Shown in pieces: positions 1 to 32,000 of a stretch of DNA of 32,000 nucleotides. The notes beneath the pieces were generated by a model that made no database searches, was not told the origin of the DNA, and saw only the letters and a program-made list of their open reading frames with translations. This stretch comes from Candidatus Saccharimonadota bacterium (GTDB lineage: Bacteria > Patescibacteriota > Gracilibacteria > UBA4473): positions 750,001 through 782,000 of the forward strand of contig JAUIFI010000001.1 of assembly GCA_030429505.1 (NCBI GenBank). Reading direction: 5' to 3'. Numbering within the stretch: the stretch's first letter is position 1; every line of letters begins with the position of its first letter. The position numbers and the translations under genes are program-made.

Positions 1-2
1 AA

Positions 3-896
3 GTAATTCTTGCCGTTGCAGGTGTCCCAAGAAGTCGAGAAGCTGCAATAGAAATGCAAAAAATGAAAAAATTCGACAAAGATTTTCCTGAACTAAAACG
101 CCAAGTCGTAGAAGCTATCATAGAAATCTGTGTCACAGGGAATACAGAATTTATAAAAATATTTGAAGAAGCAGACATTGGAAATAATATTCAATATACA
201 GTCCTCACATATCGCCTAAAAATACTCGGCTATATAAACGAAGTTAAAGAACTTTTGGACTGTTGTGTATACTATCTCAACAAAAACGGAGTAAAAGTAA
301 CATCAATTGATGTTTTACGCATAATCAGTCAATCGACCAGAGCAGGAGGTCTTTTTATGGCGCTTTTAGCAACCTATGATCACCTAATGCATGAAGGCAT
401 AAAGTATTCCGACCCTGAAATCCAAGAAGTCTATGATAAAGGAAAAGAAAAACTAGAAGCACTTTCGTTTTTTGAACTGCTAAAAGAGACTACAAAAGGA
501 CTGTTTAATGCAGAAGACGGAACATCATTAGACCTCACAAAAATTGGAAGTATCCACTCGCCAGAAGGGCAAAAATTTATAAAGAACATAGAAGAAAGAC
601 AAGAAAAGTTAAAAAAAGGTGGTTTAAAACCAAAAGACCTAATAGAACTCACTGAAATAACAGAACATCTAAGGCTAGGAACCGCTAAAATCGTCACACA
701 AAGAATTTTACATCCTACTCCACCAGCACCAATGCAACAAATCGCACACGACAACATTGCCAACTTCGGAAAGGACGGCTATCCACTTACAAATATTCAA
801 GATACAAAACCAACAGCCCCGACATTTAAAGACCCAGAGAGTGGTGAAGAATGGCAACCAGAAATTCCAAATATCCCTCAAAAAATAGTAGCCTAA
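3..896 (+). CDS. hypothetical protein, probably 5'-truncated by the window edge
   Basis: Track ORF 54..896. The same frame has no stop codon back to base 3, so the true start may lie upstream of the window. No motif recognised. The C-terminal tail is Pro/Thr-rich. Confidence 0.55.
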   Translation, partial: VILAVAGVPRSREAAIEMQKMKKFDKDFPELKRQVVEAIIEICVTGNTEFIKIFEEADIGNNIQYTVLTYRLKILGYINEVKELLDCCVYYLNKNGVKVTSIDVLRIISQSTRAGGLFMALLATYDHLMHEGIKYSDPEIQEVYDKGKEKLEALSFFELLKETTKGLFNAEDGTSLDLTKIGSIHSPEGQKFIKNIEERQEKLKKGGLKPKDLIELTEITEHLRLGTAKIVTQRILHPTPPAPMQQIAHDNIANFGKDGYPLTNIQDTKPTAPTFKDPESGEEWQPEIPNIPQKIVA

Positions 897-899
897 CAA

Positions 900-927
900 T
901 TGACGACAAAACCCATAAACATATAAT
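900..927 (+). promoter_or_regulatory. sigma70-type promoter for jag-alaS (TTGACG-16-TATAAT)
   Basis: TTGACG at 900..905, 16-nt spacer, TATAAT at 922..927, 14 nt before the ATG at 942. Confidence 0.45.
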
Positions 928-941
928 CAAAAAAAAAGTGA

Positions 942-1391
942 ATGGAAACTATTATACAGAAAGCTCTCAAGCTCCTGCTTGATAAATATGGCGCCAATTA
1001 TGATTGCGTGAGAGTATCCGAAGAAAACGGACACTACAGAGCTATTATTGAAACTGAAGACCCAGCTCGAATGATCGGACGAAGTGGAACTATACTCAAC
1101 TCTCTTCAAATCCTACTCAAAAACATCCTGTGGTCTCAAAACGAAGAAAAAGCCTTCGTTACTCTAGATGTAGACGGATACCGCCAAGAACAATACAATC
1201 AAATCTACGAAAAAGTAAAAAAATCAATCGAACTCATGAAAGAACAAAATCTATCGGAAATGAAGCTTGAACCCATGAAACCATTTCTTCGTCGATTAGT
1301 TCATCTCTGGATCGCCAATAATTATTCTGAACTCACCACCGACTCCGTCGGAGAAGGACGACAAAGAGCAATTCGAGTGTTTTACAAGTAA
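942..1391 (+). CDS. jag: Jag/KhpB-like RNA-binding protein (KH + R3H domains)
   Basis: KH-type GxxG motif (MIGRSGTILNSLQ). C-terminal R3H-like segment (LRRLVHLW...TDSVGEGRQRAIRV). Size (149 aa) fits the short Jag family. Confidence 0.8.
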   Translation: METIIQKALKLLLDKYGANYDCVRVSEENGHYRAIIETEDPARMIGRSGTILNSLQILLKNILWSQNEEKAFVTLDVDGYRQEQYNQIYEKVKKSIELMKEQNLSEMKLEPMKPFLRRLVHLWIANNYSELTTDSVGEGRQRAIRVFYK

Positions 1392-1422
1392 AAACAACTA
1401 ACCAAAGAGAGAAAGGAACCTA

Positions 1423-1451
1423 TTGATTGCCTTTTCTTTCTCGTGTAATCT
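1423..1451 (+). promoter_or_regulatory. candidate promoter (TTGATT-17-TAATCT) 9 nt upstream of alaS ATG
   Basis: Hexamers at 1423..1428 and 1446..1451 with a 17-nt spacer. The -10 is weak. Confidence 0.3.
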
Positions 1452-1460
1452 GCCTCACGC

Positions 1461-3248
1461 ATGAAATACACCACCCAAGATTTAAGAAAACTGTGGCTTG
1501 ATTTTTGGAAATCCAAAAATCACGTAATCATTCCCAGTAGCGGCGTCATACCAGAAAACGATCCTTCGGCCCTTTTCCATAACTCAGGTATGCACCCACT
1601 CGTCCCATTTCTCATGGGCGAAGATCATCCAGCTGGAACGAGACTCGCTAACGTTCAAAAATGCATCCGCACCGGAGACATAGACGAAGTCGGAGATAAA
1701 ACTCATCTGACCTTTTTTGAAATGCTCGGAAATTGGTCTCTCGGAGATTATTTTAAAACCGAGCAAATCCAATGGTCTTTTGAATTTTTGACCCAAGTAC
1801 TCAATATCCCTATCGAAAAACTCGCCGTATCAGTTTTTGCTGGAGATAAAGACGCTCCGCGAGACAACGAATCCTTTGAAATCTGGAAAAAATGCGGCAT
1901 ACCGGAAAACCGAATCGCCTTTCTCGGCAAAGAAGATAACTGGTGGTCCAAGGGTGATGTCGGTCCTTGTGGACCAGACACAGAAATGTTTTACTGGACA
2001 GGAACAGACAAGGCTCCTGACAACTTCCAAGATACTTGTACCAATCCACACTGGGTCGAAATATGGAACGACGTTTTTATGCAATTTAATAAAGATGAAA
2101 AAGGAATACTCACCCCGCTTCCTCAAAAAAATATCGACACCGGGATGGGACTAGAACGAACAGTCGCCGTGCTTAACGGACTTTCCTCCATATATCAAAC
2201 TGACGCCTTTACATCGATCCTGCAAAAAATTGCTGAACTGTCGGGAAATCAAACACTCGCTACCGATCCTCTCGGAACTACAGAAGCGCATACATCAGCA
2301 CGAATCTTGGCCGATCATCTACGATCAGCTGCCATATTACTCGGAGATCGAATTGCACCATCCAATACTGATCAAGGCTACATCCTTAGACGCCTCATCC
2401 GCCGAGCAATCAGACACGGGAAAAAGCTAAATATTGATCAAAAATTTTGTTCAAAAATTGTACATGTCGCAATTAAAAATTTATCAAATACCTACTCAGA
2501 ACTCACAAAAAACGAAAACTTCATCATCGAAGAACTCGAGCGAGAAGAACATCAATTTGGCAAAACTTTGCACTCTGGAGAAAAAGAGTTTCGAAAAATG
2601 ATTGATAAATCACCCGACTGTGTCATCTCTGGAACCATCGCTTTTCACATTTACGAAACCTATGGATTTCCTTTGGAAATGATTGTAGAACTAGCCAAAG
2701 AACTCGGAAAAACTGTAGACACATCAGCCTTCGAATCTGCATTTCAATCCCATCAAAAAAAATCACGAGAAGGAGCTGAAAAAAAATTTTCTGGAGGACT
2801 CGCTGATCATTCTCAAGAAACCGTAAAACTTCATACCGCCACGCATCTCCTTCATGCAGCACTCAGAAAAGTATTAGGACCCCACGTAGAACAACGAGGA
2901 TCAAATATCACCCCCGAACGCCTTCGTTTCGATTTTTCCCATCCAGACAAGATGACACCCGAACAAATCACTGAAGTAGAAAAATACGTCAATGATGCCA
3001 TAGCATCAAACGCTCCCGTAACCTGTAAAGAAACCACGGTCGATCAAGCCAAAGCAGAAAATGCCATCGGACTCTTTGAAGATAAGTACGGAGACAAAGT
3101 AAAGCTCTACACCATGGGAGAATTTTCCAAAGAAATCTGCGGCGGACCTCATGTAGAACACTTAGGAGTTTTAAAATCCTTTAAAATCAAAAAAGAACAA
3201 AGTGCTAGCCAAGGAATACGAAGAATAAAAGCAGTTGTTGGAAAATAA
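1461..3248 (+). CDS. alaS: alanine--tRNA ligase, shortened form (595 aa; no C-Ala domain)
   Basis: Class II AlaRS N-terminus (DLRKLWLDFWKSKNH..., FFEMLGNWSLGDYFK, GPCGPDTEMFY, DTGMGLER). Editing-site HxxxH (HTATHLLHAAL) and CGGPHV motifs near the C-terminus. Confidence 0.95.
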   Translation: MKYTTQDLRKLWLDFWKSKNHVIIPSSGVIPENDPSALFHNSGMHPLVPFLMGEDHPAGTRLANVQKCIRTGDIDEVGDKTHLTFFEMLGNWSLGDYFKTEQIQWSFEFLTQVLNIPIEKLAVSVFAGDKDAPRDNESFEIWKKCGIPENRIAFLGKEDNWWSKGDVGPCGPDTEMFYWTGTDKAPDNFQDTCTNPHWVEIWNDVFMQFNKDEKGILTPLPQKNIDTGMGLERTVAVLNGLSSIYQTDAFTSILQKIAELSGNQTLATDPLGTTEAHTSARILADHLRSAAILLGDRIAPSNTDQGYILRRLIRRAIRHGKKLNIDQKFCSKIVHVAIKNLSNTYSELTKNENFIIEELEREEHQFGKTLHSGEKEFRKMIDKSPDCVISGTIAFHIYETYGFPLEMIVELAKELGKTVDTSAFESAFQSHQKKSREGAEKKFSGGLADHSQETVKLHTATHLLHAALRKVLGPHVEQRGSNITPERLRFDFSHPDKMTPEQITEVEKYVNDAIASNAPVTCKETTVDQAKAENAIGLFEDKYGDKVKLYTMGEFSKEICGGPHVEHLGVLKSFKIKKEQSASQGIRRIKAVVGK

Positions 3249-3272
3249 ACGAATTCTCTAGCGCTAAAGAAA

Positions 3273-3345
3273 GGCTCTCCCTGCCGTACGCGCTGAACCG
3301 GAAGAGTATCCCTCCAAGCGCTATGATGGTAAGCAAGGGAGAGCC
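3273..3345. other. GC-rich 73-nt rod-like inverted repeat (candidate structured RNA or unusual terminator)
   Basis: Perfect 10-bp outer stem: ggctctccct (3273..3282) pairs with agggagagcc (3336..3345). Inner 5-bp stem GCGCT/AGCGC. Markedly more GC-rich than the AT-rich spacer that follows. No U-tract after it. Confidence 0.3.
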
Positions 3346-3597
3346 AAATTACTTCTTCCGCTTAAAATAGATCAATAAACGAAAGAACCGTACACTTGTA
3401 AAGAAAAAAGAAAAAATATCAAAGAGACACTTCATAACAAATTCATAAAAAGACCTTTAAAATAAAATCTGAAAATCACAGCAAATTCAAAAAAATGAAG
3501 GAAATTATATTACTAGGAAGACTTTTCACATTATTTGGCTGTTCTCACGACAAAACAAAAGCCCTCTTATTTAGACAGGCAAGTCTCTTATAATCAT

Positions 3598-6171
3598 TCA
3601 ATCTTCTATTTCAATTTGCTCTTGCTGAGACTTAGTTGATTCTTCTAAATCCTCAATCAAAGAAATTGATGATACAAAATCCTTACCAGATGGTCGCATT
3701 AAAATTACTCCTTGAGTAGAACGACCAGCTGTTTTAACTGTATCAAGCGGAGTTCGAAGTGTCTGACCATTTTTAGTAACCAAGAGCAAATCAGCACTCT
3801 CATTACCATCAATAACTCGTGCTCCTACAATCTTACCAGTCTTTTTCGTAATATTAGCCGCCTTTACCCCAGTACCTCCACGAGACTGATTTCGAAAAAG
3901 CTTCACCTCAGACATTTTCCCGAGCCCATTCTCCATCACCACCAATAGCTTTGCTTCTTCATTTTTCAACACATCCATAGCTACCACCTCATCACCAGAT
4001 CGCAACTTAATACCACGTACACCTGCAGCTGTCCTTCCCATAGCCCGCACATCAGCCTCTGCGAAACGAATCGACTTTCCTTCTTTCGTAACAATAAAAA
4101 TCTGATCATTCCCTGTCGAAACCTTAGTCCACTGCAACATCTCTCCCTCCTTCAGATTACAGGCAATTAATCCCGAGCGACGAACATTGTCAAAATGATC
4201 TAAAGCAGATTTTTTAATGGTCCCTCCTGTTGTACACATCACGATATATTTCCCTTCTGAACGAGAGATATTAAGAATCTCAGTAACCTTTTCTTGAGGT
4301 TGAAGTTGTAACAAATTCACAATCGGAGTCCCCTTTGAAGTCCGAGAACTCTCCGGGATCTCATACATTGGGAGCTGAAAAACTCGACCTAAATTTGTAA
4401 AAAACAAAAGCTCATTATGATTAGTACCAAAACGAGCCTTAACAATTTGATCCTCCTCCTTTGTCTTAGCTCCCACCACTCCCACTCCTCCACGTTTTTG
4501 TGAACGAAAAACCGATGGATTCATTCTCTTTACATAATTCTGTTCCGTCAAAACCACCAACATTTCTTCATCCGGAATAGTATCCTTGGCACTAAATTTG
4601 CCCAAAGCATGAGGATATACCTTTGTTCGACGTTCATCACCAAATTTTTCCTGAATTTCTTTCAGTTCTTGCTCAATAATATCAGCCTGTTTAGTTTTAT
4701 CAGCCAAAATACCCTCCAATTCTTCGATCAAAGCAAGTTTTTCTTTCAACTCATCCTCAATTTTCTGACGTTCAAGCCCTGCCAAAGTCTGCAATCGCAT
4801 CTCCAAAATGGCCTTAGCTTGAATTTCAGTAAGTTGAAATTTTGATATCAATTGCTCAGCCGCAATTTCTTTCGTTTCCGATTTTCTAATCGTCGCAATC
4901 ACCTCATCAATGTGATCGAGAGCAATTTTAAGTCCTTCTAAAATATGAGCACGAGCCTTTGCCACCTTCAAATCAAACTCCGTTCGCCTCTGAATCACCT
5001 CAAATCGATGATCGAGAAAATAATTCAAGACTTCAGGCAGATTCAACAACCGTGGATGAATTCCATCCACCAGAGCAATCATATTTAAGTTGTATGTTTT
5101 TTGCAGCAACGTGTATTTGAATAACTTATTCAAGGTTTTTTGAGCATAAGCATCACGCTTCAGTTCAATGTAAATCCGAATCCCTTCTCGATTCGACTCA
5201 TCCCTCAAGTCAGAAATGCCTTCTATCTTTTTATCTCGAACAAGATCAGCAATTTTCATAATCAGATCTGCCTTATTTACCTGATAAGGAATCTCTGTCA
5301 CAATGATAGCTTGTTTTCCTCCTTTAAGCTCCTCAATATGAGTTTTTGCTCGAGTAACAACTCCCCCTCGACCCGTAGCATACATTTCACGCAAAGCTCC
5401 TCCGTCATAGAGTTCTCCTCCCGTCGGAAAATCAGGTCCTTTTACAAACTGAAGAAGATCATCCACTGTTGCTTCTGGATTACGAAGAAGATGGGCTGTT
5501 GCCTGAAGCAATTCATTCAAATTATGCGGAGGGATATTCGTCGCCATCCCCACAGCAATTCCCATAGTTCCATTGAGAAGAAGTTGAGGTACTTTACTCG
5601 GTAACACCGATGGTTCCTCTGCCGTAGAATCATAGTTAGGGCGAAAATCAACCGTTTCTTTTTCAATATCAGACAAAAGCAAATCTGACATTTTTGTCAT
5701 TCGGGCTTCTGTATAACGCATCGCTGCCGGATTATCCCCATCGATAGAACCATAATTCCCCTGTCCATCAATAAGAGGATATCTCAGACTAAATTCTTGA
5801 GCCATCCGCACCATAGACATATAGACCGCCGCATCACCATGAGGATGATATTTCCCCAAAACTGCCCCCACAACTGTCGCAGACTTTCGATATTTGGCAC
5901 TAGAACGAAGTCCATTTTCATGCATAGCATACAAAATACGACGATGCACCGGCTTCAAACCATCACGCACATCAGGCAAAGCCCGACTAACAATCACTGA
6001 CATCGCATACGAAATATACGACTCCTCCATATCCACCGATATTTCGCGAGTCAAAACCCGTCCCTCATCCATCGCTCCCAAATCAAGCGTTAGAGAAGAA
6101 TCTTCACCTTCTTCAGGCAGGTTATTTTCATCATTTTCATTTTCCAAAGGAGCTTGCGATTCGTCAGTCAT
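3598..6171 (-). CDS. gyrA: DNA gyrase subunit A
   Basis: GyrA motifs ([24 protein letters not shown], active-site AAMRYTE) and C-terminal beta-pinwheel repeats. Track ORF extends to 6195, but that ATG overlaps a TACAAT -10 box, so MTDESQ (6171) is the preferred start. Confidence 0.93.
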
Positions 6172-6193
6172 ATAAAATAAAAAAAGCCCACCC

Positions 6194-6221
6194 ATTGTAG
6201 AGAAAAATCAAGAGAAATCAA
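6194..6221 (-). promoter_or_regulatory. candidate gyrA promoter (TTGATT-16-TACAAT on minus strand)
   Basis: Minus-strand TTGATT is the complement of 6216..6221. TACAAT is the complement of 6194..6199, and its last two bases form the AT of the upstream in-frame ATG. Confidence 0.4.
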
Positions 6222-6266
6222 ACACTATCAAAGGAAAACAAAATCAACCCATTATTTCACTATTTC

Positions 6267-7619
6267 CTACGAAGCTTGAAAATCACGCTCAATTTTTTCC
6301 TCCAAAACCGTCATCAAATCAGGCGGCAAAAGCACTTTTAAACGATCAAGGAAATCTCGTGCCAAAGCCGTTCGAGGCAACTTAGAAACTTCTTCATTCA
6401 AACGAGATACTTGATCAATCTTTAATTCACGATTCTGCACATCACGCAAAAATACGACAACATACTTTTGCTTTAAATCCTCTTCGAAAGCTACCTCTTC
6501 TGGAGTCGCTAAAGAAAACAAAAGATCAAGCATAACAAAACGATCAAAACTCAATACTTCTGTAGGTGTAACACCAAAAGCTATACTGTTTCTATTACGC
6601 TCAACTAAAGACAATAATGCTTCCACAGCCCGAGCATCAGAACGCAAATGTTCAGGAACATCTCTTTCGGACAATAAACGCACAATATCCCCCGGAGTAA
6701 ACGCCTCAAAATCAATCTCTCGGACAATCTGTAAGTCACGAGAAGATTGAAATACATTGTAGATAGATAAAAAGCTTTTTCGAGCCGATAAAATATCTTT
6801 CTCAGATCCATCCTTCTCACGAGCGAGAATTTTTTCCACAGCCGTCAACAGCTTAGCACGTACAATAATCAACTTAGATTGGATCGATCGAAGCTGAGCC
6901 CCAGACAAACTAATGTCATCGGGTAAAGATTGCTCAGAAAGAACTGTATCCGTACGCAAACGAAGCTTTTCACCCTCAGACAAAACAACCTCTCCACTAT
7001 CCCAGTCAAACACATTTACTTTATTTTTCTGGGAAATCACTTGCATCTCTCCTGTATCAGAAACAGAAATAACAAAACGCGATCCAGGATTCGTACGCAC
7101 AAATCCTCGCAAAGTCGAAAACTCCCCCTCCAAAAAAGACTGATTTTCAATGGTCCCAGCCCGCAAAAACACACTATTACCTTCTAAAATACGTAATTGC
7201 GTATCAGACCCAATAGTAGATGTAAATTGATCTGGAAAAACAAGCTTGGCTTGTCCATTATCAACACGAACGATATCACCCTTCTGCAACTCCATTTCCT
7301 CTCGAACCAATAACACCTGATCTCCACGCACAATTTCCACCACTCCTCCTTCAGGAACAAGCTGCCCTGCAGACAAATGAGATTGATCCCCAGGTAAAAT
7401 ATTAAACAAGACAAAAAATGACGCTAGAGCAAAACCCGCTAAAGAAACGCGAGGTGAAAATAATCGATGAAAAAAAGAAGGCTGTCGAACTTCATTACTT
7501 TCTGTAAAAACAGACAATACCTCATCCTTCACTCGACTTTTCATAGCCTCATCCTGAGGCTTTTTAGCAGAATGAAAGAAACACTTAAGCTCTGATTCAA
7601 AATTCTTGTGAGGATTCAT
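6267..7619 (-). CDS. hypothetical single-pass membrane protein with FecR-like beta domain
   Basis: One TM segment (VSLAGFALASFFVLFNILPG) after a ~55-aa cytoplasmic N-terminus. The following segment (GVVEIVRGDQVLLV...LQKGDIVRVDNGQAKLVF) resembles FecR-type domains. The C-terminal half looks helical. Function unknown. Confidence 0.55.
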   Translation of the reverse strand: MNPHKNFESELKCFFHSAKKPQDEAMKSRVKDEVLSVFTESNEVRQPSFFHRLFSPRVSLAGFALASFFVLFNILPGDQSHLSAGQLVPEGGVVEIVRGDQVLLVREEMELQKGDIVRVDNGQAKLVFPDQFTSTIGSDTQLRILEGNSVFLRAGTIENQSFLEGEFSTLRGFVRTNPGSRFVISVSDTGEMQVISQKNKVNVFDWDSGEVVLSEGEKLRLRTDTVLSEQSLPDDISLSGAQLRSIQSKLIIVRAKLLTAVEKILAREKDGSEKDILSARKSFLSIYNVFQSSRDLQIVREIDFEAFTPGDIVRLLSERDVPEHLRSDARAVEALLSLVERNRNSIAFGVTPTEVLSFDRFVMLDLLFSLATPEEVAFEEDLKQKYVVVFLRDVQNRELKIDQVSRLNEEVSKLPRTALARDFLDRLKVLLPPDLMTVLEEKIERDFQAS

Positions 7620-7684
7620 GAGAAAAGAAATGGAAGAATAGAATAATATTCCTCACAGTATAAAACGGAAAAAAATATTTTTTG

Positions 7685-8164
7685 TTACAAAAGAGTCTTT
7701 CCTTCACCTCCAAACCGAGTAGCAACAGCATCAATAATAGATCCGACAATAAATCCCTCAACAATTGCCCACACAAATACATGCCAATCAGCCCAAGCCC
7801 ATAAATTCATAGTAGCAATCATAGAAGCAAATTGATCATACATCAGTACTGACAAAACTAAATTTAACCAAGCGCCCAATCCTCCTCCTCGCAAAATAGG
7901 TCTCCAAAAATCAGATCGAGTAAAAAGAGACTTCTTTCCAAAAAAAGGACATTCTTTCACTACCCCCACAAGACCAATCAAACCTCCAAACGTAACATAC
8001 CATAAAAACATACCCCATTGAAAATGAGGAGTAATAATCGTAGCCCCACGAAAATACCACGGCAAAACCATAAAAGCCCCAAGCGCACCAATCAAGAGAC
8101 CAAGTCCCTTGGCCATAGACATTCGACGAACAAATGTATCGTGCTTATTACGAAAGAAAAACAT
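7685..8164 (-). CDS. hypothetical integral membrane protein (about 4 TM helices)
   Basis: Long ORF with four hydrophobic segments. Possible later start at MSMAKGLG. No family recognised. Confidence 0.55.
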   Translation of the reverse strand: MFFFRNKHDTFVRRMSMAKGLGLLIGALGAFMVLPWYFRGATIITPHFQWGMFLWYVTFGGLIGLVGVVKECPFFGKKSLFTRSDFWRPILRGGGLGAWLNLVLSVLMYDQFASMIATMNLWAWADWHVFVWAIVEGFIVGSIIDAVATRFGGEGKTLL

Positions 8165-8175
8165 AGGAAAAAATA

Positions 8176-8757
8176 TTAACGCAAATCAATGCTTTCAATA
8201 ACAACAGGACTCAAAGGTCTATCAGAAGCATCTGTCTCTACTTTTGCAATCTCATTTACCACATTCATTCCATTCGTCACCAGACCAAAAACATTGTGAC
8301 GATTATTAAGGAAGTGAGTTCCCTGAGGGTTTTGTACAATAAAAAACTGAGAACCATTCGTATTGGGTCCTCGATTTGCCATCGATACTGCCCCCGGAAC
8401 ATGAGTCAAATCAGCAGAAAACTCATCATCAAAATATCCTCCCCCAAAAGCATGTCCTCCCGTACCATCTCCCTTTGTAAAATCACCCGTCTGAATCATA
8501 AAATCATCAATTACCCGATGAAATACAACTCCATCATATTTTCCATCTCGAGCTAATTTTACAAAATTATCAACCGTCCTCGGAGCCTTGTCACCTCGAA
8601 GTTCAATCTCAATATCCCCCATATTTGTATGAAGAGTTGCTATCTTTGGCACACCACCAAGCAAGCTAGTCGATAAAAAACCGCCATCAGAGCCATATAT
8701 AAACACACCTCCAACCACAGCAAGAGCCAAAACCAAAAATAATAAATTTTTTTTCAT
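8176..8757 (-). CDS. peptidyl-prolyl cis-trans isomerase, cyclophilin type, exported or membrane-anchored
   Basis: Cyclophilin signatures FHRVIDDFMIQTGD and SMANRGPNTNGSQFFIV. N-terminal hydrophobic signal/anchor (LLFLVLALAVVGGVFIYG). Confidence 0.9.
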   Translation of the reverse strand: MKKNLLFLVLALAVVGGVFIYGSDGGFLSTSLLGGVPKIATLHTNMGDIEIELRGDKAPRTVDNFVKLARDGKYDGVVFHRVIDDFMIQTGDFTKGDGTGGHAFGGGYFDDEFSADLTHVPGAVSMANRGPNTNGSQFFIVQNPQGTHFLNNRHNVFGLVTNGMNVVNEIAKVETDASDRPLSPVVIESIDLR

Positions 8758-8780
8758 CTAAGAAGACGCTAAACACCGCA

Positions 8781-8809
8781 ATTATGAAAAACATATTTAT
8801 ATTTGTCAA
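8781..8809 (-). promoter_or_regulatory. candidate promoter for PPIase operon (TTGACA-17-CATAAT on minus strand)
   Basis: Complement of 8804..8809 is TTGACA. Complement of 8781..8786 is CATAAT. Spacer is 17 nt, and the ATG at 8757 lies 23 nt downstream. Confidence 0.45.
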
Positions 8810-8878
8810 AAAATTAACCCCTTTCAAGAAAAACCATGAACTTTCTCAAAAATATGATACGCTCACCATAGAAAGAAC

Positions 8879-10060
8879 ATGAAAAACTACCTCTTTATCT
8901 TAGGGAGAAATACGGAACTATCGAGAGCTGAACTAACACAATTCTGCAAAGAAGTAGTCTTTGACAAAGAAAAATCACTATTAATTGGGACAAATCTCCA
9001 TTTTACAAACCCAAGAAATATACCACGTACCCCCGAACAACTCTTTTTGGATAGACTAGGCGGCACCATTCGATTCGCAGAAATAACAGGCGAATTTTTT
9101 TCAGAAACCGAACTCAAAAATCAGATCATCAAACAAATTCAGAAAGACAAAAAAGAAGGGAAAATTCATCTAGGAATATCCGGATGGGGAGTGAAATCAT
9201 CCTTCACAAAATCAATGCTATCCCAGCTAAAAAACGAATTCAAAGAACAACACAGTCGTAATTGCCGAATCATAAACATCAACGGAAAAGCACTCGACTC
9301 GGGCACTATATTTGGTGAAAAATTACTCCGCAAAGGATTTGAATTCATTATCTGGAAAAAGAAAAACTCATACCTCCTTGCCCAAACCGTCGCCAATCAA
9401 AACCTCCGCAACTACACCCTCCGAGATCACGACAAACCCTGGCGTGATAATAAAATGGGAATGCTTCCCCCCAAACTCGCCCAAATCCTGATCAATCTCA
9501 CAAACCCACAAGAACACGACACCATCATAGATCCATTTTGTGGCAGTGGAACCATCAATATCGAAGCTGCCATCATGGGATTTCATACCATCGGAAGCGA
9601 TAAATCATCCAAACACGTTGAAAAAACAAAAGAAAACTTTGAGTACCTTGCCGAAAAATTCAGATACCTGCCAGACAACGGAACCTTCTTTGCCTCAGAC
9701 GCCAGAGACATCGAATGGGAAAAACTATCAGGAGTTATCGCCACCGAAGGTTTCCTAGGAGAAAACTCTGGAAAAATGGTCTCTCCCGACACCATAAAAA
9801 AAGAAGAAGCCACCATCCTCAGACTCTGGGAAGATATATTTGAGAAATTAGAAAACACTTCTATTCAAAAAATAGCTTTGTGCCTTCCCGCTTGGAAAAC
9901 AAAAGGCAAAACCCACTCCCTATCACAAAAATTATTTGCCAAAATCGCGAAATCTTCGTACACTCCCCTCGCTCTTTTCAATGGAGAAAAAACCTTTCTC
10001 TACGCCCGACCAGACGCATTCGTCATGCGAGAAATTTGCGTCTTGGAAAAACAAAAATAA
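8879..10060 (+). CDS. putative SAM-dependent RNA (guanine-N2-type) methyltransferase, Trm11/COG1041-like
   Basis: Motif I DPFCGSGT, preceded by MLPPKLAQILINL, which is typical of this family. The N-terminal LFILGRNTELSRAEL resembles family N-termini. Substrate not inferable. Confidence 0.6.
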   Translation: MKNYLFILGRNTELSRAELTQFCKEVVFDKEKSLLIGTNLHFTNPRNIPRTPEQLFLDRLGGTIRFAEITGEFFSETELKNQIIKQIQKDKKEGKIHLGISGWGVKSSFTKSMLSQLKNEFKEQHSRNCRIININGKALDSGTIFGEKLLRKGFEFIIWKKKNSYLLAQTVANQNLRNYTLRDHDKPWRDNKMGMLPPKLAQILINLTNPQEHDTIIDPFCGSGTINIEAAIMGFHTIGSDKSSKHVEKTKENFEYLAEKFRYLPDNGTFFASDARDIEWEKLSGVIATEGFLGENSGKMVSPDTIKKEEATILRLWEDIFEKLENTSIQKIALCLPAWKTKGKTHSLSQKLFAKIAKSSYTPLALFNGEKTFLYARPDAFVMREICVLEKQK

Positions 10061-10097
10061 CAAGTTCACTTTATTCCAGCCCTTATCCCCCGAGTAA

Positions 10098-10170
10098 GGG
10101 GTAGCTGAGTACGAGCAGGATGAGAGAGTGTAACGATCGAATCCGTAAGCGAGTGGGAAGACCTCCTTAC
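10098..10170 (+). pseudogene. decayed tRNA-like remnant (resembles 5' half and T-loop of tRNA-Asn)
   Basis: ggggtagctgagtacgagcagg matches the real tRNA 5' part ggggtagctcagcggtagagcaag. atcgaatcc resembles the T-loop. GTAAGG(G)/(T)CCTTAC could pair as an acceptor-like stem. No anticodon stem can be formed. Confidence 0.25.
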
Positions 10171-10309
10171 GAGGGAAGAGGAGCGAGGAAAAGCAAGTAA
10201 TAAAAACAAAATTAAAGCGGGTGCTTTGATTTTGGGAGGAGGAGATGACGAAAGCAGTGAAGTTCCGAGTTCAATCGAGGAACGAAATAGCTGAAGTCAT
10301 TGACGACGA

Positions 10310-10384
10310 TCCGGGGTAGCTCAGCGGTAGAGCAAGTGGCTGTTAACCACTTGGCCGCCGGTTCGAATCCGGCCCCCGGAGCCA
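10310..10384 (+). tRNA. tRNA-Asn (anticodon GUU), CCA encoded
   Basis: Cloverleaf read by eye. Acceptor TCCGGGG/CCCCGGA, D-stem GCTC/GAGC, anticodon stem AGTGG/CCACT with loop CTGTTAA, T-arm GCCGG-TTCGAAT-CCGGC, discriminator G plus CCA. Confidence 0.95.
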
Positions 10385-10396
10385 TAAAAATGGCAG

Positions 10397-10426
10397 TATC
10401 CCCTGCAAGGGGATAGTGTCGTTTTT
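10397..10426 (+). terminator. hairpin after tRNA-Asn (TATCCCCT-GCA-AGGGGATA) followed by T5
   Basis: 8-bp stem at 10397..10415. T-run at 10422..10426, separated from the stem by 6 nt, so terminator function is uncertain. Confidence 0.35.
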
Positions 10427-10471
10427 ATAATGTTCGAAGAACATGATTCGAACCGAGGTTCGATATGAAGC

Positions 10472-10513
10472 GAAACGGAATCACGAAGTAATCCAGCCCC
10501 CGGAGCCATAAAT
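10472..10513 (+). repeat. att-like direct repeat copy B (contains a copy of the tRNA-Asn 3' end)
   Basis: aatccagcccccggagccataaa (10490..10512) differs by one base from the tRNA 3' end plus flank (10366..10388). The ~19 nt before it are shared with copy C. Confidence 0.65.
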
Positions 10514-10542
10514 TCTCAAGAGAATAATATTTCCAATCAGTA

Positions 10543-10896
10543 ATGAAAAAGTCAGAAAAAAAGTTAATTAAAAAATTGGAAAAACTCTATTATAGCACGG
10601 AAAATACACAGACATTTAATACAGAAGAAAATAAAATTTTAGTTAAATGGGAGTCCATTGGTTATCTTGATAATAACGCATTTCAAGATGTTTCCCGCCA
10701 TGGAGAGTCATACAAATCTTTAATGCAAATTTCTGCTTTTTATCCATTCTCGAACAAAGGAAATGATATTTTAAAAAAAGGTTGGTACATAAAGTTGAGG
10801 GAAAAAAATATTATTATTTTTATTAGAGATTTATTTTTAATTATTTCTTTTATAATTTCGATATGCTTAGCTATAAAAGATGTACTTGTAAAATAA
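10543..10896 (+). CDS. hypothetical small protein with C-terminal TM helix
   Basis: 117-aa ORF, very AT-rich, Lys-rich N-terminus, C-terminal hydrophobic segment (IIIFIRDLFLIISFIISICLAI). Bracketed by repeat copies B and C. Confidence 0.4.
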   Translation: MKKSEKKLIKKLEKLYYSTENTQTFNTEENKILVKWESIGYLDNNAFQDVSRHGESYKSLMQISAFYPFSNKGNDILKKGWYIKLREKNIIIFIRDLFLIISFIISICLAIKDVLVK

Positions 10897-10900
10897 AATT

Positions 10901-10940
10901 AAACGAAATCACGAAGCAATTCGGCTTCCGGAGCCACAAT
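10901..10940 (+). repeat. att-like direct repeat copy C (degenerate)
   Basis: aaacgaaatcacgaagcaattcggcttccggagccacaat aligns without gaps to copy B (aaacggaatcacgaagtaatccagcccccggagccataaa) with about 8 mismatches in ~40 nt. Confidence 0.55.
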
Positions 10941-10955
10941 CAAGCAGAAAAACAT

Positions 10956-12368
10956 TTAGTCATAAGCTCTAACACTGTTTTTAATAATCTCATCAATTTT
11001 GTTTCTTTCGCTTTCAATTTTTGTTTTCATTGCTTCTTGTCGGTCTAATTCGGCTTTGATTTCATCAACGATTTTTTGTTGAATTTTTAAATCAGGAATA
11101 GGAAGAAAGAAATTATTTAATTCTTCACCTGAAATTTTTACCATTGTTTGATTTTTTCCTTTCGCCGAATATTTAAAATAAAATCTTCCAATTACAGAAT
11201 TAAAAACAAATGCTAAATATTCTTTATTTATATAGTTCTCATCTAATTCAACTCTGATAAATAAATCAGGGAAAATAAAATCCGTATCTTCGGAAATATT
11301 TTTTACTACTGAGGCAAGAGCCACTAAATCAACTGTGTTTCCTCTACTTACAAAAAAATCACTCTCTTTAGCAAAAAAGTTTCCAATATCATCTCTTGAT
11401 TCATCAGAATATTTTAAATCTTCAAAAATAATATTTCCTGTTTTTGAAATGGAATTTACCCCAAAAACAGAATATTCACTATCTGATTCCTTACAGTTTG
11501 GAGACCAACCATTTTTTGTAGATACAATATATTTTCCGAGTTTCTCAATGCAATCAGTATTTTGATATAAAGTTTTTTGAATAGGGGCTATTTTCTGCCA
11601 TCTTACACTCGACCTTAAATTTCGATTTCTAAAACTTATATCATTGGAAACATTAAGATACTTTGTTTTTTCAATTTTTTTAACCTCCTCCAAATCAAAC
11701 CCAAATTCTCTCGCAAAGACCTTATTTATAATTTCTTGCGGTGGTGTGATTTGTGCTTTTAATTCTTTGATTTTCCTTTCAATCGGTTCAATTTGGGCAA
11801 TAATTTGGTCTTGTTTTGATTTTGAAATTAAAGGGATTTTAATTTTTAGTAAATCAATTGGATTAACTCTTCTATGAGTTTTTCCACTTTCCAATTTAGC
11901 GAGGTCGGAAAGAAATTCAATTGAAGTTATTAAATAATAAACAAACAACGGGTTGTGGTTTCCTGAAATGGAGTATTCCAAAAATTCAGTAGAACCGATA
12001 AATTTTTTGTGTTCTGTATTCAAAAAAATGTTTCCCATTTGCGGTTGCATTTTGGGAATAACAATATCGCCATCCTGCAAAATATTTTTATCAGAACCAA
12101 TTTCACTAACTTTTTCAAAATTTACTAAGTTGTTAAATCTTCTCTCAATATTTCCAATATCAAGTAAGTATTCTTCATTTTCTAACTCCCCTTTAGTTAC
12201 TCTTTGAGTTGGAATTTCTTTTAAAACATATTTCAATTTAATGAGCTTATCAAAGCTATAAATAATTGCATTTTGAATATCAAAAAAATATCTATAACCA
12301 ACATTGGGTCTTAAAAACTCTTGCTTCCCAATGTTTTGAAAGTCTGTTGTAAAAATTTTTAATCCCAT
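10956..12368 (-). CDS. hsdS: restriction-modification specificity (S) subunit, HsdS family, two target-recognition domains
   Basis: Two TRD-like halves, each followed by the conserved coiled-coil spacer (IPLISKSKQDQIIAQIEPIERKIKELKAQI and LPIPDLKIQQKIVDEIKAELDRQEAMKTKIE). Start overlaps the upstream methyltransferase stop by 10 nt. Confidence 0.85.
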   Translation of the reverse strand: MGLKIFTTDFQNIGKQEFLRPNVGYRYFFDIQNAIIYSFDKLIKLKYVLKEIPTQRVTKGELENEEYLLDIGNIERRFNNLVNFEKVSEIGSDKNILQDGDIVIPKMQPQMGNIFLNTEHKKFIGSTEFLEYSISGNHNPLFVYYLITSIEFLSDLAKLESGKTHRRVNPIDLLKIKIPLISKSKQDQIIAQIEPIERKIKELKAQITPPQEIINKVFAREFGFDLEEVKKIEKTKYLNVSNDISFRNRNLRSSVRWQKIAPIQKTLYQNTDCIEKLGKYIVSTKNGWSPNCKESDSEYSVFGVNSISKTGNIIFEDLKYSDESRDDIGNFFAKESDFFVSRGNTVDLVALASVVKNISEDTDFIFPDLFIRVELDENYINKEYLAFVFNSVIGRFYFKYSAKGKNQTMVKISGEELNNFFLPIPDLKIQQKIVDEIKAELDRQEAMKTKIESERNKIDEIIKNSVRAYD

Positions 12369-14746
12369 TGTACTTCTCTTAAAAAATCTAAAGCGGTTTC
12401 TTTTACGTCATCATCAACCAGAATTTCGCCGTTTTCGTTTAAACGGTAAAGTTCATTCGGCATTGATTTTTCGCCTCTTTTGGTTCTTTTGTAACCAACA
12501 TTTTCTACTTCTGCCATAAAGATTTTATGATTGAGCCCTTTGGCAACTTCGCCAAAAACCCACCAAGTGTTTACAAAACCAAAAATATCTTTTGTGTCTT
12601 TATCAAACTTACAAAGTTCTTCTAATTCATCTTTGTATTTTTCAACTAAATTTTTGGCAGCAAGTTTTTGATCTTCATCTTCCATATAATCTTTGAGCAT
12701 TCTGGCTAAAATTGCTTGTTCTTCTTTTTCGGTCAAATCTTTGATGGAAGGCAATTTTGTGCGATCTTTCTTTTTTAGATAAACCGCCAATAAGTTTTCA
12801 CATCTGGTTTTCAAATTACTCCATTCGTTTGAATATTTGCTCCAAAAATTATTCCATTCCGCAACTTCGGCTTTGGTTTTCTTTTGAATAAAAAGCAAGC
12901 TGGTTTTGGTACTAGTAAACGGTTCAAATGTAACTTGTGGCAAACTTACAACGGCTTTTACTTTGAAATATTTGTAAATAAAAAGTCGGATGTATTTATT
13001 TTCAGTCGTATCAAAAACACTCTCGGGCAAAACAATTCCTGCCCGTCCGTTTTCTCTTAAAAGCTGGTAATATCTTTCTATAAATAAATTTTCGGAATTT
13101 TTTTTATCGCCAAAAACAAAAGATGATTCTAATGTTCTTTTTGTATCATTATCAAGATCAACACTAAAAGGTGGGTTGGTTATTATTGCATCAAACGATT
13201 CATTTACATCTTTAGAATAAACTAAACTATCTTTTGATTGATCTAAAACATTTTCGCCAGATATTTTTTGATACTTTGAAAATTTTGAAAGCCCATCTCC
13301 TTTACTGCTTCCCACAAAAATATTTGCAGACCCATCTCCATGCAAAATCATATTTACTTTTACAGAAGTTCCTAAATTTGGGTTTATCTCACTTCCATAA
13401 ATAAACTTTTCTGCCCACATGTTTTCTAATTCATCAGGATAGAAATTTCTTTGTAAAAAGGCTTGTATATTTCTTGAATCCTCTATTTTATCTTTAAATC
13501 TGTATTTCACAACATGGGTAATAAATTTCATGTATTCAATAAGGAAAGAGCCACTACCAGCACTTGGATCAATTAAATAAGGAATTTCCAAATCTCGGTT
13601 TACTCGCTGAATGGCTAATTTATCCAGTTGTAAGCCCCAAAGCAAAAATCTAACTACGTTGATATGAGTAAAAAATTGTCCTTTTGATTGCTTAAAACCT
13701 GTGGAAATAATATTTTCAAAAAAATCTCCCAAAATATCTTTTCCATTTGGCAATTTGTTTCCCAGTGTAAAGGAGTATTTCTCTAATTCAGATACTGCAA
13801 ATTTCAATTTTGTTAAAGAGAATTTCTTTCTTTCTACTACAAAACTTTCTTTTAACTCATTTTCATCAACAATATTCAATCTTTGTTTTAAAGCTCTTCG
13901 GTAAAGTTCGTTAATTCTCCCAAAAAGCTCTTCATTGGTTTCAAAGCTTTCGCCGTTCTTAAAAGCAAAAATTTGGAAATCATATTTTTCGCCTTTTTTC
14001 TTTTCCGATTCATCTTGAATTTTGGCAAGAATGATATTTACCAAAGAAGAAAAAACATCATTGTCATCTGTTCCGCCACCACCCCAAAGCACATTGTGTA
14101 GATTTTTTCTAAGTCCATCTAGTTGGTCGTGAGTAAAGTTTGTTTCTAAATCTTTTTCTTCACTTCCTTTAATGTACGGTTCTTTTTGTGCCTTTTCGTA
14201 TCTTTCCGGCAATTTATCTGCAAAATTCCTTACATCTTTCCAAGAATCAAAAGAAGTGAATTTTTCATAATCAATCAAAATACATTTATCCCTGATCTCA
14301 TTTTCGATTATTTCAAAAGTATAAAGCACCAAATATTTTACATTTCCCCCCTGCCCTTTTTCTTGTGAAGCCAGATTAAAAAGTTGTTTTTCAATAACTT
14401 CATCTTTGTCTTTTTCATAATCTTGAGGGCTTTTTAGTTCAATATACAAAAAGGCATTACCCTTATCGTCTCTAACAATAACATCTATTCTAGGTTTATT
14501 TACTTTTGGTCTTCCAATATCATACTCTTTCTCAATCTCAATATTTTCTGGTTTATAACCAAGTTCATTAACTAGTTTAGAAAGAATAAAAGCCCTTACG
14601 ATTTCTTCATCTCCAGTAATCTTTTTAATTTCTCGATGTTGTTTAATTGAATTTGAATATTTTAGCTTTTGCTCTTCAAGTTTATAAGTTTCGACAATTT
14701 TTATTTTTTGATTGTCTAAATATTGTTTTACAACCCGAAAATTCAT
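12359..14746 (-). CDS. gamma-class N6-adenine DNA methyltransferase fused to an N-terminal PD-(D/E)XK-like domain (candidate type IIB/BcgI-like RM subunit)
   Basis: Motif I DPSAGSGSFL lies upstream of motif IV ITNPPFS. The N-terminal ~170 aa carry PRIDVIV...AFLYIELKSP, a D...E-x-K nuclease-fold signature of the HsdR-N type. At 795 aa it is much longer than a plain HsdM. Confidence 0.8.
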   Translation of the reverse strand: MNFRVVKQYLDNQKIKIVETYKLEEQKLKYSNSIKQHREIKKITGDEEIVRAFILSKLVNELGYKPENIEIEKEYDIGRPKVNKPRIDVIVRDDKGNAFLYIELKSPQDYEKDKDEVIEKQLFNLASQEKGQGGNVKYLVLYTFEIIENEIRDKCILIDYEKFTSFDSWKDVRNFADKLPERYEKAQKEPYIKGSEEKDLETNFTHDQLDGLRKNLHNVLWGGGGTDDNDVFSSLVNIILAKIQDESEKKKGEKYDFQIFAFKNGESFETNEELFGRINELYRRALKQRLNIVDENELKESFVVERKKFSLTKLKFAVSELEKYSFTLGNKLPNGKDILGDFFENIISTGFKQSKGQFFTHINVVRFLLWGLQLDKLAIQRVNRDLEIPYLIDPSAGSGSFLIEYMKFITHVVKYRFKDKIEDSRNIQAFLQRNFYPDELENMWAEKFIYGSEINPNLGTSVKVNMILHGDGSANIFVGSSKGDGLSKFSKYQKISGENVLDQSKDSLVYSKDVNESFDAIITNPPFSVDLDNDTKRTLESSFVFGDKKNSENLFIERYYQLLRENGRAGIVLPESVFDTTENKYIRLFIYKYFKVKAVVSLPQVTFEPFTSTKTSLLFIQKKTKAEVAEWNNFWSKYSNEWSNLKTRCENLLAVYLKKKDRTKLPSIKDLTEKEEQAILARMLKDYMEDEDQKLAAKNLVEKYKDELEELCKFDKDTKDIFGFVNTWWVFGEVAKGLNHKIFMAEVENVGYKRTKRGEKSMPNELYRLNENGEILVDDDVKETALDFLREVQWD

Positions 14747-14965
14747 TTTTTTAACTATGAGCTACTCGGAGTATAATCCAATTTCCGTTTTATTTAAACT
14801 AGCATTGAAACAAATTTCAAAAAACCAATTTCTTTCTCTTAAAACTATCGACGCCCTAAATCTCTAGTATTTTTATACTATTTGAGTTTAAGAAAAATTA
14901 AAATCCGCTTCAATACACTTTTTGGATAAAATAAGATAGTATTTAGGTAATAAAAATACCTCAAA

Positions 14966-15241
14966 ATGACCAAAATAGTTACCTCCAATATCGACACCAC
15001 TACCAAAGAAGCCGCCGAAGCAGTCTTTGACCAAATGGGACTTACCACCAGTAGCGCCATCAAACTTTTTCTCAACCAAGTCGCTACCACAAAATCCATT
15101 CCCTTCCAACCAACCACCATCACAAAACCCGGCTTCACATCAGAACAAAAAACAACTCTCCTTCAAATGATACAAGACGCCAAACAACAAAAATCACACG
15201 ATCCATTCGCTGTCATAGATGAAATGTTTGGACGTCTATAA
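14966..15241 (+). CDS. RelB/DinJ-family type II antitoxin (no cognate toxin adjacent)
   Basis: N-terminal ribbon-helix-helix pattern typical of DinJ (SNIDTTTKEAAEAVFDQMGLTTSSAIKLFLNQVATTKSIPFQP). Confidence 0.65.
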   Translation: MTKIVTSNIDTTTKEAAEAVFDQMGLTTSSAIKLFLNQVATTKSIPFQPTTITKPGFTSEQKTTLLQMIQDAKQQKSHDPFAVIDEMFGRL

Positions 15242-15279
15242 AGGAATCAAAGCAAGACATTGATCTCATCTCTATTGAA

Positions 15280-15308
15280 TTGACTATTTATTAAATATAT
15301 GTTAAAAT
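15280..15308 (+). promoter_or_regulatory. candidate promoter (TTGACT-17-TAAAAT) ending 6 nt before the ATG at 15315
   Basis: Hexamers at 15280..15285 and 15303..15308. The spacing implies a leaderless or near-leaderless transcript. Confidence 0.35.
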
Positions 15309-15314
15309 AAAAAA

Positions 15315-17546
15315 ATGAGAAGAATTGTCTGGCATCTTATAGTTTTCGCCATTTCAATAAGCGTAAACACCTTATTTCCAAAACAAGCCATCGCTCAAAA
15401 CTACAATCTAGTGAGTCACAATATCGGCTCTTCTATCGAATCAAGTACCCTTAGTAGCACAAATTTTTCTGGGAACACCGTACTCGAAAACACCAGTAAT
15501 CTAGAAGAAAACCAAGCAGAAACAACCTCAAGTCAGACATCATCATCAAGCTCACAAAGCTCTGGAGGAGGAAAATACAACGCCTCTTCCTGGCTCCTAG
15601 AAAGAATATATAAAGATCACAAAAAACAACAAAAAGAAGAAAAAGCCGTCACCACTCCCCCTAAAAAGCAACTCTCTTTTTCATCATCACCATCTACTGT
15701 TTTAAAAGAAGAAGAAGAAGAAGCACATACCCCATCAATTTCTCCACAATTAAAATCAACAAACGCAAAACCAGAAGAAAGTCCTACACAAAAATCTCAA
15801 CCATCAAATAACCCAAGACAAGAATACATCACCAATCTCATCGAAAACATAAACCAAAGATCTAAATCAATAAAAGCCAGAGGAGAAGTAACCAAGAAGT
15901 TGAATCTTCAAGATCTCAAAACATCAAGTATTCAACATCCACAAGAAACCACGAATATATTTGAACCAATTCGTATTTGTATCGAAAGCGAAGTACTCGA
16001 AGACCTCAGTCTCACATGGGTTGAAAAATTTATATTTCCCAAAAAATACGCCTACGCCGATTCCTACACATCAAATAATTCCTGTGAACTCATACTCCAT
16101 GACAACGGACACTTAGGACTTTTTATGGCAAAATCAAATGCACATCAAAACATGATCAGCGTCATGTTTATCGGGATATTAATCCTCATCGTAATGAATA
16201 TTAGAACTTCTCTTCTGATCCGAAAACAGAACAACACATTAAACAAGAATATCCACACACACTTTAAAAGCCATCCCATAAGAAAATGGAAAGTGCGACA
16301 TCCTCTCCTTATACTCGCCATAATCTTTTGCTTCGGAGTATTTTGGTTTTCCATTGGAACAGCTCACGCCCAAAACATCACTACTCCTCAAAAAATCGTC
16401 TACTCCGGTCAGCTCAAAGACAGCCAAGGAAACTTCCTCAATGGAGAATACCACTTTCGATTTAGTGCCTGGTCTAGCCAAGACTACCAAGAAGCTGACA
16501 TGACCTCCAATGAAATCAACGAAAGCCGTCCTGCCTATCTCGGCTGGAAAGAAATTCAGCTCGTTACTCTCGTCAATGGTCATTTTTCACTTTATCTAGG
16601 AGATATAACAAGCTTTCCATCAAATCTTTTTGATCGAGCAAATGTCTACCTACACATTGAAGTAAAACAAAAAAATCAACCCAACAGCGCCTTTGAGACA
16701 CTCGACGTCAACGCAAATGATGCAACGAAAGACCGACTCCTCTTTCATTCAGTCCCACACGCTATCAACGCTGATAAAATAGATTTCCGAGATACTGGAT
16801 TTGATGCGGGAAACATTCCACATCTAAATAACAATGCAAGATTACCAATCAGCACTATCCCGGGAGGAACCAATCAAAGCACCTTTACTTTAGATAAAAA
16901 TGACGACGCTGAAGCGGGAGAAAGTTTGATCTTAAAATTTGGTGAAACTCTCGCCAAAACACTCTCCTGGAGTAATCTCCTCAACCGCTTCGAATTCAAC
17001 GACACCGTAGCCATATCAGGAAATTTGATCGTCAGTGGAACCATCAACGGACAAAATCTAGGGACAACACAAACCACAGACACACTTATTCCTCGATACC
17101 CAAACTCCATCTTCATAGCCGATGGAACCAACAACAAAGGGTCTCTCTATGAAGAAAACGATCCCAACGGGGGGAACGTATTTCGATGGAGTACAAGCCA
17201 AAACAACCTCCAAGACTACACGATTCAAATCCGCTATGTCCTCCCATCAAATTTTGTACAATTTGCCCCTTCCAACCAGATATCAATTGATCTCAAGACC
17301 GAAGGAATATCATCTCAGTCCAAATTAGATGCAACTATAGAAAAAGACGGAGTATCAAACACAGATCAACTGGAAGGAAATGGCATCGCTCTATCAAATA
17401 GCAACTGGACCACACAAAATCTCACCCTCAAAAGCGACACCAACTGGTCCGCTGGAGACACACTCATTTTTTCGATAAAGCCCTATGCATCAAACGGATT
17501 TGATGCACACGTCAGTACGATCAAGATTCGATACATCACTCGTTAA
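15315..17546 (+). CDS. surface protein P1: signal peptide, low-complexity spacer, TM hairpin, fibre-like C-terminal half
   Basis: Signal peptide ending AIA-QN. S/T/P/E/K-rich region. Two TM segments around a basic loop, the second ending AHA-QN. The C-terminal half shares module N and module C with the neighbouring genes. Confidence 0.8.
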   Translation: MRRIVWHLIVFAISISVNTLFPKQAIAQNYNLVSHNIGSSIESSTLSSTNFSGNTVLENTSNLEENQAETTSSQTSSSSSQSSGGGKYNASSWLLERIYKDHKKQQKEEKAVTTPPKKQLSFSSSPSTVLKEEEEEAHTPSISPQLKSTNAKPEESPTQKSQPSNNPRQEYITNLIENINQRSKSIKARGEVTKKLNLQDLKTSSIQHPQETTNIFEPIRICIESEVLEDLSLTWVEKFIFPKKYAYADSYTSNNSCELILHDNGHLGLFMAKSNAHQNMISVMFIGILILIVMNIRTSLLIRKQNNTLNKNIHTHFKSHPIRKWKVRHPLLILAIIFCFGVFWFSIGTAHAQNITTPQKIVYSGQLKDSQGNFLNGEYHFRFSAWSSQDYQEADMTSNEINESRPAYLGWKEIQLVTLVNGHFSLYLGDITSFPSNLFDRANVYLHIEVKQKNQPNSAFETLDVNANDATKDRLLFHSVPHAINADKIDFRDTGFDAGNIPHLNNNARLPISTIPGGTNQSTFTLDKNDDAEAGESLILKFGETLAKTLSWSNLLNRFEFNDTVAISGNLIVSGTINGQNLGTTQTTDTLIPRYPNSIFIADGTNNKGSLYEENDPNGGNVFRWSTSQNNLQDYTIQIRYVLPSNFVQFAPSNQISIDLKTEGISSQSKLDATIEKDGVSNTDQLEGNGIALSNSNWTTQNLTLKSDTNWSAGDTLIFSIKPYASNGFDAHVSTIKIRYITR

Positions 17547-17598
17547 AACAAAAAAATTCATCACATCCTATGAGGGCTTATTTTTTTGTATAAAAAAT

Positions 17599-17626
17599 TT
17601 GTCCTGAAACTCTAAATCCATAGAAT
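17599..17626 (+). promoter_or_regulatory. candidate promoter (TTGTCC-16-TAGAAT) ending 5 nt before the ATG at 17632
   Basis: Hexamers at 17599..17604 and 17621..17626. Confidence 0.3.
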
Positions 17627-17631
17627 ATTAA

Positions 17632-18546
17632 ATGAATATTAAACACTATATGTTTTCTCGATACAAATTTTGGATAGTATGGATCGCTTTATGTTTTTCG
17701 CTAGGAGTAACTCTAATAACATCTCCATCAGCACAAGCGAATCTGTATTTTTCCCTCGAACAAGACGGCACCTTCGCCACCAACTTTACCCTTGACCAGG
17801 GAAATATTGCTACCACCTTTATCGACCTTATCTTTGGCACGACCAGCGCACAACTACGCTATGATGTATCATTAACAAAATTCATTCTCAATAAAGCTCT
17901 TCAACTTAGCGGGACAGGAACGGTATTAGAGCTCGGAGACGGAACGTCTAATGACTTTGCTTTATCCTTCAATGACGGCAATGCACGAACGCTCACATGG
18001 GACGACGCCAGTACTCGCTTTACCTTCAATACTGCCACCCGCATCGAAGGCAATCAAGCTACCGTCGGACAAACCTACATTGCTTCCGACCACGCGGCTT
18101 CAGATAGTGATGGAATAGTCAATATCGGACGAAATGCCAGCACGTGGGAAAACATCACCTTTGATGCCACAACAGACGATCAGTTTGAAGTCAGTGACAA
18201 TGTTGAAGTAACTGGGTCCATCTTGTCGACTGAAGTAGAAAAAACAACCGCATCCACCATAGCCATTGACTGGGAAGAGGCTAACCAACAGTCGATAACA
18301 CTCAACCAAACCGGACATACTGTTACTTTTTCTAATTACAATCCAGGACAGACGTTACGTTTAATAGTCTGCCAAGATGGCACGGGGTCCAGAACTATTA
18401 CCACCTGGCCTTCCGTCATAGACTGGGCAAGTGCAACAGCTCCGACTTTAACGACTACTGCCAATAAATGCGATGTCATGACCTTCCTCACCACCAATGA
18501 AAGAGGAAATGTAGAAGTCTTTGGTTCTTATGTTCTGAATTTTTAG
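17632..18546 (+). CDS. secreted protein P2: two copies of module N plus C-terminal beta-rich domain
   Basis: Signal peptide ending SAQA-NL. Module N at 17740..17919 is about 45% identical by eye to 20278..20457. A second weaker copy lies at 17950..18054. The stop TAG is immediately followed by the ATG of the next gene. Confidence 0.8.
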   Translation: MNIKHYMFSRYKFWIVWIALCFSLGVTLITSPSAQANLYFSLEQDGTFATNFTLDQGNIATTFIDLIFGTTSAQLRYDVSLTKFILNKALQLSGTGTVLELGDGTSNDFALSFNDGNARTLTWDDASTRFTFNTATRIEGNQATVGQTYIASDHAASDSDGIVNIGRNASTWENITFDATTDDQFEVSDNVEVTGSILSTEVEKTTASTIAIDWEEANQQSITLNQTGHTVTFSNYNPGQTLRLIVCQDGTGSRTITTWPSVIDWASATAPTLTTTANKCDVMTFLTTNERGNVEVFGSYVLNF

Positions 18547-20085
18547 ATGAAACAATCTGGAAAAAATACCATTACACACATTCTCCTAGCATCAATAACA
18601 CTTATGTGGGTAATGATCGGGTCTCCACGCATCTTTGATTTTCCACTAAAGCTAGAGCACGTCCAAGCCGCCAGTACACTTGGACATAGCGCAATCTATC
18701 GAGACTCAAATGGAACACATGATACGAATAATGCCACCTATACGGGCGTCCCTTTTAATGTGCAACAAACGCAAGATGCCACCTTCACACAAAATGCCAA
18801 TGATATTGATATCGACTTAGCTGATAGCGGACGATACTTGTTTGGATACACAATCCAATCAAGAAATGATAGCTATACTAATCGAGTTTCCTATCGTTCT
18901 CGGGTAACTTTGGGTGGAACCGAACAAGTAGTAGGTCATGGACAGGGTTTTCGGAGAAGTGCAGTCGATGATCGCTATCACTCCTACGGCTATGGAATCA
19001 TCAATGCCAGTGCTGGAGAAGATTTTCGAGTAGAAGTGATTCGTCAGGGAACAAATGATCCCAGCACCCATTTACTCGAAGCCAATCGATCATCAATGTG
19101 GCTATTAAAGCTTGATGATACCTGGGATTACTTACGTCTACAGGGAGCAGACAATCAAGCAACCACTGTCACCAAACAAACCATCAACTTTACGAACCTT
19201 GTCGAGAATACCAATACATCAACTTTTAGTCATGATACAGGCACAAATCCCCATCAAATCACCCTTAAAGAAGCAGGGCATTATTTGATAACCTACAACG
19301 TAGGAGTCGATGGTTCAGAAAATCGAACCTCGATTACCACCAACCTTGATATGAATGGAACAGATATTCCACAATCATTTGATTATGCATATATCCGAAG
19401 TAGCGACGATACCACAGAAGGTACCGCTACCAACATGACGATTCTGGAAGCCAATGCCAACGATATCTTGACCCTCGAATGGGGAGCTCTCGATAACAAT
19501 AGTGCCAATGGAACCAATACTATGAGCGATCGAACTGCCATTACGATCGTAAAGCTTCCTGACAGCGCTGACTATTTACGAGCTTATGAAGCAGGAGGAG
19601 GTCAAAGTTTAAATAATACAACAACGACAACAGTAATCTTTGACACTCAAAGCGAAGCTGACAGCAGTTCTTTCAGTTACAACACAACATCAGGAGTAAC
19701 GACGATTCAACAAGATGGAAACTATCTCTTTACTCACGGTGCTCGGAGTGTACGAGACAATACAAATGCCCGTACAATGAGAGGAGGATTTTGGTATGTA
19801 AATGGTGTACAACAAACCGTTGGAAATACTGGTGTCTATATACGAGGAGATGGTGGTTCACAAGACTCGTTTGCTGGAGGGTGGTCAGCAGCTGGTCTTT
19901 TCTCTCTTTCAAACACCAATACTATTGATTTTCGCTACGAAGACCAAGGAGATGATGGTGGTGGTGGAACAGATTCCCTGCAAGCAAATTCCTACGGAAT
20001 TACAGCAGTGAACTTAAATACACTGTTTCCATCTGGCGACGATCCCACTCCCGCTGGAAATTTTTGGTTTGGAATGGGATTCTAA
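18547..20085 (+). CDS. membrane-anchored/secreted protein P3 with three tandem ~148-aa gC1q/TNF-like repeats
   Basis: N-terminal hydrophobic anchor. Repeat anchors G(R/H/N)YL at aa 95, 244 and 391, and DYLR at aa 194 and 342. Repeat 3 reads VIFDT...F.Y....G......G.YLFT, like gC1q domains. Confidence 0.8.
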   Translation: MKQSGKNTITHILLASITLMWVMIGSPRIFDFPLKLEHVQAASTLGHSAIYRDSNGTHDTNNATYTGVPFNVQQTQDATFTQNANDIDIDLADSGRYLFGYTIQSRNDSYTNRVSYRSRVTLGGTEQVVGHGQGFRRSAVDDRYHSYGYGIINASAGEDFRVEVIRQGTNDPSTHLLEANRSSMWLLKLDDTWDYLRLQGADNQATTVTKQTINFTNLVENTNTSTFSHDTGTNPHQITLKEAGHYLITYNVGVDGSENRTSITTNLDMNGTDIPQSFDYAYIRSSDDTTEGTATNMTILEANANDILTLEWGALDNNSANGTNTMSDRTAITIVKLPDSADYLRAYEAGGGQSLNNTTTTTVIFDTQSEADSSSFSYNTTSGVTTIQQDGNYLFTHGARSVRDNTNARTMRGGFWYVNGVQQTVGNTGVYIRGDGGSQDSFAGGWSAAGLFSLSNTNTIDFRYEDQGDDGGGGTDSLQANSYGITAVNLNTLFPSGDDPTPAGNFWFGMGF

Positions 20086-20129
20086 AATATATAAAAAAAT
20101 AATTGTACAACTTCATCAATATATAATAT

Positions 20130-20158
20130 TTGCCTAATAAGCATAAAAAGGATACAAT
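20130..20158 (+). promoter_or_regulatory. candidate promoter (TTGCCT-17-TACAAT) for P4
   Basis: Hexamers at 20130..20135 and 20153..20158, 38 nt before the ATG at 20197. Confidence 0.4.
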
Positions 20159-20196
20159 GACCCGATTTTTTTCATATAAGTTTAACTTAGAAAGGA

Positions 20197-21636
20197 ATGA
20201 AACACATAAAGCAATTTCTAGCAGGAATACTTCTCGTATCATTAGGACTACTTACAAACGTTCCTGAGACTAGCGCACGCCTGATCTTTACTACCGAAGA
20301 AGATGGTACTAAATCTTCGGAATACCATATCGATCAAGGCGATAGTTCGAGTAGTAATATTGACTTAGCCTTTGGATCAAGCCTCACCAATCGATTACGA
20401 TACGACGTGTCTGCTGGAGAATTCAGCTTTAGCAAAGCCTTGAGTTTAGCCGGAAATGCTTTGAAAAACTTTATCATTGAAAAACTCGCCTCAGACCCCG
20501 CTACCTGCGACAGCTCTGCTGCGGGTCGAATGTACTACAAAACCGGAACTAATGAGATGATGTTTTGTAATGGTTCAGCCTGGACCGCCTTCGAAGCTGG
20601 AGGAATTTCTGATGGCTCCATTACAGGAGTCAAGCTCAATGCCGCTGTAGCTGGAAACGGGTTAGGGAAAGACGGATCAAACAATTTAGAAGTAAAAGTA
20701 GATGATTCAACTATCGAAATTGATACAGACGCCCTGCGAGTAAAAGATAGCGGAATCACCTCTGCTAAACTCGGAGCCGATGCCGTAACCGCTGCGAAAT
20801 TAAATGCTGATACTGCCGGCGCCGGTTTAGGACAAAATGGAGGGACTGGAGCTCTCGAAATCAACGTCGATGATACAGGTATTGAAATTAGCAGTGACAC
20901 TATTCAACTCAAAGACGGAGGCGTCGTCGCCGGAAAAATTGGAGCCGATGCCGTAACCGCCGCAAAATTAAATGCTGATACCGCCGGTTTAGGAATCGTT
21001 CAAAACGGAGGAACTGGAGCTCTCGACCTTAACGTCGATGACTCAACCGTAGAAATCAATAGTGACACCATCCAAGTAAAAGACGGAGGTATTACCTCCG
21101 CTAAAATCACGGACAATACCATTGCTTTTGCCGATATAGCCGAACGAGAAGTAACCTTCACCCTCACTCCTGAGTATCCAAATTTCTCACTCTATGCTGA
21201 CGGCACAAACAACGTCGGAACCATGAAGGCTGATTATGATAATACTGATGATCGAAATTATTACGAATGGTCCACCAAACAAGGAAGCGCTCAAGACTAC
21301 GATATCATCATTCAATGGCCGATTCCGGAAAACTTTCAGAGTTGGTCCTCAAGCTCAGATGAGATTCAGCTTGATGTCAAAAGCACCACCACCACAGCTG
21401 CCAATAACAAATTAGATATAACCTTGAGCGATACTGCCGGATCAGACGTAACCCTGACGGGTGGAACCGATATTGCCAGCTCTACTGCCGATACATGGAG
21501 AAACAACTACGGCATCACCTTTAGCGGCGGGACCTGGACTCCAGGGGGATACGCAACTATGAAAATAAAAATGACCGCCACCAATACCAACGCGATTCAA
21601 CTCGGAGAAATTCGATTCAACAGTCGAGTAAAATAA
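20197..21636 (+). CDS. secreted fibre-like protein P4: module N, Cys-loop motif, 3 x 56-aa repeats, module C
   Basis: Signal peptide (ETSA-RL). Module N at 20278..20457. C104...C124 motif (ATCDSSAAGRMYYKTGTNEMMFCNGSAW). Tandem repeats at 20605..21108. Module C at 21163..21633 is paralogous to 17085..17543. Confidence 0.85.
   Translation: MKHIKQFLAGILLVSLGLLTNVPETSARLIFTTEEDGTKSSEYHIDQGDSSSSNIDLAFGSSLTNRLRYDVSAGEFSFSKALSLAGNALKNFIIEKLASDPATCDSSAAGRMYYKTGTNEMMFCNGSAWTAFEAGGISDGSITGVKLNAAVAGNGLGKDGSNNLEVKVDDSTIEIDTDALRVKDSGITSAKLGADAVTAAKLNADTAGAGLGQNGGTGALEINVDDTGIEISSDTIQLKDGGVVAGKIGADAVTAAKLNADTAGLGIVQNGGTGALDLNVDDSTVEINSDTIQVKDGGITSAKITDNTIAFADIAEREVTFTLTPEYPNFSLYADGTNNVGTMKADYDNTDDRNYYEWSTKQGSAQDYDIIIQWPIPENFQSWSSSSDEIQLDVKSTTTTAANNKLDITLSDTAGSDVTLTGGTDIASSTADTWRNNYGITFSGGTWTPGGYATMKIKMTATNTNAIQLGEIRFNSRVK
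20605..21108 (+). repeat. three in-frame tandem repeats of 168 nt (56 aa) inside P4
   Basis: Units start at 20605, 20773 and 20941. Units 2 and 3 are roughly 80% identical at DNA level (ggagccgatgccgtaacc...). Unit 1 is more diverged. Consensus: KLNA..AG.GLG..GG...L...VDD...EI..D...(V/L)KD.G(I/V)...K(I/L). Confidence 0.85.
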
Positions 21637-21701
21637 ATAATCTCAATTCTAAAATCAGTCCAGAAAAACATTTCTGACATACTTGTTACGGAAAGCACAG
21701 A

Positions 21702-22742
21702 TTATGGCTGAAACTCAATGTGAGCCTCAAGAGCCTCCCGTGCTTTATCAGCCAGAGAAGATGCCAAAAGCTTAATATTCACCGCCATCTCTCGCATTTG
21801 TAATGGATCAGTTTGTTCTGCTTGATCAGCAAATCGCCAAGCATTTTGAGCAGCCTTAACAACATCTTCAAACAATGCATTCTCAGCCGCCGCATAAGCC
21901 CCCACCAAACTATTCACCGCCTCTACCGTCAGTGATACAGCCTGTGCCGTTACATTGTCTGGTGTAAGGGAAAGCAAAGCCTGACTATACTTTTTCGCCG
22001 CTACTACAGAAAACCCCGCCGTCATCACATCATTATGCTTTAAAACATCAAGCGCATAAACCAAATGACGTTCAGTAAGACTAGCAAAAAGCTGCGGATC
22101 TTTTAATCCATTCCCCTTGTACAATGTCTGGTACAAAATATGTGCAGCCAAGGAACGCGTCACCGGACGATCCGGAAAGATGTTCCCTTCATCATCCGGT
22201 TCCAAAATACCAAATTGCACCCCAAAAAGAAGCGAAGGCGCAAACCAGGCTTCATCAGGAACATCTTTCAAAGACACATTCAGCTGATAAACGGAAGGAT
22301 CAACTTCAAAAGCAGCTAAAACCATCTTAAAAAATTCAGCCAGATTCACTGGTCTGTGAGGAAAAAACTGTCCAGTTTCAGAACTACTCGAAACAATACC
22401 CTTCACAATAGCATGATTTACAAACGGAAGAAACCAAGCGCTCGAAGAAACATCAGAAAAAGTATTACTTCCTTCAACCAAAGATTCTTCTGTCGTAGCA
22501 ATAATAGTTTTAAGAGCCTCTACTCGATTAATCTGTTTTTCTACACCAAAAGTCCCATCACTATACCCTTTCATATATCCTTTTTCACCAAAATATTTAA
22601 TCGCAGTATAATGGGGATGAGAAACAGAAACATCCGTATACCCAGCAAGAGCTGTGTGAAAAACAAACATGCTTCCAATACCAAGCAAGAAAAAATTTTT
22701 TAAAACAATCGAAGATTTCATTAACCCCAGTATAAATACCAT
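21702..22742 (-). CDS. S-layer homology (SLH) domain protein, three SLH repeats plus Ala-rich helical C-terminus
   Basis: Three SLH-like units (YTDVSVSHPHYTAIKYFGEKGYMKGYSDGTFG; FSDVSSSAWFLPFVNHAIVKGIV; LKDVPDEAWFAPSLLFGVQFGILEPDDEGNIFPDRPVTR). N-terminal signal. Alternative start MKSS at 22721. Confidence 0.8.
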   Translation of the reverse strand: MVFILGLMKSSIVLKNFFLLGIGSMFVFHTALAGYTDVSVSHPHYTAIKYFGEKGYMKGYSDGTFGVEKQINRVEALKTIIATTEESLVEGSNTFSDVSSSAWFLPFVNHAIVKGIVSSSSETGQFFPHRPVNLAEFFKMVLAAFEVDPSVYQLNVSLKDVPDEAWFAPSLLFGVQFGILEPDDEGNIFPDRPVTRSLAAHILYQTLYKGNGLKDPQLFASLTERHLVYALDVLKHNDVMTAGFSVVAAKKYSQALLSLTPDNVTAQAVSLTVEAVNSLVGAYAAAENALFEDVVKAAQNAWRFADQAEQTDPLQMREMAVNIKLLASSLADKAREALEAHIEFQP

Positions 22743-22813
22743 CTCTCAAAAAATGAAATCTACGTGAAAATAAAAACAAGACAATACTCTCTACTTCCCT
22801 ATAAATAAACCAC

Positions 22814-22972
22814 ATGGAAGACTTAGAAGACATCATATTACTTGAAGATCAAGACGAGAACGAAAACAGTTCATCAAAGAAAATTATCTCAGGAAGCTCT
22901 AATAAAGTCTTTCTTATAACTTTAGCTGGTATAGCCGCACTTATCGCCATTATTACAGCATTTTTCAATTAA
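22814..22972 (+). CDS. possible 52-aa tail-anchored membrane protein (below ORF-track threshold)
   Basis: My own translation: MEDLEDIILLEDQDENENSSSKKIISGSSNKVFLITLAGIAALIAIITAFFN, stop TAA at 22970..22972. Acidic N-terminus plus one TM helix. No homology evidence. Confidence 0.3.
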   Translation: MEDLEDIILLEDQDENENSSSKKIISGSSNKVFLITLAGIAALIAIITAFFN

Positions 22973-22989
22973 TATTTTTCAAAAGCACA

Positions 22990-23018
22990 TTGCACCAACA
23001 AAAGTTTTCCCAGATAAT
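22990..23018 (+). promoter_or_regulatory. candidate promoter (TTGCAC-17-GATAAT) ending 8 nt before flavodoxin ATG
   Basis: Hexamers at 22990..22995 and 23013..23018. ATG at 23027. Confidence 0.4.
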
Positions 23019-23026
23019 AATACTGT

Positions 23027-23482
23027 ATGGTGAAAGTCTTCATCGTCTACGGTACTACAGGTGGCAATACACACGTCGTCTGTGAACACGTAGCCAATAT
23101 GTTGAGAGAATGCAAACACACCGTCACAACCAAACGTTGTGAGATCACCAAGCCTGAAGAATTGTTAAAGTGTGACTGCCTTATTCTCGCAAGTCCTACT
23201 TACGGACACGGTTTACTCGAAAAACACTTTCGTACGTATTTTTTTCCAAAAATTCAAAATTTGAATTTAAAGCAAAAACCCTGCGGCGTCATCGGACTCG
23301 GAGACGACAAATACGACAGTGATTACTTCATAGAATCAGCAGAAATTCTGTCAGAATACATCAAAAATCATAACGGAAACCTAATCATAGAACCACTCAA
23401 AATCGCTCAAAGCCCCATCCCAAAACTAAAAAAAGACATACAAAAATGGAGCAACCAACTTTCTAAAACACTGAAACAATGA
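23027..23482 (+). CDS. short-chain flavodoxin
   Basis: FMN phosphate-binding loop VFIVYGTTGGNTHVVCEHVA. SPTYGHG and GLGDDKYDSDYF motifs. 151 aa. Confidence 0.85.
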   Translation: MVKVFIVYGTTGGNTHVVCEHVANMLRECKHTVTTKRCEITKPEELLKCDCLILASPTYGHGLLEKHFRTYFFPKIQNLNLKQKPCGVIGLGDDKYDSDYFIESAEILSEYIKNHNGNLIIEPLKIAQSPIPKLKKDIQKWSNQLSKTLKQ

Positions 23483-25206
23483 ATCGCATTCGCTTAAAAA
23501 TTGTCGGACAAAGCGGATCTGGGTTACTAACCGTCGGAGACATAGTGTCTCAAGGACTCAATCAACTGGGATTTCAATTGTGCAGCGATCGGGAATACCC
23601 ATCCTTAATTAAAGGGGGACATTCTTGCTATACCATCAATTTCGCAAATCACCCTATCCGTTCACTTTCTCATACCGCAGACATTCTCGTCGCTATCGAT
23701 AAACCGAGCTTAGTTGCCTACCATCAGGCACTCAAGCCCAAAGGGACCCTTATCCATGGATATGAACGCACCCAAGGCATCAAAGACATTCTTGATCAAG
23801 CCAAGAAAAAAAACATAACCATTATCAGTACCAAAGCCAGACAACTCGCCCATACATACGGCGGAAACGAACTCATGGCGAATGTCATTCTCACAGGCAT
23901 GGTCTGGAAAGCACTAGGATTTGAACTAAAAATCGTCCAAAAACTCTTCGAAAAAAAATTTCAGCGCAAACCAGAAATTTCAAAAATTGCCATTAAATGC
24001 CTCAAGGCTGCCTTCAACGAAGTAAAAAAAATCTCAGATATCCCACTCCCTACCAAGAAAAAAACACGAAAACTTCTCGATGGAAATCACTCTCTTGCCC
24101 TCGGAGCTGTACACGCTGGAGTTCGATTCTACGTCGCCTACCCCATGAGCCCTTCCAGCTCCATCCTCACTCACATGGCCAATATGAGCACAAAAACAGG
24201 AGTCATCGTCAAGCAAGCTGAAGACGAAATAACCGTCGCTCAACTCGCTCTGGGCGCTATACACGGAGGCACGAGAGCCTTATGTGCTACCTCTGGAGGT
24301 GGTTTTGATTTAATGACAGAAACCGTATCACTCGCCGGCATCATCGAAACTCCCTTAGTCATAATCATCGTCCAACGTCCTGGACCCGGCACAGGACTTC
24401 CCACTTGGACCGCCCAAGGCGACCTCAACCTCGCCATCCATGCCGGACATGGCGAATTTACACGACTCGTCATCGGTGTCAGCGATCCTGTCGATACCTA
24501 CAATAATATTCAACACGCCCTCAATTACGCTGAAAAATATCAAATCCCTGTCATACTCCTCAGTGATAAAGTCACCGCCGAGTCCAAACACACTATTGAT
24601 CCAAAAGATTTCGAAAGCATCGCCATCGAACGGAATCTCACAGAAGGAAAAGATCTGAAAAAACTCGCAAGCTCAGACCGCTATGCTTTAACCAAATCAG
24701 GCGTATCCAAACGCTGGCTCCCGGGATCATGTAAAACGTGGTACTTCGCTAACAGTGACGAACATAAAGAAGACGGTGTTTTAACTGAAGAAGGAGAAGA
24801 AGCCGGTAAAATGTACGCTAAACGTAATAGAAAACTTGAGACACTCCTCGAAGAACTTCCTGAACCGACTTTATACGGAGATATCAAAGCCGACATTAGC
24901 TTTATCGGGTGGGGCAGTACCCGCACCACTATGCTCGACATCATTGAGTTTTACAAAGACAAAAATATATCCGTCAACTACCTCCACTACGATTATCTCT
25001 GGCCGCTCAAAACCAAGATGTTCGAAAAAGTACACAAAAACAATGCAAATATTCATCTCATAGAAGGAAACTACCTCGGACAACTCGGAAACCTTTTAGA
25101 ACAAAAAACTGGGCTAAAACTAAAACAAAAATTTCTCAAATACGATGGACGTCCTTTTTTCATTGAAGATGTCATAGAATACATTGATAAACATACCAAA
25201 TCATGA
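23479..25206 (+). CDS. 2-oxoacid:acceptor oxidoreductase, fused gamma-alpha subunit
   Basis: N-terminal POR gamma-type domain (IVGQSGSGLLTVGDIV...). Alpha domain follows (GNHSLALGAVHAGVRFYVAYPMSPSS...ATSGGGFDLM...QRPGPGTGLPT). ATGA overlap with the flavodoxin stop. Confidence 0.9.
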   Translation: MNRIRLKIVGQSGSGLLTVGDIVSQGLNQLGFQLCSDREYPSLIKGGHSCYTINFANHPIRSLSHTADILVAIDKPSLVAYHQALKPKGTLIHGYERTQGIKDILDQAKKKNITIISTKARQLAHTYGGNELMANVILTGMVWKALGFELKIVQKLFEKKFQRKPEISKIAIKCLKAAFNEVKKISDIPLPTKKKTRKLLDGNHSLALGAVHAGVRFYVAYPMSPSSSILTHMANMSTKTGVIVKQAEDEITVAQLALGAIHGGTRALCATSGGGFDLMTETVSLAGIIETPLVIIIVQRPGPGTGLPTWTAQGDLNLAIHAGHGEFTRLVIGVSDPVDTYNNIQHALNYAEKYQIPVILLSDKVTAESKHTIDPKDFESIAIERNLTEGKDLKKLASSDRYALTKSGVSKRWLPGSCKTWYFANSDEHKEDGVLTEEGEEAGKMYAKRNRKLETLLEELPEPTLYGDIKADISFIGWGSTRTTMLDIIEFYKDKNISVNYLHYDYLWPLKTKMFEKVHKNNANIHLIEGNYLGQLGNLLEQKTGLKLKQKFLKYDGRPFFIEDVIEYIDKHTKS

Positions 25207-26087
25207 AATCACAAGATCTCAAAGTCCTCGCGAAAAAATCCGATCAATACCTAGAGTACGAAACCGACGAACTCATGACCTGGTGTGGAGGATGCGGCAA
25301 CTATGCCATCCAAAATGCCGTCAAAAGATCACTTGTCCTAGAAAATATAGATCATCAAAATATCCTTTTCTGCTTTGATATCGGCTGCAGTGGCAATGAA
25401 TCTGATAAAATCCAAGGCTACACCATCCACGGACTCCATGGACGCATACTGCCACTCGCCGCCGGCGCCAAAATCGCCAACCCCAACCTCACCGTCATTG
25501 CCACCGCAGGAGACGGAGCAACCTTGAGCGAAGGCGTCAACCACCTCATCCACGCTATCCGCAACGACTACCCTATCCTATTTTTACTCCACGATAACCA
25601 AAACTACGCCCTGACCACCGGACAAGCATCCAGCACCTCTCCCAGAGGATGCCGCCGTAATGCCGCTCCTGAAGGTGTTCCTGTAGATCCACTTAACCCC
25701 TTGGAACTTGTACTCAGCCAAAAGCCATCCTTCGTCGCCCAAACCACCTCCAGCCACCCCGACCACATGACAGACACCTTTCGCAAAGCGCTCAATCATA
25801 AAGGTTTCGCCTTTGTCTCGATCCTCCAAACCTGCCCCACCTACAATAAACAAACCTCCAACCAGTGGTACCTCGAAAACACCATAGAAGTCGAAACCAT
25901 CAAAAAATACGACCATACAAATATCTGGGACGCCCGGAAAATCGTCGAATCCGAAAACGAAAAAATACCCCTCGGTCTCATCTATCAAAACCCGAAAAAA
26001 ACCAATTTCCTCAACGCTATGGAAAACGGGAAACCAAGGAATCTTACGAAAGAAGTAAAACACTACGACGTATCCAAGCTGTATTAA
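25203..26087 (+). CDS. 2-oxoacid:acceptor oxidoreductase, beta (TPP-binding) subunit
   Basis: WCGGCGNY and DIGCSGN cysteine motifs. TPP motif GDGA...NQNYALTTGQ. ATGA overlap with the alpha stop. Confidence 0.9.
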   Translation: MKSQDLKVLAKKSDQYLEYETDELMTWCGGCGNYAIQNAVKRSLVLENIDHQNILFCFDIGCSGNESDKIQGYTIHGLHGRILPLAAGAKIANPNLTVIATAGDGATLSEGVNHLIHAIRNDYPILFLLHDNQNYALTTGQASSTSPRGCRRNAAPEGVPVDPLNPLELVLSQKPSFVAQTTSSHPDHMTDTFRKALNHKGFAFVSILQTCPTYNKQTSNQWYLENTIEVETIKKYDHTNIWDARKIVESENEKIPLGLIYQNPKKTNFLNAMENGKPRNLTKEVKHYDVSKLY

Positions 26088-26111
26088 AATACAAAAAACA
26101 GAGTAACAAAA

Positions 26112-26140
26112 TTCACAAAAAACTCTCTTTGTGATAGAAT
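26112..26140 (+). promoter_or_regulatory. candidate promoter (TTCACA-17-TAGAAT)
   Basis: Hexamers at 26112..26117 and 26135..26140, 21 nt before the ATG at 26162. Confidence 0.35.
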
Positions 26141-26161
26141 GAAGGGAACATAAAAAAGAAT

Positions 26162-26644
26162 ATGCCACTCGATTCACTACAAAACAAAAATTCCTATGAA
26201 AATCATGAAGCAATAGCCATAATACAAGAATCACGCAACAGCATAGAAAAAATCAAAGAACAAGAAGAGATAAAAGGAGAAACGAAAGAAAAGTTGGAAA
26301 AGTTAAAAAACAGACTTATCAATAGCCTTCCAAGCTCTCTACTCACAATATTCATAGAGGGGAAAATAAAAAAAGCAAAAAAAGCAATTAGTGAGTTTTT
26401 CGAAGAAAGATCTAGAAAAGTAGATCAAGGAGTATTAGAAAAAAAAGAACAAGCCTACGAAAGATTGCTTGAAATTTTAGAGAAACATCTCCAACACGAA
26501 TTAGATTTCTTTAATCCAAAAAAGAAAGAAGAGTACGAATCTAGAAGAAAAGAAGTAAACAAATACATGAAAAAGTATTATCCCAATTTTTGGATTGAAT
26601 ATGAAGCAATTCAGAAAAAATTCACAGAAACATACCCAAAATAA
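26162..26644 (+). CDS. hypothetical Lys/Glu-rich, probably coiled-coil protein
   Basis: 160-aa ORF with its own promoter candidate. Highly charged heptad-like sequence. No family recognised. Confidence 0.5.
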   Translation: MPLDSLQNKNSYENHEAIAIIQESRNSIEKIKEQEEIKGETKEKLEKLKNRLINSLPSSLLTIFIEGKIKKAKKAISEFFEERSRKVDQGVLEKKEQAYERLLEILEKHLQHELDFFNPKKKEEYESRRKEVNKYMKKYYPNFWIEYEAIQKKFTETYPK

Positions 26645-26645
26645 G

Positions 26646-26677
26646 AAAAAAAAGCCCGATCTCAACAAAACCGGGCT
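26646..26677 (-). terminator. rho-independent terminator for the minus-strand gene 26707..27270
   Basis: On the minus strand: AGCCCG(g)-loop-(t)CGGGCT followed by T8 (the A-run 26646..26653 on plus). About 30 nt downstream of the stop. Confidence 0.5.
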
Positions 26678-26706
26678 AGAACATTTCGAACCGTCAGTAT
26701 CTTCAT

Positions 26707-27270
26707 CTATTTAGAGTTAGGAGAAGGATCAAATGTAACACAAACATTCGAATCTAAATCAAAACATCTACTAAATCTCCCACACTGCTCAATAAAGTTT
26801 GAACCATGTTCGTTTTTCATGATCTCGATTGAGTCTTCTTCTGCATTAAAGCACAAAAGAAATATATCAATTGAGCTAAAAGACAATACCATTCCGTACT
26901 GGCCCTTAGAAACAATAAGGGGAACAAAATAAAAAGAATAATAGACAGTAACAGATTGCCGACCATGCCACTGAAATGATTCTTTATTATGCGTTCTTTT
27001 AGTAGTTAATTGTCCCCGAGTGAAAAGAATTGAAGTAGGAAGCTGATCAAAGTACAACTCTCCACACTTTGATTCTTTCCCCAGAGGAGTAATACAAAAT
27101 TTCAAACCAAGTTTCATCTCAGTCGAACGCAATTCCAACGCAACAGTAGAATCTTCTCTACCTACGGAAAGTTGAATAGTTGCCATAATCAATTCCTTTA
27201 ATTTCGATTTCAAACAAATACCATTATGAAGAGAAAAAATCCGATCACGCACAAAATCATCTCTCTCCAC
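26707..27270 (-). CDS. hypothetical cytoplasmic protein
   Basis: Long ORF. An internal start at 27186 (MATIQLSV) is preceded by aaggaattgatt, so the protein may be 160 aa. Several Cys pairs. No family recognised. Confidence 0.5.
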   Translation of the reverse strand: MERDDFVRDRIFSLHNGICLKSKLKELIMATIQLSVGREDSTVALELRSTEMKLGLKFCITPLGKESKCGELYFDQLPTSILFTRGQLTTKRTHNKESFQWHGRQSVTVYYSFYFVPLIVSKGQYGMVLSFSSIDIFLLCFNAEEDSIEIMKNEHGSNFIEQCGRFSRCFDLDSNVCVTFDPSPNSK

Positions 27271-27376
27271 AATCCAGACACCGACCTGTCAAAGAAACAG
27301 TCTTGTGCAATACTATAGATTACAACAAAAGACAAATAACAAATACAATACAAAAAAATACATGTCAATAAAGTCT

Positions 27377-27404
27377 TTGACATTTTCCCCAAAAATACCA
27401 CAAT
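27377..27404 (+). promoter_or_regulatory. candidate promoter (TTGACA-16-CACAAT) 10 nt before ATG 27415
   Basis: Hexamers at 27377..27382 and 27399..27404. Confidence 0.35.
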
Positions 27405-27414
27405 ACCGCCGTCC

Positions 27415-28374
27415 ATGAATTATGCTAAAATTATTCATGACGCGTGGAATCTCACCACACGCGCCCCAAAACTCAAATGGTTGGTCTTCGTGCCAAGCTT
27501 TGTCGCCGTCATATTTTTCGTTGGAGAAATCGCTTGGCAGTCGACGCTACTGTCCGAAGAATTAGGCTTTGTCGAAAATCACTTCGTCTATGACAAGCTC
27601 GGCAGCGGAATATCCTTCATAATTGATCATAACTTACTTGGGTGGGTTATATTTTTGGCACTTTTCATTGTTTTATTTCAGTTTTTCTTCCCAGCCTGGA
27701 TACTCTCAACACTGATTCTTTCCATACGACAAAAATTCGAATACCCAGATTCACATTTTTCCATTCGACAAAAAATCCTCGACGGCTTTGAATATTTTCC
27801 TAGGCTCTTTGAACTCAATGCCATCTTTGCTCCTTTCTCCATTATGAGCATCTGTCTTTTTACCGTCACTATGTATCGATATTACAATGGTGAAATATTT
27901 TCAAGCATCATTTTTCCTCTGGTCGCAGTGTTTTTTATCATATCACTCTTTGTAAACGTATTCATATCATTTGCTCAATTTTACGTTGTCTGTGAAAAAT
28001 GCCCCGTTGCCACATCTATTAAAAAAAGTCTGGGACTCGTTTTTCTAAATTTCAAGGCCACTATGTCGATCATCCTTCTGATGCTCCTAGTCAACGTTCG
28101 CATCATTGTCAACGTCATAGTGGTTCTAGGCGTACCATTCCTGCTCGTTTTTGCTCTATCATTTTTTGCCAAATCAGCATGGCTCACCATTGCTGTCTTC
28201 GGAGTCAGTATAGTCGGACTCATATTACTCGCTCTTGCTGCCTACCTCACCTCAATCATAGAAGTGTTTTCAACAGCCGTTTGGGAAAGGGCATTCAAAG
28301 AGCTAAGACAAAGACAAGAAGATGAAATAGTAAAAACAGAAACAAAAAATCACACACCTCAAACGGAAAATTAA
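27415..28374 (+). CDS. hypothetical polytopic membrane protein
   Basis: At least six hydrophobic helices. The N-terminus (IIHDAWNLTTRAPKLKW) resembles DUF975/GDPD-membrane-domain-type proteins, from memory only. Confidence 0.65.
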   Translation: MNYAKIIHDAWNLTTRAPKLKWLVFVPSFVAVIFFVGEIAWQSTLLSEELGFVENHFVYDKLGSGISFIIDHNLLGWVIFLALFIVLFQFFFPAWILSTLILSIRQKFEYPDSHFSIRQKILDGFEYFPRLFELNAIFAPFSIMSICLFTVTMYRYYNGEIFSSIIFPLVAVFFIISLFVNVFISFAQFYVVCEKCPVATSIKKSLGLVFLNFKATMSIILLMLLVNVRIIVNVIVVLGVPFLLVFALSFFAKSAWLTIAVFGVSIVGLILLALAAYLTSIIEVFSTAVWERAFKELRQRQEDEIVKTETKNHTPQTEN

Positions 28375-28377
28375 ATC

Positions 28378-28989
28378 ATGAAAAAAACTCTAGAAAAAAT
28401 AATCTGGATACTCCTTGGAATAGTCCTAATATTTTTAATCTACGAAGTCACAGTCAAAAAAATCATTACCCTTCACATCTTCGGTGAAAAAAACGGACTC
28501 ATTATACAAACTCCTCAAAAACAAATCTTTACCTTCGGAGATCAAAATTCACTCTCACTCCAAAGTACTCTAGGCACTATAATGCCGTACTTTCAGAAAA
28601 AAACTATCTCACTTGAAGAACAAGCCATAGGCAAAGAAACAATATTTCACCAAACATCTGTTCTTCTCATATCGGAAAATCTAATTCGAGGAAACTTTGA
28701 AAACCATACTATCTGGTTCATCAATAATCCAGAAGATGAAGATTTTACAAAGCTAAAACAGCACCCTATCAACCTAAAAAGCGACTGGTGGGCATTGACC
28801 AAAACCAAATATCCCGACTTTTTACCCATCCCCACCCAAGGCATTCTTTTCCTCGGAACACAAAAACCAGGTCAAACCCTCATTACTTTTGCCGAAGAAA
28901 ACAAAATCCCTCTCATCACCATAAAAGACACCAATGGATTTTTACTGGAATTAAAAGATCAGGAGTGGAAACTAAAAACGAGAAAGTAA
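28378..28989 (+). CDS. hypothetical membrane-anchored protein
   Basis: N-terminal TM anchor (IIWILLGIVLIFLIY). Starts 3 nt after the previous gene. Function unknown. Confidence 0.6.
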   Translation: MKKTLEKIIWILLGIVLIFLIYEVTVKKIITLHIFGEKNGLIIQTPQKQIFTFGDQNSLSLQSTLGTIMPYFQKKTISLEEQAIGKETIFHQTSVLLISENLIRGNFENHTIWFINNPEDEDFTKLKQHPINLKSDWWALTKTKYPDFLPIPTQGILFLGTQKPGQTLITFAEENKIPLITIKDTNGFLLELKDQEWKLKTRK

Positions 28990-29036
28990 AAAGAGGAAAA
29001 AAGATAAAAAACACAGTTTCCAAAGCACCAAAAATC

Positions 29037-30290
29037 TTAACGCCGACGCACTTGCGGCTGATCAAGTTTCCAATTTACATACTGCTGTTGAAAAGCTCCG
29101 AAAATCGTAGACGTCAGCCAGTACACTCCCACTCCAGCCGGAAAACTCGTCGTAAAAAAAGCCACCATCACCGGCATCACCCATAGCATAACCTTATTCA
29201 TCTGCTGCATTTGTCCCAAAGGACCAGTATTTTGTTTCGCTGGAGAAGATGATTGAGACTGTTTTTTCTTTGCAGCAAGAAAAGATAATTTTACAGCTAC
29301 AAATTGAGCCAAACCCACACACAAAGCTAAAACCAACGTTCCATTCTGAGCCAAATCAAGCCCAAAAAAAGCATTCTCCACTGCCGTTAAATCAGGCACC
29401 TTGTGAAAACTATAAAGCAAGTAATGTAAATGAGGCGACAAACCATCCCGAATAATATAATAAATTCCCAACAAAAAAGGCATTTGCAATAAAGTCGGCA
29501 AACAGGAACCCATCGGATTCACCTTATGAGTCTTATATAGTTCCATCGTCTTCATCGCCATCATTTGCTGATTATCTTTATATTTTTGTCGTAATTCATC
29601 CATTTTTGGTTGCAATTTCTGCAACTCTCGTTGCGATCTCATCGCCTTTTGATTAGGAACAAAAAGAAGTAGTCTCACAAGAAGTGTCAGCATTACAATC
29701 GCCCATCCAAAAGAATGTGTCGGTAAAGCCTCCGTAAAAAACACCAAAATATTAAACAAAGGCTTCGTCACAATAGCTCGAAAAAGCTGACGAAACACAC
29801 CCGCTCTTTTAATTTCAAAAGCAGAAGACTCAATGGTAACAACATCACTCTCACCAAAAGAAAAGTCCATAAGTACCTTATAAGTCCCCTCATCGCCAAA
29901 CAATCGTTCATTAAAATAACGAAGACTAAAAACATGACTCGCACCAGGCTCTAAAGAAAAACCTGTTGCTAAAGAATCAGAACAATTTTCAAAAGCATCA
30001 CCCGAAACATCTGTCTCTTCATGTTTCCCCACATAAAAAACCTGTAACGCCCCCCCTCGCTCACAAGGAGAGGTGAAAGTAATTTTTTCTTCACGCTGAT
30101 TCTCCACCACCAAACGCACCAAGTTTCCGGTCACAAAAGACTTCTTTTCAGGTGTAACAGTAACAGATGAAACTACCGGCTGATCAGATGGTTGTTCTTC
30201 ACCAAAAAAATGCTGAAAGCCCAACAGCAAAACATAAAAAACCGCAAACCACAATAAGAAACTTTTCAAAAAATGTTTAATCGTATTCAT
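29037..30290 (-). CDS. yidC: membrane protein insertase YidC
   Basis: Conserved YidC/Oxa1 core (GWAIVMLTLLVRLLLFVPNQKAMRSQRELQKLQPKMDELRQKYKDNQQ...MELYKTHKVNPMGSCLPTLLQMPFLLGIYY). Sits downstream of rnpA. Confidence 0.9.
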   Translation of the reverse strand: MNTIKHFLKSFLLWFAVFYVLLLGFQHFFGEEQPSDQPVVSSVTVTPEKKSFVTGNLVRLVVENQREEKITFTSPCERGGALQVFYVGKHEETDVSGDAFENCSDSLATGFSLEPGASHVFSLRYFNERLFGDEGTYKVLMDFSFGESDVVTIESSAFEIKRAGVFRQLFRAIVTKPLFNILVFFTEALPTHSFGWAIVMLTLLVRLLLFVPNQKAMRSQRELQKLQPKMDELRQKYKDNQQMMAMKTMELYKTHKVNPMGSCLPTLLQMPFLLGIYYIIRDGLSPHLHYLLYSFHKVPDLTAVENAFFGLDLAQNGTLVLALCVGLAQFVAVKLSFLAAKKKQSQSSSPAKQNTGPLGQMQQMNKVMLWVMPVMVAFFTTSFPAGVGVYWLTSTIFGAFQQQYVNWKLDQPQVRRR

Positions 30291-30649
30291 CTATGACGAG
30301 AAAAAGAAGCTTTATTTGGAGAACGACTCAAAAACTGTCGCAGTTTTCCAAGTCCTTCTACAAAATCCTGTGAATTCTGAAAGATTTGATCTCCCTTGTA
30401 AAGACAAATAACATTTTGCTTTCTTAAATATTTATACAAGTGAAAACGTAAAAGTTCATAAATTTGGCGACGAATCCGATTGCGCCGCACAGCCAATTTT
30501 GCCACTTTTTTTGATACCACCACCGCACAATGCGAACGATCATTATCCGAAGAAACTAAAAAAAGACAATCCTTCCACCGAAAAGATCGAGATTTTTTAA
30601 ACTTGGCATCAAACAATCGACTTGTAAACCGATCCTCCTTCGGAAGCAT
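30287..30649 (-). CDS. rnpA: ribonuclease P protein component
   Basis: RnpA pattern (LPKEDRFTS..., VVVSKKVAKLAVRRNRIRRQIYE). Positioned between rpmH and yidC. 4-nt overlap with yidC. Confidence 0.85.
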   Translation of the reverse strand: MLPKEDRFTSRLFDAKFKKSRSFRWKDCLFLVSSDNDRSHCAVVVSKKVAKLAVRRNRIRRQIYELLRFHLYKYLRKQNVICLYKGDQIFQNSQDFVEGLGKLRQFLSRSPNKASFSRHR

Positions 30650-30667
30650 ATCAATAGTTTATAAAAA

Positions 30668-30820
30668 CTAAGTCCACGGCTTCTCCTTTGAAGCCACCGA
30701 CAAAAGCTTTCGCCCCTTATTTCTTCGATTTGCCAAAACCCTTCGCCCCCCAGGAGTCTGCATACGAGCCCGAAACCCATGCGTTCGTAACCGTTTTCTC
30801 CATCGTCTTTTCGCAAGCAT
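30668..30820 (-). CDS. rpmH: 50S ribosomal protein L34 (not in the ORF track; 50 aa)
   Basis: My own translation of the minus strand: [50 protein letters not shown]. It contains the L34 signature RTHGFRARM...GR.VL..RR.KGRK.L. Confidence 0.9.
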
Positions 30821-30842
30821 TGTCAAAAATAATAACAGAAAG

Positions 30843-30871
30843 ACTTATACGCACTTCCACACACCTTGTCA
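30843..30871 (-). promoter_or_regulatory. candidate rpmH-rnpA-yidC promoter (TTGACA-17-TATAAG on minus strand)
   Basis: Complement of 30866..30871 is TTGACA. Complement of 30843..30848 is TATAAG. 22-nt leader to the ATG at 30820. Confidence 0.45.
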
Positions 30872-31030
30872 AACAAAGACATTTTTCTATGAAGAAGAAG
30901 GTATCAAAAATAATCTTAGGCAAGGCAGAAAACTAAAAATACGGGAATCGTACATTTCGCTGTACGATGATAAATTTTTAGTGTATCCAACACAGCATTA
31001 AGACATTTTTCAGAGCTTCTAAAAATAAAT

Positions 31031-31059
31031 TTGACAGAGAAATGGAAACTCCATACAAT
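31031..31059 (+). promoter_or_regulatory. rRNA operon promoter (TTGACA-17-TACAAT)
   Basis: Consensus -35 at 31031..31036, 17-nt spacer, TACAAT at 31054..31059. About 160 nt upstream of the 16S 5' end. Confidence 0.55.
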
Positions 31060-31114
31060 GCGCTGGCTTTTGGGGGGTGTTTTGAAGCATATTCACTTCA
31101 AAAGCAGCTTAAAA

Positions 31115-31125
31115 GCTCTTTTTCA
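31115..31125 (+). promoter_or_regulatory. boxA-like antitermination element in rRNA leader
   Basis: GCTCTTTTTCA compared with the boxA core GCTCTTTAACA. Preceded by small hairpins (TTTTGAAG/CTTCAAAA at 31079..31102; AGCTT/AAGCT at 31106..31117). Confidence 0.3.
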
Positions 31126-31217
31126 TTTCGAACGCATAACAGTATCAGAATATTCTGATATTGATACAACCAAAAATCAACGTTTATTCTTTTTGAAATT
31201 TTTTCAAATTTTCTTTT

Positions 31218-32000
31218 TTTAAGGAGAGTTTGATCCTAGCTCAGGATGAACGCTGGCGGTGCGCCTAATACATGCAAGTCGAACGTGATCTTGTTGGATT
31301 TATTCAGCAAGTGAAAGTGGCGGACGAGCGAGTAATACATAAGAACCTGCCCTGTACTCGGGGACAACCCACCGAAAGGTGGGCTAATACCGGATAGTCT
31401 CGAAAGAGTAAAGCTTTTGCGGTACAGGAGGGGCTTATGGCTTATCAGTTTGTTGGTGGGGTAAAAGCCTACCAAGACTATGACGAGTAGCTGGTGTGAG
31501 AGCATGACCAGCCGCGATGGGACTGAGACACGGCCCATACTCCTACGGGAGGCAGCAGTAGGGAATCTTCCGCAATGGGCGAAAGCCTGACGGAGCGACA
31601 CCGCGTGAAGGATGAAGCATTTCGGTGTGTAAACTTCTTTTCTCGGGGAAGAAAATCTGACGGTACCCGAGGAATAAGCTCCGGCTAATTACGTGCCAGC
31701 AGCCGCGGTAATACGTAAGGAGCAAGCGTTATCCGGAATTATTGGGCGTAAAGCGTCCGCAGGCGGTGGAGAAAGTCTGTCATTAAATACCAGTGCTCAA
31801 CATTGGTGCTGTGATGGAAACTTCTACACTAGAGGATGGGAGAGGTATGTGGAATTGTGCAAGTAGGGGTAAAATCCGTAGATATGCACAGGAACACCAA
31901 AAGCGAAGGCAGCATACTGGACCATTCCTGACGCTCAGGGACGAAAGCGTGGGGAGCGAAACGGATTAGATACCCGTGTAGTCCACGCCGTAAACGATGC
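31218..32000 (+). rRNA. rrs: 16S ribosomal RNA, 5' portion (runs off the window end)
   Basis: AGAGTTTGATCCTAGCTCAG at 31225. ACTCCTACGGGAGGCAGCAG, GTGCCAGCAGCCGCGGTAATAC and GGATTAGATACCCGTGTAGTCC appear in the expected order. The 5' end is estimated by analogy to E. coli numbering. Confidence 0.97.

Follow-up and report, generated by a model that had tools for sequence, protein, structure and literature searches.

The window analysed here, a stretch of 32,000 nucleotides, contains four consecutive plus-strand genes (P1 to P4) and a convergent gene for a protein with three SLH repeats, which together make a good, though unproven, candidate apparatus for attachment at the cell surface. The gene structure, the homology of the modules, the leaders, the non-phage context and the conserved linkage of SLH and fibre genes are established here. 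The balance tips slightly in favour of the view that the products are exported by the Sec route and form surface fibres, probably trimeric and with lectin-like tips, whose function is coupled to that of an SLH protein anchored in the wall. The five genes are:

15315..17546, plus strand: P1 (743 aa), a composite gene with leader, low-complexity ectodomain, transmembrane segment, basic loop, second leader and fibre (N'-N-C)
17632..18546, plus strand: P2 (304 aa), with leader, module N, partial second N and a widespread C-terminal tip
18547..20085, plus strand: P3 (512 aa), with leader and three tandem BclA_C/C1q-like domains of ~150 aa
20197..21636, plus strand: P4 (479 aa)
21702..22742, minus strand: SLH protein (346 aa), convergent to P1-P4, with leader, three SLH repeats (22113-22640) and a helical C-terminal domain (21705-22106)

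All five are present as open reading frames, as the preliminary description had it, and P2 and P3 abut, the TAG of the one being directly followed by the ATG of the other. The start of P3 at 18547 is supported by its homologs, since these have leader-like N-termini. A hydropathy scan located an N-terminal hydrophobic leader on each of the five proteins and, judged by these leaders, the fibre-like proteins are predicted to be exported. The leaders of the fibre proteins look cleavable and therefore no covalent or membrane anchor is evident on the fibres. A regular-expression scan of the five proteins confirmed the reported absence of a C-terminal LPXTG signal and of a leader lipobox cysteine, and also found no run of 5 or more collagen-like GXX triplets in any of them. 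The fibre proteins had been called uncharacterised and no fibre module scores above threshold in Pfam or NCBIfam; no description of the cluster was found in the literature searched.

The three SLH domains attributed to the convergent neighbour are well supported. Pfam SLH (PF00395) matches three stretches of the protein at E=2.9e-16 (59.6 bits against a cut-off of 20.8), and the SLH structure of B. anthracis Sap (3PYW) matches residues 35-227 at E=1.5e-8. The SLH domain of Sap binds the cell wall non-covalently, and by analogy the repeats found here presumably do the same. The ligand of SLH domains is a pyruvylated secondary cell-wall polymer, whose synthesis involves CsaB; no Pfam match to a pyruvyl transferase family was obtained among the ~25 larger open reading frames of the window, which covers 32 kb of a ~1-Mb genome. 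The helical C-terminal domain of the SLH protein is conserved and distinctive.

Linkage between this SLH protein and the fibre genes was examined from both sides. In the search from the fibre side, the SLH protein or a full-length ortholog of it is encoded next to fibre genes of the P1-like and P4-like kinds in 8 of 9 loci (the window, L001, L004, L005, L006, L015, L016 and L017). One related locus, L018, has a CAP-domain protein in its place. The SLH-side sample comprised 64 metagenome loci in which the SLH protein carries the helical C-terminal domain. Fibre-module genes occur in 36 of the 40 loci with at least 5 kb of flank and in 19 of the 20 with at least 5 kb on both sides, the median gap being 742 bp. 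De-duplicating the loci at 90% identity leaves 34 well-flanked lineages, of which 30 have fibre-module genes, as against 0 of 16 for SLH proteins without the helical domain. The synteny search in related metagenomes that had been proposed as a check therefore finds the pairing conserved across dozens of lineages. The cluster is found in differing chromosomal surroundings in many lineages; lineages also differ in how many fibres they encode and in the type of tip, and the named relatives are Peribacteria and Gracilibacteria MAGs.

Downstream of its low-complexity ectodomain, P1 is composed of the following parts:

16137..16370, plus strand: transmembrane segment (residues 275-303), K/R/H-rich loop and second leader (residues 325-352), from the hydropathy scan
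16386..16766, plus strand: module N' (residues ~358-484), a beta-sandwich, start of the mature fibre
16836..17066, plus strand: copy of module N (residues 508-584), the connector, recovered by HMM and hhalign
17067..17543, plus strand: module C (residues 585-743), a jelly-roll, CBM-like C-terminal domain

With its three hydrophobic segments (residues 3-22, 275-303 and 325-352), P1 joins a membrane-anchored protein of low complexity to a fibre that has a leader of its own. Its residues 1-~310, comprising the leader, an S/K/E-rich low-complexity region and the transmembrane segment, have their counterpart in a separate gene of locus L005, where three separate genes are equivalent to P1. The fibre begins at the second leader, which ends in AHA followed by Q, where cleavage would be expected. 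Homologs of the fibre half are ~420-450 aa long without the N-terminal half and ~700 aa with it, and the arrangement of transmembrane segment, loop and second leader is also seen in P0123-P0126 and P0130. N' gave an HMM match at E=4.6e-51 and recurs N-terminally in large proteins elsewhere. The region had been likened to the N-terminal module of proteins annotated as tail-fibre-domain proteins. This likeness finds no support, as N' has no match in Pfam, PHROGs, NCBIfam, PDB sequences or phage genomes and none of the homologs found is named in this way, the sole named one being a 'hypothetical protein'. In the AF2 monomer models N' has pLDDT values of ~87-94 and module C of P1 mostly 85-94; outside N' and C, the shaft regions included, the confidence of these models is low.

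P2 is shorter and ends in a different domain:

17734..18069, plus strand: module N (residues 35-95) and partial second copy (residues 103-146), from BLASTP and HMM
18202..18543, plus strand: tip domain (residues 191-304)

PHROGs tail-fibre families match P2 over residues 193-304, among them phrog_9017 'tail fiber protein' at E=1.8e-10, and no Pfam family was found for the tip in 8 carriers tested. In all, 7,659 representative proteins match P2 at E<=1e-3. Among the best 150 of these, the tip domain is the aligned part in the great majority, so that thousands of representative proteins probably carry it. Of the tip-domain copies, 107 of 141 end within 10 aa of the C-terminus of the protein.

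P4 shows the most complete fibre plan, its leader being followed by:

20278-20496, plus strand: module N, from alignment with full-length homologs and HMMs
20482-20604, plus strand: two-cysteine neck, from alignment with homologs
20605-21144, plus strand: repeat shaft, matching phage tail fibres
20773..21089, plus strand: tandem repeat within the shaft, 168 bp (56 aa) in 1.9 copies (TRF: 79% matches, score 417)
21145-21633, plus strand: module C (AF2 pLDDT mostly ~75-84)

P4 orthologs range from 422 to 623 aa, keeping N, neck and C and varying in the length of the shaft, and the 168-bp repeat in the shaft of P4 is a recent duplication. The shaft matches the distal tail fibre of Thermus phage MN1, and the homologs found through it carry adenovirus-shaft or YadA-stalk (PF05662) Pfam domains. 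The neck matches a PHROG virion structural protein family at E=1e-5.

Module N is carried by P1, P2 and P4, and module C by P1 and P4. The alignments of both, made by eye in the preliminary description, are statistically significant. BLASTP aligns module N of P2 (residues 20-94) with that of P4 (residues 12-86) at 43% identity and E=4e-14, and an HMM of the N module built from the P4 family detects the main P2 copy with i-E=4e-20. The weaker copies are genuine as well, the same HMM recovering those in P1 (residues 508-574, i-E=5e-9) and P2 (residues 103-142, i-E=1.6e-5); compared with the connector of the P1 family, the N profile reaches an hhalign probability of 97.5% at E=9e-12. Module C of P1 (residues 572-727) aligns with that of P4 (residues 304-463) at 33% identity and E=1e-15 by BLASTP, and profile-profile comparison with hhalign gives E=1.5e-42.

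No sequence-level family was found for module C, which folds as a jelly roll in the AF2 monomer model. Foldseek relates this model to CBM61, CBM11, CBM86, the GH85 Endo-A chain, K2-2 tailspike (TSP) chains and the Kp7 gp52 fibre, all with weak scores (E ~1e-4 to 3e-4; TM normalised to the target 0.15-0.56). Hypervariability, which had been suggested as something to look for between strains, is not seen in the module C tip, because among P4 orthologs it is as conserved as module N (51-64% identity); this argues against a rapidly evolving host-range determinant. Module C also terminates proteins of >3,500 aa in Saccharimonadia MAGs. Both module C and the P2 tip lie almost always at the extreme C-terminus, in carriers from ~107 to >3,500 aa, a placement that is also typical of wall-anchoring or sorting domains. 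The modules recombine widely among their carriers: N is the common denominator of the fibres within each cluster, and the C-terminal domains vary within clusters (C, P2 tip, fibrinogen-C-like, Gly_rich_2 and P3-type).

P3 does not belong to this set of relatives. The four proteins had been described as paralogous, but BLASTP and profile comparison of P3 with P1, P2 and P4 gave no significant similarity and found neither module N nor module C in it. Its three domains are instead related to one another (hhalign E=2.5e-15 to 5.6e-10 between domains):

18676-19122, plus strand: first BclA_C/C1q-like domain
19123-19566, plus strand: second BclA_C/C1q-like domain
19567-20037, plus strand: third BclA_C/C1q-like domain

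Pfam BclA_C matches P3 at E=2.7e-8 with 34.2 bits, below the gathering cut-off of 38, and matches 6 of 10 members of the P3 family; no PDB sequence match was found. Homologs of P3 occur in unrelated genomic contexts, and P3 may therefore lie outside the apparatus. Domains of the P3 type cap fibres bearing N and neck in other genomes.

The resemblance to phage fibres raises the question of whether the cluster is what remains of the tail-fibre module of a prophage or tailocin. The matches of the P4 shaft, the P4 neck and the P2 tip speak for such an origin, although at the sequence level the likeness to phage fibres is limited to the shaft and, through a PHROG profile, to the P2 tip. The 32-kb window has no phage genes and no baseplate or tail genes; the cluster is flanked by AlaRS, GyrA, cyclophilin, type I R-M, RelB, flavodoxin, 2-oxoacid:ferredoxin oxidoreductase, YidC, RnpA and 16S rRNA. 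P1, P2 and P3 have no match in the 50,697 phage records of INPHARED, and none of the IMG/VR viral contigs yielded a relative of the P1 or the P4 family, leaving N', N, C and P3 without relatives in the phage genomes and viral contigs scanned. Phage virion fibres lack secretion leaders, whereas all the proteins here have one, and the cluster recurs with its SLH protein in varied chromosomal contexts of many lineages. A phage remnant, which the preliminary description had named as a possible undoing of its proposal, is accordingly extremely unlikely.

Comparison with known systems shows partial likenesses. Phage tail fibres (Thermus phage MN1, Klebsiella phage Kp7 gp52, PHROG 9017) likewise combine a conserved N-terminal part, a variable repeat shaft and exchangeable C-terminal beta-sandwich tips; homology to them is detectable in the P4 shaft and the P2 tip, and module C is alike in fold to tailspike and fibre chains by weak Foldseek matches. 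The cluster differs in its housekeeping chromosomal setting, its Sec leaders, its SLH linkage and its lack of baseplate and tail genes. The BclA filaments of the B. anthracis exosporium have a collagen-like stalk and a C1q/TNF-like BclA_C head and are fixed N-terminally to the basal layer. P3 and many of its relatives match BclA_C, and the cluster may share the surface filament, the N-terminal attachment and the trimeric jelly-roll C-terminal head. However, it has no collagen-like GXX stalk, P3 does not reach the Pfam cut-off for BclA_C and has three domains in tandem per chain with no stalk, and the organism is no spore former. Trimeric autotransporter adhesins such as YadA follow a similar head-stalk logic, and some matches of the P4 shaft carry PF05662, but their anchor is C-terminal, the opposite polarity, and the cluster lacks any beta-barrel domain and any membrane anchor of the YadA kind (no Pfam match to a YadA-like beta-barrel anchor in P1-P4, even at E<=1).

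SLH-anchored S-layer and associated proteins (B. anthracis Sap/EA1, BSL) have three SLH repeats homologous to 3PYW, as here, whereas in the window the SLH repeats belong to a small protein of their own, which ends in a helical C-terminal domain, and the fibres have none. This would be a two-component arrangement of SLH adaptor and fibres, of which we know no description. Two studies (PMC4736985; PMC13059738) report large or giant extracellular proteins, with a proposed role in attachment to cells, in Peribacteria, Absconditabacteria and Saccharibacteria. They share with the cluster the phylum, predicted export and the proposed attachment, and module C ends Saccharimonadia proteins of >3,500 aa, but the giants are cysteine-rich or FN3/integrin/ConA-domain proteins, and no description of the N'/N/neck/C kit or of the SLH linkage was found in the two papers as far as they were searched.

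We propose that the cluster would be a chromosomal, lineage-conserved surface-fibre locus of a small-genome bacterium of Patescibacteria type. P1, P2 and P4 would be Sec-exported and assembled from a shared kit of N', the ~60-aa N, the two-cysteine neck, a length-variable repeat shaft related to phage tail-fibre shafts, and alternative C-terminal beta-sandwich tips, either the CBM/lectin-like module C or the P2 tip common to phage fibre families. P3 would add three C1q/BclA_C-like domains, a type that serves elsewhere as fibre tip. The SLH protein would attach to the wall by its three repeats, and its helical C-terminal domain would most likely be what the fibres pair with or dock on close to the wall. 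As their docking or assembly end the best candidate is module N, which all the fibres have in common. We infer a trimeric state and an orientation in which the variable C-terminal tips point outward, where glycans or proteins of other cells or surfaces may be their ligands, which would give the cluster an attachment function; recognition of a host or partner cell is suggested by this architecture and the lifestyle of the phylum. A more specific form of the proposal is tentative. Here the cluster would be a dedicated two-component surface apparatus of Patescibacteria of the Peribacteria/Gracilibacteria type. The small SLH protein would, by its helical C-terminal domain, be a wall socket into which trimeric fibres plug via N/N', and combinatorial tips would set which partner cells the episymbiont can attach to. 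The fibres would have a common origin with phage receptor-binding proteins and provide a second host-recognition system besides type IV pili. The tip kit would then be CBM-like, phage-fibre-like, C1q-like and fibrinogen-like.

The fibres might instead be oriented the other way, module C and the P2 tip being wall or S-layer anchors (compare WxL, CWB and T9SS-type C-terminal domains) and N'/N the exposed functional ends. Their near-constant position at the very C-terminus of carriers of all sizes fits this, a CBM-like module C could bind wall polysaccharide, and module C is conserved equally to module N in P4 orthologs. However, the P2 tip is common to phage tail-fibre families, where a wall anchor would be senseless, and C-terminal docking predicts the opposite of what is seen within clusters, namely a common N and differing C-termini. 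P3-type domains hold the same C-terminal position, and C1q-like domains are classic distal heads. We consider this reversal unlikely.

It is also rather improbable that the proteins are structural parts of the envelope, forming an S-layer or sheath lattice or struts held by the SLH protein, with no specific role in cell binding. The tight conserved association with the SLH protein and the conserved, non-hypervariable core of the cluster would suit such parts, and S-layers and S-layer genes are reported in CPR and Peribacteria (PMC4736985). Yet a variable shaft, phage-fibre repeats and interchangeable lectin-like or C1q-like tips are unlike lattice-forming S-layer proteins, and fibre number and tip type vary between lineages. 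If the proteins were released as soluble glycan-binders or effectors (lectins, toxins or nutrient scavengers), with the SLH neighbour co-regulated and not physically linked, the cleavable-looking leaders, the fibres' lack of LPXTG, lipobox and SLH repeat, and the CBM-like and C1q-like tip folds would be accounted for. The linkage to one SLH subfamily (30/34 against 0/16) is nevertheless hard to explain without physical or functional coupling to the wall, and shafts are unusual in soluble lectins, which makes release quite improbable.

Apart from type IV pili, little is known of how ultrasmall Patescibacteria recognise and hold their partner cells. The locus offers concrete, conserved and testable candidates for attachment in these bacteria, with a specific SLH subfamily tightly linked to fibre genes. 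Six or more uncharacterised modules make up the fibre proteins, and thousands of representative proteins probably contain one of them, the P2 tip. The partial homology to phage receptor-binding proteins would bear on the exchange of modules between phages and cell surfaces and, should the fibres prove to be adhesins, host range could be predicted by way of their tips with nothing but genomes to hand.

The ORF listing bears out the layout proposed in the preliminary description, in which four consecutive plus-strand genes for fibre-like proteins (P1 to P4) are followed by a convergent gene for a protein with three SLH repeats:

15315..17546, plus strand, P1 (743 aa)
17632..18546, plus strand, P2 (304 aa)
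18547..20085, plus strand, P3 (512 aa)
20197..21636, plus strand, P4 (479 aa)
21702..22742, convergent, SLH protein (346 aa)

The ORFs are uninterrupted with the standard code, and the TAG|ATG junction at which P2 and P3 abut was confirmed. An N-terminal hydrophobic segment is present in all five proteins, and P1 has three hydrophobic segments (residues 3-22, 275-303 and 325-352). As claimed earlier, neither an LPXTG signal nor a lipobox is found in any of the five, and none of them contains collagen-like GXX runs. The SLH repeats score 59.6 bits with Pfam SLH (cut-off 20.8), and a further match is to the Sap SLH domain of known structure (3PYW, E=1.5e-8). Sites returned by promoter and terminator scans were not above chance expectation.

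Modules N and C, which had been aligned by eye, are real, being significant in both pairwise BLASTP and profile comparisons. In BLASTP, module N of P2 (residues 20-94) aligns with P4 (12-86) at 43% identity (E=4e-14), module C of P1 (572-727) aligns with P4 (304-463) at 33% identity (E=1e-15), and P1 500-572 aligns with P4 21-89 (E=3e-4). Using module profiles made from homologs of the P1 and P4 families, the P4-family N profile matched the P1-family connector (hhalign probability 97.5%, E=9e-12) and module C matched module C with E=1.5e-42. In P2 the N HMM matches residues 35-95 and again, as a partial copy, 103-142. Both modules are absent from P3, from the SLH protein and from every other gene of the window. 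The description of four paralogous proteins therefore fails for P3, which on BLASTP and profile comparison is no paralog of the other three.

The N-terminal module of the P1 fibre part, N', had been likened to proteins annotated as tail-fibre-domain proteins. This assignment found no support: neither family profiles (Pfam, PHROGs, NCBIfam) nor a profile search of the PDB nor tblastn against phages gave a match for N'. In an AF2 model of the P1 fibre half (20 sequences, pLDDT 75.6), N' is a beta-sandwich (pLDDT ~87-94) and module C reaches mostly 85-94, while the model of P4 (six sequences) has a pLDDT of 56 overall with module C mostly at ~75-84. Foldseek comparison of module C with the PDB gave weak matches (E~1e-4) to jelly-roll carbohydrate-binding modules and to phage tailspike or fibre chains, among them CBM61 (2xom), CBM11, CBM86, GH85 Endo-A (3fha), the K2-2 tailspike (8iq9) and Kp7 gp52. 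Matches in BFVD were just weak ones to phage host-specificity and fibre proteins.

P1 is a composite protein. Its C-terminal half consists of a second leader followed by N', N and C; some homologs of this half (~420-450 aa) begin at the second leader and others (~700 aa) carry the same fused N-terminal part. Residues 1-352 (15315-16370) comprise a transmembrane segment, a basic loop and then the internal second leader. The fused form is also found in several genomes (P0123-P0126 and P0130), and in L005, a locus of a Patescibacteria group MAG, the P1 parts are three separate genes of 308, 117 and 417 aa. This arrangement suggests either that signal peptidase cleaves P1 as a polyprotein or that a hairpin in the membrane tethers the fibre.

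P4 has five full-length homologs (P0002-P0006, 40-56% identity) with a single common architecture. A leader with AxA at its end precedes a mature protein that begins RLIFTTE... and carries module N, then a neck in which two cysteines are invariant (TCD..AGRMYY.T....FCNG..W), then a shaft varying in length through indels and last a module C of ~160 aa. The P4 shaft contains a 168-bp tandem duplication (20773-21089) and is the region which matches ~290 other proteins as well as phage tail fibres, such as the distal tail fibre of Thermus phage MN1; no match to P4 was found among PDB sequences. Among the orthologs, module C (51-64% identity) is as conserved as module N (44-62%), so that there is no sign of an arms-race tip, and the hypothesis of a hypervariable tip was rejected. 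Variation arises from shaft length and module swapping. The P4 ortholog of L005 has an in-frame TAA within module C (11559-11561); unless the assembly is wrong here, the gene is a pseudogene.

P2 is built from module N, the partial N and a C-terminal tip domain of ~110 aa (residues 191-304, window 18202-18543). In an exhaustive HMMER search, P2 matched 7,659 representative proteins at E<=1e-3. For the great majority of the best 150 of these it is the tip that aligns, and this domain is probably carried by thousands of representative proteins. In an HMM scan of the best-match set (proteins of 107-2,457 aa), 107 of 141 tip copies lie no more than 10 residues from the C-terminus. The listed matches are P0155-P0303, with tip carriers as long as 2,457 aa. 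The tip falls in several PHROGs 'tail fiber protein' families (phrog_9017, E=1.8e-10), and no Pfam family was found for it in P2 or in eight carriers tested.

P3 consists of a leader and three homologous domains of ~150 aa (hhalign E=2.5e-15, 5.6e-10 and 2.1e-12), which match Pfam BclA_C at E=2.7e-8, under the gathering score; BclA_C is matched in 6 of 10 P3 family members. No match to P3 was found among PDB sequences. The database version of P3 (P0145, 490 aa) begins at Met23 and lacks the leader (window 18547-18612), and the exact 512-aa sequence is absent from the protein collection. Since all P3 homologs start with a leader-like N-terminus, the start at 18547, an ATG directly adjoining the P2 stop codon, is likelier. 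The homologs occur in unrelated contexts, one of them a polysaccharide locus and another a locus of WxL-like and DUF916-like surface proteins (judged by eye), which makes P3 a probable accessory passenger of the fibre cluster. Longer P3 homologs (L012 8120-11995; P0147-P0152) have a C-terminal extension ending, by eye, in a WxL-like motif (..CYWDLTG...YTINLTLT), and their neighbours are a DUF916-like membrane protein and small proteins in which similar motifs occur. The arrangement is reminiscent of Firmicutes WxL surface-protein loci; P3 of the window is without the WxL-like extension.

Database loci with P4 or P1 homologs repeat the same gene set.

Gene content of loci with P1 or P4 homologs
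L001: P4-like gene, convergent SLH gene
L004 (GCA_039738875.1): P1-like fused gene, N+neck protein, P4-like gene, convergent SLH gene
L005 (Patescibacteria group MAG): P1-like gene, P4-like gene, convergent SLH gene
L006 (Candidatus Peribacteria MAG): SLH gene divergent from P1-like and P4-like genes; 2,708-aa module N protein
L015: P1-like fused gene, N + fibrinogen-C-like protein, P4-like gene, SLH gene
L016, L017: P1-like gene, N..C protein, ~900-1,050-aa N protein, then one or two SLH genes
L018: as L016/L017, with a CAP-domain protein replacing SLH

An SLH gene is present in eight of the nine fibre loci (window included), while the other neighbourhood genes differ. The relatives are labelled as Patescibacteria group, Candidatus Peribacteria or Candidatus Gracilibacteria. 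An AlaRS-GyrA flank common to the window and L005 was considered and dismissed, since direct comparison found no similarity; only the fibre/SLH cluster is therefore syntenic between them.

The same association is seen from the SLH side. What the SLH orthologs have in common is a helical C-terminal domain, in which a motif around LVGAY...AA..AW..AD is conserved. Their alignment was used for a metagenome scan, which yielded 80 loci, and all ORFs of these were scanned with the module HMMs.

Loci with a fibre-module gene
SLH with C-terminal domain, all loci: 44/64
At least 5 kb of flank on one side: 36/40
At least 5 kb of flank on both sides: 19/20
De-duplicated at 90% identity, well flanked: 30/34 lineages
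SLH matches without C-terminal domain (internal control): 0/16

A median of 742 bp separates the SLH gene from the closest fibre gene, and in the most frequent layout [N'-N-C], [N-C] and often [N-...] genes are divergent from the SLH gene. This is strong evidence that SLH protein and fibres form a functional unit.

The modules are recombined elsewhere. Among the P2-tip matches and other loci we found the combinations N-neck-tip, N'...tip, neck-N-C, N..N-N-neck-P3-type and N'-N-N-P3-type. The P3-type jelly roll (BclA_C/C1q-like) thus caps N/neck fibres and is itself a fibre tip elsewhere, though P3 of the window is stalkless. In Saccharimonadia MAGs (L007, L008, L011), module C closes giant ORFs (2,046 aa, and >3,500 aa running off the contig), and nearby N' begins proteins of 876 and >1,550 aa; therefore the kit reaches Saccharibacteria. 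In L015 (3677-4909), a 410-aa protein joins module N to a COLFI/fibrinogen-C-like C-terminal domain (precomputed Pfam), a eukaryote-type recognition head on a bacterial fibre base.

A prophage or tailocin remnant was weighed as the origin of the cluster. Through the P4 shaft and the P2 tip the cluster is partly related to phage receptor-binding proteins, but it is no prophage: the 32-kb window contains no phage genes, IMG/VR searches gave no relatives for the P4 or P1 family, and P1, P2 and P3 gave no tblastn match among 50,697 phage records. The remainder of the window consists of ordinary chromosomal genes, and on this housekeeping context and the phage and viral searches the remnant was rejected.

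Genes flanking the cluster in the window
KhpB/Jag-like protein, AlaRS, GyrA, cyclophilin, methyltransferase
10310-10384, tRNA-Asn
HsdS and HsdM (low-GC type I R-M pair), RelB
Flavodoxin; 2-oxoacid:ferredoxin oxidoreductase alpha and beta subunits
YidC, RnpA, 5' part of 16S rRNA

The stretch at 10956-15241, just downstream of tRNA-Asn, has a GC of 0.29-0.31 (0.37-0.47 elsewhere) and encodes a type I R-M specificity subunit, a methylase and the RelB antitoxin. It resembles a defence islet gained by horizontal transfer and lies immediately upstream of the fibre genes. The alanyl-tRNA synthetase (1461-3248) is only 595 aa long, with catalytic and SAD domains and no additional Pfam match, which is consistent with a reduced genome. 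The bacterial 16S rRNA gene (31218-32000, 5' ~780 nt) runs past the window end.

By analogy with phage fibres, adenovirus/YadA-type shafts and C1q-like heads, the fibres may be trimeric. The SLH protein would be seated on the wall polymer, with its C-terminal domain as the partner of the fibres. Module N recurs in all fibres of a cluster, placed at the mature N-terminus or close to it, and for this reason may be the docking or assembly end; the interchangeable C-terminal tips would be distal and would bind ligands on surfaces or on other cells. In a less likely alternative the orientation is reversed and the C-terminal domains are wall anchors, which would fit their constant placement at the very C-terminus of widely differing carriers.

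Literature searches gave no account of the cluster or of the modules. Large extracellular proteins, possibly for attachment, and S-layer genes have been noted in Peribacteria genomes (PMC4736985), and for Absconditicoccaceae 8-10 SLH proteins per genome are reported, with host contact as their presumed role (PMC13059738). Studies of Gracilibacteria and Saccharibacteria have emphasized type IV pili. The cluster is a conserved, uncharacterised, SLH-linked surface-fibre locus made from a shuffled module kit, and is more general than could be seen from this one sequence. A role of the predicted fibres in attachment or host recognition is plausible.
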